In this document: positions 1 through 27,940 of the stretch, piece after piece
Position numbering within the stretch: position 1 is the stretch's first letter
Layout: every line of letters begins with the position of its first letter
Source: a virus
Taxonomy: Duplodnaviria; Heunggongvirae; Uroviricota; Caudoviricetes
Length of the DNA stretch: 27,940 bases
Reading direction: 5' to 3' (one strand)
IMG/VR virus record: IMGVR_UViG_2778261462_000004
The notes under the pieces: model-generated
What the model was told of the DNA's origin: nothing
Database searches by the model: none
What the model saw: only the letters and a program-made list of their open reading frames with translations
Made by a program: the position numbers and the translations under genes

Positions 1-1011
1 TTATAACGTTACTCCACCGTTAAGAGGATTCAGCGCGACGGCGTTCTGCAGGTAGTCAGGCGCAAGGTGAGCGTAGGCCATCGTCTGCTGAATGCTCGCA
101 TGCCCGAGAATCTGCTGCAGCGCAATTATGTTGCCCCCGTTCATCATGAAATGACTTGCGAATGTGTGTCGCAGGATGTGAGTTGCCTGATTGGGTGGTA
201 TGTCAGGTTTCACTCTGCGTAAAATTCCGCAAAACTTCTCATAATCGACCTTGAACAATTTAGCGCTAGCCTCCTCTTTAACTTTTTTCTCCAGTTCCTC
301 AGAAATTGGCACGGTTCGCTTTTTGCCGTTTTTGGTTTTCAAAAAGGTAACCCTGCAGCTTGTTATCTGTGCTGGTTTCAGTGTGGCAACTTCCGTCCAT
401 CTTCCGCCTGTGCTCAGGCACAAAAGCGCGACCAGCAAGTCATCACCAACCAAAACGCTTAACAGCTTCTCGATTTCTGATTTCTCCAGAAATGTCATTT
501 CCGGGTTGGCTTCCGCCAGTGGCGGCAGTCCATGAATAGGATGTTGCCCGGAAAACTCATCCAACTGGATTAGCTTGGTGAACATGCCCGATAAGCGGTA
601 CATGTCACGATTTATCGTCGCGGCGCTGATGCCATCACGCAGGCGCGTAGAGCGATAATCCATCAGAGCTCTTTTGCTAACCCGGCTCACCGGCATATCA
701 CCTATGCCGCTGATAGTCTTGAGCAGGTGATTAAACTCTTTTGTGCCGTGTTCATGGTTTTGTCCGTGATACTTCCACCAGACGTCAAGCAATTCCGCTA
801 AAGTGCGACGGTCTGCTCGCTGGCCTGCCCATTCTTTCTGGCTGGCATTGGCGATGGTGTATCGCTCAAATGCTACCGCCTCAGCCTTTCTTTCAAACTT
901 CCTGCGGATGCGTTTTCCATCGCGACCGCGAGGTCTAATGTCCACTTCATAGCGACCATCATCGAGCTTCTTAATTGCCATAAGAAAGCCCTCCGGCGCT
1001 GTGCTCACCAT
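1..1011 (-). CDS. int: P2-type tyrosine integrase (stop codon at window positions 1-3)
   Basis: 336-aa ORF; C-terminal catalytic signature visible (..ATHILRHTFASH.. and ..GHASIQQTMAYAHL.., the R/H-x-x-R and Tyr nucleophile region of tyrosine recombinases); sits 39 bp downstream of repressor C on the same strand as in the P2 C-int arrangement. Confidence 0.9.
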   Translation of the reverse strand: MVSTAPEGFLMAIKKLDDGRYEVDIRPRGRDGKRIRRKFERKAEAVAFERYTIANASQKEWAGQRADRRTLAELLDVWWKYHGQNHEHGTKEFNHLLKTISGIGDMPVSRVSKRALMDYRSTRLRDGISAATINRDMYRLSGMFTKLIQLDEFSGQHPIHGLPPLAEANPEMTFLEKSEIEKLLSVLVGDDLLVALLCLSTGGRWTEVATLKPAQITSCRVTFLKTKNGKKRTVPISEELEKKVKEEASAKLFKVDYEKFCGILRRVKPDIPPNQATHILRHTFASHFMMNGGNIIALQQILGHASIQQTMAYAHLAPDYLQNAVALNPLNGGVTL

Positions 1012-1050
1012 CTTGGTAACAAATAGTGAAAATGTAATGTTTGTAGAGTG

Positions 1051-1344
1051 TTAACCAGTCTGTTTCTCGGAGTGGTCTGATTCCGTTGATTCTTGCCCAA
1101 TGTGTGCGAAAGCCGGTGCTATCTGACCAGCTTGCGGTGCTGTTTTATCTGTCATTAGCCAAAGTGTGTATTTCTGAAACTGAGGAGTGTTTGTGATTTT
1201 CATCACCACTCCCAAGCCGGGCTCTGCATGTCCTCCCTCGTAATTTTTTAACGTGCTAAGCGCTAGTCCACTGATTTCACAAAACTTTACTTGAGTTAAA
1301 CCCTCTGCTTTACGTATTGCCTTAATTTTCTCGGCTACGTTCAT
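1051..1344 (-). CDS. C: immunity repressor C (P2 C-like, 97 aa)
   Basis: Small ORF divergent from cox; N-terminal HTH-like segment and C-terminal ..QFxKYTLWxMT..APxxGQIAPAxAHxGQ.. matching my recollection of P2 C; size ~99 aa as in P2. Confidence 0.85.
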   Translation of the reverse strand: MNVAEKIKAIRKAEGLTQVKFCEISGLALSTLKNYEGGHAEPGLGVVMKITNTPQFQKYTLWLMTDKTAPQAGQIAPAFAHIGQESTESDHSEKQTG

Positions 1345-1374
1345 TTGACATGGTTCCTACTTTGAGACTATATT
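1345..1374 (+). promoter_or_regulatory. candidate early promoter Pe (sigma70-like): -35 TTGACA 1345-1350, 18-bp spacer, -10 TATATT 1369-1374
   Basis: Near-consensus hexamers read directly from the sequence, oriented toward cox; located in the C/cox divergent intergenic region. Confidence 0.5.
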
Positions 1375-1377
1375 CGC

Positions 1378-1409
1378 CTGAAAAGGTCTAAAGGTAAGAA
1401 CCTTTTCAG
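1378..1409. promoter_or_regulatory. perfect 10-bp inverted repeat CTGAAAAGGT-N12-ACCTTTTCAG, candidate operator of the immunity switch
   Basis: Arms at 1378-1387 and 1400-1409 are exact reverse complements; lies immediately downstream of the candidate Pe -10; no T-tract on either side, so not a terminator. Confidence 0.45.
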
Positions 1410-1480
1410 AGTGGAAGCCAACCGAGCAGAAACGAGCTTGAGCGGTTTCTAAGGGGTTGGATCTAGTGAGGGTATCACAA

Positions 1481-1753
1481 ATGGAACCAAACGATTATTT
1501 GTTGCAGTACCCGCTCGACGCGGTTCATGTTGAAAAGTTTGCTGAGTTATTAGGCAAGCCAAAAACGGCTGTTGCAGAAATGGTGAAAGCTAACAAGCTA
1601 CCGGTAATTGAGCTTCGGGATCCATGCAAACCGAATGCTCGCGCCGGTGAAAAGTGGGTTTTCATCCCGGAATTTAATCGCGCAGTTCGTGAGGCGTTCT
1701 ACAACCGACCGGTAGAACAGCGTGACGCGTGGCTGCTTTGGATGGGGCTTTGA
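1481..1753 (+). CDS. cox: Cox-like excisionase/early transcriptional regulator (90 aa from ATG 1481; ORF track starts at an upstream TTG 1457)
   Basis: GAGG at 1468-1471 nine nt before ATG 1481; ..KLPVIELRDP..RAGEKWVFIPEFN..RDAWLLWMGL resembles P2 Cox (91 aa) as recalled; first gene of the rightward early operon. Confidence 0.8.
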   Translation: MEPNDYLLQYPLDAVHVEKFAELLGKPKTAVAEMVKANKLPVIELRDPCKPNARAGEKWVFIPEFNRAVREAFYNRPVEQRDAWLLWMGL

Positions 1754-1755
1754 TT

Positions 1756-1932
1756 ATGAATGAGCCTCGTTGCATTGCTCAGTTATTGCGTAACGAGAGC
1801 CCGAGGGCGATGGATTTCACTATTACCCACGGCAGAGGGCGCAAGGGCATCATCATCCGCACCAAAAAACAGAGCGTTATTAGCGCCGTTTTTGCTTTTC
1901 TGAAATCCCGGAGGTTCTGGAAATGCCTGTGA
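1756..1932 (+). CDS. small early hypothetical protein (58 aa), position of P2 orf78
   Basis: ATG 1756 with GGGG 8 nt upstream; overlaps B start by 10 nt; function unknown. Confidence 0.45.
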   Translation: MNEPRCIAQLLRNESPRAMDFTITHGRGRKGIIIRTKKQSVISAVFAFLKSRRFWKCL

Positions 1933-2423
1933 TGACACTTGGTATCGTGGAGAAACAGCCTGCAGCTCTGCGCGGTCTGATTGGTAAATATCTGGCCGCG
2001 CCTCGCTGGCAGGATAGTTGCGATTTTTACAATCAGATGATGGAACGTGAGCGACTGACCGTTTGTTTTCATGCTCAGTTAAAGCAGCGTCACGCGACGA
2101 TGCGTTTTGAAGAAATGAACGATGTAGACCGCGAGCGATTGGTTTGCGCTATTGATGAGCTGCGTGCTGCATTTTCCAGACGTCGACAGGTTGGCGCGAG
2201 CGAGTATGCGTATATTAGTTTTTTGACGGTCAGCCAACGTCGCACTTTGTTTATGCATGCCGGATTAACTGAAAAAGAATTTAATCAGCCTTACTGGCGT
2301 ATTAATGAAGATTCCTGTTATTGGCGTGATGCCTTATTTCGTGCATTGCGAGAGCTTTTTAATTTATTTGAATATGCACCAACAATATTAACCTCGGTAA
2401 AGCCTGAGCAATATCTGCATTAA
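1923..2423 (+). CDS. B: replication protein B (helicase-loader-like), 166 aa
   Basis: GGAGG 8 nt upstream of ATG 1923; same length as P2 gpB (166 aa, from memory); position between cox and A. Confidence 0.75.
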   Translation: MPVMTLGIVEKQPAALRGLIGKYLAAPRWQDSCDFYNQMMERERLTVCFHAQLKQRHATMRFEEMNDVDRERLVCAIDELRAAFSRRRQVGASEYAYISFLTVSQRRTLFMHAGLTEKEFNQPYWRINEDSCYWRDALFRALRELFNLFEYAPTILTSVKPEQYLH

Positions 2424-2486
2424 ATAAACAACCGTAGTTTTTTACGCACTTAATTGTGCGGGGCTTCTTTTTGTCTGGAGAAAGTC

Positions 2487-2711
2487 ATGCATACAGTAAC
2501 AGAAAAGCAGAGCGGTAACTTCTTATTAGTGCTGCAACAGGCACGAGCCGAAGCGCAGGCAGATGCGGCGACGCGCTTTTCCTCTCATCTGGATAGTTTA
2601 ATCCGTCATATAGCTGGCGCTGAGTTATCGCGCGTGGAGATAGTCGAGTTACTCAGTCAGGAATCCATCAAGTTTCATAATATCGGCCTTTCTCGTGGGG
2701 AGTCTTTTTAA
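2487..2711 (+). CDS. small early hypothetical protein (74 aa; ORF track begins upstream at 2454)
   Basis: GGAGA 7 nt before ATG 2487; stop overlaps next start (TAATG at 2709-2713). Confidence 0.55.
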
Positions 2712-3007
2712 TGTCTCTGATGCAATCCGTATTACTTAATAACTGGCTAAAGATTGCGGTTATGAAAAACGGTGAATTATCGCTTTCTGACATTAGGCGC
2801 GATAAAGAAACCGGAGCGATGACAGAATCAACCATCGCTATTTATTCGAGTGAATTAAACCTCCTGACGGATGTGGTCAATTTGCTTGTGAAACGCGCCG
2901 TTTTTCATAAGCAAATCACCACCGTAGATGAATTATCGAAATTAACTATCGAGCTAACCGGTTACTGCGCCGGTGAGTTTAAAAAACTGAACAGAGAGAG
3001 GAGCTAA
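2711..3007 (+). CDS. early hypothetical protein (98 aa)
   Basis: Translationally coupled to upstream ORF; no recognisable motif. Confidence 0.55.
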   Translation: MSLMQSVLLNNWLKIAVMKNGELSLSDIRRDKETGAMTESTIAIYSSELNLLTDVVNLLVKRAVFHKQITTVDELSKLTIELTGYCAGEFKKLNRERS

Positions 3008-3011
3008 ATCA

Positions 3012-3236
3012 ATGCCGGATTATATGGATCACATTCAGGAGCGACAGACGGAATCATTGACTCGCCAGATTAACGCCGCTCGGGTGAAACCGTGCGGCGC
3101 TGCTGCATTGGTTTGCGAGGAATGTGACGCACCAATCCCTGCCGACCGCCGTGCGGCATATCCGTCGGCGACACGCTGTGTCTACTGTCAGTCAGCGCTT
3201 GAATCAAAAGCTAAACACTTTCGGGGGCAGGCATGA
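3012..3236 (+). CDS. TraR/DksA-family C4 zinc-finger protein (74 aa), position of P2 orf82
   Basis: C-x2-C ... C-x2-C motif visible (..CEECDAPIP...RCVYCQ..); small size typical of phage TraR homologues. Confidence 0.7.
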   Translation: MPDYMDHIQERQTESLTRQINAARVKPCGAAALVCEECDAPIPADRRAAYPSATRCVYCQSALESKAKHFRGQA

Positions 3237-3508
3237 GCATTCGTATCGAGATTGGCGAGCGCTATGTCGTCACAAGTGACCGTTTTCAGTTCATTTTGCA
3301 GGAGAAAAAGACCGCTGAAACAGGGAAGAATGCCGGTAAAGAGTGGCTGGATGTTGTCGGCTATTACCCCAAATTAAACCAGCTCGTTTCCGGTCTGATT
3401 CATCACGATATTTTGAGCGGTAGCGCTGTCTCTTTTGAGGAATTGAGCGCTCAGGTTGAGCTACTCGGTCAGCAGTGTTTAAGGGCTTTTGACACAAATG
3501 GCCGTTGA
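3233..3508 (+). CDS. early hypothetical protein (91 aa), position of P2 orf83
   Basis: ATGA overlap with the preceding stop; ORF directly precedes A. Confidence 0.55.
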   Translation: MSIRIEIGERYVVTSDRFQFILQEKKTAETGKNAGKEWLDVVGYYPKLNQLVSGLIHHDILSGSAVSFEELSAQVELLGQQCLRAFDTNGR

Positions 3509-5789
3509 AATTCGGGGGCGTTCTGCCCCTACACCGCCACCACCATTTGCAAAAAACACCGGCAAAGAGTTTGCCGGTGTTTACTCATGGAACGCGCCGC
3601 GTGAGGCTATTGGGCGTGAGAGACCCCTTACACGTGACGAGCTGCGTCAGGTGCAAGGGGTTTTATCTAAAATTGACCGCCTACCTTACTTTTTAAGTTC
3701 TCTGTTTACTTCGCGCTATGAATATATCAGGCGCAACAAAAGCCCTGTGCATGGGCTGTATTTCCTCAAGTCGACATTTCTGCGCCGGTTGTGGCCGCGC
3801 ATTGAGCGGGTTAATCAGCGTAACGAAATGAATACAGAGGCGTCGCTGCTGTTTCTTGCTGAAAGTGAGAATTACGCGCGCCTGCCGGGGATGAACGATA
3901 AAGAGCTGAAAAAATTTGCGTCTCGTATCGCCTCGCAGCTTTTCATCATGTACGAGGAGTTAAGCGACGCATGGGCTGAGGCGCACGGTGGCAAAGAGTC
4001 GCTTTTTACCGATGAGGCTCAGGCGCACCTGTACGGTCATGTTGCTGGCGCAGCTCGTGCTTTTAATGTTGCCCCGCTTTTCTGGAAGAAATACCGCAAA
4101 GGCCTGATGACAATCCGACAGGCATTTTCCGCCGTCGCTCGCCTGATTAACGATGAATGGTGGACTAACCAGCTTAAGGCGCAGCGCATGCGCTGGCATG
4201 AAGCGCTGCTGATTGCTGCAGGCGAGGTGAATAAAGACCGCTCGCCGTATGCCAGTAAAAACGCCATCCGTGATGTGCATGCACGCCGCCTGGCAAATCT
4301 TGAATACCTGAAATCCTGCGAGCTGGAAAACAAAGTTACCGGCGAACGTATCGACCTTATCAGCAAAGTGATGGGAAGTATTTCCAATCCTGAAATTCGC
4401 CGCATGGAGCTGATGAACACCATTGCGGGGATTGAGCGTTATGCCGCTGCTGAGGGTGATGTCGGTATGTTTATCACGCTGACTGCACCGTCGAAGTATC
4501 ACCCGACTCGTCAAGTCGGGAAGGGTAAAGATAAGACTGTACAGCTTAATCATAGCTGGAATGGTGAGGCTTACACCCCGAAGGATGCGCAGCGTTATCT
4601 TTGCCGTATCTGGAGCCTGATGCGTACCGCTTTCAAAGATAATGATTTGCAGGTTTACGGTATGCGCGTCGTCGAACCGCACCATGACGGGACGCCGCAC
4701 TGGCACATGATGCTGTTTTGCAAGCGCCAGCAACGCAAAGAAATCACCGAAATTATGCGTCGTTATGCTCTCAAAGAGGATGGCGACGAGCGCGGTGCTG
4801 CTCGCAACCGCTTTCAGGCTAAGCACCTGAACAAAGGCGGTGCGGCCGGGTACATCGCGAAATACATCGCCAAAAATATCGACGGTTACGCGTTAGATGG
4901 CGAGCTCGATAAAGATACCGGCAAACCGCTCAAAGATACCGCCGCCGCTGTTACTGCATGGGCGTCAACGTGGCGAATCCCTCAGTTTAAGCCGATTGGC
5001 CTGCCGACGATGGGCGCTTACCGTGAGCTGCGCAAGCTGCCTCGCGGGGTCAGTATTGCTGATGAGTTTGACGAGCGTGTCGAAGCAGCACGCGCCGCGG
5101 CTGATGGCGGTGATTTCGACCTGTATATCACTGCTCAGGGCGGCGCAAATGTCCCGCGCGACGGTCAGACCGTCAGGGTCGCCCGTAGCGTCAGTGATGA
5201 GGTTAACGACTACGAAGAAGATATCGAGAGGGTGGTCGGTATTTACGCGCCTCACCTCGGCGCGCGTCACGTTCACATTACCCGGTCATCAGAATGGCGC
5301 ATCGTTCCAAAGGTTTTGGCCGTTGAGCCTTTGACCTTAAAAAGCGGCATCGCCGCGCCTCGGAGTCCTGTCAATAACTGTGGAAAGCTCACCGGCGGTG
5401 ACGTTTCGGTTATGACCACTACACCGTCTGAGTATGCCGCAGCGGTGTTAAATCTTGTTGATGACGGGGTTATCGCATGGGATGACCCCGAAGTCGTGAC
5501 GGCGCTCAAGGGCGCACTAAAACACGACGCGCCGCAGCAAAATCGTCAGCAAAGAAGTGGAGAGCCATTAAAACAGCATGACGTTGCCCCATCAGGCAGG
5601 CTGACTAAATCCGAACGCGCGCAAATACCGCGCATCCGCTTTGACCTTGCGCAGCAAGGCATCACTCCGAAGCGCTGGGAGCTTGAGGCGCTGGCGCGTG
5701 GTGCGACCGTGACATACCACGGGCAGAAATTCACATATCCGGTCGCTGATGAGTGGCCGGGGTTTACTGGTATATCTGAATGGGGGTAA
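3498..5789 (+). CDS. A: rolling-circle replication initiator A (HUH endonuclease), 763 aa from ATG 3498
   Basis: HUH motif ..GTPHWHMMLF.. and double-tyrosine active-site motif ..AGYIAKYIAKN.. visible in the translation; N-terminus MAVEIRGR..AGVYSWNAPREAIGRERPLTRDE.. close to P2 gpA as recalled. Confidence 0.93.
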   Translation: MAVEIRGRSAPTPPPPFAKNTGKEFAGVYSWNAPREAIGRERPLTRDELRQVQGVLSKIDRLPYFLSSLFTSRYEYIRRNKSPVHGLYFLKSTFLRRLWPRIERVNQRNEMNTEASLLFLAESENYARLPGMNDKELKKFASRIASQLFIMYEELSDAWAEAHGGKESLFTDEAQAHLYGHVAGAARAFNVAPLFWKKYRKGLMTIRQAFSAVARLINDEWWTNQLKAQRMRWHEALLIAAGEVNKDRSPYASKNAIRDVHARRLANLEYLKSCELENKVTGERIDLISKVMGSISNPEIRRMELMNTIAGIERYAAAEGDVGMFITLTAPSKYHPTRQVGKGKDKTVQLNHSWNGEAYTPKDAQRYLCRIWSLMRTAFKDNDLQVYGMRVVEPHHDGTPHWHMMLFCKRQQRKEITEIMRRYALKEDGDERGAARNRFQAKHLNKGGAAGYIAKYIAKNIDGYALDGELDKDTGKPLKDTAAAVTAWASTWRIPQFKPIGLPTMGAYRELRKLPRGVSIADEFDERVEAARAAADGGDFDLYITAQGGANVPRDGQTVRVARSVSDEVNDYEEDIERVVGIYAPHLGARHVHITRSSEWRIVPKVLAVEPLTLKSGIAAPRSPVNNCGKLTGGDVSVMTTTPSEYAAAVLNLVDDGVIAWDDPEVVTALKGALKHDAPQQNRQQRSGEPLKQHDVAPSGRLTKSERAQIPRIRFDLAQQGITPKRWELEALARGATVTYHGQKFTYPVADEWPGFTGISEWG

Positions 5790-5806
5790 TTGTGAGAAAA
5801 ATCTGT

Positions 5807-5980
5807 GTGATTGTTGGGTGGATTGCTGGGCTGTCGCTTTTCTTTCTGCTTCTTGGTTGGGCGGGTGAGCAAGACCGTAAAGACTGTGAGGAACGGATAG
5901 CAACAGAGCTGAAAACCACGGCTGTTTTTATAAACAATAAGTGCATGGTGAAGGGGTATGGCCGCTTTGACGGGAGGTGA
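5807..5980 (+). CDS. small single-pass membrane protein (57 aa from GTG 5807; alternative starts ATG 5780 / GTG 5792)
   Basis: Hydrophobic stretch ICVIVGWIAGLSLFFLLLGW followed by a charged tail; GAGAAA 7 nt before GTG 5807; sits where P2 carries orf91/tin/old; followed by a terminator. Confidence 0.4.
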   Translation: MIVGWIAGLSLFFLLLGWAGEQDRKDCEERIATELKTTAVFINNKCMVKGYGRFDGR

Positions 5981-6089
5981 CCTATCTGACCCGAGCAAAC
6001 GCCGCCGGTGCTGAAACTCGCTTTCAGTGCTGGCGGGGTTGAACAACGAGCCCCGCGAGGCGTTAGCCTGCCCCGTAGAGACCGCCCAC

Positions 6090-6118
6090 AACCGGCACGA
6101 TTAAAGCCGGTTTTTTTA
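6090..6118 (+). terminator. candidate intrinsic terminator of the early operon
   Basis: AACCGGC-acgattaaa-GCCGGTT hairpin followed by T7 run (6111-6117). Confidence 0.45.
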
Positions 6119-6277
6119 TGCCATTTTTCCGCGAATTTCCCGTTTTTAAGCCGTGCATGCAACAGGTGCATTGTTTTGCATGCGTCAGGCTTGCCCGTCT
6201 TGGCCGTGCGCCGCCAGTGCTGGCGCGGATCCAGAGTGGTCATGCAACTGCATTAAAACCGACCCATAAAGCGGGCA

Positions 6278-6296
6278 GGCGTGGCGGGGAAAGCAT
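6278..6296. other. cos cohesive-end site (GGCGTGGCGGGGAAAGCAT)
   Basis: 19-mer closely matching the 19-nt cohesive end I recall for P2/186-family phages (GGCG[A/T]GGCGGGGAAAGCA[C/T]); lies between the early region and portal Q, exactly where cos sits in P2. Confidence 0.6.
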
Positions 6297-6440
6297 TGCG
6301 CGCCAGCGGTGATGCGTAATGATAAAAATTATCGTCTGAGCGCGTCGTGATGGCGCTGCCGTGGATGCTGTCGGCTCGTTGGTGGTCTGGTGTGGTCGTG
6401 CGCGCGTGGCGCGTCTGAGGCGTGATGGTGGCGGGGTGTG

Positions 6441-6462
6441 AAAAAGCCGCCATGCTGGCGGC
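6441..6462 (-). terminator. intrinsic terminator downstream of Q on the minus strand
   Basis: GCCGCCA-tgc-TGGCGGC stem; on the minus strand it is followed by TTTTT (A5 at 6441-6445 on plus). Confidence 0.55.
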
Positions 6463-6473
6463 TTGAGGGGGGA

Positions 6474-7520
6474 TTATTCCGGGTTGTCGAGGGTGTACTC
6501 TTTGAACCTGATGACCTCCATGCCGAGCCAGTCGTTTACCTCCCTGAGCCTGTCCTGCAGGGGTGACAGCTCGTTACGCACGAATACTTTTGCCACCTTC
6601 TCAACGTCGCCGAGTGAGCCGATATTCTCGGGCTTGCCGCCCATGAGCTGGAACGGTACGCGGTGCGCGTCCATCAGGTCGGCGGCGCTGGCTTTCTTGA
6701 TGTTGAAAAAGTCATCCTTTGTGGCGACCTCGCTCAGTGGCAATATTTTGATGCCGTCCGGTTTTCCGCCGGGAGCATAGAAAAATAGGTTCTTAAAGTT
6801 CCCGAGCCCTTTCGAGTTGCGCATCGCCTCGCGCAGCGATTCGACGTCGGTCGCGCTCTGCGCCGGGTCGGTCACATACATGATGTAACCCGCGTGCGCG
6901 CCGTTCTGGTAATACTTGCGGCGAAACAGTGTCGCGGATTCATTCAGCCAGGCGGAATTTAGCGCGCTGAGATATTCGGGCAGGCCGTAAATCTCCTGAT
7001 TTATATCGGGCTCCAGCAGATGAAACACGGTATCAGGCGCGAACTCATGCGGAAGTGTGAAGTTTTCCACAAACCAGAATATCGAATCGTCGACCCCGCG
7101 CCGGGTATATTTGGCCGGTGAGGCAAGCAGCTTGATTAACTGGCCGGTGACGCTGTGGCGCTGCTCAAGAAAGGCGTTTCCGAATACCAGATAGTCGAGC
7201 GCAAAGCGGCTGAAATCCTGACGGGACAGCAGCGGGTGCGGAATGTAGGTGCTCGCGAGCACGTTGCGCTTAACGTAAATCGGTGAGCTGTGATGCACAG
7301 CAGAGCGCAGGCTCTTTGCCAGTCCGGAGAAGCTGACCGGCGGCTCGTACCATTTGCCGTTACTGATGCACTCGACGTAATCCAGAATATCGCGCTTATC
7401 GAGTACCGGAATCGGCTCGCCGAAGGTGAACGCTGTCGTTTTTGGCGGTGCGCTGGCGGTCAGTTGTTGTGGCTTGCTGGCCTTCTGCGCAGCGGCTTTA
7501 CGGGATTTTTGCTTACCCAT
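6474..7520 (-). CDS. Q: capsid portal protein Q (348 aa)
   Basis: Size and position match P2 Q; start ATG one nt from the P stop; leftward Q-P operon. Confidence 0.9.
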   Translation of the reverse strand: MGKQKSRKAAAQKASKPQQLTASAPPKTTAFTFGEPIPVLDKRDILDYVECISNGKWYEPPVSFSGLAKSLRSAVHHSSPIYVKRNVLASTYIPHPLLSRQDFSRFALDYLVFGNAFLEQRHSVTGQLIKLLASPAKYTRRGVDDSIFWFVENFTLPHEFAPDTVFHLLEPDINQEIYGLPEYLSALNSAWLNESATLFRRKYYQNGAHAGYIMYVTDPAQSATDVESLREAMRNSKGLGNFKNLFFYAPGGKPDGIKILPLSEVATKDDFFNIKKASAADLMDAHRVPFQLMGGKPENIGSLGDVEKVAKVFVRNELSPLQDRLREVNDWLGMEVIRFKEYTLDNPE

Positions 7521-7521
7521 T

Positions 7522-9291
7522 TTAGTTGAACTCCAGAATAGATTTAGGCTGCATGCCGCTACCGGCGGAAAGCGGTTCGTTTAACAGAGCGTGCATGGTT
7601 GCCCATGCGATATCGGCGTGACTGGCTTCCTCGGTGCGGCTGGCCTCGTAGGTGGCGCTGCGCCCGCTGCTGGTCATGGTTTTGCGGATGGACATAAACG
7701 ACTGCGTGACGTCGGTCGCCCCGGCGTCGTACTCCAGACAGCCGCGGCGAATGGTGTCTTTCGCCTTGAGTACCATCGCGGTTTTCATTTCGGGGGTGTA
7801 ACGGATGCCGCGTGCCGCCGGGTAGAATGAGCGCACCAACTGGAACACGCCGAGACCGAGGCCGGTTGCGTCAATGCCGATGTATTCGACGTTGTATTTC
7901 TCGGTCAGCTTGCGGATGCCCTCTGCCTGTGCGGCAAAGTCCATGCCCTTCCACTGGTGGCGCTCCAGCATGCGGAACTTGCCACCAGAAACCACCGGCG
8001 GCGCGAGCACGACGCACCCGGCGCTGTCGCCAGTGTGTGACGGGTCGTAGCCAATCCAGACGGGGCGAGAGCCGAACGGATGGTCGGCGAACGGGGCGAA
8101 GTCCTCCCATTCTTCCATCACGTCGACCATGCAGCGCTGCAGCTCCTCGAACGGGAATACCGAAGCTTTATCGTCGACAAACTCGCACATAAACAGGTTC
8201 TTAAAGTCCTCATCACTGTTTTCGCGTTTGAGCTGGTCGAGGTCGAACAGGGTGCAGCCACCGGCAAGGGCGTCCTCAATGGTGACAATCTGCCGCCACT
8301 GACCATCGTCGCAGAGCTGACCACCGGCGAGCGCGTCGTGGCTGATGTCGATTTCGATGCGGTCGGCAATACGGCTGCGACCCTTGTTGAACAGTTCGCC
8401 AGACCAGAAGGGGTAAGCGCCGTGCGCCAGCGTGGAAGGTGTCGAAAAGTAGGTTGAGCGCAGGTGCTTCTGCGAGGCCATGCCCGACGCGACTTTGCGC
8501 AGCTTCTGAAAATTCGGGATCCAGAATATTTCATCGACATACAGGTCGCCGTTATGGCTCTGCGCGGTATTGGAGTTGGTACCGAGAAAAATCAGCTTTG
8601 CGCCGTTGTTGCCGATGACAATCGGGTCGCCGGTCAGGTCGACGTCGACCAGTCGCGCAAACTGGATGATGTATTCGCGGAACACGTAAGCCTGAGTTTT
8701 ACTGGCCGACAGAAAGATTTGGTTATGGCCGGTCTTGAGTGCGCGCAGCAGCGCCTCGCGGGAGAAATAGAACGTCGCGCCAATCTGACGGGATTTGAGA
8801 ATGTCGCGAATACGGTGCGCCAGTCCTGCGCGGTACCACTGCAACTGGTACTCGAAAGACTGGTCGAAAAATAATTCTTCCAGTTTTTCGATAGCCTCGT
8901 CGCTGAAAAAGTTCTTTTTTGGCTTCTTACGCTCGCCCTTGTTACGGTTGGCGACATTGGGGTTAAGGTCGACCTCGTTGCCGGTCTGGCTGTAGCGGTT
9001 AACGCGTGCCAGTCGCTCAATCTGCCGCCCGAGCAGGTCAATCTCTTTGAAGTCGCCGCCTGACTTTTGCGGCTTGGCGATGAGCTGAATCAGGCGCGCC
9101 TCAAGGCTGCTTTCAACCCGGGAAATCGGTGCGATGCCGTCCCAGCCGTCGCGCTGCTTCCAGCTCTGCACGGTCGGGCGCTTGACCTGCAGCATTTCGG
9201 CAATCTGTGGCACGGAAAAGCCCTGCCAGTAAAGCAGCGATGCCTGCCGTCGCGGGTCATGCAACAAGGTTGTATCGGTGGAAATGGTCAT
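7522..9291 (-). CDS. P: terminase large (ATPase/nuclease) subunit P (589 aa)
   Basis: Size (P2 gpP ~590 aa) and position divergent from O; long well-behaved ORF. Confidence 0.9.
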   Translation of the reverse strand: MTISTDTTLLHDPRRQASLLYWQGFSVPQIAEMLQVKRPTVQSWKQRDGWDGIAPISRVESSLEARLIQLIAKPQKSGGDFKEIDLLGRQIERLARVNRYSQTGNEVDLNPNVANRNKGERKKPKKNFFSDEAIEKLEELFFDQSFEYQLQWYRAGLAHRIRDILKSRQIGATFYFSREALLRALKTGHNQIFLSASKTQAYVFREYIIQFARLVDVDLTGDPIVIGNNGAKLIFLGTNSNTAQSHNGDLYVDEIFWIPNFQKLRKVASGMASQKHLRSTYFSTPSTLAHGAYPFWSGELFNKGRSRIADRIEIDISHDALAGGQLCDDGQWRQIVTIEDALAGGCTLFDLDQLKRENSDEDFKNLFMCEFVDDKASVFPFEELQRCMVDVMEEWEDFAPFADHPFGSRPVWIGYDPSHTGDSAGCVVLAPPVVSGGKFRMLERHQWKGMDFAAQAEGIRKLTEKYNVEYIGIDATGLGLGVFQLVRSFYPAARGIRYTPEMKTAMVLKAKDTIRRGCLEYDAGATDVTQSFMSIRKTMTSSGRSATYEASRTEEASHADIAWATMHALLNEPLSAGSGMQPKSILEFN

Positions 9292-9456
9292 TGATGCCTC
9301 GCCGTAGTGGATTCAGGGCAAGGCTACTTAATGGCCGTCAGTGATTCGCTAAGGTGCTGTTGTGTGGGCGGTTGTCCAGTCGTCATTGGTGGTCTGGCGT
9401 GTCCTGAGTCTGGAAACTGGCGTTGACCAGTAACCCCAACCTCAGGACTCCTGACA
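9292..9456. promoter_or_regulatory. divergent late promoter region (P operon leftward, O operon rightward)
   Basis: 165-bp intergenic region between divergent P and O starts; no exact TGT-N12-ACA dyad found by eye. Confidence 0.4.
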
Positions 9457-10311
9457 ATGGCAAAAAAAGTCTCAAAGTTCTTTCGCATCGGCGTCGAGGG
9501 TGATACCTGCGACGGGCGTATTATCAGCGCCAGCGATATTCAGGAAATGGCCGAAACCTACGACCCGCGCGTCTACGGTTGCCGTATCAACCTCGAACAC
9601 CTGCGCGGCCTGCTGCCCGATGGCATATTCAAGCGTTATGGCGATGTGGTCGAGCTGAAAGCCGAGAAGATTGACGACGATTCTGCGCTTAACGGCAAAT
9701 GGGCGTTGTTCGCTAAAATCACCCCTACCGATGACCTTATCGCGATGAATAAAGCCGCGCAGAAGGTCTACACCTCAATGGAAATTCAGCCGAATTTTGC
9801 CAATACCGGCAAATGCTACCTCGTCGGCCTTGCAGTAACTGATGACCCGGCGAGCCTCGGCACTGAATACCTCGAATTCTGCCGCAACGCGAAGCACAAC
9901 CCTCTGCAGCGCTTTAAGGCTAACCCTGAAAACGTCTTTTCCGCCGCCACGCTGGCCGAGCTGGAATTTGAAGACGTTCCCGACACGGTGCTCAACAGCC
10001 TTGCCGATAAGGTGAAAGCCATTTTCAGCCGTAAGCAGGTCAGCGACGATGCGCGCCTGAATGATGTGCATGAGGCGGTGACCACCGTCAGCGAACATGT
10101 GCAGACCAACCTGACCAAACAGGACGAGCGCCTTTCCGCTATGGAAACCGCGTTTGCCACTTTCAAACAGGAACTGACCGGCAAGGTTGAAGAAACCAGC
10201 CAGGCATTTTCCGCCCTGAAAACCACCCTCGACAAAACCGAAAGTTTCAGCCAGCCGCGACGCACGAAAGCCAGCGGCGGTGGTGGCGATGAGCTGCTGA
10301 CTGACTGCTGA
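9457..10311 (+). CDS. O: capsid scaffold protein O (284 aa)
   Basis: N-terminus MAKKVSKFFRIGVEGDTCDGR..SDIQEMAETYDPRVYGCRINLEHLRG matches P2 gpO as recalled; identical length. Confidence 0.93.
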   Translation: MAKKVSKFFRIGVEGDTCDGRIISASDIQEMAETYDPRVYGCRINLEHLRGLLPDGIFKRYGDVVELKAEKIDDDSALNGKWALFAKITPTDDLIAMNKAAQKVYTSMEIQPNFANTGKCYLVGLAVTDDPASLGTEYLEFCRNAKHNPLQRFKANPENVFSAATLAELEFEDVPDTVLNSLADKVKAIFSRKQVSDDARLNDVHEAVTTVSEHVQTNLTKQDERLSAMETAFATFKQELTGKVEETSQAFSALKTTLDKTESFSQPRRTKASGGGGDELLTDC

Positions 10312-10386
10312 TAAACCGCAGGCCGAAACCGGGCGGCAACCCCGCCCGATGCTGTGACTAACCGATTAATTCAAACAGGAAATACT

Positions 10387-11454
10387 ATGCGTCAGGAAAC
10401 CCGTTTTAAGTTCAATGCCTATCTGACCCAGCTCGCCAAACTGAACGGCATCAGCGTTGATGACGTCAGCAAAAAATTCACCGTCGAGCCGTCCGTCACC
10501 CAAACGCTGATGAACACCGTGCAGGCGTCATCCGCGTTTCTGCAGACGATTAACATTCTGCCGGTCGCAGAAATGAAGGGCGAGAAAATCGGCGTCGGTG
10601 TGACCGGCACCATCGCCAGCACGACCGACACCTCGGGCGACAAGGAGCGCCAGACCGCAGATTTCACCGCGCTTGAGTCCAACAAGTACGAGTGCAATCA
10701 GATTAACTTTGACTTCCATCTGAACTACAAACGCCTTGACCTGTGGGCGCGTTTTCAGGACTTCCAGCGCCGCATCCGCGACGCCATCGTCCAGCGTCAG
10801 GCGCTCGATTTCATCATGGCCGGGTTCAACGGTACCACCCGCGCTGATACCTCAGACCGCAGCAAAAACCCGATGCTGCAGGATGTGGCCGTCGGCTGGT
10901 TGCAGAAATACCGCAACGAAGCACCGGCACGCGTGATGAGCAACATCACCGACGCTGACGGTAAGGTCGTTTCGGCTGTGATTCGCGTCGGTAAGAACGG
11001 CGATTATGAGAACCTCGACGCGCTGGTGATGGACGGTACCAACACCCTGATTGACGAGATTTATCAGGATGACCCGAAACTCGTTGCCATCGTTGGCCGT
11101 AAGCTGCTGGCTGACAAATATTTCCCGCTGGTCAACAAACAGCAGGAAAACACCGAGTCGCTCGCGGCGGATATCATCATCAGCCAGAAGCGCATCGGCA
11201 ATCTGCCAGCCGTGCGCGTGCCGTACTTCCCGGCGAATGCGGTATTCGTGACCACGCTGGAAAACCTCTCTATCTACTTCATGGATGAGAGTCACCGCCG
11301 CAGCATTGATGAGAACCCGAAAAAAGACCGCGTGGAAAACTACGAGTCGATGAACATCGACTATGTGGTCGAGGCGTATGCCGCCGGGTGCCTGCTGGAA
11401 AACATCACCCTGGGCGATTTCACCGCACCTGCAGCACCGGAAAGCGGAGAGTAA
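10387..11454 (+). CDS. N: major capsid protein N (355 aa from ATG 10387; ORF track begins at 10354)
   Basis: AGGAA upstream of ATG 10387; MRQETRFKFNAYL.. N-terminus as in P2 gpN. Confidence 0.93.
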   Translation: MRQETRFKFNAYLTQLAKLNGISVDDVSKKFTVEPSVTQTLMNTVQASSAFLQTINILPVAEMKGEKIGVGVTGTIASTTDTSGDKERQTADFTALESNKYECNQINFDFHLNYKRLDLWARFQDFQRRIRDAIVQRQALDFIMAGFNGTTRADTSDRSKNPMLQDVAVGWLQKYRNEAPARVMSNITDADGKVVSAVIRVGKNGDYENLDALVMDGTNTLIDEIYQDDPKLVAIVGRKLLADKYFPLVNKQQENTESLAADIIISQKRIGNLPAVRVPYFPANAVFVTTLENLSIYFMDESHRRSIDENPKKDRVENYESMNIDYVVEAYAAGCLLENITLGDFTAPAAPESGE

Positions 11455-11458
11455 GCCC

Positions 11459-12208
11459 ATGACGAGCCCCGCACAGCGTCACATGATGCGGGTCTCGGCC
11501 TCTCAAGCCGCGCAGCGGGAACAAGCCCCGCTGCGCCACGCAACCGCCTACGAGCAGATGCTGGTAAAGCTGGCCGATGACCGCCGCACGTTAAAAACCA
11601 TTCGTTCAAACGAACTGAAAGCCGCGAAAAAGCGCGAGCTGCTGCCGTTCTATGCGCCGTGGGTTGCCGGTGTGCTGGCTGATGGCCGTGGCGCACAGGA
11701 TGACATTCTGATGACCGTCATGCTGTGGCGTCTCGATGCCGGTGACGTTGCTGGCGCGCTGGAAATTGCCCCCTACGCGCTGAAATACGGCCTCACCTCA
11801 GACCATCGCCGTACCACGCCTTACATGCTGGTTGAGGAGGTGGCGCTTGCGGCACTACGCCTGCGCGATGCCGGTGAGCCTGTCGACCTCGCATTACTCC
11901 TGACCACCCTCAGCCTGACCGACGGTGCTGACGTTCCCGATATGGTGCGCGCCCGTCTGCATAAGGTGACCGGCCTGACCCTGCGCGATGCCGGTCAGAA
12001 CGCCGAGGCGCTGGCGCAGTTTCAGCGCGCGATGCAGCTCGACCGCAACGCCGGTGTGCGTAAAGAGATTGAGCGACTGGAGCGGGCATTGAAGCCAAAG
12101 CCTGAGGCAGCACCCCGTAAAACGACTAAACCGCGCACGCGCAAACCTGCCGCCAGACCGGCGGCAAAGCGCGGGCGTCCACCAAAGGCGGTAAAAACCG
12201 CCGGTTAA
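11459..12208 (+). CDS. M: terminase small subunit M (249 aa from ATG 11459)
   Basis: MTSPAQRHMMRVSA..NELKAAKKRELLPFYAPWV..GVLADGRGAQDD..MTVMLWRLD as recalled for P2 gpM; starts 4 nt after N stop; basic C-terminal tail. Confidence 0.88.
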   Translation: MTSPAQRHMMRVSASQAAQREQAPLRHATAYEQMLVKLADDRRTLKTIRSNELKAAKKRELLPFYAPWVAGVLADGRGAQDDILMTVMLWRLDAGDVAGALEIAPYALKYGLTSDHRRTTPYMLVEEVALAALRLRDAGEPVDLALLLTTLSLTDGADVPDMVRARLHKVTGLTLRDAGQNAEALAQFQRAMQLDRNAGVRKEIERLERALKPKPEAAPRKTTKPRTRKPAARPAAKRGRPPKAVKTAG

Positions 12209-12301
12209 CTGAACGCTCCCCGAGCCGGGCGGCACGCCGGTCAAAGCGGGTTTTGACCCTGACGGCGACCGGCGTCCACCGCCCAACCTAATGAGGTTGT
12301 C

Positions 12302-12811
12302 ATGACGACAGTAATACTGAATCAGCCCGACGAACCGCAGGACGTACCGGGCGTGGTGATTCCCGCACCGGAGACGGTCGACGCAGTGATTAAAAATACG
12401 TTCTTTTTTCCTGATGTGGATCCGAAGCGCGTGCGCGAGCTGATGCGCCTTGAGCAGACGGTTTCCGATGCGCGTCTGCGTAACGCCATCAAGACCGGCA
12501 TGGCGGAAACCAATGCGGAGCTTTACGACTACCGGCTGCGCCAGATTGCCGCAGGGTTTAAGCAACTGGTCGACGTGCCTGACGCTGAGGAAATCGACGG
12601 CGAGAATGTGCGCGTTTTCCACTATCTCAGCGCCGTGACGGCGATGGCGACAGCCACCCTGTATGAGCGCTATCGCGGCGTTGAGGCTACCGGCAAGGGT
12701 GACAAAAAAGCCGACAGCGTCGAAACCACCATTGATGACCTGTGGCGGGATATGCGCTGGTCGGTCTCGCGCCTGCAGGATAAGCCGCGCTGCATCGTGG
12801 GTCAGCTCTGA
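12302..12811 (+). CDS. L: head completion/stabilisation protein L (169 aa)
   Basis: Same length as P2 gpL; GAGG upstream; position after M. Confidence 0.88.
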   Translation: MTTVILNQPDEPQDVPGVVIPAPETVDAVIKNTFFFPDVDPKRVRELMRLEQTVSDARLRNAIKTGMAETNAELYDYRLRQIAAGFKQLVDVPDAEEIDGENVRVFHYLSAVTAMATATLYERYRGVEATGKGDKKADSVETTIDDLWRDMRWSVSRLQDKPRCIVGQL

Positions 12812-13014
12812 TGAAAGTCTACGCGATGCAGGGCGACACCCTCGACGCGCTTTGCGCCCGGCATTACGGGCGCACTGAGGGCGTGGTCGAGACGGTGCTG
12901 CAGGCTAATCCCGGTCTGTCTGAGCTGGGCGTCATTCTGCCGCATGGCACGGCGATTGACCTGCCCGACGTGGCATCGTCACCCGTAACAGAAACTATCA
13001 ACCTTTGGGAGTAA
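12811..13014 (+). CDS. X: tail protein X (67 aa)
   Basis: TGATG overlap with L stop; 67 aa as P2 gpX. Confidence 0.85.
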   Translation: MKVYAMQGDTLDALCARHYGRTEGVVETVLQANPGLSELGVILPHGTAIDLPDVASSPVTETINLWE

Positions 13015-13017
13015 ACC

Positions 13018-13314
13018 ATGACAGAAGGGGAAAAAGGCGTCCTGTCACTGTTTGTGATTGGCGTGATGATTGTTGTCGGAAAAGTGCTGGCAGGTGGTGA
13101 GCCCATCACCCCACGCCTGTTTGTCGGGCGCATGCTGCTCGGCGGTTTTGTCTCTATGGTCGCTGGTGTCGTTCTGGTGCAGTTTCCAGATATGTCACTG
13201 CCTGCCGTTTGTGGGATTGGATCCATGCTCGGCATTGCAGGTTATCAGGTGGTGGAAATCGCCATTCAGCGCCGCTTTAAGTCACAACAGGGGGATAGCG
13301 ATGCCGGTCATTAA
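13018..13314 (+). CDS. Y: holin Y
   Basis: GGGAG RBS; two or more hydrophobic helices (LSLFVIGVMIVVGKVLAG / LLGGFVSMVAGVVLVQF) and charged C-terminus; matches P2 holin as recalled. Confidence 0.88.
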   Translation: MTEGEKGVLSLFVIGVMIVVGKVLAGGEPITPRLFVGRMLLGGFVSMVAGVVLVQFPDMSLPAVCGIGSMLGIAGYQVVEIAIQRRFKSQQGDSDAGH

Positions 13315-13798
13315 TACTCACCAGAATATCGCCGCATTTCTGGACATGCTGGCCTATTCAGAAGGGACGGCGACGCATCCGCTGACGAAAAATCGTGGTT
13401 ACGACGTCATTGTCACAGGCATTGATGGCAAGCCGGAAATTTTCACCGACTACACCGACCACCCTTTCGCACATGGCAGACCAGCGAAAGTGTTTAATCG
13501 ACGCGGCGAAAAATCCACGGCATCAGGGCGTTACCAGCAGCTTTATCTCTACTGGCCGCACTATCAGAAACAGCTCGCATTGCCTGATTTCAGCCCGTTG
13601 TCGCAGGACAAACTTGCGATTCAGTTAATCCGTGAGCGCGGTGCCATTGAGGATATTAAGGCGGGGCGTATTGAGCGAGCAATTTCACGTTGCCGCAATA
13701 TCTGGGCGTCGCTGCCGGGTGCAGGTTACGGCCAGCGTGAGCACAGCCTCGACAAGCTGGTCACTGTGTGGCGCACGGCTGGCGGGGTGATGGCATGA
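13301..13798 (+). CDS. K: endolysin K (phage lysozyme), 165 aa from ATG 13301
   Basis: MPVINTHQNIAAFLDMLAYSEGT..NRGYDVIVTG.. N-terminus as recalled for P2 gpK; GGGGGA RBS; overlaps holin end. Confidence 0.9.
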   Translation: MPVINTHQNIAAFLDMLAYSEGTATHPLTKNRGYDVIVTGIDGKPEIFTDYTDHPFAHGRPAKVFNRRGEKSTASGRYQQLYLYWPHYQKQLALPDFSPLSQDKLAIQLIRERGAIEDIKAGRIERAISRCRNIWASLPGAGYGQREHSLDKLVTVWRTAGGVMA

Positions 13799-14208
13799 AA
13801 ATTCTGATAACGCTGCTGGTGCTGGCCGTGCTCGGGCTGCTGTGGTTGCGCCATGATAACGGCAATTTATCCCGCTCCTTTGAGACAGCAAACCGCGTCG
13901 CGAGCGAGCAAAAGACGACGATTGGCATGCTGAAAAATCAGCTCAGTGTTGCTGGTCAGCTCGCCAGACGTAATGAATCCGCGCAGGTGGCGCTGCGCGA
14001 ACAGCTCGAAAAGGCAAGCGCAGAGGCCAGCCGCCGTGAGCAGACGATAACGAGGTTACTTAATGAAAATGAAGCCTTTCGCCGCTGGTATAACGCTGCT
14101 CTGCCTGACGTTGTGCGTCGGCTGCACACCCGCACCGCCTGCGCCAGCGCCGGTGATTGTGGTCAGCGGATGCCCGAGGGTGAGCCTTTGCCCGATGCCG
14201 GGAAGTGA
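13795..14208 (+). CDS. lysB: i-spanin (LysB/Rz-like): N-terminal TM anchor plus periplasmic coiled coil
   Basis: MKILITLLVLAVLGLLWL TM segment then charged/helical region; contains the start of the o-spanin ORF in the +1 frame. Confidence 0.75.
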   Translation: MKILITLLVLAVLGLLWLRHDNGNLSRSFETANRVASEQKTTIGMLKNQLSVAGQLARRNESAQVALREQLEKASAEASRREQTITRLLNENEAFRRWYNAALPDVVRRLHTRTACASAGDCGQRMPEGEPLPDAGK

Positions 14209-14353
14209 CCCGAAAACCAATGGTGACCTGAGCGCAGATATCCGCCGCCTTGAGGGCGCGCTGACCGCCTGCGCGCTGCAGGTCAAAACCGTCAAACACT
14301 GTCAGGATGAACTCGATGCAGAAGCACAAAAGCCTGCGCAAAGCGCTGATTAA
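14063..14353 (+). CDS. lysC: o-spanin (LysC/Rz1-like) lipoprotein, overlapped with lysB in +1 frame
   Basis: Signal-like N-terminus with LTLCVGC lipobox-like site followed by proline-rich CTPAPPAPAPV; starts inside lysB and runs past its stop. Confidence 0.7.
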   Translation: MKMKPFAAGITLLCLTLCVGCTPAPPAPAPVIVVSGCPRVSLCPMPGSDPKTNGDLSADIRRLEGALTACALQVKTVKHCQDELDAEAQKPAQSAD

Positions 14354-14783
14354 CGCCGTGCCGCAGCTCCGAAATAACCCCGATATGCTGCGCCTTTTTG
14401 CCGACAACGGCCATACCGATTCCCGACTGGCGAGCTCGTTGTCGTTTGAAAAGGTGTATGTGCTGAACGTGGTGGTGACCGACTTTACCGGCGACCTTGA
14501 TTTGATATTCGTGCCGGTGCAGGCGTGGCTGCGTGAACATCAACCGGACATTATGACCACCGACGACGGGCGGGAAAAAGGATTCGCCTGGATTATTGAT
14601 ATCAATAACGACGATTCGCTCGATATCAGTATCAGCCTGAGGCTCACCGAGCGCACGCTCGTCAAAGAGGTCGACGGCGCGCTGCATGTCAGTTATGCGC
14701 CAGAGCCGCCACTGCCTGAGCTGGTGACGCGCCCGGTTGCTATGTATGCAAACGGTGAATTAGTGAGCCAGTGGGATGAGTGA
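14316..14783 (+). CDS. R: tail completion protein R (155 aa from ATG 14316; alternative ATG 14307)
   Basis: ..NPDMLRLFADNG..LSFEKVYVLNVVVTDFTGD..PVQAWLREHQPDIMTTD..NGELVSQWDE as recalled for P2 gpR. Confidence 0.85.
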   Translation: MQKHKSLRKALINAVPQLRNNPDMLRLFADNGHTDSRLASSLSFEKVYVLNVVVTDFTGDLDLIFVPVQAWLREHQPDIMTTDDGREKGFAWIIDINNDDSLDISISLRLTERTLVKEVDGALHVSYAPEPPLPELVTRPVAMYANGELVSQWDE

Positions 14784-15225
14784 ATTAACCGCGCTACAGG
14801 AGCGCCTCGCCGGTCTGATTGCCAGCCTGTCACCGGCGGCACGTCGCCAAATGGCGGCTGAGATTGCGAAAAAGCTGCGCACCAGTCAGCAACAGCGCAT
14901 CAAGCGACAGCAGGCACCCGACGGCACCCCGTATGCCGCGCGAAAGCGCCAGCCGGTACGGAGTAAGAAAGGCCGTATTAAGCGCGAAATGTTCGCCAAA
15001 CTGCGCACCAACCGCTTTATGAAAGCCAAAGGCAGCGACAGTGCGGCGGTGGTGGAGTTTACCGGCAAGGTGCAGCGCATGGCGCGGGTGCATCAGTACG
15101 GCCTAAAAGACCGGCCAAACCGCAACAGCCGGGATGTGCAGTACGAGGCGCGCCCGTTGCTCGGTTTCACCCGCGACGATGAGCAGATGATTGAAGACGT
15201 CATTATCAGACACCTCGGCAAATAA
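14776..15225 (+). CDS. S: tail completion protein S (149 aa)
   Basis: Overlaps R stop; size as P2 gpS (150 aa). Confidence 0.85.
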   Translation: MSELTALQERLAGLIASLSPAARRQMAAEIAKKLRTSQQQRIKRQQAPDGTPYAARKRQPVRSKKGRIKREMFAKLRTNRFMKAKGSDSAAVVEFTGKVQRMARVHQYGLKDRPNRNSRDVQYEARPLLGFTRDDEQMIEDVIIRHLGK

Positions 15226-15293
15226 CTATTGTGTGAACCACCACCGGAGCCGCGCGAATTGGCGCGGTTCCAGACCAGAGGCATCCTTGCACT

Positions 15294-15935
15294 ATGAATA
15301 CGTTATCCACGATACAGGAGCTCGCGCGCGCGATTCGCAACCTCATCCGCTCAGGTGTGGTGACGGAGGTCGACACCGTGCAGGGGCTGTGCCGCGTACA
15401 AAGCGGCGGGATCCAGACGACATGGCTGAACTGGCTGACCACCCGCGCCGGTCGCTCGCGGACGTGGTGGGCTCCTTCGGTCGGTGAGCAGGTTCTGCTG
15501 CTGGCAATAGGTGGCGAGCTTGATACCGCTTTCGTGCTGCCGGGGATTTTCTCCGACGATAACCCCGCCCCGTCTGCCTCGGCGGATGCGTGGCATGTGG
15601 TTTTCCCTGATGGCGCGGTCATTGAGTACGAGCCCGAGACCAGTGCGCTGACGGTCAGCGGCATCAAAACGGCCGACGTGACGGCATCGGAGTCCATCAC
15701 CGCAACCGTGCCGCTGGTACTGGTGAAAGCCTCGACCAGTATCACCCTCGACACCCCAGAGGTGATTTGCACCAACAAGCTGACGACGGCGACGCTTGAG
15801 GTGCAGAAAGGCGGGAAGATGAGCGGCAATATCGAGCATTCCGGCGGGAAATTAACCTCTAACGGTGTGCAGGTTGATGACCATGACCACGGAAATGTGC
15901 AGAGCGGCGGGAGCTGGACGAAGGGGATTCAATGA
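15294..15935 (+). CDS. V: baseplate spike protein V (213 aa)
   Basis: Size and position as P2 gpV; first gene after a 68-bp intergenic late-promoter region. Confidence 0.88.
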   Translation: MNTLSTIQELARAIRNLIRSGVVTEVDTVQGLCRVQSGGIQTTWLNWLTTRAGRSRTWWAPSVGEQVLLLAIGGELDTAFVLPGIFSDDNPAPSASADAWHVVFPDGAVIEYEPETSALTVSGIKTADVTASESITATVPLVLVKASTSITLDTPEVICTNKLTTATLEVQKGGKMSGNIEHSGGKLTSNGVQVDDHDHGNVQSGGSWTKGIQ

Positions 15936-16279
15936 CGGCGCGCTATCAGGGTATGAACCGCAATACCGGGCTCGGCATCAGCGACTCTGAGCACATCAGC
16001 CAGAGCATGCGCGATATTCTGCTGACGCCGGTCGGCTCGCGGGTAATGCGTCGTGAATATGGCTCTCTACTGTCTGCGCTGATTGATATGCCGCAAAATC
16101 CGGCGCTCAGGCTGCAAATCATGGTGGCGTGTTATTCGGCTATCCAGAAGTGGGAGCCGCGCATCAGGCTTACCGCCATCAGCTTTGAGACCGGCGACGC
16201 TGGCGAGATGTATGTCGATATTACCGGGATGCGTACCGATACCGGTGCGTCAGTTTCAACCACTGTTTCACTGAGTTAA
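15932..16279 (+). CDS. W: baseplate wedge protein W (gp25-like), 115 aa
   Basis: ATGA overlap with V; identical length to P2 gpW. Confidence 0.88.
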   Translation: MTARYQGMNRNTGLGISDSEHISQSMRDILLTPVGSRVMRREYGSLLSALIDMPQNPALRLQIMVACYSAIQKWEPRIRLTAISFETGDAGEMYVDITGMRTDTGASVSTTVSLS

Positions 16280-16285
16280 ATCACT

Positions 16286-17194
16286 ATGGCAACCGTTGAC
16301 CTGAGTCAGTTACCCGTTCCCGACGTGGTTGAGGAACTGGACTATGAAACCATCCTTGCAGAACGCAAAGCGATACTGATTTCGCTTTATCCCGAAGACC
16401 AGCAGGAGGCCATTGCCCGGACGCTGGCACTTGAGTCGGAGCCGATTGTTAAGCTGCTGCAGGAAAACGCCTACCGAGAAGTTATCTGGCGTCAGCGGGT
16501 GAACGAAGCCGCGCAGGCGATAACGCTGGCCTATTCCGCCGGTAATGACCTCGAAGTCGTAGCCGGGAACAACAATACCGAACGCCTGACCATCACCCCG
16601 GCTGATGACACCACCATCCCGCCGACGCCTGCCGTTATGGAATCCGATACCGACCTGCGTCTGCGCACGCAACAGGCGTTTGAGGGCTTGAGCGTGGCGG
16701 GGCCGGTCGGGGCATATGAGTATCACGGTCGCAGCGCCGACGGGCGGGTCGCTGACGTTTCGGTCGCAAGCCCGTCGCCAGCCTGCGTGACGATTACCGT
16801 GCTATCCCGCGAGGATGACGGCACCGCCAGCCCTGAGTTACTGGCAATCGTTGAAAAGGCGCTGAATGCCGAGGATGTGCGCCCGGTGGCCGACCGGGTG
16901 ACTGTCCAGTCAGCCGAGATTGTGCCGTACAAGATTGACGCGACGCTCTACGTTTACCCCGGCCCCGAATCTGAACCCATCAGGCAGGCATCAGAGCAGA
17001 AGCTGCAGAGCTACATCAGCGCGCAGCACCGCCTCGGGCGTGATATCCGCCTGTCAGCCATTTATGCGGCGCTGCATGTCGAAGGTGTGCAACGTGTTGA
17101 GCTGGCATCACCGCAGGCCGATATTGTGCTGAGTAAGTCGCAGGCGTCGAACTGTACCGATTACCAGATAACTATCGGGGGCTCGGATGAGTGA
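16286..17194 (+). CDS. J: baseplate protein J (302 aa)
   Basis: Identical length to P2 gpJ; position. Confidence 0.88.
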   Translation: MATVDLSQLPVPDVVEELDYETILAERKAILISLYPEDQQEAIARTLALESEPIVKLLQENAYREVIWRQRVNEAAQAITLAYSAGNDLEVVAGNNNTERLTITPADDTTIPPTPAVMESDTDLRLRTQQAFEGLSVAGPVGAYEYHGRSADGRVADVSVASPSPACVTITVLSREDDGTASPELLAIVEKALNAEDVRPVADRVTVQSAEIVPYKIDATLYVYPGPESEPIRQASEQKLQSYISAQHRLGRDIRLSAIYAALHVEGVQRVELASPQADIVLSKSQASNCTDYQITIGGSDE

Positions 17195-17795
17195 CCGACT
17201 GTTACCCGTTGGCTCGTCGCCACTGGAGGTTGCCGCCGCTGCCGCGCTCTCTGAGATTCAGCGCGTGCCGGTACCGCTGCGCACACTGTGGAACTGGCGC
17301 ACCTGCCCGGTAAACCTGCTGCCATATCTGGCGTGGGCGCTGTCGGTCGACAGGTGGGATGAGAAGTGGCCGGAGGCAACAAAGCGCAGCGTCTGCGCCT
17401 CCTCGTTTTTCGTCCATCAGCATAAAGGCACTATCAGCGCATTGCGCCGGGTGGTCGAGCCGCTCGGCTTTCTGATTGAGGTGCGCGAGTGGTGGCAGCT
17501 CGACGAGGAGCCAGGCACATTCCGTCTTGTTGTCGGCGTGCTCGACAGCGGCATCACTGACGAAATGTATCAGGAGCTTGAGCGTCTGATTGAAGACGCC
17601 AAACCGGCAAGCCGCCATCTGACCGGGCTGGCTATCAGCCTGAGTGCAACCGGTGAGTTCTTTGTCGGCGCGGGATGTTACGACGGTGACGCGCTGACCG
17701 TTTACCCCTACACCCCCGAGGAAATTGTCGTCGGCGGTGAATATTACCCGGCCTCGGCCATCCATTTGATTGATAACCTGAGAGTGAACGCATGA
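17187..17795 (+). CDS. I: baseplate protein I (202 aa)
   Basis: Overlaps J stop and H start; position as P2 gpI. Confidence 0.85.
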   Translation: MSDRLLPVGSSPLEVAAAAALSEIQRVPVPLRTLWNWRTCPVNLLPYLAWALSVDRWDEKWPEATKRSVCASSFFVHQHKGTISALRRVVEPLGFLIEVREWWQLDEEPGTFRLVVGVLDSGITDEMYQELERLIEDAKPASRHLTGLAISLSATGEFFVGAGCYDGDALTVYPYTPEEIVVGGEYYPASAIHLIDNLRVNA

Positions 17796-18904
17796 CCGCA
17801 AAATATTTTGCCATTCTGACCAATCAGGGCGCGGCGCGACTGGCGAACGCGGCGGCACTCGGTACCAAACTCAACCTGACGCAGATGGCCGTCGGTGATG
17901 CGAATGGTACGCTGCCGACCCCTGACCCGGCACAGACGAAGCTCATTAACCAGAAGCGCATCGCGCCGCTGAACCTGCTGACCGTTGACCCGGCAAATAC
18001 CAGCCAGATTATCGCGGAACAGATTATTCCAGAGAATGAGGGCGGCTTCTGGATCCGCGAGATTGGTATCTACGATGACGACGGCATTCTGATTGCCGTG
18101 GCGAACTGCCCAGAGACCTACAAGCCGCAACTGCAGGAGGGAAGCGGACGCACGCAGACCATTCGCATGATTCTGATTGTGTCAAGCACGTCGTCTATTA
18201 CCCTGAAAATCGACCCGTCGGTTGTGCTGGCAACCCGAAAATATGCCGATGACAAGGCAATTGAGCTGAAACTGTATGTCGATGACTTGATGTCTAAGCA
18301 CCTTGCGGCGGCTGACCCGCATTCACAATATGCTACAAAGGACAGCCCGACCTTTACCGGCAAGCCAAAAGCACCCACGCCGCCGGTCGTAGCAAATGAT
18401 AAACAAGTTGCTACAGCGGAGTTTGTGCAGGCGGTTATTGCCGCCCTTGTATCCGGGGAACTGGCGAATAAGCAGCCGCTGGATAAGACGCTAACAGACC
18501 TGTCAGGGAAAGATGTCGCCGCTATTCTCGAATACCTTGGTTTGAAAGAAGCGGCTCAAAGGGATGTTGGGACTGACATTAACCAGATTCCGGATATGTC
18601 AGCGTGGGACTCTGGATCTAACTGGCGTAGAACGCCAGATGGGTTTATCGAAGTGTGGGGCGATTCATCTGTCACAAACACGTCAACCGGAATTGCTGTT
18701 GCAACATTTCCGGTTCCATTTCCTAATGAGTGTTTGAGCGTCATGATTAATGAAGTGACCAATGTGGCATCTGGTATTTCAGGTGTTAAATCGTGGGGGT
18801 TAGCGCGTGACACAATATCAAAAACAGGTGTATCAGCGATATTGAATGTCACAGGCAGTCCGGCAGCTGGCGAGTTTTTTGTTTATCGTGCAATCGGGAG
18901 ATAA
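17792..18904 (+). CDS. H: tail fibre protein H (short form, 370 aa)
   Basis: N-terminal ~150 aa resemble the P2 gpH N-terminus (..MAVGD..GGFW.RE.G.YDD.G.LIAVAN..YKP...EGSGR.QT.RM..IVSS..); C-terminal ~110 aa carry a ..PDGFIEVWG..VATFPVPFPNECLSV.. motif typical of phage side-tail-fibre tips. Confidence 0.85.
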   Translation: MTAKYFAILTNQGAARLANAAALGTKLNLTQMAVGDANGTLPTPDPAQTKLINQKRIAPLNLLTVDPANTSQIIAEQIIPENEGGFWIREIGIYDDDGILIAVANCPETYKPQLQEGSGRTQTIRMILIVSSTSSITLKIDPSVVLATRKYADDKAIELKLYVDDLMSKHLAAADPHSQYATKDSPTFTGKPKAPTPPVVANDKQVATAEFVQAVIAALVSGELANKQPLDKTLTDLSGKDVAAILEYLGLKEAAQRDVGTDINQIPDMSAWDSGSNWRRTPDGFIEVWGDSSVTNTSTGIAVATFPVPFPNECLSVMINEVTNVASGISGVKSWGLARDTISKTGVSAILNVTGSPAAGEFFVYRAIGR

Positions 18905-18905
18905 T

Positions 18906-19136
18906 ATGAGCAAATATATTTGGTCAGCAAAAAATAATTCATTTATCCCCGTCACATTAATACAATTATATATTAATGCGGGATGGGATTTGTCAGATGC
19001 TATCCCCATTGATGACGCAGTTTCCGCCGAATTTATGGGAGAGCCGCCAGACGGGAAAAGACGAGATGTCGGCGGCGATGGTCTTCCGTGCTGGGTAAAT
19101 GTCAACCAGCCTGGTCAGGTGGAACAGGCCAGTTAA
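18906..19136 (+). CDS. G: tail fibre assembly chaperone G (76 aa, apparently truncated relative to P2 gpG)
   Basis: GGGAGA RBS; N-terminus MSKYIWSAKNNSFIPV.. is the typical Tfa N-terminal motif; ORF is much shorter than P2 gpG (~175 aa). Confidence 0.6.
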   Translation: MSKYIWSAKNNSFIPVTLIQLYINAGWDLSDAIPIDDAVSAEFMGEPPDGKRRDVGGDGLPCWVNVNQPGQVEQAS

Positions 19137-19183
19137 TATCTGGTGCGCTGGATACGTCCACCGCTTCCAGCGTATCCCTAAAG

Positions 19184-19208
19184 AAAAAGCCGCTCTACGC
19201 GGCTTTTT
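19184..19208. terminator. bidirectional intrinsic terminator between G and the convergent minus-strand ORF
   Basis: AAAAAGCCGC-tctac-GCGGCTTTTT: GC stem flanked by A5 and T5. Confidence 0.6.
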
Positions 19209-19209
19209 C

Positions 19210-19548
19210 TTACATCCCGAGTGCAAAATACGTATAGCTGTCAATATTGGTTGCCACTCCCCCCCCATTCCATCCATAAAGACTAAAGCCAGTTAAGGTA
19301 TAATTAACTGACGTCACATACCGATTGTCAGCTGTGATTTTATGCGGCAAAACGATAAACGGGGTGACGTTGAACGGCTTTTTATACCGTACAGTAGCGT
19401 TGGTCGCCTGAACAGAACCGCTCCCCCATTGCAGCAAAAATCCTCCGGGCAATTCAAAGTAGCCATTAGCCTCCAGCAGCCGATCTCCAAAACCAACCTT
19501 TGAAAGAATGGCGGGCTGATGCCCGTCTTTTTTTGATTTATTTATGTG
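19210..19548 (-). pseudogene. orphan tail-fibre C-terminal domain fragment in inverted orientation (113 codons stop-to-stop, no ATG)
   Basis: Minus-strand frame open from the stop at 19549-19551 to the stop at 19210-19212, translating ..NGYFELPGGFLLQWGSGSV..KKPFNVTPF..; same motif pattern as the H tip (..PDGFIEVWG..TFPVPFPN..); only a TTG start with no adjacent SD. Confidence 0.4.
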
Positions 19549-19634
19549 TCATCGGCTATCCATCGCCGACAAATAGCCCCTCACCAGACCAGCCAGGACA
19601 ATAACACTCGCCCACTAACCACGGAGTTAACCGG

Positions 19635-20822
19635 ATGAGTGATTTTCACCACGGCGTACAGGTGCTTGAGATTAACGACGGCACCCGCGTCATTTCCACT
19701 GTCGCAACCGCAATCGTCGGCATGGTCTGCACGGCCAGCGATGCGGATGCCGAAACATTCCCCCTCAATGAGCCGGTACTGATTACCAATGTGCAGAGCG
19801 CCATTGCGAAAGCCGGTAAAAAAGGCACGCTGGCTGCATCCCTGCAGGCTATCGCCGACCAGTCAAAACCCGTCACCGTTGTCGTGCGCGTCGCCGAAGG
19901 TGTCGACGATGACCCGGATGCAGCTCAGGCGCAGACCATTTCTAACATCATCGGCGGCACGGATGAGAACGGTAAATACACCGGTATCAAGGCGCTGTTG
20001 ACTGCCGAAGCAGTCACCGGCGTTAAGCCGCGTATTCTCGGCGTGCCGGGTCTCGATACGCAGGAAGTCGCAACCGCACTCGCGTCGGTCTGTATCAGCC
20101 TGCGCGCCTTTGGCTATGTCAGCGTATGGGGCTGTAAGACCATTTCCGAAGCGATGGCCTATCGCGAGAATTTCAGTCAGCGCGAGCTGATGGTCATCTG
20201 GCCTGACTTCCTCGCATGGGATACTACCGCGAACGCCACCGCAACGGCTTACGCCACGGCGCGGGCGCTCGGCCTGCGCGCCTACATCGACCAAACTGTC
20301 GGCTGGCATAAAACCCTGTCCAACGTCGGCGTGCAGGGTGTCACCGGCATCAGTGCCTCAGTGTTTTGGGATTTGCAGGCATCCGGCACCGATGCTGACC
20401 TGCTCAACGAGGCCGGGGTCACGACGCTGGTACGCAAAGATGGTTTCCGCTTTTGGGGTAACCGCACCTGCTCTGATGACCCGCTTTTCCTGTTTGAGAA
20501 CTACACCCGCACCGCGCAGGTGCTGGCCGACACGATGGCCGAGGCGCACATGTGGGCGGCCGATAAGCCCATTACCGCATCGCTCATTCGTGACATTGTC
20601 GACGGCATTAATGCCAAATTCCGCGAGCTGAAATCTAACGGCTACATCGTAGACGGTGAATGCTGGTTCGACGAGGAATCGAACGATAAGGAAACCCTCA
20701 AGGCCGGGAAACTGTATATCGACTACGACTATACGCCGGTTCCCCCACTGGAAAGCCTGACCCTGCGCCAGCGTATCACCGATAAATATCTGGTGAATCT
20801 GGCCGAATCGGTCAACAGCTAA
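19635..20822 (+). CDS. FI: tail sheath protein FI (395 aa)
   Basis: GGAG RBS; size as P2 FI (~396 aa). Confidence 0.93.
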   Translation: MSDFHHGVQVLEINDGTRVISTVATAIVGMVCTASDADAETFPLNEPVLITNVQSAIAKAGKKGTLAASLQAIADQSKPVTVVVRVAEGVDDDPDAAQAQTISNIIGGTDENGKYTGIKALLTAEAVTGVKPRILGVPGLDTQEVATALASVCISLRAFGYVSVWGCKTISEAMAYRENFSQRELMVIWPDFLAWDTTANATATAYATARALGLRAYIDQTVGWHKTLSNVGVQGVTGISASVFWDLQASGTDADLLNEAGVTTLVRKDGFRFWGNRTCSDDPLFLFENYTRTAQVLADTMAEAHMWAADKPITASLIRDIVDGINAKFRELKSNGYIVDGECWFDEESNDKETLKAGKLYIDYDYTPVPPLESLTLRQRITDKYLVNLAESVNS

Positions 20823-20837
20823 GGAGCCTGAAATAAC

Positions 20838-21356
20838 ATGGCACTACCCCGCAAACTCAAATATCTGAACATGTTCAATGACGGCCTCAGCTACATGGGC
20901 GTTGTTGAGTCCGTGACGCTGCCGAAGCTGACCCGCAAGCTCGAAAACTATCGCGGCGGCGGCATGAACGGCGCGGCGGCGATTGACCTCGGTCTCGACG
21001 ATGATGCGCTCACCGTCGAGTGGTCTGTCGGTGGCCTGCCTGATGTGGCGCTGTGGGCGCAGTACGCCGCGCCGGGTGCTGATGCTGTGCCGCTGCGTTT
21101 TGCTGGCTCTTACCAGCGCGACGACACCGGCGAAATCATCGCGGTCGAGGTGGTCATGCGTGGCCGTCACAAAGAAATCGACGGCGGCGAGAATAAGCAG
21201 GGTGAAAACACCTCGACCAAGCTGTCGACTGTTTGCACCTATTACCGCCTCACGATTGATGGTAGTGACGTCATCGAAATCGACACCGTCAACATGGTCG
21301 AGAAGGTGAACGGCGTCGACCGTCTGGAACAGCACCGCCGCGCAATCGGGCTGTAA
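20838..21356 (+). CDS. FII: tail tube protein FII (172 aa)
   Basis: AAGGAG RBS; identical length to P2 FII. Confidence 0.93.
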   Translation: MALPRKLKYLNMFNDGLSYMGVVESVTLPKLTRKLENYRGGGMNGAAAIDLGLDDDALTVEWSVGGLPDVALWAQYAAPGADAVPLRFAGSYQRDDTGEIIAVEVVMRGRHKEIDGGENKQGENTSTKLSTVCTYYRLTIDGSDVIEIDTVNMVEKVNGVDRLEQHRRAIGL

Positions 21357-21418
21357 TTCCCTGACCGGTCAGCACTGCTGGCCGGATATTAACCCCATTC
21401 AGAGCAGAGAAAAACATC

Positions 21419-21754
21419 ATGGCAAAAGCACCACGTAAAACCCCTGAATTTGTTGATACGGCTGGCAATGAAATTGACACCGTAAACCCGAACGTCGTGA
21501 CCCTCGACAAGCCGATTAAGCGCGCCGGTCAGACGATTGATAAAGTCACCCTGATTGAGCCGAACGCCGGTACCCTGCGCGGTGTCAGTCTGGCGGCGGT
21601 GGCGCAGTCCGAGGTCGATGCGCTGATTAAAGTGCTGCCCCGCATGACCTATCCCGCGCTCACGGCGCAGGAGCTTACCGCAATGAACCTGCCCGATATG
21701 CTGTCGCTGGCCGCTAAGGTGATTGGTTTTTTGTCACCGGCTTCGGCGGAATAG
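21419..21754 (+). CDS. E: tail assembly chaperone E (zero-frame product, 111 aa)
   Basis: Position between FII and T; contains slippery heptamer T-TTT-TTG at 21727-21733 near its 3' end. Confidence 0.85.
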   Translation: MAKAPRKTPEFVDTAGNEIDTVNPNVVTLDKPIKRAGQTIDKVTLIEPNAGTLRGVSLAAVAQSEVDALIKVLPRMTYPALTAQELTAMNLPDMLSLAAKVIGFLSPASAE

Positions 21755-21906
21755 ATTTCCCGGCCAACCTGTCGACCGATGACCTGATGGCGGATATTGC
21801 GGTGATATTCCACTGGCCGCCATCAGAGCTCTATTCCCTGAGCCTGACCGAGCTCATCACATGGCGCGAAAAGGCGCTGCAGCGTAGCGGAAACCACAAT
21901 GAGTAA
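21419..21906 (+). CDS. E': tail assembly chaperone E+E' made by programmed -1 frameshift at 21727-21733
   Basis: After a -1 slip at TTTTTTG the -1 frame stays open to TAA 21904-21906 and encodes ..LMADIAVIFHWPPSELYSLSLTELITWREKALQRSGNHNE, overlapping the T start. Confidence 0.75.
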
Positions 21907-24340
21907 TAACCTGAGGCTTGAGGTATTGCTGAAAGCGGTCGACCAGGCGACCCGACCGCTTAAATCCATCCAGACCGCGAGTAAATCCCTGTCGGGCGAT
22001 ATTCGCGACACTCAAAAGGGGCTGCGTGACCTGAACGGTCAGGCATCGAAAATCGACGGCTTTCGTAAGGCAAGCGCGCAACTGGCCGTAACCAGCCAGT
22101 CGCTTGAGAAAGCGAAACGAGAAGCCGGTGAGCTGGCTGTGCAGTTTAAAAACACCACCAGTCCGACCCGCGCGCAGGCGCAGGCACTCGAAGCGGCAAA
22201 GCGTGCCGCCTCTGAGCTGCAGACGAAATACAACAGCCTGAGAACGTCAGTACAGCGCCAGCGCTCCGAGCTGATGCAGGCCGGTATCAATACCCGCACC
22301 CTCTCTGCAGATGAGCGTCGGCTCAAAACCTCCATCAGCGAGACAACGGCGCAGCTTAACCGCCAGCGTGAAGCACTGGCGCGCGTAAGTGCGCAGCAGG
22401 CGAAATTAAGCCGGGTGAAAGAGCGATATAAATCAGGTAAGGAGCTTGCCGGTAACATGGCCGCAGCAGGTGCTGCCGGGGTTGGTATCGCGACAGCGGG
22501 AACGATGGCCGGGGTTAAATTACTGATGCCCGGTTATGACTTTGCGCAGAAAAATTCCGAGCTGCAGGCCGTGCTCGGGGTCGATAAGCAGTCGCCAGAA
22601 ATGCAGGCACTTCGCAAACAGGCGCGCCAGCTCGGCGACAATACCGCCGCCTCTGCCGATGATGCAGCCAGTGCGCAGATTATTATCGCAAAAGGTGGTG
22701 GTGATGCTGAAGCTATAGCGGCCATGACGCCTGTGACCCTCAACCTGTCACTTGCGAACAGAAAAACAATGGAAGAAAACGCGCAACTGTTGATGGGGAC
22801 AAAAGCCGCCTTTCAGCTTTCTAATGACGCGGCTGCACATATTGGTGATGTTCTTTCAACCACGATGAACAAAACCACCGCTGATTTTCAGGGACTAAGT
22901 GACTCATTAAGTTACCTTGCCCCTGTTGCGAAAAATGCCGGAGTGAGTCTTGAACAGGCGGCGGCGATTACCGGCACACTTCATGATAATAACATCAGGG
23001 GGTCAATGGCTGGGACGGGCGGCGCGGCTGTTATAACGAGATTACAGGCACCAACAGGCAAAGCATATGATGCCCTCAAAGAGTTGGGGGTTAAAACCTC
23101 GGACAGCAAAGGCAATACGCGCCCATTATTTACCATCCTGAAAGAAATGCAGGCCAGTTTTGAGCGCAACAAGCTCGGCACTGGTCAGAAAGCTGAATAT
23201 GTGAAAACCATATTCGGCGAGGAGGCTATGAAATCCGCAAGTGTGCTGATGGCGGCGGCGGCCAGCGGAAAGCTCGATAAACTCACCGCGACGATAAAAG
23301 CCTCGGACGGTAAAACCGAGGAACTGGTTAAGGTTATGCAGGATAACCTCGGCGGCGACTTCAAGGAGTTCCAGTCAGCGTATGAGGCGGTCGGCACTGA
23401 CCTCTATGACCAGCAAGATAGTTCATTGCGCAAACTTACCCAAACCGCCACGCAGTATGTTTTAAAACTCGACAACTGGATCAAAGATAACAAGGAGTTG
23501 GCAGAAACTATCGGAATCATTGCCGGTGGCGCGCTGGCGCTGATTGGTATCATCGGCGGCATTGGTCTCGTTGCGTGGCCGGTTGTCATGGGGATTAACG
23601 CCATTATCGCCGCTGCTGGCGTGTTGGGGACGGTCTTTACTGTTGCTGGTAGTGCCATTGTGACAGCGCTCGGCGCGATTACCTGGCCGATTGTGGCTGT
23701 CGGTGCGGCGATTGTGGCCGGGGCGCTACTCATCCGCAAATATTGGGAGCCCATCAGCGCATTTTTCTCAGGGGTCATTGAGGGCATCATGAGCGCCTTT
23801 GCACCAGTCGGGGAAATGTTCGCTCCACTGGCACCCATTTTTGACGGACTCGGTGAGAAACTGCGCGGCGTCTGGCAATGGTTTAAAGACCTGATTGCGC
23901 CGGTCAAGGCCACGCAGGAGACGCTTGATAGCTGCAAGAATGTCGGTGTCATATTTGGTCAGGCACTGGCCGATGCGCTGATGTTGCCTCTCAATATTTT
24001 CAATAAGCTGCGTGGTGGTCTCGATGTAATTCTCGAAAAGCTCGGCCTTGTTAAAAAGGAATCGAGCAGTATTGATACGGAAACGGCAAAAACGCCGCCG
24101 GTTGGTCAGGGTGGAGGGTATATTCCGACAACCAGCTCGCTTGGTGGGTATCAGGCTTATCAGCCTGTCACGGCTCCCACCGGTCGTACCTATATTGACC
24201 AGAGCAGCCCGACCTACCAAATCAACCTGCCGGGTGGTGGCGCGCCGGGTGGTCAATTGGGTAACCAGTTGCAGGATGCGTTAGAAAAATATGAACGCGA
24301 CAAGCGAGCCAAAGCCCGCGCTAGCATGATGCACGATTAA
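21899..24340 (+). CDS. T: tail tape measure protein T (813 aa)
   Basis: Long helical/Ala-Gly-rich ORF with a central hydrophobic segment; size as P2 gpT (~815 aa). Confidence 0.9.
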   Translation: MSNNLRLEVLLKAVDQATRPLKSIQTASKSLSGDIRDTQKGLRDLNGQASKIDGFRKASAQLAVTSQSLEKAKREAGELAVQFKNTTSPTRAQAQALEAAKRAASELQTKYNSLRTSVQRQRSELMQAGINTRTLSADERRLKTSISETTAQLNRQREALARVSAQQAKLSRVKERYKSGKELAGNMAAAGAAGVGIATAGTMAGVKLLMPGYDFAQKNSELQAVLGVDKQSPEMQALRKQARQLGDNTAASADDAASAQIIIAKGGGDAEAIAAMTPVTLNLSLANRKTMEENAQLLMGTKAAFQLSNDAAAHIGDVLSTTMNKTTADFQGLSDSLSYLAPVAKNAGVSLEQAAAITGTLHDNNIRGSMAGTGGAAVITRLQAPTGKAYDALKELGVKTSDSKGNTRPLFTILKEMQASFERNKLGTGQKAEYVKTIFGEEAMKSASVLMAAAASGKLDKLTATIKASDGKTEELVKVMQDNLGGDFKEFQSAYEAVGTDLYDQQDSSLRKLTQTATQYVLKLDNWIKDNKELAETIGIIAGGALALIGIIGGIGLVAWPVVMGINAIIAAAGVLGTVFTVAGSAIVTALGAITWPIVAVGAAIVAGALLIRKYWEPISAFFSGVIEGIMSAFAPVGEMFAPLAPIFDGLGEKLRGVWQWFKDLIAPVKATQETLDSCKNVGVIFGQALADALMLPLNIFNKLRGGLDVILEKLGLVKKESSSIDTETAKTPPVGQGGGYIPTTSSLGGYQAYQPVTAPTGRTYIDQSSPTYQINLPGGGAPGGQLGNQLQDALEKYERDKRAKARASMMHD

Positions 24341-24348
24341 GGAGGCTG

Positions 24349-24837
24349 ATGATGATGCTTGCTCTTGGAATGTTTGTGTTTGAACGTCGCACCCTGCCTT
24401 ATCAGTCGATGCAGCACTCGAAGAATTACCGCTGGGCGTCTAATGACCGGGTCGGCAAACCGCCTGCGTATCAGTTTCTCGGCGAGGGTGAAAACGCGAT
24501 CCAGCTTGCCGGCACGCTTTATCCTGCCATTACTGGCGGTCGTATATCCCTGCTGGCTGTCGAGCTGATGGCCGACGAGGGCAGAGCTTGGCCGCTGATT
24601 GAGGGAACCGGCAATATCTTCGGGATGTATATCGTCGAGACGGTGTCGACCACGCATACCGAGTTTTTCAGTGATGGCGCGGCCAGAAAGATTGATTTCA
24701 CCCTTTCGCTAAAACGGGTCGACGAATCCCTGATGGCAATGTTTGGCGACCTGAATAAGCAGGCCAGCGAGCTTCTCGGCTCAGCCGGTAATCTGACTGA
24801 TAAGCTGCAAGGTGCGCTCGGAGGGCTGACCGCATGA
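24349..24837 (+). CDS. U: tail protein U (start ambiguous among ATG 24349/24352/24355)
   Basis: AAGGAGG RBS at 24339-24345; size ~160 aa as P2 gpU. Confidence 0.88.
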   Translation: MMMLALGMFVFERRTLPYQSMQHSKNYRWASNDRVGKPPAYQFLGEGENAIQLAGTLYPAITGGRISLLAVELMADEGRAWPLIEGTGNIFGMYIVETVSTTHTEFFSDGAARKIDFTLSLKRVDESLMAMFGDLNKQASELLGSAGNLTDKLQGALGGLTA

Positions 24838-26003
24838 TTACGGGCATGACGATTGACGCCGGTACCAGCCTTGCACCGGCATTTATGCTGACGCTGAACA
24901 GCCAGGACATTACCAACAATTTTAGTGACCGGCTGATTTCTCTCACCATGACCGACAACCGGGGTTTTGAGGCTGACCAGCTCGACATTGAGCTCGACGA
25001 CACTGACGGCAAAGTCGAGTTACCCCTGCGCGGGGCGGTGCTGACGTTGTGGCTTGGCTGGCAGGGTTCCGCACTTCTCAATAAGGGCGATTTCACGGTC
25101 GATGAGATTGAGCACAGGGGCGCGCCTGATACCATGACCATCCGGGCGCGTAGTGCAGACTTTCGCGGAACGCTCAATTCACGGCGTGAAGAATCATGGC
25201 ACGACACCACCCTCGGTGAGCTGGTCAGCACCATTGCAAAGCGCAATAAACTGACGGCCAGTGTCGCGGATACACTGAAAAAAATCCCGGTACCGCATAT
25301 CGACCAGTCGCAGGAGTCCGACGCCGTATTTCTTACCCGACTGGCGGACCGCAACGGGGCGGCGGTGTCAGTGAAAGCGGGGAAGCTCCTGTTTCTGAAA
25401 GCCGGTAGTGCAATGACGGCCAGCGGCAAGCCCGTCCCGCAAATGACCCTGACCCGCAGCGATGGCGACCGTCATCAGTTTGCCATTGCTGACCGTGGGG
25501 CTTATACCGGCGTAACAGCAAAATGGTTGCATACCAAAGACCCGAAGCCGCAAAAGCAGAAAGTAACGCTGAAACGTAAGCCAAAAGAGAAGCACCTGCG
25601 CGCACTGGAGCACCCGAAAGCAAAGCCGGTCAGCAAAAAGACAAAAGCCAAAAAAGAACCAGAAGCGCGCGAGGGTGAGTACATGGCCGGTGAGGCCGAT
25701 AACGTGCTGGCGCTGACGACGGTCTACGCTTCTAAGGCGCAGGCGATGCGCGCCGCTCAGGCTAAGTGGGATAAGCTGCAGCGAGGGGTTGCGGAGTTTT
25801 CAATTACGCTGGCGCTTGGTAGGGCTGATTTATTCCCTGAGACACCGGTGCGCGTGTCGGGCTTTAAGCGCGTCATAGACGAGCAGTCATGGTTAATCAG
25901 TAAAGTGACCCACAGCCTGAATAATAGTGGCTTCACGACGGGATTAGAGCTTGAGGTTAAGCTCTCTGACGTAGAGTATAAAGCGGAAGATGATGAGGGG
26001 TGA
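24834..26003 (+). CDS. D: tail protein D (389 aa)
   Basis: ATGA overlap with U; size as P2 gpD (~387 aa); last gene of the FI operon. Confidence 0.9.
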   Translation: MITGMTIDAGTSLAPAFMLTLNSQDITNNFSDRLISLTMTDNRGFEADQLDIELDDTDGKVELPLRGAVLTLWLGWQGSALLNKGDFTVDEIEHRGAPDTMTIRARSADFRGTLNSRREESWHDTTLGELVSTIAKRNKLTASVADTLKKIPVPHIDQSQESDAVFLTRLADRNGAAVSVKAGKLLFLKAGSAMTASGKPVPQMTLTRSDGDRHQFAIADRGAYTGVTAKWLHTKDPKPQKQKVTLKRKPKEKHLRALEHPKAKPVSKKTKAKKEPEAREGEYMAGEADNVLALTTVYASKAQAMRAAQAKWDKLQRGVAEFSITLALGRADLFPETPVRVSGFKRVIDEQSWLISKVTHSLNNSGFTTGLELEVKLSDVEYKAEDDEG

Positions 26004-26080
26004 TTTTAATTTATCCGTTTGTTATATAAGGATTTATTGAGTAAAATTAACACATCAGCCAAATCGTTGAGGTGCTTAAT

Positions 26081-26299
26081 ATGTTTCATTGCCCGTTATG
26101 CCAGCATGCAGCCCATGCACGTACAAGCCGTTACATGACCGATACAACAAAGGAGCGTTATCACCAGTGTCAGAACGTGAATTGTAGCGCCACGTTCATT
26201 ACATTTGAGTCGGTGCAGCGTTACATTGTTAAGCCAGGTGAGGTTAATGCCGTCAGGCCTCACCCGTTGCCATCGGGTCAGCAAACTATGTGGATGTAA
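26081..26299 (+). CDS. ogr: late-gene transcriptional activator Ogr (zinc finger, 72 aa from ATG 26081)
   Basis: MFHCPLCQHAAHARTSRY.TDTTKERYHQCQNVNCSATFIT.ESVQRYIVKPGE..AVRPHPLPSGQQ.MWM, near-identical to P2 Ogr as recalled; GAGGTG RBS 7 nt upstream. Confidence 0.93.
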   Translation: MFHCPLCQHAAHARTSRYMTDTTKERYHQCQNVNCSATFITFESVQRYIVKPGEVNAVRPHPLPSGQQTMWM

Positions 26300-26304
26300 C
26301 CACA

Positions 26305-26341
26305 AACAAAAAGCCCCGCGATTGCGGGGCTTGTTTATTTT
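26305..26341. terminator. bidirectional intrinsic terminator between convergent ogr and the moron ORF
   Basis: GCCCCGC-gatt-GCGGGGC stem (26313-26330) flanked by an A-rich run upstream and TTGTTTATTTT downstream. Confidence 0.7.
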
Positions 26342-26751
26342 GACTTTGGCATTCCAAACATATGCGTTTTTGAGAGCATCACAACTTTAGCTCTGTCATC
26401 TGGCTCTTTACCCATCTCGTTACAAGTTGCGAGAGGCTGTTCGAGCACATAACCAAATGCTTTATGTTTATTCAGTACGTGCAATTCTTTAGTTGTTTTC
26501 ATGTAGGAATTCGGTACATCTTTTGTCCAAACATCCATGCAAATTCCTGAGCTTATGACCGCATCATAAATTTCAGGTGTAACTTGGTTTGCGTCCAAAA
26601 CGACAGTGACAATGTTATTACTTTCTTCTATTTCAATCGGTTGCCATAATTTTAGCTGCTTTTGCAAGGTTTTTACGTTATTCGTTTGGGCGTGGGCGGG
26701 GATAGACAGAAGAATGGCGACGACCGCAACTACCGATTTGAGGTTAAACAT
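26335..26751 (-). CDS. secreted/periplasmic protein of unknown function (138 aa), AT-rich moron
   Basis: Sec-type signal peptide MFNLKSVVAVVAILLSIPAHA-QT; AAGGA RBS 6 nt before ATG; candidate promoter (TTGTTT-17-TATAAA) upstream on the minus strand; AT-rich relative to the phage backbone by eye; two Cys in the mature part; no recognised family. Confidence 0.6.
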   Translation of the reverse strand: MFNLKSVVAVVAILLSIPAHAQTNNVKTLQKQLKLWQPIEIEESNNIVTVVLDANQVTPEIYDAVISSGICMDVWTKDVPNSYMKTTKELHVLNKHKAFGYVLEQPLATCNEMGKEPDDRAKVVMLSKTHMFGMPKSK

Positions 26752-26804
26752 GGAACATCCTTATTAAACATTGGGTTAAAAGTTGTTTATAACTCCTGCT
26801 GGAT

Positions 26805-26840
26805 GAAAAAACAAAGCCCCTGACGGGCAGGGGCTTTTTA
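26805..26840. terminator. hairpin with flanking A- and T-runs (bidirectional terminator-like), upstream of the moron
   Basis: GCCCCTG-acggg-CAGGGGC (26816-26834) preceded by GAAAAAACAAA and followed by TTTTT. Confidence 0.5.
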
Positions 26841-26960
26841 GTCAATGTGGACGCTATGTGGACAGCGTATGATATAAATCCATTTATATCATTATGTTAG
26901 GTGGTGTTTTCTGACACCATCCCTGTCTTCCCCCACATGCTGTGGGGGTTTTTTTTATCC
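26841..26960. other. candidate attR / prophage-host junction region (core not delimitable without attL)
   Basis: Tandem direct repeats TGTGGAC at 26846-26852 and 26857-26863 (resembling arm-type Int sites I recall for P2), 20-bp palindrome GATATAAATCCATTTATATC at 26871-26890, then an sRNA-like double hairpin; host fieF follows. Confidence 0.35.
26930..26956 (+). terminator. strong intrinsic terminator (CCCCCACA-tgc-TGTGGGGG + T8); possible 3' end of an sRNA or of the gene disrupted/abutted by integration
   Basis: 8-bp GC-rich stem, 3-nt loop, T8 tract read directly from sequence; no plus-strand CDS upstream of it within the window. Confidence 0.6.
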
Positions 26961-26984
26961 TCAATTTGCCTGCTGCTTAATGCA

Positions 26985-27011
26985 TTGCAGATGATTTGCT
27001 TCCGTTATACT
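26985..27011 (+). promoter_or_regulatory. candidate fieF promoter: -35 TTGCAG (26985-26990), 15-bp spacer, -10 TATACT (27006-27011)
   Basis: Hexamers read from sequence ~27 nt upstream of the fieF ATG. Confidence 0.3.
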
Positions 27012-27037
27012 AGCGTCAGTTGATAGCGGGAGTATTT

Positions 27038-27940
27038 ATGAATCAATCTTATGGACGGCTGGTCAGTCGGGCGGCGATTGCTGCGACGGCGATGGCTTCG
27101 CTGCTATTGCTGATTAAAATTTTTGCATGGTGGTATACCGGGTCGGTGAGTATTCTCGCCGCGCTGGTGGATTCGCTGGTGGATATCGGCGCGTCGTTGA
27201 CGAATTTATTGGTGGTGCGATATTCCCTGCAACCTGCCGACGATAATCACTCGTTTGGTCACGGTAAAGCTGAGTCCCTCGCGGCGCTGGCGCAAAGTAT
27301 GTTTATCTCCGGTTCGGCACTATTCCTGTTTTTGACGGGTATTCAACATCTGATATCTCCAACACCGATGACAGATCCAGGCGTCGGGGTTATCGTGACA
27401 ATTGTGGCGCTAATTTGTACGATTATCCTTGTCTCGTTTCAGCGTTGGGTGGTGCGGCGGACGCAAAGCCAGGCGGTGCGGGCTGATATGCTACATTACC
27501 AGTCTGATGTTATGATGAACGGCGCAATTCTGCTGGCGCTGGGGTTGTCCTGGTACGGCTGGCATCGCGCCGATGCTCTGTTTGCATTGGGAATCGGCAT
27601 CTATATTTTATATAGCGCGTTACGCATGGGATATGAGGCGGTACAGTCATTACTGGATCGCGCATTGCCTGATGAGGAACGGCAAGAAATTATTGATATC
27701 GTGACTTCCTGGCCGGGTGTTAGCGGCGCTCACGATCTTCGCACGCGGCAGTCAGGGCCGACCCGCTTTATTCAGATTCATTTGGAAATGGAAGACTCTC
27801 TGCCTTTGGTTCAGGCACATATGGTGGCGGATCAGGTAGAGCAGGCTATTTTACGGCGTTTTCCGGGATCGGATGTAATTATCCATCAGGACCCCTGTTC
27901 CGTCGTACCCAGGGAGGGTAAACGGTCTATGCTTTCATAA
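27038..27940 (+). CDS. fieF: cation-diffusion-facilitator family Fe/Zn efflux transporter FieF (YiiP), 300 aa, host gene
   Basis: GGGAG RBS; translation [49 protein letters not shown].. matches E. coli FieF as I recall it; six predicted TM helices and C-terminal cytoplasmic domain. Confidence 0.93.

Follow-up and report, generated by a model that had tools for sequence, protein, structure and literature searches.

The WPhi-type prophage and its immunity region

The window (the whole stretch of DNA that was analyzed, 27,940 nt) is a P2-like (Peduovirus) prophage of the WPhi type from Escherichia, integrated beside the host gene fieF, which forms its right end. The same immunity region was found at 99.9% identity, adjoining cpxP, in E. 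coli strain CAVP776, and 1 of 5426 complete E. coli genomes carried it. The genes follow the order int (1-1011, minus strand), C (1051-1344, minus strand), cox (1481-1753), DUF5405, TraR-type, replication genes, and late genes, the last being 92-95% identical to those of known E. coli, Klebsiella, and Yersinia P2-like phages. Three of these genes lie in or beside the immunity region:

1-1011, minus strand: integrase gene, from the open reading frame list, 3' of C in the leftward (lysogenic) operon (Pfam Int_N and Phage_integrase)
1051-1344, minus strand: C, P2-type immunity repressor of 97 aa with a single HTH domain (HTH_3; match to PDB 2XCJ/2L49, "C protein," E = 5e-26)
1481-1753, plus strand: cox, first gene of the early operon (Pfam Phage_Cox, E = 1.7e-24), its start aligned with those of WPhi cox and P37 cox

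The C protein of the window is 75% identical to the C proteins of WPhi and Yersinia phage P37 and 48% identical to that of P2. Phage records contained no C protein above 77% identity and no switch DNA above 78%. As in P2/WPhi-type switches, an HTH repressor of about 100 aa that is homologous to P2 C faces a Cox-family gene at the head of the opposing operon, and int comes after C. A switch of the 186 CI type was not found here: the repressor has 97 aa and one HTH domain, and there is no cII-like reading frame between C and cox.

Elsewhere in the window, an open reading frame of 138 aa with a hydrophobic N terminus (26335-26751, minus strand) lies between ogr with its terminator and host fieF; it gave no Pfam match and is also present in E. 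coli strain 600029. Most E. coli genomes match the window only from about position 26750 on, and this reading frame is therefore prophage cargo at the right end. In P2, tin and old are located in the variable region that separates gene A from the portal gene. A reading frame of 159 aa in the corresponding interval of the window (5764-6243, minus strand), which likewise gave no Pfam match, is possibly an accessory or defense gene by analogy. About 65 nt into the reading frame of replication gene A, an inverted repeat with perfect 13-bp arms around a 3-nt loop (AAACACCGGCAAA gag TTTGCCGGTGTTT, 3554-3582) is preceded by A-runs and followed by TTT, and looks like a bidirectional terminator or attenuator within the coding region.

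Early promoter and perfect inverted repeat between C and cox

Between the start codons of C and cox, the first features encountered in the rightward direction are the early promoter and a perfect dyad, the inner ends of which also delimit the putative operator box O2 described below:

1345-1374, plus strand: Pe, early promoter, with -35 TTGACA (1345-1350), an 18-nt spacer, and -10 TATATT (1369-1374)
1378-1387, plus strand: left arm of the perfect inverted repeat, CTGAAAAGGT, its last 3 nt being an edge of O2; conserved with covariation
1400-1409, plus strand: right arm of the perfect inverted repeat, ACCTTTTCAG, its first 3 nt being an edge of O2

In a consensus scan of 1000-1800, Pe matched 11 of 12 consensus positions and was the sole sigma-70-like site on either strand. 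CTGAAAAGGT and ACCTTTTCAG form a perfect inverted repeat around a 12-nt loop (1378-1409), located between C and cox. A sequence-only reading of this DNA had described the region as a C/cox immunity switch with a strong promoter (TTGACA-18-TATATT) aimed at cox and a perfect 10-bp inverted repeat with a 12-nt spacing right after it, and these elements were all borne out, a C homolog on the minus strand and a Cox-family gene flanking the region. That reading had also pointed to an internal AAAGGT direct repeat. The motif is indeed present twice (1382-1387 and 1390-1395), but its second copy is not conserved, as it becomes AAAAGT in two relatives of the same immunity group (L009 and L084; L numbers denote the loci collected below). 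AAAGGT-CT-AAAGGT was accordingly rejected as a pair of half-sites, the second copy varying in the nearest relatives and appearing incidental.

The window contained six separate perfect repeats whose arms measured 10 bp or more and whose loops measured 3-20 nt, against about 0.8 expected per 27.9 kb in first-order Markov simulations, so that a single such repeat is weak evidence by itself. The reality of the repeat at 1378-1409 rests on its conservation with compensatory changes in dozens of relatives and not on its own statistics.

Several other identities were considered for this repeat and discarded. For an intrinsic terminator at 1378-1409, no terminator-like site and no U-run were found on either strand, the sequence after the stem being AGAGUGG in the plus-strand direction and GCGAAUA in the minus-strand direction. 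Covariance models from Rfam 15 gave chance-level matches only (E of at least 0.48) over 1000-1900. An IHF site, sought by eye only, had a partial match in WPhi that was not conserved. A Cox site at the perfect repeat was set aside as well, the 12-nt direct repeat that WPhi Cox binds being further downstream.

Two putative C operator boxes in inverted orientation

The Pe spacer and the loop of the perfect repeat are occupied by two related sequences:

1352-1369, plus strand: O1, first putative C operator box, GGTTCCTACTTTGAGACT, filling the Pe spacer at the position of the mapped WPhi O1
1385-1402, minus strand: O2, second putative C operator box, located at about +5 to +22 relative to Pe; its minus-strand sequence, GGTTCTTACCTTTAGACC, is an inverted copy of O1

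Together they constitute an imperfect inverted repeat (1352-1368 / 1386-1402, 14/17) at the positions of WPhi O1 and O2. The boxes are 33 bp apart from center to center and identical at 14 of 17-18 positions when one is inverted. Over the inner 12 nt, 9 positions agree in inverted alignment versus 2 in direct alignment, and inner scores of at least 9 made up 0.16% of pairs in a cross-phage null; this and the other P values for the boxes are optimistic, as the 18-bp register was picked post hoc and the sequences are related. Across both strands of the entire 27.9-kb window, O2, on the opposite strand, was the only match to O1 with at most 3 mismatches, where 0.05 were expected. The best direct alignment of O1 with O2 reached 8/18, which is the null level, and a search of 1300-1500 for direct repeats of at least 8 nt (P2, Hy dis, or WPhi style, in or near Pe) returned none. 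The window thus has two related sites about three helical turns apart, as in the WPhi subtype, and these are not arranged head to tail.

Related loci were collected with a C-protein profile, 80 from viral contigs and 80 from bacterial contigs representing one genome per species. All WPhi-type members contain two 18-bp boxes, variable in sequence yet related to each other, that are 32-35 bp apart and occupy a common frame: the first box lies in the Pe spacer, and the second extends from the left-arm GGT through the loop to the right-arm ACC, 9-10 nt from the -10. Inner-12 identity in the best orientation averaged 8.2 between the boxes of one phage versus 4.3 across phages of different classes. 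When applied to WPhi, the orientation test recovered the experimentally known direct arrangement (8 direct, 5 inverted). Direct and inverted classes proved about equally many, the former comprising WPhi, L015/L025, L069/L092, L076, L088, and L095 and the latter the window, P37, L011, L023, L024, L031, L058, L080, and others.

Both orientations were met in a single pair of relatives. P37 (L002, 648-696) and L095, a prophage of Arsenophonus nasoniae, have an identical O1 (AGTCCTGACTTAATGACT), and D41E is the sole difference between their C proteins in residues 22-50 (helix 2-3 region). Their O2 boxes, that of L095 being read upstream of C, are reverse complements of each other at 16 of 18 positions. 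An O2 flip accompanied by the same O1 and the same C DNA-binding region supports the operator reading, and it suggests that the stem arms mediated an evolutionary inversion of the 12-nt loop. The variable box sequences of the window are unlike all others collected. The 12 inner bases of each box vary from one immunity class to another, and the boxes, rather than the arms of the perfect repeat, are the class-specific sequence.

These boxes can be compared with what has been published on P2-type repressors. As the sequence-only reading had stated, the literature assigns direct-repeat binding to P2-type C proteins and inverted-repeat binding to 186 CI (PMC1904268, PMC2995052), and all seven known classes seem to recognize direct repeats (PMC2995052). 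The inverted O1/O2 arrangement is absent from accessible literature descriptions, in which every characterized class is given as direct. In the crystal structure, P2 C is a symmetric dimer with recognition helices 26 Angstrom apart, and one dimer was proposed to bind per repeat (PMC2995052); given the two-fold symmetry of the dimer, it should make no difference which way an asymmetric box points. In WPhi, the mapped O2 half-site TATTGGTGAC spans positions 5-12 of the loop and two further bases at the start of the right arm. The reporter constructs end in ...GGTGACA and hence lack the right arm, and those with additional left-arm deletions of 6 or 10 nt were still repressed to 1-9% of the unrepressed level (PMC1904263). 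With O2 in the loop and repression retained in armless constructs, the arms are not the operator. The left third of the proposed WPhi O2 box could also be deleted without loss of in vivo repression (PMC1904263), and by analogy the full 18 bp may be dispensable in some classes.

The boxes also adjoin the translation start of the repressor. In the window, as in all relatives, the C start codon touches the Pe -35 hexamer (CAT directly followed by TTGACA, in the 1342-1358 region), and the C ribosome-binding site, AGGAA (complement of 1354-1358), falls within O1. GGTTCC, which is conserved at the left of many O1 boxes, may represent translation signals as well as repressor contacts.

More distant C relatives in Pseudomonas and Oceanospirillum have a pair of boxes, each 16-18 bp long and fully palindromic, of which the first lies in the promoter spacer and the second shortly after it (L128, L130, L131, L134, L136, L143, L146, L150, L151, and L156-L158; upstream of C, about 880-1000, reverse strand). 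Examples are GTTCC-N6-GGAAC, GGTCCC-N4-GGGACC, and GTTCCTTGCACGGAAC in Pseudomonas. Palindromic boxes of this kind look like the ancestral form of the O1/O2 arrangement.

A covarying stem frames O2 throughout the family

The core of the perfect repeat, AAAAGGT-N12-ACCTTTT, was found at the same position in WPhi, P37, and almost all of some 55 distinct related switches. WPhi reads tCAAAAGGT-N12-ACCTTTTGa and P37 reads CCGAAAAGGT-N12-ACCTTTTCGG, at an unchanged distance to the same -10. The stem was present in 46 distinct switch regions from the 80 viral contigs (72-80 nt compared; 52 over 150 nt), as well as in prophages of Yokenella, Klebsiella, Kosakonia, Serratia, Providencia, Photorhabdus, and Arsenophonus, and the loop and Pe-spacer sequences of these stem-bearing switches are highly diverse. 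Changes within the core are compensated, as seen with AAATGG/CCATTT in L069, CAATGGT/ACCATTG in Providencia, where pairing is kept with different letters (CCCTCAATGGT/ACCATTGAGGG), and GCTTGGTGGT/ACCATCAAGC in Photorhabdus.

Covariation was quantified in two alignments, in tests that take the sequences as independent though they are phylogenetically related, which makes the P values optimistic. When 34 switches were aligned with MAFFT, 88% of the cells paired and cells with compensatory double changes numbered 20, versus 6.5 +/- 2.4 in shuffled data. An ungapped alignment of 36 sequences, anchored on the box and spanning 38 columns and 13 pairs, contained 41 compensatory cells versus 19.5 +/- 4.3 in shuffles; its covariation score was 0.247 versus 0.143 shuffled, a level reached by 0 of 500 shuffles, and slid registers scored at most 0.145. 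Complementarity of the flanks was greater within one phage than between phages, both in the A-tract and outside it (permutation P of about 2e-4). Since the compensatory changes preserve pairing, the perfect repeat is a selected stem-loop.

Selection of this kind could also operate on DNA. In that case, the stem would be a DNA-level feature only, namely, a remnant of an ancestral palindromic O2 combined with symmetric A/T tracts that aid bending by C, and would have no role in RNA. Such an origin agrees with the fully palindromic boxes of distant relatives, with the GGT...AC frame that O1 has in common with O2, with the bend of about 90 degrees that C introduces into its operator (PMC2995052), and with the A4/T4 tracts that are symmetric around O2 in most enterobacterial members. 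We nevertheless regard it as unlikely. Pairing is kept out to 10-13 bp, which exceeds the need of an 18-bp dimer site, and it is kept in Providencia, Photorhabdus, and Arsenophonus, where the A-tract has been replaced. G.T pairs are tolerated in the stem core in four independent lineages, and in L069 a change in the left arm that is linked to the direct repeat has its compensatory partner in the right arm, which lies outside that repeat.

The stem in the predicted convergent early and lysogenic transcripts

Two further features lie between the stem and cox:

1469-1477, minus strand: Pc, predicted lysogenic promoter, extended -10 element TGATACCCT, inside the promoter annotated in the WPhi record AJ245959
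1418-1460 (arms 1418-1433 and 1445-1460), unstranded: second, imperfect inverted repeat, CCAACCGAGCAGAAAC / GTTTCTAAGGGGTTGG, from the repeat search, with recurring outer arms

In the WPhi record AJ245959, the Pe promoter is annotated to 6 nt past the -10, and Pc is placed on the opposite strand beside cox; the convergent WPhi transcripts overlap by 82 nt (PMC1904263). Based on alignment with this record and on the 82-nt overlap, the Pe start of the window is expected at G1380/A1381. Of 64 distinct switches, 63 have the Pc motif, TGnTAnnCT. The motif overlaps the ribosome-binding site of cox, and Pc appears to be an extended -10 promoter with no recognizable -35. The Pc start is predicted at about 1462-1464, and transcription would proceed leftward through both repeats into C. 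A Pe start 6-7 nt past the -10, taken together with the conserved Pc -10, gives an overlap of about 82 nt, equal to the published WPhi figure. At the sequence level, then, the promoters stand face to face and their transcripts overlap.

The outer arms of the second repeat recur as CCAGYC...GRCTGG in nearly all relatives, and the repeat encloses the region equivalent to the 12-nt direct repeats bound by WPhi Cox (PMC5009727). The second repeat starts 2-4 nt from where the Pc transcript is predicted to begin, and hence both convergent RNAs would open with a hairpin. The predicted early RNA starts at the base of the invariant stem core and has a hairpin of 7-8 bp at its 5' end. The covarying outer pairs (1377-1380 with 1407-1410) lie upstream of the predicted Pe start, so that their pairing is possible only in the leftward C transcript or in DNA. 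G.U-type cells in the stem numbered 14 on the plus strand versus 9 on the minus strand, with no clear strand bias; in the stem core, all six such cells, from four independent lineages, are on the plus strand. In WPhi, replacement of the phage flanks by vector DNA raised Pe reporter activity about 100-fold, Pc and the second repeat being lost in the same exchange (PMC1904263), and such a rise would fit an inhibitory leader.

For the C leader of the window, RNAfold preferred a helix between O2 and O1 over the conserved hairpin. For the predicted leader (minus strand, 1464 to 1325), the structure of lowest energy contains exactly this helix over the AGGAACC region (z = -2.7), which is what would be seen if the 17-nt imperfect repeat (1352-1368 / 1386-1402) were not an operator pair and instead paired within the C mRNA leader, occluding the ribosome-binding site of C and placing the repressor under translational control. 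We consider this quite improbable, as 15 inverted switches displayed no excess of minus-strand G.U-compatible mismatches (16 versus 29, with 15 of the 29 belonging to the fixed ACT/ACC end), classes with direct boxes (WPhi, L076, L069, and L095) cannot form the O2-O1 helix, one box sequence exists in both orientations with the same C, and the positions of the repeat coincide with the mapped WPhi O1 and O2. The O2-O1 helix may instead be a side effect with consequences for translation of C.

That the perfect repeat CTGAAAAGGT/ACCTTTTCAG is itself the C operator, with one dimer subunit on each arm and a new immunity specificity defined thereby, has in its favor a perfect dyad directly downstream of Pe, the symmetry of C-family dimers and their resemblance to palindrome binders (PMC2995052), and an inner GGT/ACC that may well be contacted as the edges of O2, but is very improbable given an arm core that is identical in heteroimmune WPhi, P37, and dozens more and so allows no immunity discrimination, the repression retained by WPhi constructs lacking the right arm and deleted in the left, arm centers 22 bp apart versus 26 Angstrom between the recognition helices of the dimer, and, in distant relatives, arm letters that change freely as long as pairing stays.

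The sequence-only reading had joined a P2-type C protein to an inverted-repeat operator and a distinct immunity specificity. An inverted-repeat operator is plausible by way of 1352-1368 / 1386-1402 (14/17), but the repeat that had been flagged is not that operator. Likewise, the phage of the window probably does have its own immunity specificity, judging from the lack of any C above 77% identity in phage records and from boxes unlike all others collected; the perfect repeat is not the cause, because a stem core that heteroimmune phages such as WPhi and P37 have in common while their variable sequences differ cannot specify immunity. Comparison of the operator region with other P2-like immunity classes, which had been proposed as a check, spoke against the flagged repeat, which is a family-wide frame, with the variable boxes in the Pe spacer and the loop.

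Discussion

We interpret the interval as the Pe/operator half of a WPhi-type switch, in which a putative operator consisting of O1 and O2 overlaps a family-wide stem that most likely works in RNA, and we put the probability of this interpretation, drawn from sequence comparison, at roughly 60%. C would bind two 18-bp boxes with one dimer per box, box orientation being neutral for the protein, and C on O1 in the Pe spacer and on O2 at about +5 to +22, 33 bp apart, would block Pe. The perfect 10-bp repeat would frame O2, its inner GGT/ACC serving as box edges and its remainder being kept complementary. The stem most likely acts as an RNA stem-loop. Its inner 7-8 bp, at the extreme 5' end of the early (cox) transcript, would shield that mRNA, and pairing of the full 10-11 bp would be confined to the convergent C transcript, where the stem would precede the C start codon by about 33 nt.

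A wider proposal that unites these elements is tentative and, taken as a whole, somewhat unlikely. It holds that P2-type C is blind to orientation and binds as one dimer per box, the direct-repeat rule reflecting the three phages studied; that O2 sits in the loop of a selected RNA stem-loop common to both convergent transcripts, with arms that permit inversion of the loop; and that inverted classes would thereby gain a repressor-mRNA helix that hides the ribosome-binding site, an extra translational control relative to direct classes.

The most conspicuous dyad in the switch is not the immunity determinant, and a tempting misreading is thereby corrected. For an uncharacterized immunity class that few E. 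coli genomes carry, putative operator coordinates are now available. Among symmetric dimers that recognize nonpalindromic direct repeats, P2 C serves as the standard example. If related classes use their boxes head to head, with both orientations in one specificity group, the one-dimer-per-box model is supported, and, if true, one dimer per box would explain the free spacing and orientation seen in the P2 C family. By spanning O2, the conserved stem-loop may add a layer of RNA-level control to a classic convergent-promoter switch; full-text literature searches on P2-like switches found no mention of a stem-loop over O2 in the accessible P2 papers and no additional account of an inverted-repeat operator.

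Comparison with known systems

The transcriptional switch of WPhi was reportedly described by Liu and Haggard-Ljungquist in 1999. WPhi (AJ245959; PMC1904263, PMC1904268) resembles the window in its int-C / cox gene order, its Pe hexamers, and a C start codon that abuts the -35, in having the AAAAGGT-N12-ACCTTTT stem right after the -10 and sites in the Pe spacer and the stem loop that are 33-34 bp apart, and in an extended -10 Pc beside the cox start with an overlap of about 82 nt. The two differ in the box itself, which is TATTGGTGAC in WPhi and CTACTTTGAGAC plus an inverted copy in the window, so that the WPhi arrangement is direct and that of the window inverted, and the region equivalent to the Cox site differs in sequence.

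P2 shares with the window a homologous C (48%), Cox, and Int, face-to-face promoters, and two repressor sites that flank the Pe -10. Unlike those of the window, O1 and O2 of P2 (GTTTAGAT) are direct repeats of 8 bp with a spacing of 22 bp, and its two transcripts share only about 35 nt. P2 also lacks the AAAAGGT stem and has an unrelated repeat, TTTAGTGC-N10-GCACTAAA, further downstream. Phage 186 is P2 related, with convergent lytic and lysogenic promoters, and the operators of its CI are inverted repeats. However, CI of 186 is a two-domain repressor of about 190 aa that requires CII and uses distant sites, whereas the C protein of the window is a single-domain protein of 97 aa encoded without a cII gene.

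At the RNA level, 5'-terminal stem-loops of the ompA type stabilize E. coli mRNAs. The possible likeness to the window is that the invariant stem core begins at the predicted first base transcribed from Pe in essentially all members; unlike in the ompA type, the outer covarying pairs lie upstream of the Pe start, so that this parallel would account for only part of the stem.

Finally, the operators of P22 c2 and 434 are dyad sites of 14-18 bp bound by symmetric HTH dimers. P22 c2 can be superimposed on the P2 C dimer and shares its helix spacing of 26 Angstrom (PMC2995052), and both the 18-bp boxes and the palindromic boxes of Pseudomonas fit that mode of binding. In contrast to the P22 c2 and 434 operators, each box of the window is asymmetric, and the symmetry lies between the boxes and not within them.

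Follow-up and report, generated by a model that had tools for sequence, protein, structure and literature searches.

Phage P2 carries its replication origin inside the gene for its own initiator protein, and this locus raises the question of whether the same holds for the prophage in the window (the whole stretch of 27,940 nucleotides that was analysed), at which bond its origin would be cut, and whether the DNA or the encoded peptide is the conserved object. Gene A extends on the + strand from an ATG at 3498 to a TAA at 5787–5789 (3498–5789) in the ORF listing and encodes a protein of 763 amino acids. The protein matched the Pfam profile PF05840 (Phage_GPA) over profile positions 1–321 of 321 with an E-value of 1.2e-115 and a score of 386.5 bits, the curated cutoff being 31.4 bits, and it aligned with P2 gpA over the full length with 83% identity; the DNA of the two genes was 82% identical overall. 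The N-terminal sequences of the two proteins, MAVEIRG in the window and MAVKASG in P2, indicated that the start agrees with that of P2, and the upstream orf83 homologue overlaps gene A by 11 nt, as it does in P2. The initial annotation had ascribed to the A protein the HUH and YxxxY motifs of a rolling-circle initiator, and both were found in the sequence at residues shared with P2: the metal-binding motif His401-Trp402-His403 (CAC TGG CAC; 4698–4706, + strand) and the active-site tyrosine pair Tyr452-Ile-Ala-Lys-Tyr456 (Y-x3-Y; 4851–4865, + strand), which aligned with Tyr450 and Tyr454 of P2. According to the PV94 paper (PMC3986222), both motif C tyrosines belong to the active site of P2 A. 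From its sequence, the A protein was assigned to the HUH endonucleases of the Phage_GPA family (PF05840), and a search of solved structures by sequence detected no relative of it.

The nick site was located by alignment to annotated origins. In the RefSeq record of P2 (NC_001895), the rep_origin feature "nick site at ori" is the single base 29892, the last G of CCTCG in CCTCG↓GAGTCC (the arrow marks the bond), within the sequence ...GCCGCGCCTCGGAGTCCTGTCAATAAC.... An ungapped block of 59 nt (TTAAAAAGCGG...CTCACCGG) is identical between P2 and positions 5337–5395 of the window, on the same coding strand and at the same place in the gene (near codon 620 of some 760), and it includes the nick core; in this alignment, P2 base 29892 corresponds to G5362. 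In the record of phage 186 (U32222), the rep_origin is base 28576, the first G of GAGT and the counterpart of G5363. Since the single-base annotations of P2 and 186 flank one bond, the predicted nick was placed between G5362 and G5363 on the + strand (5362–5363), within the codon of Arg622 (CG↓G); this is codon 622 of 763, in the C-terminal third of gene A. A third record, that of fiAA91-ss, annotates the 21-mer GCGCCTCGGAGTCCTGTCAAT as a rep_origin "located within gene A", and this 21-mer has an exact match in the window. It begins at the same G as GCGCCTCGGAGTCCTG, the region at 5355–5370 (+) that had been put forward as a candidate for the nick sequence. The candidate occurs exactly once in the 27.9-kb window, in which about 1e-5 exact matches to a 16-mer are expected by chance; it covers the annotated nick base and lies within the P2-identical block. 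Thus, the expectation of an origin inside gene A, as in P2, was borne out, and the grading of this region as a "weak guess" was too low for a site that agrees with the annotations of P2, 186, and fiAA91-ss.

The exact bond and the strand of the predicted nick were taken from the single-base annotations in the GenBank records of P2 and 186; Liu and Haggard-Ljungquist reportedly described in 1994 the bond and the strand that are cut in P2. A full-text literature search for the nick sequence gave no match, whereas the location of the P2 ori and its cleavage site within gene A, and their conservation in distant phages, have been described (PV94 paper, PMC3986222). A covariance model of the site, run on both strands of 94 sources (677 kb), matched each source exactly once, and the sole match in the window was at 5331–5386 (+). 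Two near-matches to the 16-mer, at 5660–5675 (−) and 11996–12011 (−), were considered as second nick sites and rejected; neither was a match to the covariance model, and the former was found in just one of 82 relatives and is specific to the window.

Two elements adjoin the predicted nick directly. On its 5′ side is a single-stranded spacer between hairpin and nick, GCCTCG (5357–5362, + strand), whose last base, G5362, is by alignment to P2 base 29892 the putative source of the priming 3′-OH; on its 3′ side is a conserved block, GGAGTCCTGTCAATAACTGTGG (5363–5383, + strand), the presumed recognition sequence of A, as judged from its invariance among A genes. A codon-aware alignment was made of 80 close IMG/VR relatives and annotated phages, and invariance was scored in 82 distinct A genes whose proteins were 56–98% identical to that of the window. 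The longest invariant nucleotide run in these 82 genes was 30 nt, CGCGCCTCGGAGTCCTGTCAATAACTGTGG (5354–5383), composed of the 3′ block at 5363–5383 and of 5354–5362, and the next longest run in the 2.3-kb gene was 8 nt. Identity at the third codon position was 1.0 in the codons of the invariant run, compared with a gene mean of 0.63. In 186, K139, SEN5, and Klebsiella phage 3LV2017, the proteins of which show about 32–37% identity, CTCGGAGTYCTGTCAATAACTGT was kept at the homologous place as an island within the poorly conserved C-terminal region. A variant of it, CTTGGACTnnTGTCAATAACTGT, was found in HP2, a Burkholderia phage, and a Klebsiella phage.

Immediately 5′ of the spacer is a hairpin (5344–5356, + strand), recognized from folding, stem variants, and covariation, which consists of the 5′ arm GCGGC (5344–5348), the loop ATC (5349–5351), and the 3′ arm GCCGC (5352–5356). 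It was the sole element in the centroid DNA fold of the 90-nt region. A large structure at the ori was rejected, as the 90-nt fold was no better than shuffles (z = 0.28). The hairpin ends 6 nt before the predicted nick in the window, and the spacer was 3–6 nt in relatives. The relatives showed 17 different sequences for the 5′ arm, every one accompanied by its exact complement, for example GCGGT, GCGCC, GGCCGC, GGCGGC, AGGGCGC (in 186), AGGACGC, GGAGCC, GGAATC, GCGCAC (in HP2), GGACGAC, and GGAAAAC. When a hairpin was required to have a perfectly paired stem of 5 bp or more, a loop of 3–6 nt, and an end 3–6 nt before the nick, 63 of the 73 distinct upstream sequences had one, against a background of 1.7% at other positions of the same A genes, 2.7% in GC-matched windows, and 2.4% in shuffles; among the sequences that did not qualify, many had a hairpin that was long or imperfectly paired and stopped about 4 nt short of the nick. 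In small elements with the ori outside rep, the stem reached up to 27 bp and ended 4 nt before the same nick core.

The pairing itself was conserved rather than the paired letters. In the P2-like class, which was picked on the downstream sequence independently of pairing, the five inner pairs were essentially always paired, and one of the pairs was G-C in 13 sequences, C-G in 10, and unpaired in none. A first covariance-model alignment was ungapped and mixed two stem registers, with 67% of cells paired, and it was replaced by a model built without the 5′ flank. In the structure-aware alignment, which comprised 50 sequences, 79% of the cells were paired, compared with 66.8 ± 1.3% in shuffles (reached by 0 of 500), and the covariation score was 0.179, compared with 0.070 ± 0.011 in shuffles (0 of 500) and at most 0.031 in slid controls; changes on both sides were seen in five of the seven stem pairs. 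These results indicated that the hairpin is significantly maintained by compensatory changes, with pairing retained and sequence free. The internal non-Watson-Crick pairs included G·T/T·G four times and A·C not once, numbers that are too small to decide the folding strand; the occurrence of G·T without A·C points weakly to the + strand as the one forming the hairpin. No earlier description of the hairpin was found in the literature searched, the older primary P2 papers lying outside that search.

The invariant block could have been kept for the peptide that it encodes, A-P-R-S-P-V-N-N-C, with the true origin elsewhere, and the peptide PRSxVNNC is in fact kept even in relatives of about 30–36% identity. 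However, Pro, Arg, Ser, and Val have four to six codons, and all synonymous sites of the block were nevertheless invariant in the 82 distinct genes; the nick of P2, moreover, is annotated exactly at this block. The reading frame of the motif separated DNA from peptide directly. The exact motif was found at 80 loci in a scan of IMG/VR, and at all of them (80/80) a gpA-like gene carried it on the coding strand; the motif was in the usual frame in 77 of them and in a different frame in three (L115, L168, and L170), where the same DNA encodes ...AAAPPLGVLSITVRG... (PPLGVLSITV) instead of the usual ...AAPRSSVNNCT.... Among loci with the variant motif, 25 of 79 were without a long gpA-like ORF around it, and at those with a rep gene on the same fragment the site lay downstream of rep, by about 560 nt in L276; the intergenic variant of the nick core in these small elements is TTG↓GACTnnTGTCAATAACTG. 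Copies in another frame and sites outside rep show that the selected object is the DNA, so that conservation acts on the DNA and not on the protein. The frame-shifted and intergenic copies in effect refute selection for the peptide, to which we give next to no chance of being correct. An action of the hairpin, and perhaps of the whole block, in the A mRNA (stability, ribosome pausing, or coupling of cis-action) instead of in a DNA origin has in its favor that a hairpin on the coding strand is also present in the mRNA, and the G·T pairs without A·C would fit a + strand hairpin in RNA and in DNA alike. Such a role is highly improbable, because the distance between hairpin and nick is held at 3–6 nt in all lineages, the hairpin persists where the ori sits downstream of, and outside, the rep ORF, and neither a T-run nor another RNA signal follows it. 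The frame-shifted copies also retain the hairpin. Furthermore, HUH enzymes such as relaxases and the IS200/IS605 transposases usually have a hairpin beside the site that they cleave, and this likewise speaks for DNA.

Another possibility concerns the use of the site and not its identity: it might be a true P2-type ori by descent in a prophage that has become a relic and no longer uses it. The window is a P2-like prophage, with the integrase and repressor at the left, followed by homologues of P2 gene B and orf80–83 and then by gene A; beyond gene A lie first cos and then, encoded on the other strand, the genes for portal and terminase. Position and size were the basis for assigning the gene B homologue, which falls in a PHROG family with no assigned function. 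The cos site, GGCGTGGCGGGGAAAGCAT at 6278–6296, differs by two mismatches from P2 cosL, and only a 66-aa ORF lies between gene A and cos. The origin is recognized here from sequence, the prophage might be silent or carry defects in other parts, and its nearest genomes at the species level are prophages within the chromosomes of Kosakonia and other Enterobacteriaceae (the Kosakonia A proteins being 89–93% identical), all of which would be compatible with a relic. On the other hand, alignment to P2 gpA showed a full-length A ORF that has kept every catalytic residue, the ori is identical to that of P2, and the prophage has cos, the portal gene, and, upstream of A, its early genes. In addition, the closest IMG/VR copies, with 97–98% protein identity, belong to the set of 82 genes with the invariant 30-nt block. 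We consider it unlikely that the site has fallen out of use.

The DNA origin is now compared with known systems. The ordinary, already known P2 kind of origin was confirmed here, and the textbook P2 arrangement holds: the A proteins share the same HUH and Tyr-x3-Tyr residues, and the origin itself shows no difference from that of P2, although the host genome of the window belongs to a different enterobacterial lineage and orf91, tin, and old, which lie downstream of A in P2, are all missing from that place in the window. In 186, the nick core TCTCG↓GAGTTCTGTCAATAACTGT, identified by similarity with P2, is at the homologous place in an A gene whose protein is about 36% identical, with a hairpin before it and one substitution (C to T) in the 3′ block. 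The 186 stem has 7 bp (AGGGCGC/GCGCCCT) with a 4-nt loop and 4 nt to the nick, whereas the stem in the window has 5 bp with a 3-nt loop and 6 nt to the nick. The HP1/HP2-type and Burkholderia P2-like origins have the same architecture and the same ...TGTCAATAACTGT tail, also inside the rep gene, but their nick core is CTTG↓GACTnnTG, compared with CTCG↓GAGTCCTG in the window. From its sequence, the CTTG↓GACTnnTG core probably marks a different initiator specificity.

The same layout was recognizable outside P2-like phages. By sequence match, the Rep encoded by CTXphi rstA is homologous to the HUH domain of gpA, and inverted repeats surround the site that RstA cleaves in the CTXphi ori(+) (PMC4439123). 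IMG/VR small elements with a Rep that consists of the HUH domain only have the same nick core 4 nt after a long hairpin. The origins of these CTXphi-type and small elements are intergenic and their hairpins much longer (up to 27 bp), whereas the origin in the window is inside the rep gene. In other HUH families, the single-stranded cleavage site also has a hairpin of variable sequence within a few nucleotides of it, namely at the oriT nic sites of relaxases and at the ends used by the IS200/IS605 TnpA. These enzymes serve other biology (transfer and transposition), so that the likeness is one of layout only, and contact of gpA with the hairpin would be hypothetical. The gene A protein of phiX174 is likewise a cis-acting HUH initiator with two tyrosines and has its origin inside its own gene; to our knowledge, the 30-nt origin of phiX174 has been described without a hairpin.

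On this evidence, positions 5344–5383 (+), in the 3′ third of gene A, very probably constitute the rolling-circle replication origin of the P2-like prophage. By analogy with P2, the A protein made from the same DNA would cut the + (coding) strand between G5362 and G5363. Either Tyr452 or Tyr456, aided by the metal held by His401 and His403, would become covalently linked to the 5′ phosphate of G5363, and the 3′-OH of G5362 would prime leading-strand synthesis by host enzymes. Synthesis would run rightward through the end of A and through cos, which is 916 nt away, and after one round the second tyrosine would cut the regenerated site while the first would rejoin the displaced strand. The nicking, its strand, and the direction of synthesis are thus proposed by homology with P2, and the role given to the hairpin is likewise a proposal. 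The invariant stretch of approximately 20 nt 3′ of the nick is likely the sequence-specific recognition element of A, and the 5-bp GC hairpin may be recognized as a shape and not as a sequence. It might position the nick site or expose it as single-stranded DNA, and it could act in initiation on supercoiled DNA, in termination on the displaced strand, or in both, with the caveat that a hairpin of 5 bp is small and short for spontaneous cruciform extrusion. The annotated 21-nt origin of fiAA91-ss starts inside the 3′ arm and excludes most of the hairpin, which suggests that the hairpin would be dispensable for cutting short single-stranded DNA, as in the cleavage of a single-stranded oligonucleotide in vitro.

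It is possible, and we offer it as a tentative proposal only, that origins of the whole gpA/RstA initiator family share one modular layout, not yet made explicit for P2, in which a hairpin of free sequence, a spacer of 3–6 nt, the nick, and an invariant block of approximately 20 nt follow one another. The hairpin would then be needed as a structural signal when the DNA is supercoiled or is a displaced single strand, while short single-stranded oligonucleotides would be cut without it. In P2-like phages, where it lies within coding sequence, this layout would dictate the local protein sequence, and not the reverse, as the frame-shifted copies suggest.

The site is a known P2 origin in a new prophage, and the covariation of the hairpin and the independence from reading frame may already be present in the older primary literature. 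The analysis provides a base-level annotation of a prophage origin, with the predicted nick between 5362 and 5363 and the core at 5344–5383, and the model that combines motif and hairpin locates origins automatically in P2-like prophages, as it gave a single match per locus across the 94 sources. For the biology of HUH endonucleases, and for that of overlapping codes within genes, a compensated hairpin next to a frame-independent site would be of modest interest.

The 16-nt nick sequence, which lies at 5355-5370 on the plus strand, was found three times in the window against 0.28 expected: the exact site and two near-matches, both on the minus strand, at 5660-5675 (3 mismatches) and 11996-12011 (2 mismatches). 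When the window was scanned with the covariance model of the ori, there was no match at 5660-5675 (-) or at 11996-12011 (-), and the near-match at 5660-5675 (-) was seen in only 1 of the 82 relatives compared. The two near-matches probably arose by chance. Two further inverted repeats occur just downstream of the ori block, one at 5383-5407 (12-nt arms, 83% complementary, separated by 1 nt) and the other at 5465-5490 (adjacent 13-nt arms, 85% complementary). From the alignment, the repeat at 5383-5407 is probably not conserved, because P2 differs from the window there at several positions. Approximately 105 nt upstream of the ori, parts of its CGCGCCTCGG occur again in CGGTATTTACGCGCCTCACCTCGG at 5237-5260, as direct repeats D1 and D2; short two-copy repeats such as these are often due to chance.

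A 66-aa ORF at 5780-5980 (+), which matched phrog_14089 (function unknown), overlaps the stop codon of gene A, with its ATG lying within ...TGAATGGGGGTAA. The N-terminal half of the encoded protein is hydrophobic. In P2, orf91, tin, and old occupy the place held in the window by this ORF. A cos site, GGCGTGGCGGGGAAAGCAT, was located at 6278-6296 (+), with the ori nick 916 nt upstream of it, and differed by 2 bases from the left cohesive end of P2, GGCGAGGCGGGGAAAGCAC. The cos site has gene A on one side and the portal gene on the other; therefore, the window is either a prophage or a genome in circularly permuted form.

Phage PM2 (L083, NC_000867) contained a homologue of the P2 ori, CCTTGGAGCACTGAAAATAACTGT, at 2716-2771 of the locus, which was matched by the ori model with an E value of 1.4e-4 and sits in gene XII, in the homologous C-terminal place. 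The 'cleavage site' of PM2 given in GenBank lies approximately 1.2 kb upstream of this homologue, at 1489/1490 of the locus (2253/2254 of the record). Either the GenBank cleavage site or the P2-ori homologue may be wrong, or two sites may be present in PM2.

A variant nick core, CTTG|GACTTGTGTCAATAACTGT, was found outside the rep gene in small viral contigs (L276, L281, L286, L298, L305, L328, and others), 25 loci in the range L276-L355 being grouped as this kind. In L276 the variant core lies approximately 560 nt downstream of rep. The core in these contigs is preceded by a long hairpin (27 bp at most), ending 4 nt from the nick, and the match of their Rep was confined to the HUH domain of gpA, residues ~208-514. 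These contigs are probably filamentous-phage-like or satellite elements.

Within gene A itself, the ori hairpin and nick motif were located in a different reading frame in three IMG/VR gpA genes (L115, L168, and L170; in L115 at approximately position 995 of the reverse-complemented locus), where the shifted frame gives the peptide PPLGVLSITV instead of the usual PRSSVNNC. The frame-shifted copies are a natural experiment and show that the conserved entity is the DNA and not the peptide.

Follow-up and report, generated by a model that had tools for sequence, protein, structure and literature searches.

The stretch of DNA analysed here (the window; 27,940 nucleotides) is a P2-like prophage that begins at the integrase stop codon and reaches as far as fieF, a gene of the host. 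Its P2-like identity, which an earlier reading made from the letters alone (the sequence-only reading) had presumed, is borne out by the presence of int, an HTH C repressor, Cox, A and Ogr, and PF05840 (Phage_GPA) was matched in A of near-identical loci. The immunity region is P2-type (C/Cox) and not 186-type. By the matching annotation of E. coli CAVP776, the lysis genes are located some 13.0-14.3 kb into the window. The features of the interval between A and the portal gene Q, together with the genes that frame it, are as follows (coordinates in the window).

1-1011, minus strand: int, P2-type early/regulatory gene
1051-1344, minus strand: HTH C-type repressor gene, P2-type
1457-1753, plus strand: cox, P2-type
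3489-5789, plus strand: gene A, rolling-circle replication initiator, 766 aa (phrog_91, E=0)
5782-5786, plus strand: GGGGG Shine-Dalgarno-like run, 5 nt before GTG 5792, read from the sequence and kept in all P2-like copies
5792-5980, plus strand: small ORF, 62 codons plus TGA, GTG start 2 nt past the A stop (phrog_14089, E=5e-20)
5801-5866, plus strand: hydrophobic signal-anchor or transmembrane (TM) segment ICVIVGWIAGLSLFFLLLGWAG, codons 4-25, 22 uncharged residues, mean Kyte-Doolittle 2.2
5867-5977, plus strand: predicted periplasmic tail, codons 26-62, with an NG.C.VKGYG motif, Cys32 (5885-5887) and Cys51 (5942-5944)
5996-6067, plus strand: 3'-UTR hairpin element of ~70 nt, with a 15-16-bp stem at 6000-6038 that contains three G.U pairs, then the invariant run GTTGAACAACGAG
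6090-6119, plus strand: intrinsic terminator, stem-loop 6090-6112 plus U7, homologue of 186 t95b (30436-30463) and putative end of the early transcript
6120-6277, no strand: non-coding left cos flank, 186-type, part of a stretch 92.6% identical to 186
6278-6296, plus strand: cos, 19-nt cohesive end GGCGTGGCGGGGAAAGCAT, 19/19 identical to the annotated phage 186 cos (186 positions 1-19)
6441-6464, minus strand: terminator of the portal/terminase operon, homologue of 186 tW, aligned to 186 positions 164-187 (annotated tW)
6474-7520, minus strand: portal gene Q, right boundary of the hotspot (phrog_68, E=8.5e-169)
7522-9291, minus strand: terminase gene P
26072-26299: ogr, P2-type

Gene A ends in a TAA at 5787-5789, and from this stop (5789) to cos (6278) there are 488 bp, in agreement with the ~490 bp given by the sequence-only reading, which had also described the locus as collapsed and as holding no multi-gene system. 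Both descriptions are sound. The distance between the stop codons of A and the portal gene is 685 bp here, compared with 1030-6760 bp in 56 species-representative loci with genes for a related A and a portal. The collapse is extreme, yet E. coli CAVP776 and four IMG/VR contigs share the layout, with gaps of about 685-690 bp. The A-to-cos interval holds one credible gene only. Two minus-strand ORFs (5546-6091 and 5764-6243) were rejected, the conservation pattern fitting the plus frame of the small ORF, and so were two plus-strand ORFs (6008-6256 and 6118-6312), in a region that matches the right end of 186, where no CDS is annotated.

For this one gene, a product of 57-66 aa with a single TM helix and a charged tail had been proposed. 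Indeed, the reading frame is conserved (5780/5792-5980), it encodes one hydrophobic segment of 22 residues, and the tail of 37 residues is of mixed charge (8 K/R and 7 D/E). Within the proposed size range, the most likely start is GTG 5792, giving 62 aa, and not ATG 5780 (66 aa) or GTG 5807 (57 aa), because the homologues are 62 aa long and align from that residue, because the Shine-Dalgarno-like run lies upstream of it, and because the ATG is lost in E. coli CAVP776, where ATG 5780 is changed to ACG and GTG 5792 is retained. The ribosome-binding site of the small ORF is carried in the last ~8 codons of A.

Comparison between genomic contexts whose DNA is about 65-77% identical yielded dN/dS values of 0.10-0.19 for the whole small ORF and of 0.07-0.12 for its tail (codons 25-62), with synonymous sites near saturation, while the hydrophobic segment is relaxed (0.25-1.0), as expected for an anchor. 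The tail is thus under strong purifying selection. A pseudogene allele with a stop at codon 10 (W10stop) and several replacements occurs in one P2-like lineage, comprising P2SIDE7, four IMG/VR contigs, E. coli M10 and probably a further three genomes of E. coli, and the small gene is therefore dispensable. This allele, the lack of a PGAP annotation of the ORF in E. coli CAVP776 and M10, and the fact that 62-codon ORFs are common by chance would fit a chance ORF or a decaying remnant without function. We regard this explanation as most improbable: the reading frame in the window is uninterrupted and retains every conserved residue, the tail is under strong purifying selection, and the ORF belongs to an HMM family of 85 clusters.

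This family is phrog_14089, to which residues 11-66 of the 66-aa reading align at profile positions 4-59 of 59. The small ORF shares its layout, with an N-terminal anchor, two cysteines 18-19 residues apart and a VKGYG-like motif, and is a new member of an already catalogued, uncharacterised family. A word-indexed search gave eight clusters, seven of them of exactly 62 aa and beginning with MK; a filter-free HMM search of 1.84 billion representatives gave 18 clusters at 50% identity; and a profile search gave 85 clusters at 90% identity, every one named 'hypothetical'. Reciprocal profile searches recover both the Kuravirus and the prophage members. The members measure 50-73 aa and have one common layout, and the product encoded in the window is 30-40% identical to the Kuravirus proteins and 56-68% identical to the 62-aa prophage proteins. 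One homologue bears the UniRef label 'DUF1482 family protein', which Pfam did not reproduce and on which no literature was found. Similarly, our literature search found no study of phiEco32 gp46 or of the phrog_14089 family.

The family is found in a variety of genomic contexts. In the lytic Kuravirus (phiEco32 gp46, or phi32_46), the gene lies a few small genes past the DNA polymerase, and the Kuravirus cluster that holds the gp46 homologue is reported to belong to the middle class (PMC8948821). In prophages with PolA, SNF2, DUF2800 and Enc34-SSB, it directly follows a 71-aa ORF downstream of PolA; in lambdoid prophages it lies between the replication genes and NinB (nin region); and in a distant P2-like contig it lies upstream of A. 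In these other phages the family genes are co-oriented with the surrounding operon, most overlap the upstream gene, by 4 nt, and none has a partner that is conserved across contexts. The product of phiEco32 gene 46 and its homologues, which are encoded co-oriented in replication-type operons, have the same length, anchor, two cysteines and NG.C.VKGYG motif as the protein studied here, but the copy in the window is unlike the other family members in following a P2-type A as the last gene before cos. From P2-like to PolA-type and lambdoid prophages, and across many Enterobacterales, the tail hardly changes.

Among P2-like elements the gene is rare. The sequence-only reading had left conserved backbone and variable cargo as alternatives, to be told apart by comparing the locus across P2-like relatives, and this comparison identifies the small ORF as variable: it is present in 0 of 64 species-representative loci with a related A, and its DNA was found in five of 5426 complete E. 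coli genomes, 370 of which contain the flanks. In relatives without the small ORF, homology to the window ends at ~5757-5768.

The hydrophobic segment of the protein encoded in the window is flanked by a charge of +3 on its N-terminal and -3 on its C-terminal side. In the family, the N-flank ranges from +2 to +4 and the C-flank from 0 to -3 in nearly all of 23 aligned members, with one at +1. Owing to this charge bias and the positive-inside rule, we predict an N-in/C-out topology, in which the N-terminus (MRK) is cytoplasmic and the 37-residue tail periplasmic. The uncharged stretch measures 12-22 residues in the 23 members and is effectively longer where a single Gln interrupts it. In close homologues a G/A/V-W-A motif could allow cleavage by signal peptidase; the segment is treated as an anchor because distant members are devoid of this motif. 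The protein possesses no lipobox, which an o-spanin would have, and its tail measures only 37 aa, where an i-spanin would have a long periplasmic coiled coil. In the tail, C32 and C51 are invariant in the 23 members, with a spacing of 18-19 in all of them, and K54 and G55 are at least 90% conserved; the two cysteines probably form a disulfide. An AF2 model built from 22 sequences (pLDDT 75.6, moderate confidence) consists of a helix (residues 2-40) and a beta-hairpin (44-53), in which the helix carries Cys32 and the second strand Cys51.

Searches of Pfam, NCBIfam and PADLOC gave no match for the small ORF (in PADLOC, 0 families at E<=10) and only scattered single-member noise across the 23 family members. 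A sequence search of the PDB with the small protein was likewise without a match, and Foldseek against BFVD returned the same uncharacterised family only. Scorpion-toxin-like helix-hairpin matches obtained with Foldseek against the PDB (E>3) are non-significant and reflect geometry, not homology. A loose likeness exists to the Hok/Gef toxins, which are about 50-60 aa long and consist of a single N-in TM helix and a periplasmic tail in which Cys and a CE-[IV]-R-like motif occur. The small protein differs from them in its longer tail and second invariant Cys, and an Rfam search of 5400-6600 gave no sign of an antisense-RNA/mok arrangement. Membership of Hok/Gef was rejected, with no Pfam Hok_gef match in the 23 members (E<=10) and an hhalign probability of 1.4% against a Hok alignment.

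Downstream of the small ORF, the window resembles the right end of phage 186. Positions 5996-6277 are 92.6% identical to 186 positions 30342-30624, i.e. to the final 283 bp of that phage, starting 7 nt past the orf97 stop, and the ~190 bp beyond cos are 92% identical to 186 (pairwise alignment, 186 positions 1-200). The two phages have in common the 19-mer of cos and the terminators t95b and tW, but 186 carries a LexA-controlled tum/orf97 SOS operon between A and the hairpin, where the window has the 62-aa ORF only.

The three G.U pairs in its stem make the hairpin specific to the plus-strand RNA. Its RNA fold has a z of -3.2, four of its pairs display compensatory changes among 13 aligned copies, and in a covariance-model search the plus strand scored 78-105 bits and the minus strand 17-27. 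An Rfam search of 5400-6600 gave chance-level matches only. The terminator that follows is formed by a 7-bp stem, a 9-nt loop and a U7 run, and a consensus terminator scan missed it owing to the loop length. The sequence-only reading was right to place a terminator after the small ORF, though it lies 110 nt downstream. Inside the small ORF, a terminator-like site (5907-5923) occurs at chance frequency. The ~160 bp before cos, also taken for non-coding and repeat-rich, are non-coding (158 bp, 6120-6277) and contain a 13-nt direct repeat at 6154/6177 and the palindrome CGCCGCCAGTGCTGGCG at 6209-6228; 'repeat-rich' is a mild overstatement for what is a conserved cos flank of the 186 type. Judged by this similarity, the rest of the interval is conserved backbone and not debris.

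The A-Q interval is the main defence hotspot of P2 (PMC9122126; PMC13586616), as the earlier reading had stated. In the P2-like relatives that bear the small ORF, collinearity with the window extends to 6066-6067, where the sequences diverge (seen in loci L002 and L079-82), to rejoin it at 6090, 6165 or 6242. For example, Salmonella prophages in which the ORF is 95% identical harbour a three-gene insert downstream of the hairpin, and two of its genes (in L079) score as PD-Lambda-5_A and as PD-Lambda-5_B, a methyltransferase. P2SIDE7 and E. coli M10 have a 311-aa ORF as their insert, and L082 has one of 69 aa, after which the hairpin occurs a second time. The gene that precedes the hairpin varies as well. 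The hairpin follows tum/orf97 in 186 and a tum-type gene in Klebsiella phage RCIP0057; in L018 it follows an orf91-like DUF3850 protein gene and a 72-aa ORF, in place of the small ORF; and in L015 it comes directly after A, with no gene between. Because the homology of the relatives breaks after the hairpin and because varied first genes precede it, we read the interval in this lineage as two sub-slots, one coupled to A (from A to the hairpin) and one for cargo (from the hairpin to the cos flank). The small ORF occupies the A-coupled sub-slot, and the cargo sub-slot is empty here.

Upstream, the best promoter-like site (TTGACA-18-TATATT, 1345-1374) falls in the gap from the repressor gene to cox, where P2 has Pe. 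A sigma-70 consensus scan gave one weak site between 1374 and 5792 and none in 5400-6600, although a weak promoter in the 3' end of A could escape such a scan, and a LexA-box search for a 186-like SOS operon remained at chance level. Since the GTG lies 2 nt past the A stop, the Shine-Dalgarno-like run is inside A and no promoter of its own was found, the simplest reading is that the early Pe operon (cox-B-...-A) closes with the small ORF, whose translation would be coupled to that of A and whose transcript would end at 6119. From this position we infer that its product would be expected after infection or induction and not in a repressed lysogen.

These observations change the place that the small ORF takes relative to P2. 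The sequence-only reading had put it at the old/tin position, which does not hold: in P2, tin and old are read from the other strand, with a promoter of their own and start sites next to cos, whereas the small ORF is on the A strand, at the position of orf91. In P2, orf91 has the same position and strand, overlaps the A stop and is the last early-operon cistron before the cargo, as the small ORF abuts that stop. There is no sequence relationship between the two, the orf91 product being a 109-aa soluble DUF3850 protein. P2 old/tin and the PD-Lambda-5-like cargo of Salmonella do share the A-to-Q interval with the small ORF, but they are independent transcription units between the hairpin and the cos flank, in the slot that is empty here.

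The small ORF had been put forward as a minimal piece of hotspot defence cargo, i.e. a toxin, abortive-infection (Abi) or exclusion factor expressed from the prophage like tin and old. Part of this description stands, in that the ORF lies within the A-Q hotspot, is variable (0/64 loci, 5/5426 E. coli) and encodes a predicted membrane protein whose architecture loosely recalls Hok/Gef (N-terminal TM, Cys, 'CE.R' motif). The hotspot argument nevertheless lends no support to a toxin, Abi or exclusion role, because the ORF sits in the A-coupled slot and the cargo is inserted elsewhere; in relatives it is even found together with a true defence system, which is inserted beyond it. Moreover, no promoter of its own was found for it, it is coupled to A in the orf91 position, its homologues reside in replication/nin operons and in a lytic Kuravirus, and neither PADLOC nor the Hok_gef tests gave a match. 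We therefore consider a role as defence cargo quite unlikely.

The gene is instead likely, in our judgement, to be an accessory gene of the lytic cycle that acts on the envelope. The explanation that we prefer overall, with a probability of roughly one half, is that of a 186-like right end with an empty cargo slot, in which the last gene of the early operon would encode an envelope protein with an exclusion-type role. According to this explanation, the product would be a bitopic inner-membrane protein held by the 22-residue signal anchor, with the 37-residue C-terminal domain, a helix and a beta-hairpin probably stapled by a Cys32-Cys51 disulfide, in the periplasm. Because the periplasmic tail is near-invariant across phages with different virions and hosts, it would most likely bind a conserved component of the host envelope and not a phage-specific one. 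The productively infected cell might thereby be made refractory to further phage entry or to envelope damage, in the style of T4 Imm and Sp.

T4 Sp is an early-expressed envelope exclusion protein (PMC7677548). Imm and Spackle are small, early and located at the membrane or in the periplasm, as the protein encoded here is predicted to be, and they serve as a working analogy only: T4_Spackle reached E=0.07 in one of the 23 family members, which is noise, and the BFVD and PDB fold searches gave no significant match. Superinfection exclusion during lytic growth, taken as the specific function, is favoured over the other roles considered but is less likely than not. Against it stand the lack of sequence or fold similarity to the characterised exclusion proteins in our searches and the breadth of the family: its myo-, podo- and lambdoid phages enter cells by different routes, and a target common to all of them is therefore not obvious. 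Exclusion genes of temperate phages are, furthermore, usually expressed from the prophage, which the early-operon position does not favour.

The strong conservation of the tail across hosts, which suggests a conserved host target, would also suit a counter-defence or host-takeover factor. While the phage grows lytically, the periplasmic domain of such a factor would inhibit an envelope protein of the host, which might be a stress sensor, an enzyme of the cell wall or of division, or a defence system that is embedded in the membrane and senses the envelope. The gene also resembles such factors in being small, non-essential and placed for early or middle expression, and in its scattered occurrence in accessory regions, including those of lytic phages. 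Nevertheless, no similarity to a known anti-defence protein or inhibitor was found and the target is hypothetical, and we hold this function to be rather unlikely, though less so than that of defence cargo.

A regulator of lysis timing, which like T4 RI would act in an antiholin-like manner on a holin, spanin or SAR endolysin, would have the same general layout of an N-terminal anchor and a small periplasmic domain, and the Kuravirus copies are located about 2 kb from an Rz-like spanin gene. The gene is, however, never found inside a lysis cassette, being far from Y/K/lysABC in P2-like phages and in the nin region in lambdoid ones, and the holins of these phage groups are unrelated, whereas the tail is nearly invariant. 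A role in lysis timing seems very unlikely to us.

Returning to the envelope-acting factor of the lytic cycle, a wider proposal, more doubtful than exclusion itself, would combine two elements. One disulfide-stapled factor would bind a conserved protein of Enterobacterales and be used by unrelated phages (P2-like, lambdoid, PolA-type and Kuravirus) against competitors or envelope-sensing defence, and the prophage lineage described here would, in addition, have both of its cargo hotspots empty. A periplasmic partner, if found, could reveal a common host vulnerability, and the family, a compact and well-conserved but uncharacterised element common to lytic and temperate coliphages, is tractable by experiment. 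These findings are modest, and little in them will be very surprising to the specialist.

For 186-type right ends, the A-Q hotspot consists of an A-coupled tail of the early operon (orf91, tum-type genes or the small ORF) and a separate cargo slot past the hairpin. Where a gene-content survey does not divide A-Q in this way, genes of the early operon can be taken wrongly for candidate defence genes. A 2026 survey of 1511 P2 elements reported no genome in which both main hotspots lacked genes (PMC13586616). In the RefSeq record of E. coli CAVP776, nothing is annotated from A to the portal gene, nor from the tail-fibre assembly gene to the sheath gene, and the window is laid out alike. A survey whose ORF calling passes over the 62-aa gene would count this lineage as a case of both hotspots being empty. 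Such a nearly cargo-free P2-like prophage, present also in CAVP776 and in the four IMG/VR contigs, offers a check on the claim that the hotspots are never both empty and might be of use as a chassis.

Whichever gene comes last after replication gene A, its stop codon is followed by a conserved hairpin element of about 70 nt, and this element marks the insertion point of cargo in the A-Q hotspot (the interval from gene A to the portal gene Q).

5996-6067, plus strand: hairpin element in the window
L001 3501-3572; L003 3001-3071; L009, L013, L015, L018, L035, L045 and L085; L082 (two copies): hairpin element in related loci

Compensatory changes occur at four stem pairs of the element, which has no family in Rfam. 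P2 itself lacks it, as do most relatives outside the Enterobacteriaceae. It may protect the 3' end of the transcript, provide a processing site or act as a recombination anchor.

The slot between gene A and the hairpin element, which in the window holds the small ORF (a 62-aa membrane-protein gene), has other occupants elsewhere.

L085 1733-2145 (E. coli 600029); L045; L082 5412-5621; L018 10735-10953: alternative occupants
L002 3180-3368; L094, L095, L097, L099; L125 2508-2696: small ORF as a pseudogene, P2SIDE7-type lineage

The alternatives, found singly or together, are a strongly acidic 58-aa protein (MADFAST...AWGDD) and a protein of 69-78 aa (...MAIVHRLQ.IMVNENLTP.ELVGCAEIVRDN...PPPRRP) whose gene has its stop codon directly 5' of the hairpin element; both are uncharacterised. 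The P2SIDE7-type loci have a single pseudogene allele in common, in which codon 10 of the small ORF is changed from TGG to TAG, with the further changes G22C, T42I, R58C, D60E and, in some, C32S. In every case the next gene is a 311-aa ORF of unknown function, for which PADLOC gave no match.

The second classical cargo site is the Z/fun-type hotspot.

17792-19635: tail-fibre region of the window
L086 (E. coli CAVP776, NZ_CM176338) 20005-20688 and 33907-34038: intervals free of genes in the RefSeq annotation

Tail-fibre gene H encodes 370 aa with a Gp53-like_C tip, and a short tail-fibre-assembly ORF comes next. The opposite strand carries a second Gp53-like_C fragment (19210-19452), which suggests either a remnant or an alternative tip for the fibre of the kind known from invertible-segment systems, although no invertase was seen. 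Since no cargo genes occur from the tail-fibre region to FI (19635), this hotspot of the window looks empty too. The seemingly complete P2-like prophage of CAVP776, which adjoins cpxP, has no RefSeq-annotated gene either from A to portal or from the tail-fibre assembly gene to the sheath gene. This contrasts with the statement that no P2 element was ever observed to be empty at both main hotspots (PMC13586616).

Accessory cargo of the window prophage may reside at the ogr-attR end and not in the A-Q hotspot.

26335-26751, minus strand: gene for a 138-aa protein, between ogr (26072-26299) and host fieF (27020-27940)

This gene sits in an AT-rich island that, on inspection of the sequence by eye, is flanked on both sides by G+C-rich stem-loops that precede T runs, and looks like a moron. 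Its product has an N-terminus resembling a signal peptide and belongs to phrog_3807 (unknown function, E=1e-62), with no match in Pfam. The prophage as a whole is very small for a P2-like element, with ~26.3 kb from int (stop at 1) to the end of ogr (26299) versus 30.6 kb in 186 and 33.6 kb in P2, and may lie near the lower limit of stable packaging for a P2-size head.

Follow-up and report, generated by a model that had tools for sequence, protein, structure and literature searches.

How does a phage of the P2/186 family mark the place where its DNA is to be cut and packaged, and which of the short repeats beside that place belong to the mark? The question is raised by a 27,940-nt stretch of viral DNA (hereafter the window, meaning the whole of this stretch) in which a candidate cohesive end is bordered on its left by several repeated motifs. 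An original prediction, made from the letters alone, held that a 19-mer is the cohesive end of the P2/186 family and that an 8-mer, an 11-mer, and a palindrome to its left may be binding sites for the small subunit of terminase. We conclude that positions 6154-6303 are probably the cos packaging site of a 186-type prophage, in which a nick would be combined with recognition by terminase of a phased series of short words. The probability that we assign to this whole model, jointly with its central element, the phased (T/C)GCA(T/A) words as a candidate terminase-recognition array, is roughly 0.7.

Genomic setting of the cos region

Judging from its ORF layout and Pfam matches, the window is a prophage of the P2/186 family, and specifically of the 186 type (Eganvirus-like). 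An integrase gene occupies positions 1-1011 on the minus strand (ORF layout and Pfam), and the gene for replication protein A (gene A) lies at 3489-5789 on the plus strand (Pfam). On the other side of cos is the gene for the portal protein (6474-7520, minus strand; Pfam Phage_portal), a homolog of P2 gpQ and 186 gpW that fixes the context of the site, followed by the gene for the large terminase gpP (7522-9291, minus strand; PF06056, PF03237, and PF17289). The small terminase gpM is encoded at 11459-12208 on the plus strand (PF05944, Phage_term_smal, E = 9e-40; phrog_74, E = 1e-94), and Pfam also identified the scaffold gpO and the capsid gpN. This gene order is of the P2 type, with the portal, gpP, gpO, gpN, and gpM on one side of cos and gene A on the other. 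By the Pfam and PHROG matches, the cognate P2-type terminase genes, gpP and gpM, both reside in the same element.

The cos region is flanked by two converging terminators. On the left, a Rho-independent terminator on the plus strand (6092-6117), composed of CCGGC-N9-GCCGG and seven T residues, aligns to the t95b terminator of phage 186 (30436-30463). On the right, the terminator of the portal/terminase operon (6440-6466, minus strand), a homolog of 186 tW and P2 tQ, consists of a perfect 9-bp inverted repeat (6444-6452/6456-6464) and a T-run. The Pfam matches and the terminator alignment therefore place cos between the terminator of the portal operon and gene A with its cargo hotspot, as expected for a P2-type genome. 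The locus next to cos is a known hotspot for cargo genes in P2-family phages (PMC9122126). Left of the conserved module, the cargo region of the window holds just one 66-aa ORF, to which neither Pfam nor PHROG assigned a family. Three ORFs that run across cos (6118-6312 and 6008-6256 on the plus strand, 6253-6453 on the minus strand) match no Pfam or PHROG family and were treated as non-coding for this reason. An Rfam scan of 5500-6800 found no known RNA and returned just two eukaryotic families below threshold. A sigma-54 reading of GGTGCAT-N5-TGCAT was considered and rejected, because GG and GC are spaced by 12 instead of 11 and the -24 element is mismatched.

The closest relatives over the whole genome are Salmonella phage FSLSP004, with 87% identity across 90% of the query, and a group of Eganvirus-like phages of Escherichia, Yersinia, Klebsiella, and Erwinia. 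The cos region recurs in complete E. coli genomes at 94-96% identity and not at 100%. Portal homologs with 75-99% identity adjoin cos in 79 of 80 IMG/VR loci.

The cohesive end and the conserved core

The 19-mer GGCGTGGCGGGGAAAGCAT at 6278-6296 (plus strand), equivalent to cosN, matches the annotated cos of phages 186 and PSP3 base for base. It is present as a single copy in the window even when three mismatches are allowed (chance expectation 0.01), and it fits the P2/186-family consensus GGCG(A/T)GGCGGGGAAAGCA(C/T). Bases 1-19 of the 186 record (U32222) are this same 19-mer and are annotated [quoted passage not shown] and the PSP3 record carries the same annotation on the same sequence. In the alignment, window position 6277 corresponds to the final base of the linear 186 record and 6278 to its first, and 6278 is also exactly where the linear records of EtG, SEN1, PSP3, and many P2-type phages start. 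The assignment of the 19-mer to the P2/186-family cohesive end was correct, and the element itself is textbook knowledge. By homology, the cuts would fall at 6277|6278 on the top strand and at 6296|6297 on the bottom strand, leaving 19-nt 5' overhangs; these positions are derived from the exact match to 186 and PSP3 and from the termini of the records of many sequenced phages. Below, distances are counted from the top-strand cut, with -1 at 6277 and +1 at 6278.

Conservation was assessed in several sets of sequences. An alignment of the cos of 15 sequenced phages comprised 186, PSP3, P2, P4, phages of Yersinia, Klebsiella, Salmonella, and Escherichia, and one Aeromonas phage. The 80 IMG/VR loci were gathered through the portal gene, independently of any cos pattern, and yielded 74 distinct nick-anchored cos regions; words were counted by position in 75 nick-anchored sequences. 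The largest sample, 203 distinct P2-like cos regions, combines the portal-anchored set with two pattern scans of IMG/VR, and part of it was gathered with patterns that fix -9 to +12. A pattern with seven unspecified bases before GCGCGC supplied distant lineages for the covariation test and no enteric phages, which were obtained instead through the portal-anchored scan and a pattern having eight unspecified bases before GCGCGC.

Each predicted cut adjoins a short GC-rich half-site. The left one, GCGGGCA, lies at 6271-6277 on the plus strand and ends at the nick; GCG(G/C)GC(A/G) occupies -7 to -1 in nearly all of the 203 relatives, part of which were gathered with a pattern fixing -9 to -2. The right half-site (6297-6303, minus strand) reads TGCGCGC on the top strand and GCGCGCA, again ending at the nick, on the bottom. 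It is invariant in the 15-phage alignment, and (T/C)GCGCGC is found in 184 of the 203 relatives. The two half-sites mirror each other and give the staggered cut a two-fold symmetry.

Both half-sites and the cohesive end fall within a fully conserved block of 55 bp (6249-6303, plus strand; -29 to +26) that retains 1.4-2 bits per column. It is near-invariant in the 15-phage alignment, with P2, P4, 186, and the Aeromonas phage included, and in the 75 portal-anchored relatives. From its matching size, we infer that this block is the published "55-bp cos core" of P2-family phages. The passages on the P2/P4 core in PMC5694545, PMC3931495, and PMC9594776 credit it to Ziermann & Calendar 1990.

A phased array of short words left of the nick

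Further left, the conserved unit indicated by the sequence comparison is a pentamer, (T/C)GCAT, whose copies are all direct and stand at set distances from the nick. Three distal sites and two proximal sites can be distinguished, all read on the plus strand. The first distal site, D1, is TGCATGCAA (6154-6162), in which TGCAT at -124 overlaps TGCAA at -120. TGCAT follows at -111 (D2, 6167-6171) and again at -101 (D3, 6177-6181). The first proximal site is CATGCAA at 6241-6247, with ATGCA at 6242 (-36) and TGCAA at -35, and the second is TGCAT at -29 (6249-6253), inside CTGCATTAAAAC. The original prediction had overlooked the TGCAT words at 6167 and 6177, which are the best-conserved distal pair, and also the invariant one at 6249.

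The clustering of these words is specific to this region. There are six occurrences of TGCAT/ATGCA in the 106 bp from 6150 to 6255, compared with 0.20 per 100 bp across the window, and no other 106-bp stretch of the window has at least four. The lags at which the words recur peak at 10, 13, 20, 23, 72, and 82 bp, and since the words are spaced in multiples of about 10.3 bp, they would lie on one face of the helix.

The same words are found at the same places in related phages. Among the 75 nick-anchored sequences, TGCAT is present at -124 in 37, at -120 in 18, at -111 in 60, at -101 in 62, and at -29 in all 75, and ATGCA is present at -36 in 55, although these counts are not independent events and much of the conservation comes from related phages. 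Among the 203 regions, YGCAT occupies -111 in 175, -101 in 178, and -29 in 197, and all three positions together in 168; in the portal-anchored subset the three coincide in 67 of 71. D1 is looser in position than D2 and D3, with a YGCA(T/A) word somewhere within -126 to -118 in 171 of 203. A few relatives, such as L257, have no distal words at all. Sequence to the left of about -126, and much of that from -96 to -40, is often wholly different among relatives, and conservation there takes the form of short islands.

Phages P2, P4, and 186 all carry TGCAT at -124/-123, -111, -101, and -29, and PSP3 likewise has the -101 site. The satellite P4 is packaged by the terminase of its helper (PMC9122126), and the only interval that it shares with the window is -130 to +26. 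Because P4 uses the terminase of the helper, the functional site most likely coincides with this shared interval. The distal cluster falls outside the 55-bp core, which is the sole part called conserved or required in the relevant passages of PMC9594776, PMC5694545, and PMC3931495. Those passages quoting the 55-bp core, as distinct from the primary paper of 1990, hold no description of distal words or of word switching, and no dissection of cos appears in PMC9942202, PMC12239096, PMC13100340, or PMC9611059.

Words that change together between lineages

In distant P2-like lineages the positions are kept and the word differs, and the distal and nick-proximal copies change together. Representatives of L079 have TGCAACC at -111 and -101 and again at -29, and L074 has TGCACAA at -121 and -101 and again at -37. 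In L056, TGCACAA or TGAACAA distally is matched by TGAACAA at -29, and the (T/C)GCAGGG words of L084 are accompanied by TGCAG at -37 and -29. The lineage that uses a GCCGAC word (L234) carries GCCGACGA at -111, CCCGACAC at -101, and GCCGACGA once more at -29. GCACA-type words in the distal region of L266 are paired with CGCACAG, twice, near the nick, and the Fels-2 type has (C/T)GCATGA in both clusters. The lineage-specific word also recurs in other lineages at the position of the first proximal site. An exception to this covariation is the Aeromonas type, which has AAGGATC three times distally and TGCAT at -29.

The association was quantified in the nine lineages that do not use TGCAT. The 6-mer at -29 had on average 0.67 mismatches to the distal region of its own lineage and 1.54 to those of other lineages (permutation p = 0.00065), a test that is weakened by the GCA core common to all words. 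The word thus covaries with lineage, and P2, P4, and 186, which package one another's DNA, have the same word. By comparison across lineages, this pattern would be that of a multi-site target for a single phage-encoded DNA-binding protein.

Other repeats of the left flank

The motifs that first drew attention to the flank overlap the word array only in part. The 8-mer GCATGCAA is indeed present at 6155-6162 (plus strand; given as 6156-6163 in the original prediction and therefore off by one) and at 6176-6183 (minus strand), and its two copies in 27.9 kb are at chance level (2.6 expected). The first copy lies within D1. The partial copy, CATGCAA, also exists, but at 6241-6247 rather than 6242-6248. 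Matches resembling the 8-mer do overlap conserved sites D1, D3, and the first proximal site, and to this extent the view of the flanking motifs as terminase elements is borne out, but the true unit appears to be the direct word (T/C)GCAT.

The 11-mer CAGTGCTGGCG occurs at 6025-6035 and 6215-6225, as originally reported; these are its sole exact copies in the window, and no such pair arose in 100 shuffles. Its second copy sits in the palindrome CGCCAGTGCTGGCG (6212-6225), which has 6-bp arms, CGCCAG and CTGGCG, and a non-symmetric TG at its center. With the CGG that follows, this GC-rich interrupted palindrome extends over 6212-6228, without assigned strand. Its arms covary among relatives (CGCCAG/CTGGCG, CACCAG/CTGGTG, and TGCCAG/CTGGCA), and a T-run follows it in RE2010, Yen201.16, L074, L149, L150, and L160. 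Probably, therefore, it is a terminator-type hairpin or the relic of one. The palindrome core is present in 96 of the 203 regions; it is missing from P2, from YpM22, and from 107 of 203 relatives, all of which retain the TGCAT sites, and the palindrome is for this reason not essential for packaging.

The first copy of the 11-mer forms the 3' arm of a hairpin at 5998-6040 (plus strand), an inverted repeat that would fall within the structured 3' end of an early or cargo transcript and that lies outside cos. The segment from 5985 to 6125 folds at -53.5 kcal/mol (z = -2.8). This segment, from 5996 on, is common only to 186-type phages and is not found in P2 or P4. The apparent repetition of the 11-mer arises because this hairpin reads as the palindrome with a 19-nt insert. 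A role of the palindrome and of the upstream hairpin as packaging determinants is, on the comparative data, not supported.

Alternative readings of the flank

Three other explanations of the flank were weighed against a word array read by terminase. In one, the inverted repeat formed by GCATGCAA and TTGCATGC would bind a dimeric small terminase, and the direct repeat of CAGTGCTGGCG (6025 and 6215) would be a second class of cosB-like site. Both pairs of motifs exist, chance would not be expected to give an exact pair of the 11-mer, and the inverted repeat is also present in 186. Yet the exact inverted repeat is preserved in just 20 of the 203 relatives, and any inverted repeat of at least 8 bp in 26, so it does not behave as a conserved element. 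Relatives such as L093 have three direct TTGCAT words and no inverted repeat, and the sites are best described as direct repeats because the words of other lineages (TGCACAA, TGCAACC) are asymmetric. The claim that the 11-mer pair serves packaging is not supported either. Its first copy belongs to an RNA-type hairpin that stands 250 bp away from the nick, in sequence that P2 and P4 do not have in common with the window. In 186 the second copy reads CAGAGCTGGCG, one base off the first, and the palindrome around that copy is found neither in P2 nor in about half of the relatives. We consider this explanation very doubtful.

Somewhat less so, though still improbable, is the proposal that the left-flank elements are transcription signals of the cargo hotspot and early operon, with terminators guarding cos and promoters directing leftward transcription of cargo genes. 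The palindrome arms covary as in an RNA stem and are followed by a T-run in several lineages, a genuine terminator of the t95b type lies just upstream, and the locus is a known cargo hotspot (PMC9122126). In P2, moreover, the annotated old-tin transcripts begin about 150 bp left of the nick, from which the first TGCAT site would overlap the expected -35 region of their leftward promoter. Against such a role for the words, the distance from TGCAT to the nick stays constant regardless of the identity and direction of the gene on the left, and the words are kept in P4, whose neighboring gene psu reads toward cos. The same word stands at -29, in the core itself, where it changes along with the distal copies. 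Finally, no sigma-70-like promoter was found in 5500-6800 by a promoter and terminator scan, which had itself overlooked the t95b-type terminator with its 9-nt loop. A reading as transcription signals plausibly fits the palindrome only. Least probable of all is that a host nucleoid protein would bind or bend the DNA at the phased words and so aid terminase, as IHF does at lambda cosB. The helical phasing, the T-tracts spaced about 10 bp apart at 6111-6147, which suggest curvature, and the precedent of lambda would all be compatible with this idea. However, the IHF consensus WATCAANNNNTTR is absent from 6100-6440 even at one mismatch, and the T-tracts are not kept outside the 186 subgroup. The word also shifts among phage lineages that live on related hosts and covaries with the nick-proximal copy, and because it changes with the phage lineage, a phage-encoded reader is favored over a conserved host protein.

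A proposed mechanism and its reader

If the phased words are read by terminase, packaging might proceed as follows. After excision and replication, terminase would recognize cos through five direct words, (T/C)GCA(T/A), to the left of the nick, three of them distal and two proximal, and a single multimeric component of the enzyme would read all five. Binding would probably bend or loop the roughly 70 bp between the distal and proximal clusters and so place the nuclease on the 19-mer. The enzyme would then nick the top strand at 6277|6278 and the bottom strand at 6296|6297, each cut falling just 3' of a GCG(G/C)GCA half-site, one per strand, to yield 19-nt 5' ends of sequence GGCGTGGCGGGGAAAGCAT.

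The putative reader of the words could be either gpM or a TerS-type HTH at the N-terminus of gpP. Pfam recognizes in gpP the domains Terminase_5 (residues 12-69), Terminase_6N, Terminase_6C, and HTH_23/28, and residues 14-59 also match PHROG families named "terminase small subunit." Lineages with differing words vary both in the putative recognition helix of gpP and in the gpM N-terminus, and a comparison of the gpP HTH and gpM across lineages established no link between the word and one particular protein. Searches of PDB sequences with gpM and with the gpP N-terminus returned no solved structure or homolog, and a single-sequence AlphaFold model of gpM is all-helical at low confidence (pLDDT 56).

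A more specific proposal, which we regard as unlikely but worth stating, is that the packaging specificity of P2-family phages and P4-like satellites resides in a five-site phased array (about -121, -111, -101, -36, and -29) read by the HTH of gpP rather than gpM alone, which would involve wrapping or looping of about 100 bp of DNA. If this were true, switches of the word (TGCAT, TGCAACC, TGAACAA, GCCGAC, and others) would create separate groups of helper-satellite compatibility.

Finding a cos in a prophage is routine annotation, and the useful part of this analysis is the corrected anatomy of the flank. It offers a map of the bases that the P2/186 terminase probably reads (6154-6181 and 6241-6253) and indicates that other conspicuous repeats can be ignored. 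The genome ends of P2-like prophages can be placed exactly, and the word could predict which P4-like satellites a P2-like helper packages. The flank also bears on the design of P2/P4-based cosmids and transducing particles, for which its length matters: longer flanks around cos are reported to have raised the transduction of P2 cosmids more than 1000-fold (PMC9594776, whose supplement does not include the cosmid sequences), which is also an experimental hint in favor of the word array.

Comparison with known packaging sites

Among known sites, that of phage 186 is nearest. Phages 186 and PSP3 share the 19-nt cohesive end of the window exactly. For 186, identity amounts to 92.6% across 282 bp of the left flank (window 5996-6277) and to about 90% across 203 bp of the right flank. 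The same neighbors enclose the site, namely a terminator of the t95b type on its left side and, on its right, the portal gene with its terminator. In contrast to the window, where there is just the 66-aa ORF, 186 carries tum and orf97 in the cargo region, and the center of its palindrome is AG rather than TG. P2 and P4 have the same architecture, nick positions, and nick half-sites, but their 19-mer, GGCGAGGCGGGGAAAGCAC, differs from that of the window at two bases. P2 has neither the palindrome nor the -35 word, and P4 bears no similarity to the window beyond +26 or left of -130.

The cos site of phage lambda is organized as cosQ-cosN-cosB, with binding sites R3, R2, and R1 for gpNu1 and an IHF site, I1. 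The array described here has the trait expected of a cosB-like element, namely several copies of one word near the nick at conserved positions (168 of 203). It resembles lambda in having a staggered nick with partial two-fold symmetry and a one-sided cluster of short repeats of one word that probably position terminase. The resemblance is one of working and not of membership, however, as there is no sequence similarity. Lambda leaves 12-nt overhangs rather than 19-nt ones and has an IHF site, whereas the window lacks the IHF consensus at 6100-6440. In the window, by contrast, the repeats and the terminase and portal genes lie on opposite sides of the nick, the copies are all direct and fall into two clusters separated by about 70 bp, and the large subunit bears its own TerS-type HTH.

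Terminase subunits

The large terminase subunit gpP (7522-9291, minus strand) carries an N-terminal helix-turn-helix at residues about 12-69, which is matched by the Pfam families Terminase_5 and HTH_23/28. The same N-terminal region also matches "terminase small subunit" (TerS) families in PHROG. Because of these two sets of matches, gpP appears to be a TerL protein with a TerS-type DNA-reading head fused at its N-terminus. Its putative recognition helix differs among lineages with different cos words, the short repeats near the nick (TGCAT in this prophage).

The small terminase subunit gpM (11459-12208, plus strand) ends in a basic C-terminal tail with an AT-hook-like motif, KRGRPPK. The longest ORF for this gene begins at 11363 and would run into the capsid gene; translation more likely starts at the ATG at 11459.

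The cos region and its flanks

Immediately to the left of the first TGCAT site, T-tracts recur about every 10 bp between 6111 and 6147 (T7 at 6111-6117, T5 at 6124-6128, ATTT at 6135-6138, and T5 at 6143-6147). This periodicity suggests that the DNA here is intrinsically curved. Conservation of the T-tracts is limited to the 186 subgroup plus Klebsiella phage Kp4884-2.

The right flank of cos (6304-6440) is 72-75% conserved between P2-type and 186-type phages and is missing in P4, pro147, and RE2010. It includes an AT-rich inverted repeat, GATAAAAATTATC, at 6321-6333 and a cos-like sequence, GGCGTGATGGTGGCGGGG, at 6419-6436, and the words CGTCTGAG and CGTGATGG recur within it.

In the deposited sequence of Salmonella phage SW9 (NC_049459), 10 nt (GGGAAAGCAT) are missing within the 19-nt cohesive end, the gap falling between GGCGTGGCG and TGCGCGCC. 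An assembly error where the physical genome ends were joined is the most likely cause of this gap.

Three ORFs of 64-82 aa extend over the cos region (6118-6312 and 6008-6256 on the plus strand, 6253-6453 on the minus strand), none of which belongs to a family in Pfam or PHROG. Small ORFs in the cos regions of some phage records are labelled "hypothetical protein" or "aI protein", and such annotations are probably spurious gene calls.

The cargo hotspot

The upstream hairpin at 5998-6040 resembles the cos-proximal palindrome (6209-6228) carrying a 19-nt insert (CGCCGCC-GTGCT[GAAACTCGCTTTCAGTGCT]GGCG-GG), a likeness suggesting that a palindromic element was duplicated or expanded on the border of the cargo region.

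The hotspot itself (5780-5980, plus strand) lies between gene A and cos. Its one ORF, of 66 aa, is assigned to phrog_14089 in PHROG and had no match in a Pfam search. The locus holds that single ORF only, whereas 186 carries tum/orf97 there and P2 carries old/tin, so the prophage has no SOS antirepressor of the 186 type at this position.

Follow-up and report, generated by a model that had tools for sequence, protein, structure and literature searches.

Does a tail fibre much shorter than that of P2, followed by a Tfa-like gene of only 76 codons, form a working receptor-binding apparatus, or is it the residue of a recombination accident? The question is raised by the fibre locus of a P2/186-like Escherichia coli prophage that integrates beside fieF. 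We analyzed this locus within a 27,940-nt stretch of viral DNA (IMG/VR record IMGVR_UViG_2778261462_000004; hereafter the window). The arrangement is best read, with a probability of roughly 80%, as an invertible tail-fibre cassette of the Mu G, P1 C or e14 P type, for which we infer a locked state at present. A well-known host-range switch is present here in variant form, and sequencing error is excluded as the cause of the arrangement; the kind of system is already known and the variant is modestly novel. An identical locus is present in the public E. coli assembly GCA_002485555.1, in which the 370-aa and 76-aa genes are called as well.

A fibre gene split at codon 249

The fibre gene H is an intact open reading frame (17792-18904) and is preceded by gpI (Tail_P2_I), as is the case for P2 gpH-type fibres. 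An earlier note on this DNA had described H as short, P2-like at its N-terminus and different at its C-terminal tip, and each of these descriptions holds. The protein has 370 aa, against 669 aa for P2 H. Its residues 1-150 cover the full Phage_tail_fib profile (PF12571, E 2e-62), and residues 26-158 are 55% identical to residues 27-159 of P2 H. The tip showed no similarity to that of P2 H in the alignment; residues 281-370 match Gp53-like_C (PF21882, E 3e-12, 47.4 bits for a cut-off of 24.9). A search of NCBIfam returned no match for H and none for the short Tfa-like protein encoded downstream (mini-Tfa). When H is compared with that of E. coli CX21, the identity is 98% up to residue 249 and 39% in the tip. 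This supports the swapped receptor-binding module proposed in the note; that the swap produced an ad hoc chimera is contradicted by the position of the break, which coincides exactly with an invertase crossover site. The anatomy of the locus, as observed directly, is as follows, with the evidence for each feature in brackets.

17792-18536, + strand: constant part of H (codons 1-249), baseplate-attachment domain and shaft (Pfam, P2 H, CX21 identity)
18525-18550, no strand: crossover site L, hix/gix-like, TTCTCGAATACC-TT-GGTTTGAAAGAA (consensus match, conservation, breakpoints)
18537-19496, no strand: invertible segment, 960 bp, from core TT to core AA (in-silico flip, L037, relatives)
18539-18904, + strand: variable tip B of H (aa 250-370), the tip in the current orientation (Pfam Gp53-like_C)
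18906-19136, + strand: mini-Tfa, 76 aa, N-domain only (Caudo_TAP, PHROG, homologues)
19114-19182, - strand: scar, relic of the 3' end of a Tfa gene, containing LEAVDVSSAPDI (comparison with L004 and L005)
19181-19211, no strand: central bidirectional intrinsic terminator (inverted repeat, folding)
19210-19497, - strand: tip C, silent, 95 codons and stop (Pfam Gp53-like_C, frame after flip)
19483-19508, no strand: crossover site R, ATCTCCAAAACC-AA-CCTTTGAAAGAA, inverted relative to site L (direct-repeat family, half-site scoring)
19510-19535, + strand: intrinsic terminator closing the H operon (terminator scan, folding)
19635-20822, + strand: tail sheath gene FI, right-hand boundary of the locus (Pfam Phage_sheath_1, Phage_sheath_1C, Gp18_domIII_N)

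The note had also considered that the tip might be the common form among relatives. This is correct for the architecture: a short H is usual in this group of P2/186-like prophages (370-471 aa in the six relatives examined), and five of the six carry a Gp53-like_C match, one of them weak. It is not correct for the sequence of tip B. Neither tip B nor mini-Tfa has a megablast-level match among 5,426 complete E. coli genomes, and the rare element is this particular tip sequence only. The copy of tip B in L010, of Enterobacter hormaechei type, shares 73% amino-acid identity with it at a dN/dS of 0.09. Weak sequence matches of low identity (E 0.002-0.6) connect tip B to the C-terminal region of the R2/R1 pyocin fibres (6CL6, 6CT8, 6CXB) and to the 'Putative tail fiber protein' 4MTM_A.

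The second tip lies on the opposite strand. Tip C is likewise a Gp53-like_C domain (E 4e-8, 34.0 bits for the same cut-off of 24.9), and it lacks its own start codon, promoter and chaperone gene. It is 96% identical at the amino-acid level to the expressed tip of L039, with a dN/dS of 0.086, and 84% identical to the expressed tip of L003, whose fibre gene adjoins a baseplate module of the GP46/Baseplate_J/YmfQ type. Gene callers render tip C as an 80-aa fragment and mini-Tfa as a 'phage tail protein'.

Crossover sites, inversion and the missing invertase

Site L spans codons 245-253 of H (ILEYLGLKE) and splits the gene at codon 249. Scored against the invertase-site consensus, it is the sole match in the window (two mismatches), and 100 shuffled sequences yielded no match. 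Site R, a member of the direct-repeat family D6, has one good half-site, whereas its outer half deviates at three positions from the same consensus; L001 has the identical outer half, which is of the CCTTT type also seen in L012. The cores, TT at site L and AA at site R, are in inverted orientation. The motif of site L recurs at the same position of H in 12 related loci besides L001-L004, and these four, like other relatives, have such a pair of sites at homologous positions.

Between the cores, the segment holds tip B and mini-Tfa on the + strand, the bidirectional terminator, and tip C on the - strand. The central terminator consists of a 13-bp perfect inverted repeat (I8) with a GCCGC core and a U-run on both strands, and it is kept in L003 and L004. 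Its hairpin was not called by the consensus terminator scan, and the assignment is supported by folding (-19.8 kcal/mol on the + strand and -20.2 on the - strand; z of -6.7 and -4.6). The terminator that closes the H operon was called by the scan and folds at -14.5 kcal/mol. In the present orientation, H with tip B (370 aa) and mini-Tfa would be made. Inversion at the 2-bp cores would join tip C to the constant part of H. Flipping the 960-bp segment in silico places tip C in frame with codon 249 and gives an uninterrupted H' of 343 aa; the recombinant junctions expected after the flip are ...GAATACC-TT-GGTTTTGGAGAT... and ...TTCTTTCAAACC-AA-CCTTTGAAAGAA....

Comparison with other loci shows the segment to be a unit of exchange whose limits are the crossover cores. 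The homology of the window with L001 and with L037 breaks at site L. L037, a 1,009-nt Logan contig, is 99.5% identical to the window over 18534-19501 only; its outer half-sites and flanks differ and belong to another backbone, whereas the outer half-sites of the window are those of L001. That L037 is an assembly break caused by flipping was considered and rejected, since the sequence on either side of its segment is unique and derives from another backbone.

Both orientations are observed among relatives. L012, flipped at its predicted cores, becomes colinear with L011 over 2,199 nt in one HSP, and L019 treated in the same manner becomes colinear with L020 over 4,683 nt, again in one HSP. On the strength of these alignments, inversion is real in the relatives. 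For the window itself, the counterpart of the predicted product is protein P0161 of L039, which has 343 aa and is 98% identical to H' over 100% of the query. The L039 backbone is of the same invertase-less type, and there tip C is expressed and the partner cassette is different. No flipped copy of the exact window segment was found, and a search of metagenome and viral contigs for the recombinant-junction pattern returned seven loci, all of them from other phages.

A serine invertase was not detected in the window (tblastn with the L004 invertase in six frames, best E 1.8), and the open reading frames at 5546-6243, 1923-2423 and 26335-26751 had no Pfam or PADLOC match. In L004, L008, L012, L014, L019 and L023, the invertase gene lies between site R and the sheath gene, an interval of which only 126 bp are left in the window. 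On the reading given here, a serine invertase gene has been deleted from this position. The Fis-dependent enhancer is normally embedded in the invertase gene (Hin, Gin), and by analogy we infer that it was lost together with the gene. As the invertase is absent from the window, the switch is either locked or reliant on an enzyme supplied in trans. Most likely it is locked with tip B on, unless an invertase of the Pin/Gin family from another element acts on it.

That the segment still switches by such means, through e14 Pin, PinQ/PinR or the invertase of another P2- or Mu-like prophage, is a real possibility that we rate as distinctly short of an even chance; a lysate would therefore hold both tip-B and tip-C phage. 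The sites appear intact, and the CCTTT-type outer half-site works in the L012/L011 pair. The reading frame of tip C is likewise intact, its low dN/dS indicates purifying selection, and its expression on the invertase-less L039 backbone is consistent with switching, as is the occurrence of this backbone with varied segments and orientations (window, L001, L039). Gin, Cin, Hin and Pin cross-complement. Against flipping in trans stand the missing flipped copy of the window segment and the enhancer: wild-type invertases require a Fis-bound enhancer in cis, within the same supercoiled domain (PMC3798978), and its usual carrier is gone from this locus. There is a precedent for the proposal in the xenorhabdicin loci, P2-like tailocin fibre loci devoid of an invertase, for which inversion in trans has been put forward (bioRxiv 10.1101/2025.04.19.648921).

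A Tfa reduced to its N-domain

The downstream gene had been described as encoding a Tfa-like protein of 76 aa, and the profile searches agree, as only the first half of Caudo_TAP (PF02413) is represented. Mini-Tfa aligns with profile positions 2-65 of 131 (E 0.004) at a score of 17.6 bits, below the gathering cut-off of 22.1; its relative in L014, of subtype 2, reaches 24.3 bits. Its match to PHROG 188, 'tail fiber assembly protein' (E 4e-17), covers the N-terminal through the central region of that family; PHROG 19350, with 70 positions and of unknown function, is matched end to end (E 3e-9). Over the first 60-75 residues, it is 33-52% identical to the Tfa proteins of 136-162 aa in the fetched loci, with which it has the N-domain in common. 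It showed no similarity to P2 G (175 aa). The C-terminal helical domain (profile positions about 66-131) is missing. In TfaMu and Pam3 gp25, the N-domain is the fibre-binding domain, and the conserved C-terminal helical domain of Tfa mediates trimerisation (PMC9608196). The AlphaFold2 model of mini-Tfa has a pLDDT of 88.5; it found no detectable match among solved structures, and the TfaMu N-domain entry 5YVQ was absent from the matches of both searches.

The start codon of mini-Tfa (ATG at 18906) lies 1 nt past the stop codon of H, and its GGGAG Shine-Dalgarno sequence sits within the last codons of H, an arrangement predicted to couple its translation to that of H. An alternative in-frame ATG at 18846 would give 96 aa; all homologues begin instead at the MS.YIWSAKN position. 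The homologues fall into ten clusters, 43-99% identical and all of 69-78 aa. Their dN/dS is 0.15-0.43, with synonymous sites saturated between the two subtypes. They are always located 3' of a Gp53-like_C tip, in five contexts that include a Mu-like baseplate module. By length, the 150 best representatives separate into two groups, and 38 of them are shorter than 100 aa. Some of the short database relatives are plainly frameshifted junk. When species-representative genomes were scanned for mini-Tfa, the only loci returned were two from Xenorhabdus, and the Tfa genes of both are full-length. By these comparisons, mini-Tfa is a conserved short form of Tfa under purifying selection, and putatively a fibre-binding helper that would suffice for the Gp53-like class of tips. 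Where the note saw a truncated chaperone, the C-terminal half is indeed missing; the protein is not an accidental truncation, and belongs to a short family that is conserved and under purifying selection.

The sequence past the mini-Tfa stop codon bears on its origin. The scar, which overlaps the stop codon of mini-Tfa, is what remains of a full-length Tfa gene in antisense, namely its 3' end: window positions 19127-19176 match L004 3943-3992 in reverse complement at 90% identity, and an antisense overlap with a convergent Tfa gene is seen in L005. The last 13 or so codons of mini-Tfa are antisense to the 3' end of such a convergent gene, which indicates that two convergent Tfa genes gave rise to mini-Tfa through a deletion or a fusion.

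We weighed two other accounts of the short gene. The note had named, as the finding that would overturn its view, a frameshift beyond which a full-length Tfa is restored. We looked for this downstream on the + strand and found no Tfa C-terminal coding sequence in any frame; tblastn of the Tfa C-domain against the window gave only a 19-aa relic on the - strand (79% identity), and a rescue by frameshift was rejected as a candidate. That the 76-aa frame is a sequencing or assembly artefact of a normal gene for a Tfa of 140-175 aa is thus extremely improbable. Its short length speaks for it and nothing else does, whereas independently obtained reads (L037) contain the same frame with one residue changed, relatives of similar size (69-78 aa) are known from many different sources, and beyond the stop codon there follow the antisense Tfa 3' end, the terminator and tip C.

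The other account, in which H is an ad hoc chimera produced by homologous or illegitimate recombination, mini-Tfa is a truncated chaperone pseudogene, and the fibre may fold poorly or not at all, has more in its favor but is still unlikely. The absence of the C-domain, the scar of another Tfa gene adjoining mini-Tfa, its score below the Pfam cut-off and the frameshifts evident in some short database relatives would all fit decay. However, the breaks in the mosaic fall on the crossover cores at either end, and the length of the short form is kept across 43-99% identity at the dN/dS values given above. The short form also recurs with Gp53-like tips in both P2-like and Mu-like contexts, and mini-Tfa has a Shine-Dalgarno sequence, its coupling to the H stop codon and a confidently predicted fold. 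Finally, tip C is accompanied by no chaperone gene in the window, L003, L004 or L039, and yet it is expressed in L003 and L039.

A further-reaching interpretation of mini-Tfa, to which we give somewhat less than even odds, is that N-domain-only proteins of about 70-80 aa form a functional class of recurrent minimal helpers. Each would derive from a Tfa gene that became joined to a convergent Tfa gene at the 3' end of the latter, in antisense, and would bind Gp53-like_C tips without the conserved trimerisation domain, perhaps being retained on the virion as part of the adhesin.

Relation to known switches and implications

The locus has the hallmarks of the Mu G (Gin/gix; S-U versus S'-U'), P1 C (Cin/cix) and e14 P (Pin/pix) segments. 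A 26-bp imperfect palindrome lies at the junction of constant and variable parts inside the fibre gene, the partner site is inverted, the start-less alternative tips occupy opposite strands and come into frame after inversion, and an assembly gene lies within the segment. It differs from these three in that no invertase gene adjoins the segment, a half-sized Tfa accompanies one tip and no Tfa the other, and both tips belong to the Gp53-like_C fold class. With 960 bp, it is also shorter than the Mu G segment, which is about 3 kb.

Its closest counterparts in layout are other P2-like loci. Both orientations of the P2-like prophage fibre locus of EPEC E2348/69 have been documented experimentally (PMC4272514). 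This locus and the invertible relatives that we fetched (L004 from E. coli H2, L008 from Xenorhabdus kozodoii, and L012 and L019 from IMG/VR) share with the window the order I, H, Tfa, inverted cassette and sheath, the positions of the sites and the Gp53-like tips. Unlike the window, they have an invertase between site R and the sheath gene and a full-length Tfa of about 140 aa. The xenorhabdicin loci resemble the window in being P2-type contractile-tail fibre loci in which additional fibre fragments are inverted, inverted repeats are present and an invertase in cis is lacking; they differ from this complete prophage in being tailocins, with other repeat sequences and larger, multi-gene segments. 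With respect to the Caudo_TAP proteins (TfaMu/U of Mu, P2 G, lambda Tfa), mini-Tfa has the homologous N-domain and a gene placed directly after the fibre gene, and it lacks the C-terminal trimerising domain.

For annotation, the + strand alone does not reveal the receptor-binding end of this phage, as a second tip is encoded on the opposite strand. The 26-bp sites delimit a portable 960-bp host-range cassette, and for phage engineering their crossover cores provide natural splice points at which tips can be exchanged on scaffolds of the P2/186 or tailocin type. Gp53-like tips, accompanied by a helper of 76 aa or by no helper at all, would be handy as modules of minimal size. Segments that lack an invertase prompt one to ask how frequently switches of this kind depend on an enzyme supplied in trans. 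In the current model, fibre binding falls to the N-domain of Tfa and trimerisation to the C-domain; a conserved Tfa that consists of the N-domain only provides a natural test of it. If mini-Tfas do form a functional class, the two domains of Tfa would be functionally separable in vivo, and, together with the chaperone-less tip C, this would suggest that Gp53-like tips are evolving away from chaperone dependence.

The fibre gene and its putatively invertible segment

The tail-fibre gene H of this P2/186-like prophage shares its 3' part with a 960-bp segment (18537-19496) bounded by two crossover sites, L and R. The H codons 1-249 form a constant part, and aa 250-370 form the tip that is presently expressed (tip B). 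A second tip (tip C) lies on the opposite strand.

Features of the fibre locus
17187-17795: gpI, upstream of H
17792-18904, + strand: H, ORF of 370 aa
18525-18550: site L, 26-mer, TTCTCGAATACC-TT-GGTTTGAAAGAA, inside H at codons 245-253 (ILEYLGLKE)
18906-19136: mini-Tfa, 76 aa, ATG at 18906, one base past the H stop codon, GGGAG upstream
19114-19182, - strand: scar, antisense relic (~60 nt) of the 3' end of a full-length Tfa (..LEAVDVSSAPDI..)
19181-19211, both strands: hairpin, 13-bp perfect, GC core, U-runs on either strand, between two convergent modules
19210-19497, - strand: tip C, Gp53-like_C (Pfam, E 4e-8)
19483-19508: site R, 26-mer, ATCTCCAAAACC-AA-CCTTTGAAAGAA, inverted relative to site L
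3' of site R: second terminator (terminator scan and folding)
19635-20822, + strand: sheath gene FI, downstream of H

The two ORFs described in the earlier note, an H of 370 aa and a small one of 76 aa, were borne out, as was the P2-like N-terminus of H, which matches Phage_tail_fib (Pfam, aa 1-150, E 2e-62) and is 55% identical to P2 H across aa 26-158. The distinct tip that had been noted is a Gp53-like_C domain (Pfam, aa 281-370, E 3e-12), and in the alignment with P2 H the tips are unrelated (P2 H has 669 aa and P2 G 175 aa). To the question of whether this tip is the common form in relatives the answer is divided: a short H bearing a Gp53-like tip is ordinary in this phage group, but the present tip sequence is rare. 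Neither tip B nor mini-Tfa had a megablast match among 5,426 complete E. coli genomes. The P2 H protein (L052) keeps the peptide motif of the crossover site at aa ~372-383 (VAAVIEYLGLQE vs VAAILEYLGLKE; window counterpart at aa 242-253), and P2 is without an invertible segment despite this motif.

A repeat finder paired 18526-18550 with 19484-19508 (family D6). The central dinucleotides are TT in L and AA in R, and the sites are therefore mutually inverted. Both resemble the hix/gix/cix/pix sites of the Hin/Gin/Cin/Pin invertases; the consensus served as a lead and not as a test, and by it site L is the sole match in the window (2 mismatches; 0 in 100 shuffles). Strand exchange at the cores in silico joins tip C, which lacks its own start codon near the upstream end, to codon 249 in frame, yielding a 343-aa fibre (H'). 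The hairpin folds with -19.8 and -20.2 kcal/mol on its two strands.

The E. coli assembly GCA_002485555.1 is identical to the window sequence, and fieF adjoins the prophage. Between the ogr-like gene and host fieF, a 138-aa ORF (26335-26751, - strand) lies in a low-GC stretch (about 42%) and had no match in Pfam or PADLOC; it is a candidate cargo gene of this prophage end. Between the replication and portal genes, where P2-like phages have a known hotspot for cargo and defence genes, two ORFs of 159 and 181 aa overlap (5546-6243, - strand), likewise with no match in Pfam or PADLOC.

Inversion and exchange among related prophages

The same layout of H, a Tfa (tail-fibre assembly) gene and inverted Tfa and/or tip genes recurs in related P2/186-like prophages: E. 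coli CX21 (L001), phage vB_EcoM-613R3 (L002), E. coli H2 (L004), Xenorhabdus kozodoii (L008) and many IMG/VR contigs. In most of these a serine invertase gene comes next, directly before the sheath gene. Each of the loci L001-L004 has one 26-bp site pair, with the TT core in H and the AA core at the far end of the inverted tip, and the same motif is present in 12 further loci. When flipped at its predicted cores, locus L012 became colinear with L011 (one HSP of 2,199 nt vs three unflipped), and L019 with L020 (one HSP of 4,683 nt). As judged from these alignments, inversion in this family of loci is demonstrably real. The CCTTT outer half-site of site R is common to L012 and the window. Inversions have been documented by experiment in P2-like prophages of EPEC (PMC4272514). 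On the IMG/VR contig L013 (4560-6176), a tip and Tfa cassette is flipped beside the invertase and an intact copy of site R stands at the far end; one inversion alone does not account for this arrangement, which the assembly may have produced by running through repeats.

The best match to the predicted H' in the protein search was P0161 (343 aa, 98% identity, 100% query coverage). Its locus, L039, has the same invertase-less backbone; there tip C is oriented for expression, and the silent partner is another one, an inverted 190-aa Tfa. Between the window and L039 copies of tip C there are 13 synonymous and 4 non-synonymous differences (dN/dS 0.086). At locus L003 a fibre gene beside a GP46/Baseplate_J/YmfQ-type baseplate module expresses a tip C of 84% identity. 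Tip C is, on these comparative grounds, a working tip. Downstream of it, in the window, L003, L004 and L039, there is a terminator and no chaperone gene.

The segment also appears to be portable. H and its L001 counterpart are 98% identical in the constant part, up to aa 249, and just 39% in the tip. A contig of 1,009 nt from a different sample (L037, Logan SRR25820360) matches window 18534-19501 at 99.5% identity and is unrelated beyond it; there the segment is set in a different fibre gene with a different right flank, and homology stops inside the 26-bp sites. The outer half-sites of the window are those of L001 and the inner ones those of L037. Both homology breakpoints are therefore placed inside the 26-bp sites, at the cores or right beside them, which suggests that whole segments are swapped between phage backbones at crossover sites. 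The swapped receptor-binding module proposed in the earlier note stands as an outcome, but the mechanism is instead cassette exchange plus inversion at invertase sites.

No invertase was found when the L004 protein was searched against the whole window by tblastn (best E 1.8). The gap between site R and FI is only 126 bp, and this junction is 96% identical in L001 and L039, both likewise without an invertase gene. The Fis enhancer normally sits within the invertase gene. Hin-type invertases require a Fis-bound enhancer in cis (PMC3798978). Because the window has no invertase and such enzymes need the enhancer in cis, the segment is probably fixed in the orientation that expresses tip B, barring an invertase and an enhancer that act from elsewhere. 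Action in trans has been proposed for the invertase-less P2-type fibre loci of xenorhabdicins (bioRxiv 10.1101/2025.04.19.648921).

The 76-aa Tfa-like protein

Mini-Tfa matches only the first half of the full-length Tfa profile Caudo_TAP (positions 2-65 of 131, E 0.004, under the cut-off). In PHROG 188 'tail fiber assembly protein' the matched region runs from the N-terminus to the centre (E 4e-17), and PHROG 19350, a 70-position profile of unassigned function in the database, matched end to end. There was no similarity to P2 G. A frameshift artefact, by which the ORF would continue past a sequencing error, is ruled out, as the independent reads of L037 hold the same 76-aa ORF (1 aa difference). 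One gene caller chose a 96-aa version (P0001) from an upstream in-frame ATG (18846-18905) overlapping the end of H; the homologues all begin at the 76-aa start position and none at the other.

These homologues form ten clusters of 43-99% identity, every one 69-78 aa long (word-indexed search). They divide into two subtypes with a mutual identity of about 47-50%, between which synonymous sites are saturated; dN/dS is 0.43 in subtype 1 and 0.15-0.23 in subtype 2. A profile search run exhaustively over 1.84 billion representatives returned 420 matches, and the lengths in the best 150 fall into two groups (38 below 100 aa, 78 of 130-149 aa). The very best matches are mostly short, and some short ones are plainly frameshift junk. 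The full-length relatives (136-162 aa) have the N-domain in common and run on into a conserved C-domain. As a description, then, the truncated chaperone of the earlier note holds, the C-domain being absent, but the accident it implied does not, the short form being a conserved family of 69-78 aa. In TfaMu and Pam3 gp25 the fibre is bound by the N-domain, and conserved C-terminal helices trimerise (PMC9608196). Mini-Tfa has kept the N-domain and lacks the C-terminal helices. Its AF2 model is confident (pLDDT 88.5), and structure searches with it detected no solved homologue.

In all contexts examined (the window; L005/L010, of Enterobacter hormaechei type; L014; L049; the Mu-like L048) mini-Tfa is preceded by a Gp53-like_C tip. 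In other relatives the partner of such tips is a normal Caudo_TAP protein, about 141 aa long. From the pairings seen across relatives, this tip class therefore occurs with a full, half or no Tfa. In the Mu-like baseplate module of E. coli L048 (4001-4760), a 212-aa Gp53-like_C fibre and a 75-aa mini-Tfa are followed on the same strand by a 109-aa Caudo_TAP ORF and a 65-aa ORF; here the domains of one Tfa may be encoded apart from each other.

In L005, mini-Tfa ends in ~13 codons and a stop that are antisense to the C-terminal '..DISWPVPP..' codons of a full-length convergent Tfa, and the short form therefore looks like a Tfa N-domain to which the 3' end of the neighbouring Tfa has been joined in antisense. 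Of that antisense Tfa the window has only the relic (19114-19176); it matches L004 3943-3992, reverse-complemented, at 90% identity, and after it come ~8 nt from the 3' end of a forward Tfa, then the hairpin and tip C. The relic and the ~8-nt piece look like two stumps of a deleted palindromic cassette pair. Speculatively, two tip-Tfa cassettes pointing outwards, tips innermost, would once have stood between the present two modules and then been deleted.

Relation to known systems

In its working the locus resembles the tail-fibre inversion systems Mu G, P1 C and e14 P, as well as invertible loci in other P2-like prophages, with which it shares the sites, the in-gene junction and the opposed, start-less tips. 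The adjacent invertase of those systems is absent, and flipping of the window copy is putative. The inversion system itself is already well known, and the window locus differs from it as a variant. Tfa proteins have N-domains homologous to mini-Tfa, whereas their defining conserved C-domain is theirs only. The main interest lies in this conserved N-domain-only Tfa, together with chaperone-poor Gp53-like tips.

Follow-up and report, generated by a model that had tools for sequence, protein, structure and literature searches.

The window, that is, the whole stretch of 27,940 nucleotides that was analysed, is an almost complete P2/186-like E. coli prophage. The integrase gene (1-1011) occupied one end and was followed by replication, capsid, lysis, baseplate, and tail genes, D (24834-26003), and ogr (26072-26299); the host fieF gene starts at 27020. 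The sheath-gene DNA showed 89% identity to phage 186. Among isolated phages, Klebsiella RCIP0057 and Escherichia Midge came closest, with ~92% identity over 43-45% of the H-to-FI query. Only short, doubtful ORFs were seen between the replication and portal genes (5790-6470), at the tin/old position of P2. Between ogr and host fieF we observed a minus-strand gene (26335-26751) for a 138-aa protein with a signal-peptide-like N-terminus.

The fibre gene H, its neighbours, and the silent frame

The constant N-terminal part of the tail-fibre gene H (17792-18536, plus strand) encodes a collar domain, with PF12571 covering residues 1-150, and a shaft, and it ends at the core of the left crossover site described below. 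Compared with prophages of the same backbone, this part showed 92-97% identity until 18543/18544, where the homology breaks. The C-terminus of H is a variable tip, tip A (18539-18904, plus strand), which matched the Gp53-like_C family (PF21882, 47.4 bits) at residues 281-370 of H. Tip A is homologous to the H tip of L010, where it lies inside the invertible segment of an invertase-bearing prophage. The DNA of tip A and of the following gene G matched none of 50,697 phage records.

G (18906-19136, plus strand) is a truncated tail-fibre assembly (Tfa) gene of 76 aa, the length given in the preliminary description, and is called G76 here. It aligned to residues 1-73 of the Tfa proteins of L010 (Tfa141) and L012 (Tfa147). 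Its score against Caudo_TAP (PF02413) was 17.6 bits, below the cut-off of 22.1, and covered only profile positions 2-65 of 131. Antisense to the last G76 codons lies what remains of a Tfa 3' end, in inverted orientation (RDTLEAVDVSSAPDINWPVPPDQAG and a stop; 19102-19179, minus strand). The remnant comprises the last 25 Tfa codons plus the stop, aligned to Tfa residues 122-138, and showed 90% DNA identity to positions 3443-3492 of L010 in reverse orientation. Because the Tfa 3' end is inverted and antisense to the G76 end, the chaperone gene must have been rearranged; the G region is a local inversion plus deletion adjoining a palindromic terminator. This bidirectional intrinsic terminator (19181-19211) has a perfect 13-bp stem and a 5-nt loop. 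As the preliminary description had proposed, it separates G from the frame on the other strand and folds on either strand, with energies of −19.8 and −20.2 kcal/mol and z-scores of −6.7 and −4.6, respectively. The terminator is kept beside the same tip in L004 and L010, which are invertase-bearing relatives.

Between G and FI (start 19635), the minus strand holds an open frame (19548-19210) of 112 sense codons and a stop. No ATG was found in it, in agreement with the earlier claim; its sole Met is the final residue, and the earliest potential start is a TTG at 19452 without a Shine-Dalgarno sequence. The frame matched PF21882 with 33.3 bits (cut-off 24.9) over profile positions 2-83 of 84. The tip module proper (19494-19210, 94 codons and a stop, GFGD...ALGM) is called tip B, and as a feature it spans 19210-19496 on the minus strand, with reading beginning at the core of the right-hand crossover site (19495-19496) and its own start codon absent. 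The 17 codons upstream are a read-through of the crossover site and of the G-FI intergenic terminator.

The frame had been described as a fragment of a tail-fibre tip. It is indeed a fibre tip, but the word fragment does not hold, as tip B is a complete variable arm and not a broken piece. The database search gave 76 tip B homologues at E <= 3e-42, 76/76 of them with PF21882, and tip B also forms the end of full-length H proteins in L011 and L013. The described likeness to the tip of H in pattern and not in DNA was confirmed: both tips belong to PF21882 and share 28% identity over 46 aa (E=5e-4), and no DNA similarity was found between tip A and tip B. The tip B DNA showed 93% identity to the silent tip of L004, a prophage whose backbone is only 66-71% identical, and this match takes in the terminator and the inner half-site. 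The tip B protein matched none of the 50,697 phage records.

A scan of 18800-19800 revealed no sigma-70-like promoter. In this orientation tip B is silent, as it lacks both a promoter and a start codon and stands head-to-head behind the bidirectional terminator. Expression of tip B from a promoter or start codon of its own was considered and rejected, since neither a promoter-like site nor an ATG is present.

Tip B is also present in L036 (5001-5717), where it is the terminal part of a 191-aa fibre encoded by a prophage whose baseplate is of Mu type (homologues of Mu gp45-48), and the junction ...LENLG|FGD... falls at the same point as in H. A 37-aa Tfa stub follows this fibre on the opposite strand.

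Crossover sites and the predicted inversion product

The sites of the Din invertases (hix, gix, cix, pix, mix) follow the consensus TTCNNNNAAACN-NA-NGTTTNNNNGAA (PMC3241671 Table 3). Scanning the whole 27.9-kb window for this consensus with at most 2 mismatches gave exactly two matches, dixL and dixR, compared with 0.08 expected. The left site, dixL (18525-18550, 26 bp), reads TTCTCGAATACC-TT-GGTTTGAAAGAA with the core TT at 18537-18538. It showed 1-2 mismatches to TTCNNNNAAACNNANGTTTNNNNGAA and falls in the H codons ILEYLGLKE. The right site, dixR (19483-19508, 26 bp), reads ATCTCCAAAACC-AA-CCTTTGAAAGAA with the core AA at 19495-19496 and showed 2 mismatches to the consensus. It lies at the 5' end of the silent frame, where its minus strand encodes ILSKVGFGD, and its inner half is that of L004, which flips. 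As the plus-strand cores are TT and AA, the two sites are inverted with respect to each other. The inverted-repeat crossover sites for which the preliminary description suggested a search are thus present; they flank 18537-19496 and match the Din consensus. This interval of 960 bp is the invertible unit.

In the present orientation, the late operon makes H as the constant part plus tip A. With a serine invertase bound to the two 26-bp sites, cleavage at their common TT/AA core would be followed by rotation of the segment. The inversion would join ...AAILEYL to GFGDRLLEANGYF... (GFGDRLLE...), and the inverted junction is predicted to read TTCTCGAATACC-TT-GGTTTTGGAGATCGG. When the segment was inverted in silico, H was joined in frame to tip B, giving a 343-aa fibre that would end in tip B, while tip A and the G stump would be silenced. 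The junction sequences predicted for the flipped state are GCTATTCTCGAATACCTTGGTTTTGGAGATCGGCTGC and TTCTTTCAAACCAACCTTTGAAAGAATGGCGGGC.

From this arrangement, 18537-19496 is very probably a Din-family (Hin/Gin/Cin/Pin-type) invertible host-range cassette, in identity as well as in mechanism. Tip B is, with equally good confidence, the alternative and predicted receptor-binding tip of a host-range inversion switch. A shufflon or a diversity-generating retroelement was also considered; both were rejected, since the two sites are the only repeats and no reverse transcriptase is present.

Orientations in relatives and likeness to known systems

A natural counterpart of the predicted fibre was found in L013, a Klebsiella prophage of the window's own backbone (flanks ~95% identical). 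Its protein P0077 (343 aa) is 98% identical to the predicted chimera over 100% of the length, and its junction lies exactly at the core. The silent position of L013 holds a collar-type tip and a 190-aa Tfa, and the invertase is again absent. L013 was the sole match in the chimera protein search, and its partner arm is different.

Relatives that carry an invertase have a distant backbone (66-71% identical) and showed the order I, H, Tfa, inverted Gp53-like tip, invertase, FI, with Resolvase and HTH_7 domains in the invertase. L003 and L004 showed 99.9% identity save for 1.4 kb that is inverted between them, with breakpoints at the core TT and the invertase adjoining. L010 and L011, both from complete E. 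coli genomes, show the two states between them with an identical tip B, and one L011 site equals pixR of e14 at 26/26 positions. These inverted sites, the in-frame fusion, and the invertase-bearing relatives in two orientations support the geometry of the Mu G, P1 C, and e14 type proposed earlier. A second chaperone gene is missing, as had been noted, but this is normal, as the active relatives L004 and L010 have none for tip B either. The suggested comparison of the frame with fibre tips of related phages gave the 76 homologues and the 93% identity to the L004 tip reported above.

For the window cassette itself no flipped copy was found; exact look-ups of H and G76 returned two contigs from a single assembly, which do not differ in orientation, and with the cassette known from these two alone the negative carries no statistical power. 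The predicted flipped junctions had no match in IMG/VR, and the unflipped, invertase-less junction of the window had no match in the GTDB representative genomes. Among fully invertase-less prophages no orientation pair was found when the natural and in-silico-flipped cassettes of L014 and L012 were compared with 5426 E. coli genomes, which is a weak test; the comparison did bring up the CH425/CH423 and EC6622/MG48 pairs described below, whose invertases are truncated. In our collection of the invertase-less junction, a small set of 13 loci, all cassettes were either distinct or in the same orientation.

The closest known system is the P segment of e14 in E. coli K-12 with its invertase Pin, together with its P2/186-like prophage counterparts that have an adjoining invertase. 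These likewise have 26-bp sites, one relative's site being identical to pixR, and the inner half GGTTTGGGAGAA in the relatives equals the e14 inverted repeat. As in e14, a constant fibre N-terminus is combined with alternative C-terminal tips on convergent arms, located where the fibre genes give way to the following tail gene. Unlike e14, the window segment has neither an adjoining pin-type invertase nor a recognisable enhancer beside it, its one Tfa gene is truncated, and both arms encode Gp53-like tips. The Mu G segment with Gin and the P1 C segment with Cin share the Sc-[Sv U / U' Sv'] geometry; there, inversion at a 2-bp core changes the host range, and the invertases are interchangeable. 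Unlike in the window, each arm in Mu and P1 comes with its own chaperone, and the invertase and a sis enhancer lie beside the segment. The Mu segment is ~3 kb and the P1 segment ~4.2 kb long, and the 960-bp window segment is much shorter. The Salmonella H segment differs from the window in having its own hin gene and enhancer. Fels-2 Fin acting on this H segment (cited in PMC12529663) shows that the invertase of a P2-like prophage is active on a pair of sites located outside that prophage in the same genome.

This kind of system and its flipping in trans have already been described; the present tips, in an arrangement fully devoid of an invertase gene, add a new instance, and the window element is of an ordinary, well-understood type that has decayed slightly. 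Invertible cassettes of this sort determine the target bacteria of temperate phages and tailocins. Where such arms are annotated automatically as 'hypothetical' or 'partial' genes, functional receptor-binding modules would go unnoticed. The two tips and their fusion point (…ILEYL|G…) are a ready recipe for retargeting P2/186-type particles.

Invertase loss, present state of the cassette, and the shared junction

The preliminary description noted that no invertase is present, and within the window this proved correct. No such ORF was found, tblastn with the L010 invertase gave a best E=3, and only 126 bp separate dixR from FI. Din invertases need an enhancer in cis (PMC3798978). In the relatives L010, L015, and L017, the 5' region of the invertase gene contains a pair of Fis-like 15-mers with a spacing of 49 bp, located ~96 and ~145 bp away from the crossover site, which is the Fis-site geometry of the Hin enhancer (PMC3798978). 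No DNA like this enhancer-bearing 5' end was found in the window. The window prophage has lost its own invertase gene, presumably together with the Fis-binding enhancer that normally lies in the 5' end of that gene, and most of the Tfa chaperone gene has been lost as well. Tip B (region 19298-19360) does contain a pair of Fis-like 15-mers, GTATAATTAACTGAC at 19305 and GGCAAAACGATAAAC at 19353, whose 48-bp spacing is that of a Din enhancer; eight pairs with this spacing occur in the window, which gives a ~25% chance of one falling there by accident.

As its own invertase is lost, the switch could be thrown only by a Din invertase of another resident element, probably slowly. DNA matching the invertase gene was found in 4793/5426 complete E. 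coli genomes (88%), at a median of two places per genome. Action in trans is known: PinQ, PinR, and PinE act on e14 (PMC12529663), the same paper cites Fels-2 Fin as acting on the Salmonella H segment, and flipping in trans was reported for prophage Phi4 of EC958 (PMC4134206). The E. coli strains CH425 and CH423 (L017, L018) provide a further case, as their flanks are 100% identical, the cassette is inverted, and the adjoining invertase is only a 200-bp frameshifted stub. This flip on the same backbone beside a dead invertase stub shows that trans action is real. EC6622 and MG48 showed the same pattern, with truncated invertases, at 93% identity.

EC958 Phi4 and CH423/CH425 resemble the window in that their own invertase is dead. 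Those cassettes have been seen in two orientations and were therefore flipped in trans by another resident invertase. The window differs from them in two respects: they keep an invertase 5' stub with the Fis enhancer, whereas the window has lost the whole gene, and in the window the right site abuts the G-FI terminator. A stub carrying the enhancer is kept in every proven trans-flipping case, and the window is without one. Should a prophage be able to retain a second tip while lacking an invertase, using those of co-resident elements instead, its host range would depend on the rest of the mobilome.

The inverted 1.9-kb cassette (1460-3354) of L017 and L018 differs by 10 mismatches between the two strains. 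These may be consensus errors from mixed-orientation cultures, or they may reflect exchange between the arms.

Selection on tip B was assessed by comparison with L004 and L013, which gave dN/dS values of 0.086 and 0.064, respectively. On the window branch, polarised by these two sequences, 6 synonymous and 1 non-synonymous changes were counted against a neutral expectation of ~1.7 synonymous (binomial estimate, P ~0.001-0.004). Judged by these substitutions, the protein sequence of tip B has been constrained during most of its recent past, so that the loss of switching would be recent or switching continues.

It is quite possible, at a little under an even chance, that the window cassette can still flip. 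The other reading to be taken seriously, which also falls somewhat short of even probability, is that the cassette was once invertible, has been locked in the present orientation since the invertase and the enhancer were lost, and carries in tip B a young future pseudogene that has not yet decayed. The absence of both elements and the rearranged, truncated Tfa gene favour such a locked state, as do the decayed silent arm of the sibling prophage L001, which is cut after ~45 codons by a moron insertion, the degraded inner half-site of L032, and the rarity of the invertase-less junction (2/~1534). Locking is less easily reconciled with two intact sites and an entire tip frame, with the excess of synonymous changes over the ~1.7 expected if tip B were neutral, and with the finding that at least eight cassettes sit on the identical invertase-less junction, which is less easily explained if they never flip. 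The earlier suggestion of a decayed cassette accordingly applies to the invertase and G; the tip and the sites are intact, and the tip is under purifying selection.

Two further explanations carry little weight. The silent tip could serve as a donor for homologous recombination or gene conversion, with the tip exchanged by a RecA-type process and not by site-specific inversion, as in the recombination reservoir proposed in the preliminary description. Tip modules do swap between unrelated phages, tip B being 93% identical across backbones of 66-71% identity and present on the 191-aa fibre of the prophage with a Mu-type baseplate. We nevertheless regard this as very unlikely and not needed, because the arms share only the 26-bp sites, in which an exact match of ~10 bp is too little for RecA, and breakpoints at the 2-bp core are the signature of serine-recombinase exchange. 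That the frame is no fibre element, being open by chance or only mirroring a plus-strand gene in antisense, is suggested by the lacking start codon alone and can practically be dismissed in view of the Pfam score above cut-off, the 76 homologues at E <= 3e-42, and a dN/dS < 0.1. A plus-strand gene across the region was likewise rejected, as the ORFs there are only 49-65 aa long and match no Pfam family.

The site-specific cassette that we prefer ends in a junction shared with other prophages. The G-FI intergenic terminator (19501-19535, plus strand) has an A-rich 5' arm that overlaps the outer half of dixR, and the GAAAGAA of the junction is this A-arm. The sequence from AACCTTTGAAAGAATGGCGGGC onward is common to prophages without a silent arm, and from AACCTTTG onward the same sequence follows the stop codon of several G alleles in such prophages. 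The junction ...AACC-AA-CCTTTGAAAGAA-TGGCGGGCTGATGCC is common to the window, L001, L012, L013, L014, L016/L027, L029, and L032, and it carries at least eight different cassettes, in either arm position. Its frequency was 2 in the ~1534 complete E. coli genomes with this intergenic region. At position 2 of the outer dixR half, CCTTTGAAAGAA, the G of the consensus is not kept. The unusual CC adjoining the dixR core is likewise present in hixR (PMC3241671) and in the right site of the CH425/CH423 cassette, which flips. Since the outer half doubles as the A-arm of the terminator, its likeness to a half-site may be partly fortuitous.

A more speculative and rather improbable proposal is that AA-CCTTTGAAAGAA is a standing Din half-site, a landing pad that any cellular Din invertase could use together with the ILEYLG site in H. 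Such a pad would allow fibre-tip arms to be captured or swapped between unrelated phages, and arms to be flipped without the cost of an own invertase gene. It would explain why at least eight silent arms, several G alleles, and an invertase fragment are joined at the same nucleotide.

The sequence from AACCTTTGAAAGAA onward (19497-19535 in the window; L020-L032) is conserved behind many different upstream sequences, among them silent tips, the stop codons of G, and a piece of an invertase gene, and these joins at one nucleotide suggest a recombination hotspot. In L031 (1010-1120), an internal invertase fragment (…ALAEMERELIVERTLTGLAVARAK) runs straight into the AACCTTTGAAAGAA-terminator junction, with moron-like ORFs upstream. 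L026 showed a tandem duplication, TAGGAACCTTTGAAAG-TAGGAACCTTTGAAAGAATGG, at the boundary of G stop and half-site, ~60 bp before the junction. In L001 (E. coli 600029), 404-aa and 59-aa ORFs replace most of the silent arm (6604-8002), and what is left of the arm is a 123-nt inverted repeat of the start of the expressed tip only.

Follow-up and report, generated by a model that had tools for sequence, protein, structure and literature searches.

What separates a P2-like prophage from the host gene fieF at its right end, and to which transcript does the strong terminator lying between them belong? The window (the whole stretch of 27 940 nt analysed here) begins, by its ORF list, with the stop codon of an integrase gene encoded on the minus strand, continues through a P2-like prophage and ends with the stop codon of fieF. 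The initial annotation had singled out positions 26841-26960 as a right junction with two TGTGGAC repeats, a palindrome and an sRNA-like double hairpin, and had suggested that the terminator closes a host transcript, that of cpxP with the small RNA CpxQ in its 3' end. In our analysis this segment is, with little room for doubt, the attR site of a WPhi-type P2-like (Peduovirus) prophage inserted between cpxP and fieF. The elements on which this reading is built are the following, with their evidence in brackets.

1..1011, minus strand: integrase gene of the WPhi type at the left prophage end (336-aa ORF, 326-aa core protein)
26813..26837, no strand assigned: ancestral ogr terminator, a GC-rich hairpin that has T runs on either strand (called by the terminator scan; inverted repeat I2; aligned with its counterparts in P2 and WPhi)
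26845..26863, plus strand: P-arm pair of candidate arm-type integrase sites, ATGTGGAC twice (consensus tgTGGaCa; alignment with P2 'protein_bind Int P arm')
26869..26892, no strand assigned: AT-rich inverted repeat ATGATATAAAT-cc-ATTTATATCAT (11-nt arms, 100% complementary; homology to the P2 IHF region)
26900..26912, plus strand: last 13 nt of the phage P arm, GGTGGTGTTTTCT (divergence from K-12 left of 26913; fold)
26913..26959, plus strand: 47-bp att core, GACACCATCCCTGTCTTCCCCCACATGCTGTGGGGGTTTTTTTTATC (47/47 with the K-12 empty site; common to attP, attB, attL and attR)
26913..26956, plus strand: orphan 3' part of CpxQ, nt 15-58 of 58 (identity with the K-12 cpxP 3' UTR)
26930..26956, plus strand: host copy of the cpxP/CpxQ Rho-independent terminator with an 8-bp stem, loop TGC and T8 (terminator scan, fold)
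27038..27940, plus strand: fieF, the host gene flanking attR (ORF list, genome matches)

Phage-host boundary and attachment core

The right part of the region is matched in all 5426 complete Escherichia coli genomes. In K-12 MG1655, which is prophage-free at this locus, the match is 100% from 26913 onward and corresponds to the cpxP-fieF spacer, the two sequences being identical from GACACCATCC... rightwards and unrelated to the left of 26913. Comparison with a prophage-free cpxP-fieF locus, which had been put forward as a check, thus sets the phage/host boundary at this nucleotide. For annotators of such prophages, the arm ends at 26912/26913 and the repeat at 26959.

To define the core we aligned the attR of the window with the attP sites of WPhi and Salmonella phage FSL SP-004, the K-12 attB, and both attL and attR of one lysogen. 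All share GACACCATCCCTGTCTTCCCCC[A/T]CATG[C/A]TG[T/A]GGGGGTTTTTTTTATC, flanked by host or phage arms, and the boundary between core and P' arm falls after ATC in the attP of WPhi and FSL SP-004 as well as in the attL of the E. coli lysogens 600029 and CAVP776. The core occurs once in the window, where it is identical to K-12 attB over 47/47 positions and to WPhi attP over 46/47. It consists of CpxQ nt 15-58, with terminator and U-tail, plus the three nucleotides ATC. The integration site had been described as different from the classical P2 core, and rightly so: the WPhi core stands in its place, and the 27-bp P2 core AAAAAATAAGCCCGTGTAAGGGAGATT has no match in the window at up to three mismatches.

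The CpxQ copy at attR

CpxQ is a 58-nt sRNA that RNase E processes from the cpxP 3' UTR, with the seed for nhaB and cfa at its 5' end (PMC6755755); its excision from this UTR is also described in PMC9438474. Measured back over 58 nt from the last U of the U-run, the sRNA spans UUUUCCUUGCCAUAGACACC...U8, positions 1487-1544 of the K-12 locus L001. The terminator is accordingly the 3' end of a host transcript, as had been suspected: the proposed alignment of 26895-26956 with the cpxP 3' end yields complete identity of 26913-26956 with CpxQ nt 15-58, and no plus-strand CDS lies immediately upstream to claim the terminator, the moron at 26335-26751 being encoded on the minus strand. The likeness includes the terminator and the U-tail. 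What differs here from genuine CpxQ is everything before it: the seed at nt 1-14, UUUUCCUUGCCAUA, is replaced by phage GGUGGUGUUUUCU, and the parental cpxP mRNA and its promoter are missing, phage DNA preceding the copy instead. As the window has no cpxP and retains no more of CpxQ than nt 15-58, we do not file the attR copy as a CpxQ gene.

The terminator itself, CCCCCACA-TGC-TGTGGGGG followed by T8 at 26930-26956, is called by the terminator scan and, with its U-tail, corresponds to the Hfq-binding module of CpxQ. Folding of 26895-26956 predicts two hairpins over 26900-26948 at -26.8 kcal/mol (z = -4.7), a value that none of 200 shuffled sequences equalled. The sRNA-like double hairpin of the initial annotation therefore holds insofar as both hairpins fold and the second is that of CpxQ, whereas the first is a chimera of phage arm and core. 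In this first hairpin 26900-26912 pairs with core positions 26914-26922, phage GGTGGTGT and core ACACCATCC forming the stem, and because phage P-arm bases pair with core bases it is a phage/host composite and does not belong to CpxQ. Its predicted energy is -12.4 kcal/mol here, -6.3 kcal/mol in WPhi and -5.3 to -10.6 kcal/mol in other arms of the WPhi clade; at loci L040 and L079 the predicted stem forms without core bases, and in the divergent arm of L052 the weak native CpxQ helix alone remains (-3.0). A reading of the first hairpin as a conserved RNA structure is not supported, given that it is weaker in other WPhi-clade arms and lost in L052, and that one of its sides is the invariant core. 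Within the WPhi clade, the arm motif GGTG, complementary to CACC of the core, is conserved. A resemblance between TGTTTTC just before the core and the CpxQ 5' end was taken as chance, as the match is limited to 7 nt in T-rich surroundings and the WPhi arm does not have it.

The Rfam search produced no CpxQ family, and its single return was a minus-strand match below threshold to RF02628 'Hrs1' (Rfam 15), with 28.2 bits at window positions 26912-26956 and 41.4 bits at K-12 positions 1472-1544 of L001, the gathering score being 56.4. Read as its reverse complement, the Hrs1 consensus resembles the 3' half of CpxQ, and Hrs1 may represent a homologue of CpxQ whose model was built from the wrong strand.

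The P arm and its candidate protein-binding sites

To the left of the core, TGTGGAC is found at 26846-26852 and 26857-26863, within copies of the 8-mer ATGTGGAC at 26845-26852 and 26856-26863 that start 11 bp, or one helical turn, apart. These are the only two occurrences of the 7-mer in the 27.9-kb window, a number close to chance expectation (2.6); their adjacency and their conservation in every related attP and attR are not due to chance. The pair is nearly invariant across 27 distinct P arms, and both related lysogens and WPhi attP have a second arm-type pair in the P' arm. P2-type integrases recognize arm-site repeats with the consensus tgTGGaCa on both sides of the core (PMC3448106), and in the P2 reference genome the stretch that aligns with our pair is annotated 'protein_bind Int, P arm'. 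The repeats had been likened to arm-type sites of P2, and by both consensus and annotation they can indeed be assigned as putative Int arm-binding sites. Immediately before them, the hairpin at 26813-26837 aligns in P2 and WPhi with the element annotated in P2 as 'rho-independent terminator for ogr transcript and F operon', of which it is the homologue.

The next element had been described as a perfect palindrome, GATATAAATCCATTTATATC (26871-26890). Strictly it is not one, because the CC at its centre is not self-complementary; it is a perfect inverted repeat with a 2-nt spacer, and its arms extend to 11 nt each (26869-26879 and 26882-26892). It aligns with P2 GAAATAAATCCTTTTATTTC, inside a P2 attP region annotated 'protein_bind IHF' (GAAATAAATCCTTTTATTTCAATTTATTG, NC_001895) to which window positions ~26873-26906 are homologous. 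A motif resembling the IHF consensus, TATCATTATGTTA, can be read by eye at 26887-26899 with one mismatch; it overlaps the right repeat arm, and WPhi and P2 have such a motif over this arm as well. Homology to the annotated P2 region thus suggests that the inverted repeat, which is conserved in WPhi-type arms, is the putative IHF region of the P arm.

The symmetry of the repeat could also be taken to mean that its main function is that of an operator recognized by a dimeric regulator of phage or host origin, or of a cruciform or hairpin signal, and not, or not only, that of an IHF site. The dyad is kept through paired substitutions, with GATATAAAT/ATTTATATC in the window, GAAATAAA/TTTATTTC in P2 (counterpart at 2323-2344 of L084) and L052, and GAAACAAA/TTTGTTTC in the Kluyvera prophage L078. 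Such pairing in P2, L052 and L078 is more than a plain IHF site requires. The annotation of the homologous P2 stretch as IHF-binding, the consensus-like motif shared by the window, WPhi and P2, and the loss of the repeat from L077 all argue against an operator or cruciform, and we know of no candidate second protein for the repeat, which we also count against it. We therefore regard a primary role of this kind as unlikely, and retain the assignment as the putative IHF region of the P arm.

attL, related lysogens and prevalence

As the attL of the present prophage lies outside the window, its CpxQ copy was deduced from two related lysogens. Strain 600029 carries the same moron-bearing prophage between cpxP and fieF, with an attR that matches the window. 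Its attL reads from the cpxP stop codon to ...UUUUCCUUGCCAUA (complete CpxQ), continues through the core to ATC and enters a P' arm with GTGTGGACACTATGTGGACAC. In CAVP776, the int of the prophage is 99.8% identical and attL is laid out in the same way. We further surveyed 74 loci with the 22-nt core from scans of viral and genome contigs, together with ten loci from the annotated collections and the window. What precedes the core is in every copy the cpxP 3' end or a phage arm, and what follows it, where the right flank is classifiable, is a fieF-side spacer or a P' arm; E. coli-type arms all lead into a core that starts with GACACC. From the attL of 600029 and CAVP776 and from these flanks it follows that integration duplicates the 3' part of CpxQ, the intact sRNA staying with cpxP at attL and the copy in the window being an orphan. 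It had been asked whether an att core overlapping the sRNA 3' end would separate or duplicate the terminator; the core does overlap it, and the terminator is duplicated, not destroyed, as the core recurs right after cpxP in lysogens of the same or nearly the same phage.

Among the 5426 complete E. coli genomes, 840 (about 15%) contain the P arm as detected in blastn mode, 793 contain a WPhi-type int and 4591 have the uninterrupted site. A megablast search with the 72-nt arm returned 2 genomes only, since short diverged arms lack an exact word of 28 nt. The arm-plus-core layout also appears at L077-L081, in Pseudocitrobacter, Kluyvera, Buttiauxella, Citrobacter and another Escherichia species, so the CpxQ tail serves as an attachment site across several enterobacterial genera.

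Two of the lysogens showed further peculiarities. In CAVP776 (L007, NZ_CM176338.1, 1-29130), two P2-like prophages lie in tandem between cpxP and fieF with a junction at ~1700-1900. The second has an Int 67% identical to that of the window and P' repeats TGTAGACAagaTGTAGACA versus TGTGGACActaTGTGGACA, with the same CpxQ core, and its arm type recurs in ~10 viral contigs; two integrase lineages with different arm sites thus use one shared core. In 600029, an IS1 element (L003 12289-12986) interrupts replication gene B, and this prophage copy is probably defective.

Terminator alleles and the probable position of strand exchange

The two copies of the terminator in a lysogen can be told apart by one base of the loop (window position 26940). 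Loop A (CATGATG) is found in WPhi-type phage attP and in all ~30 attL copies, while loop C (CATGCTG), the K-12 host allele, is found in four attR copies including that of the window and in 0 of the ~30 attL copies; in lysogens the loop base therefore separates the host copy from the phage-derived copy. Empty sites are themselves dimorphic at this base: roughly a quarter (~1053 of 4591) are 100% identical to K-12, and the empty site of E24377A (L082) has loop A and matches WPhi attP at 47/47 positions. The attL of 600029 (L003 9265-9283) additionally contains a compensated and equally stable stem variant, CCCCCTCATGATGAGGGGG, its attR having the host stem. Other stem variants supplied by phages also keep their pairing, with A-T changed to T-A in L042 and L067 as in 600029, GCC/GGC in L033 and a G-U wobble in L013, and represent natural covariation in the CpxQ terminator brought by phages.

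Together, the loop alleles and the stem variant of 600029 place the crossover, as far as polymorphisms can locate it, to the left of core position 23, that is, probably in the left 22 bp. In Kluyvera, Citrobacter and Pseudocitrobacter the divergent arms meet the core 2-3 nt further to the right, from which the interval would be CACCATCCCTGTCTTCCCCC. A 7-bp overlap CCATCCC, set between GACA and TGTC in GACACCATCCCTGTCTTCCCCC, is a candidate for the site of cleavage. Two other positions were considered and discarded. Exchange within the terminator loop, with the stem arms as inverted core sites, conflicts with 600029, where attL has both variant halves of the stem and attR both host halves. Exchange at the arm/core boundary, GGTGGTGT to ACACCATCC, would involve a spacer that differs between attP and attB. 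If the crossover lies left of position 23, the right 25 bp of the core would not be needed for homology at the exchange; they look like a phage replacement for the CpxQ terminator, as in relatives that integrate into tRNA genes or ssrA.

The most probable recombination scheme starts from a phage attP with the order ogr terminator, two Int arm sites, IHF-bending region, 47-bp core, Cox region, two further Int arm sites and int, in which the core is a phage-borne copy of the last 44 nt of CpxQ plus 3 nt. A heterobivalent tyrosine integrase would bridge arm and core sites, IHF would bend the P arm, and strands would be exchanged in the left 22 bp of the core. The products are an attL, which should lie ~130-190 bp to the left of position 1 and combine cpxP with all 58 nt of CpxQ, the terminator being supplied by the phage, and the attR of the window, in which the phage P arm is fused to the host's original CpxQ nt 15-58.

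Possible expression of the attR copy

We next consider whether the truncated copy gives rise to an RNA. A strict scan of 26250-27100 found no sigma-70-like promoter, although the same scan also misses the promoter of fieF. Given this result, the T-run hairpin that follows ogr, the missing seed and the variability of the first hairpin, the attR copy is most likely a silent by-product of recombination, which may nevertheless be able to terminate transcription in front of fieF.

Alternatively, the attR copy, or the identical attP module of the free phage, could be expressed as a CpxQ look-alike sRNA with an altered 5' part and the CpxQ terminator and U-tail. It would arise when transcription passes the ogr terminator or starts at a weak promoter in the arm, would perhaps be trimmed at UG/UUUUC, and would compete for Hfq or partially control the CpxQ regulon. 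The module points the same way as ogr and the late operon, it has a good fold, a terminator and U8, the window-type arm end GUGUUUUCU resembles the native processing context CUGUUUUCC, and CpxQ engages with Hfq very actively in the course of lambda infection (bioRxiv 10.1101/2024.10.31.621285). We nonetheless think it improbable that such an RNA is made. Besides the outcome of the strict promoter scan, the strong T-run hairpin at 26813-26837 separates the module from ogr, the module lacks the 5' seed of CpxQ, and the segment before the core is not conserved in the divergent arms L052, L077, L078 and L080. In the WPhi clade the energy of the first hairpin ranges between -5.3 and -12.4 kcal/mol, the hairpin is lost from L052 and compensatory changes are not seen, and the needs of recombination explain everything that is seen.

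A broader form of the idea would have the CpxQ-derived module transcribed into an RNA with an altered seed that imitates CpxQ and, be it in lysogens or in lytic growth, titrates Hfq or retunes the Cpx envelope-stress regulon, and P2-family integrases preferring the terminators of Hfq-dependent sRNAs (CyaR, RybB, CpxQ). We offer it as a long shot; were it true, the targeting of sRNA terminators would give P2-family phages a handle on host RNA regulation.

The duplication has practical consequences for work on CpxQ, the non-coding arm of the Cpx envelope-stress response. In about 1 in 7 E. coli genomes, the terminator half of CpxQ is supplied by a phage at attL, sometimes with compensated stem variants, and a second, truncated CpxQ copy lies upstream of fieF. 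The two copies are nearly identical, which affects the mapping of sRNA-seq reads. They also matter for the design of cpxQ deletions and probes in wild strains, and for the interpretation of differences in cpxP/CpxQ or fieF expression between lysogens and non-lysogens.

The moron beside the junction

The moron at 26335-26751 (minus strand) encodes a 138-aa protein with a signal-peptide-like N-terminus, for which the Pfam and PADLOC scans gave no match, and is accompanied by a terminator at 26311-26332. The insertion separates ogr from its ancestral terminator at 26813-26837, and a homologue occupies the same position in Salmonella phage FSL SP-004 and in the E. coli prophages of 600029 and CAVP776. 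This location, shared with FSL SP-004, puts the moron inside the element. That the real prophage boundary should lie elsewhere, for example left of the moron, with the hairpins belonging to moron or fieF regulation, has next to no probability: nothing beyond the foreign look of the moron speaks for it, and it is refuted by the K-12 alignment, in which identity begins at 26913 and not at the moron, by the free phage FSL SP-004, which has moron and arm between ogr and attP, and by the succession of moron and P arm in all related lysogens. No core repeat lies left of the moron.

Comparison with known systems

The closest relative among characterized phages is WPhi, with which the prophage shares Int, core, arm-site pairs, inverted repeat and insertion locus. 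The 120-nt stretch matches 62 phage records. The Int of the window, in which Pfam recognizes Int_N and Phage_integrase, is identical to WPhi Int at 313/326 positions (96%) and 96% identical to that of FSL SP-004. WPhi attB has been mapped to MG1655 coordinate 4104392 (PMC3448106), cpxP-fieF is given as the site of the 'Wphi1 (P2)' prophage in E. coli W (PMC3032704), and further prophages between cpxP and fieF have been reported in O157 and Salmonella Infantis. WPhi attP (AJ245959 181-299; NC_005056 22478-22596), situated between ogr and int, aligns with 26841-26959 at 91.6% identity (E = 8e-41), and FSL SP-004 attP at 99.2%. By the MG1655 gene coordinates and the 149-bp cpxP-fieF spacing in L001, MG1655 position 4104392 would fall inside the core. 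The window differs from WPhi in this P arm, where the 13 nt before the core are GGTGGTGTTTTCT here and GGTGCTTTTTTGT in WPhi, and in the 138-aa minus-strand moron between ogr and its terminator, which it has in common with FSL SP-004.

The WPhi site, its integrase, the arm consensus and CpxQ have all been published, and the finding is in this sense already known biology. In the literature that we searched we found no paper that links CpxQ with a prophage or an integrase or states the overlap. That the WPhi core equals CpxQ nt 15-58, the phage providing the terminator of the sRNA, may therefore not have been stated in print, and is a direct corollary of the published facts.

P2 attP has the same order of elements, annotated (NC_001895) as ogr/F-operon terminator, Int P arm, IHF, Int attP core, Cox, Int P' arm and int. 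The P arms align base for base, arm repeats and AT-rich dyad included, whereas the cores are unrelated and the 27-bp core of P2 is absent from the window. The P2 core presumably corresponds to the reverse complement of the CyaR terminator; an Rfam scan of this core for CyaR gave no match, the query being too short. P2-type prophages are listed at 'cyaR RNA' in E. coli W, K-12 and B (PMC3032704 Table 2). In E. coli W the same table places P2-type prophages at rybB, cyaR and cpxP-fieF; with CpxQ at the last of these, all three sites are 3' ends of Hfq-dependent sRNAs.

Phages can keep their target intact by gene restoration, in which the phage core copies the 3' part of a host RNA gene (PMC3448106). 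Phage 186 at tRNA-Ile and Fels-2 and SopEPhi at ssrA resemble the present prophage in integrating at a 3' end and restoring the host RNA gene. They differ from it in their target, which here is an sRNA derived from the 3' UTR of a protein-coding gene and not a tRNA or tmRNA, and in the case of 186 also in the integrase, which here is of the P2 arm-site type and not of the 186 type (PMC3448106).
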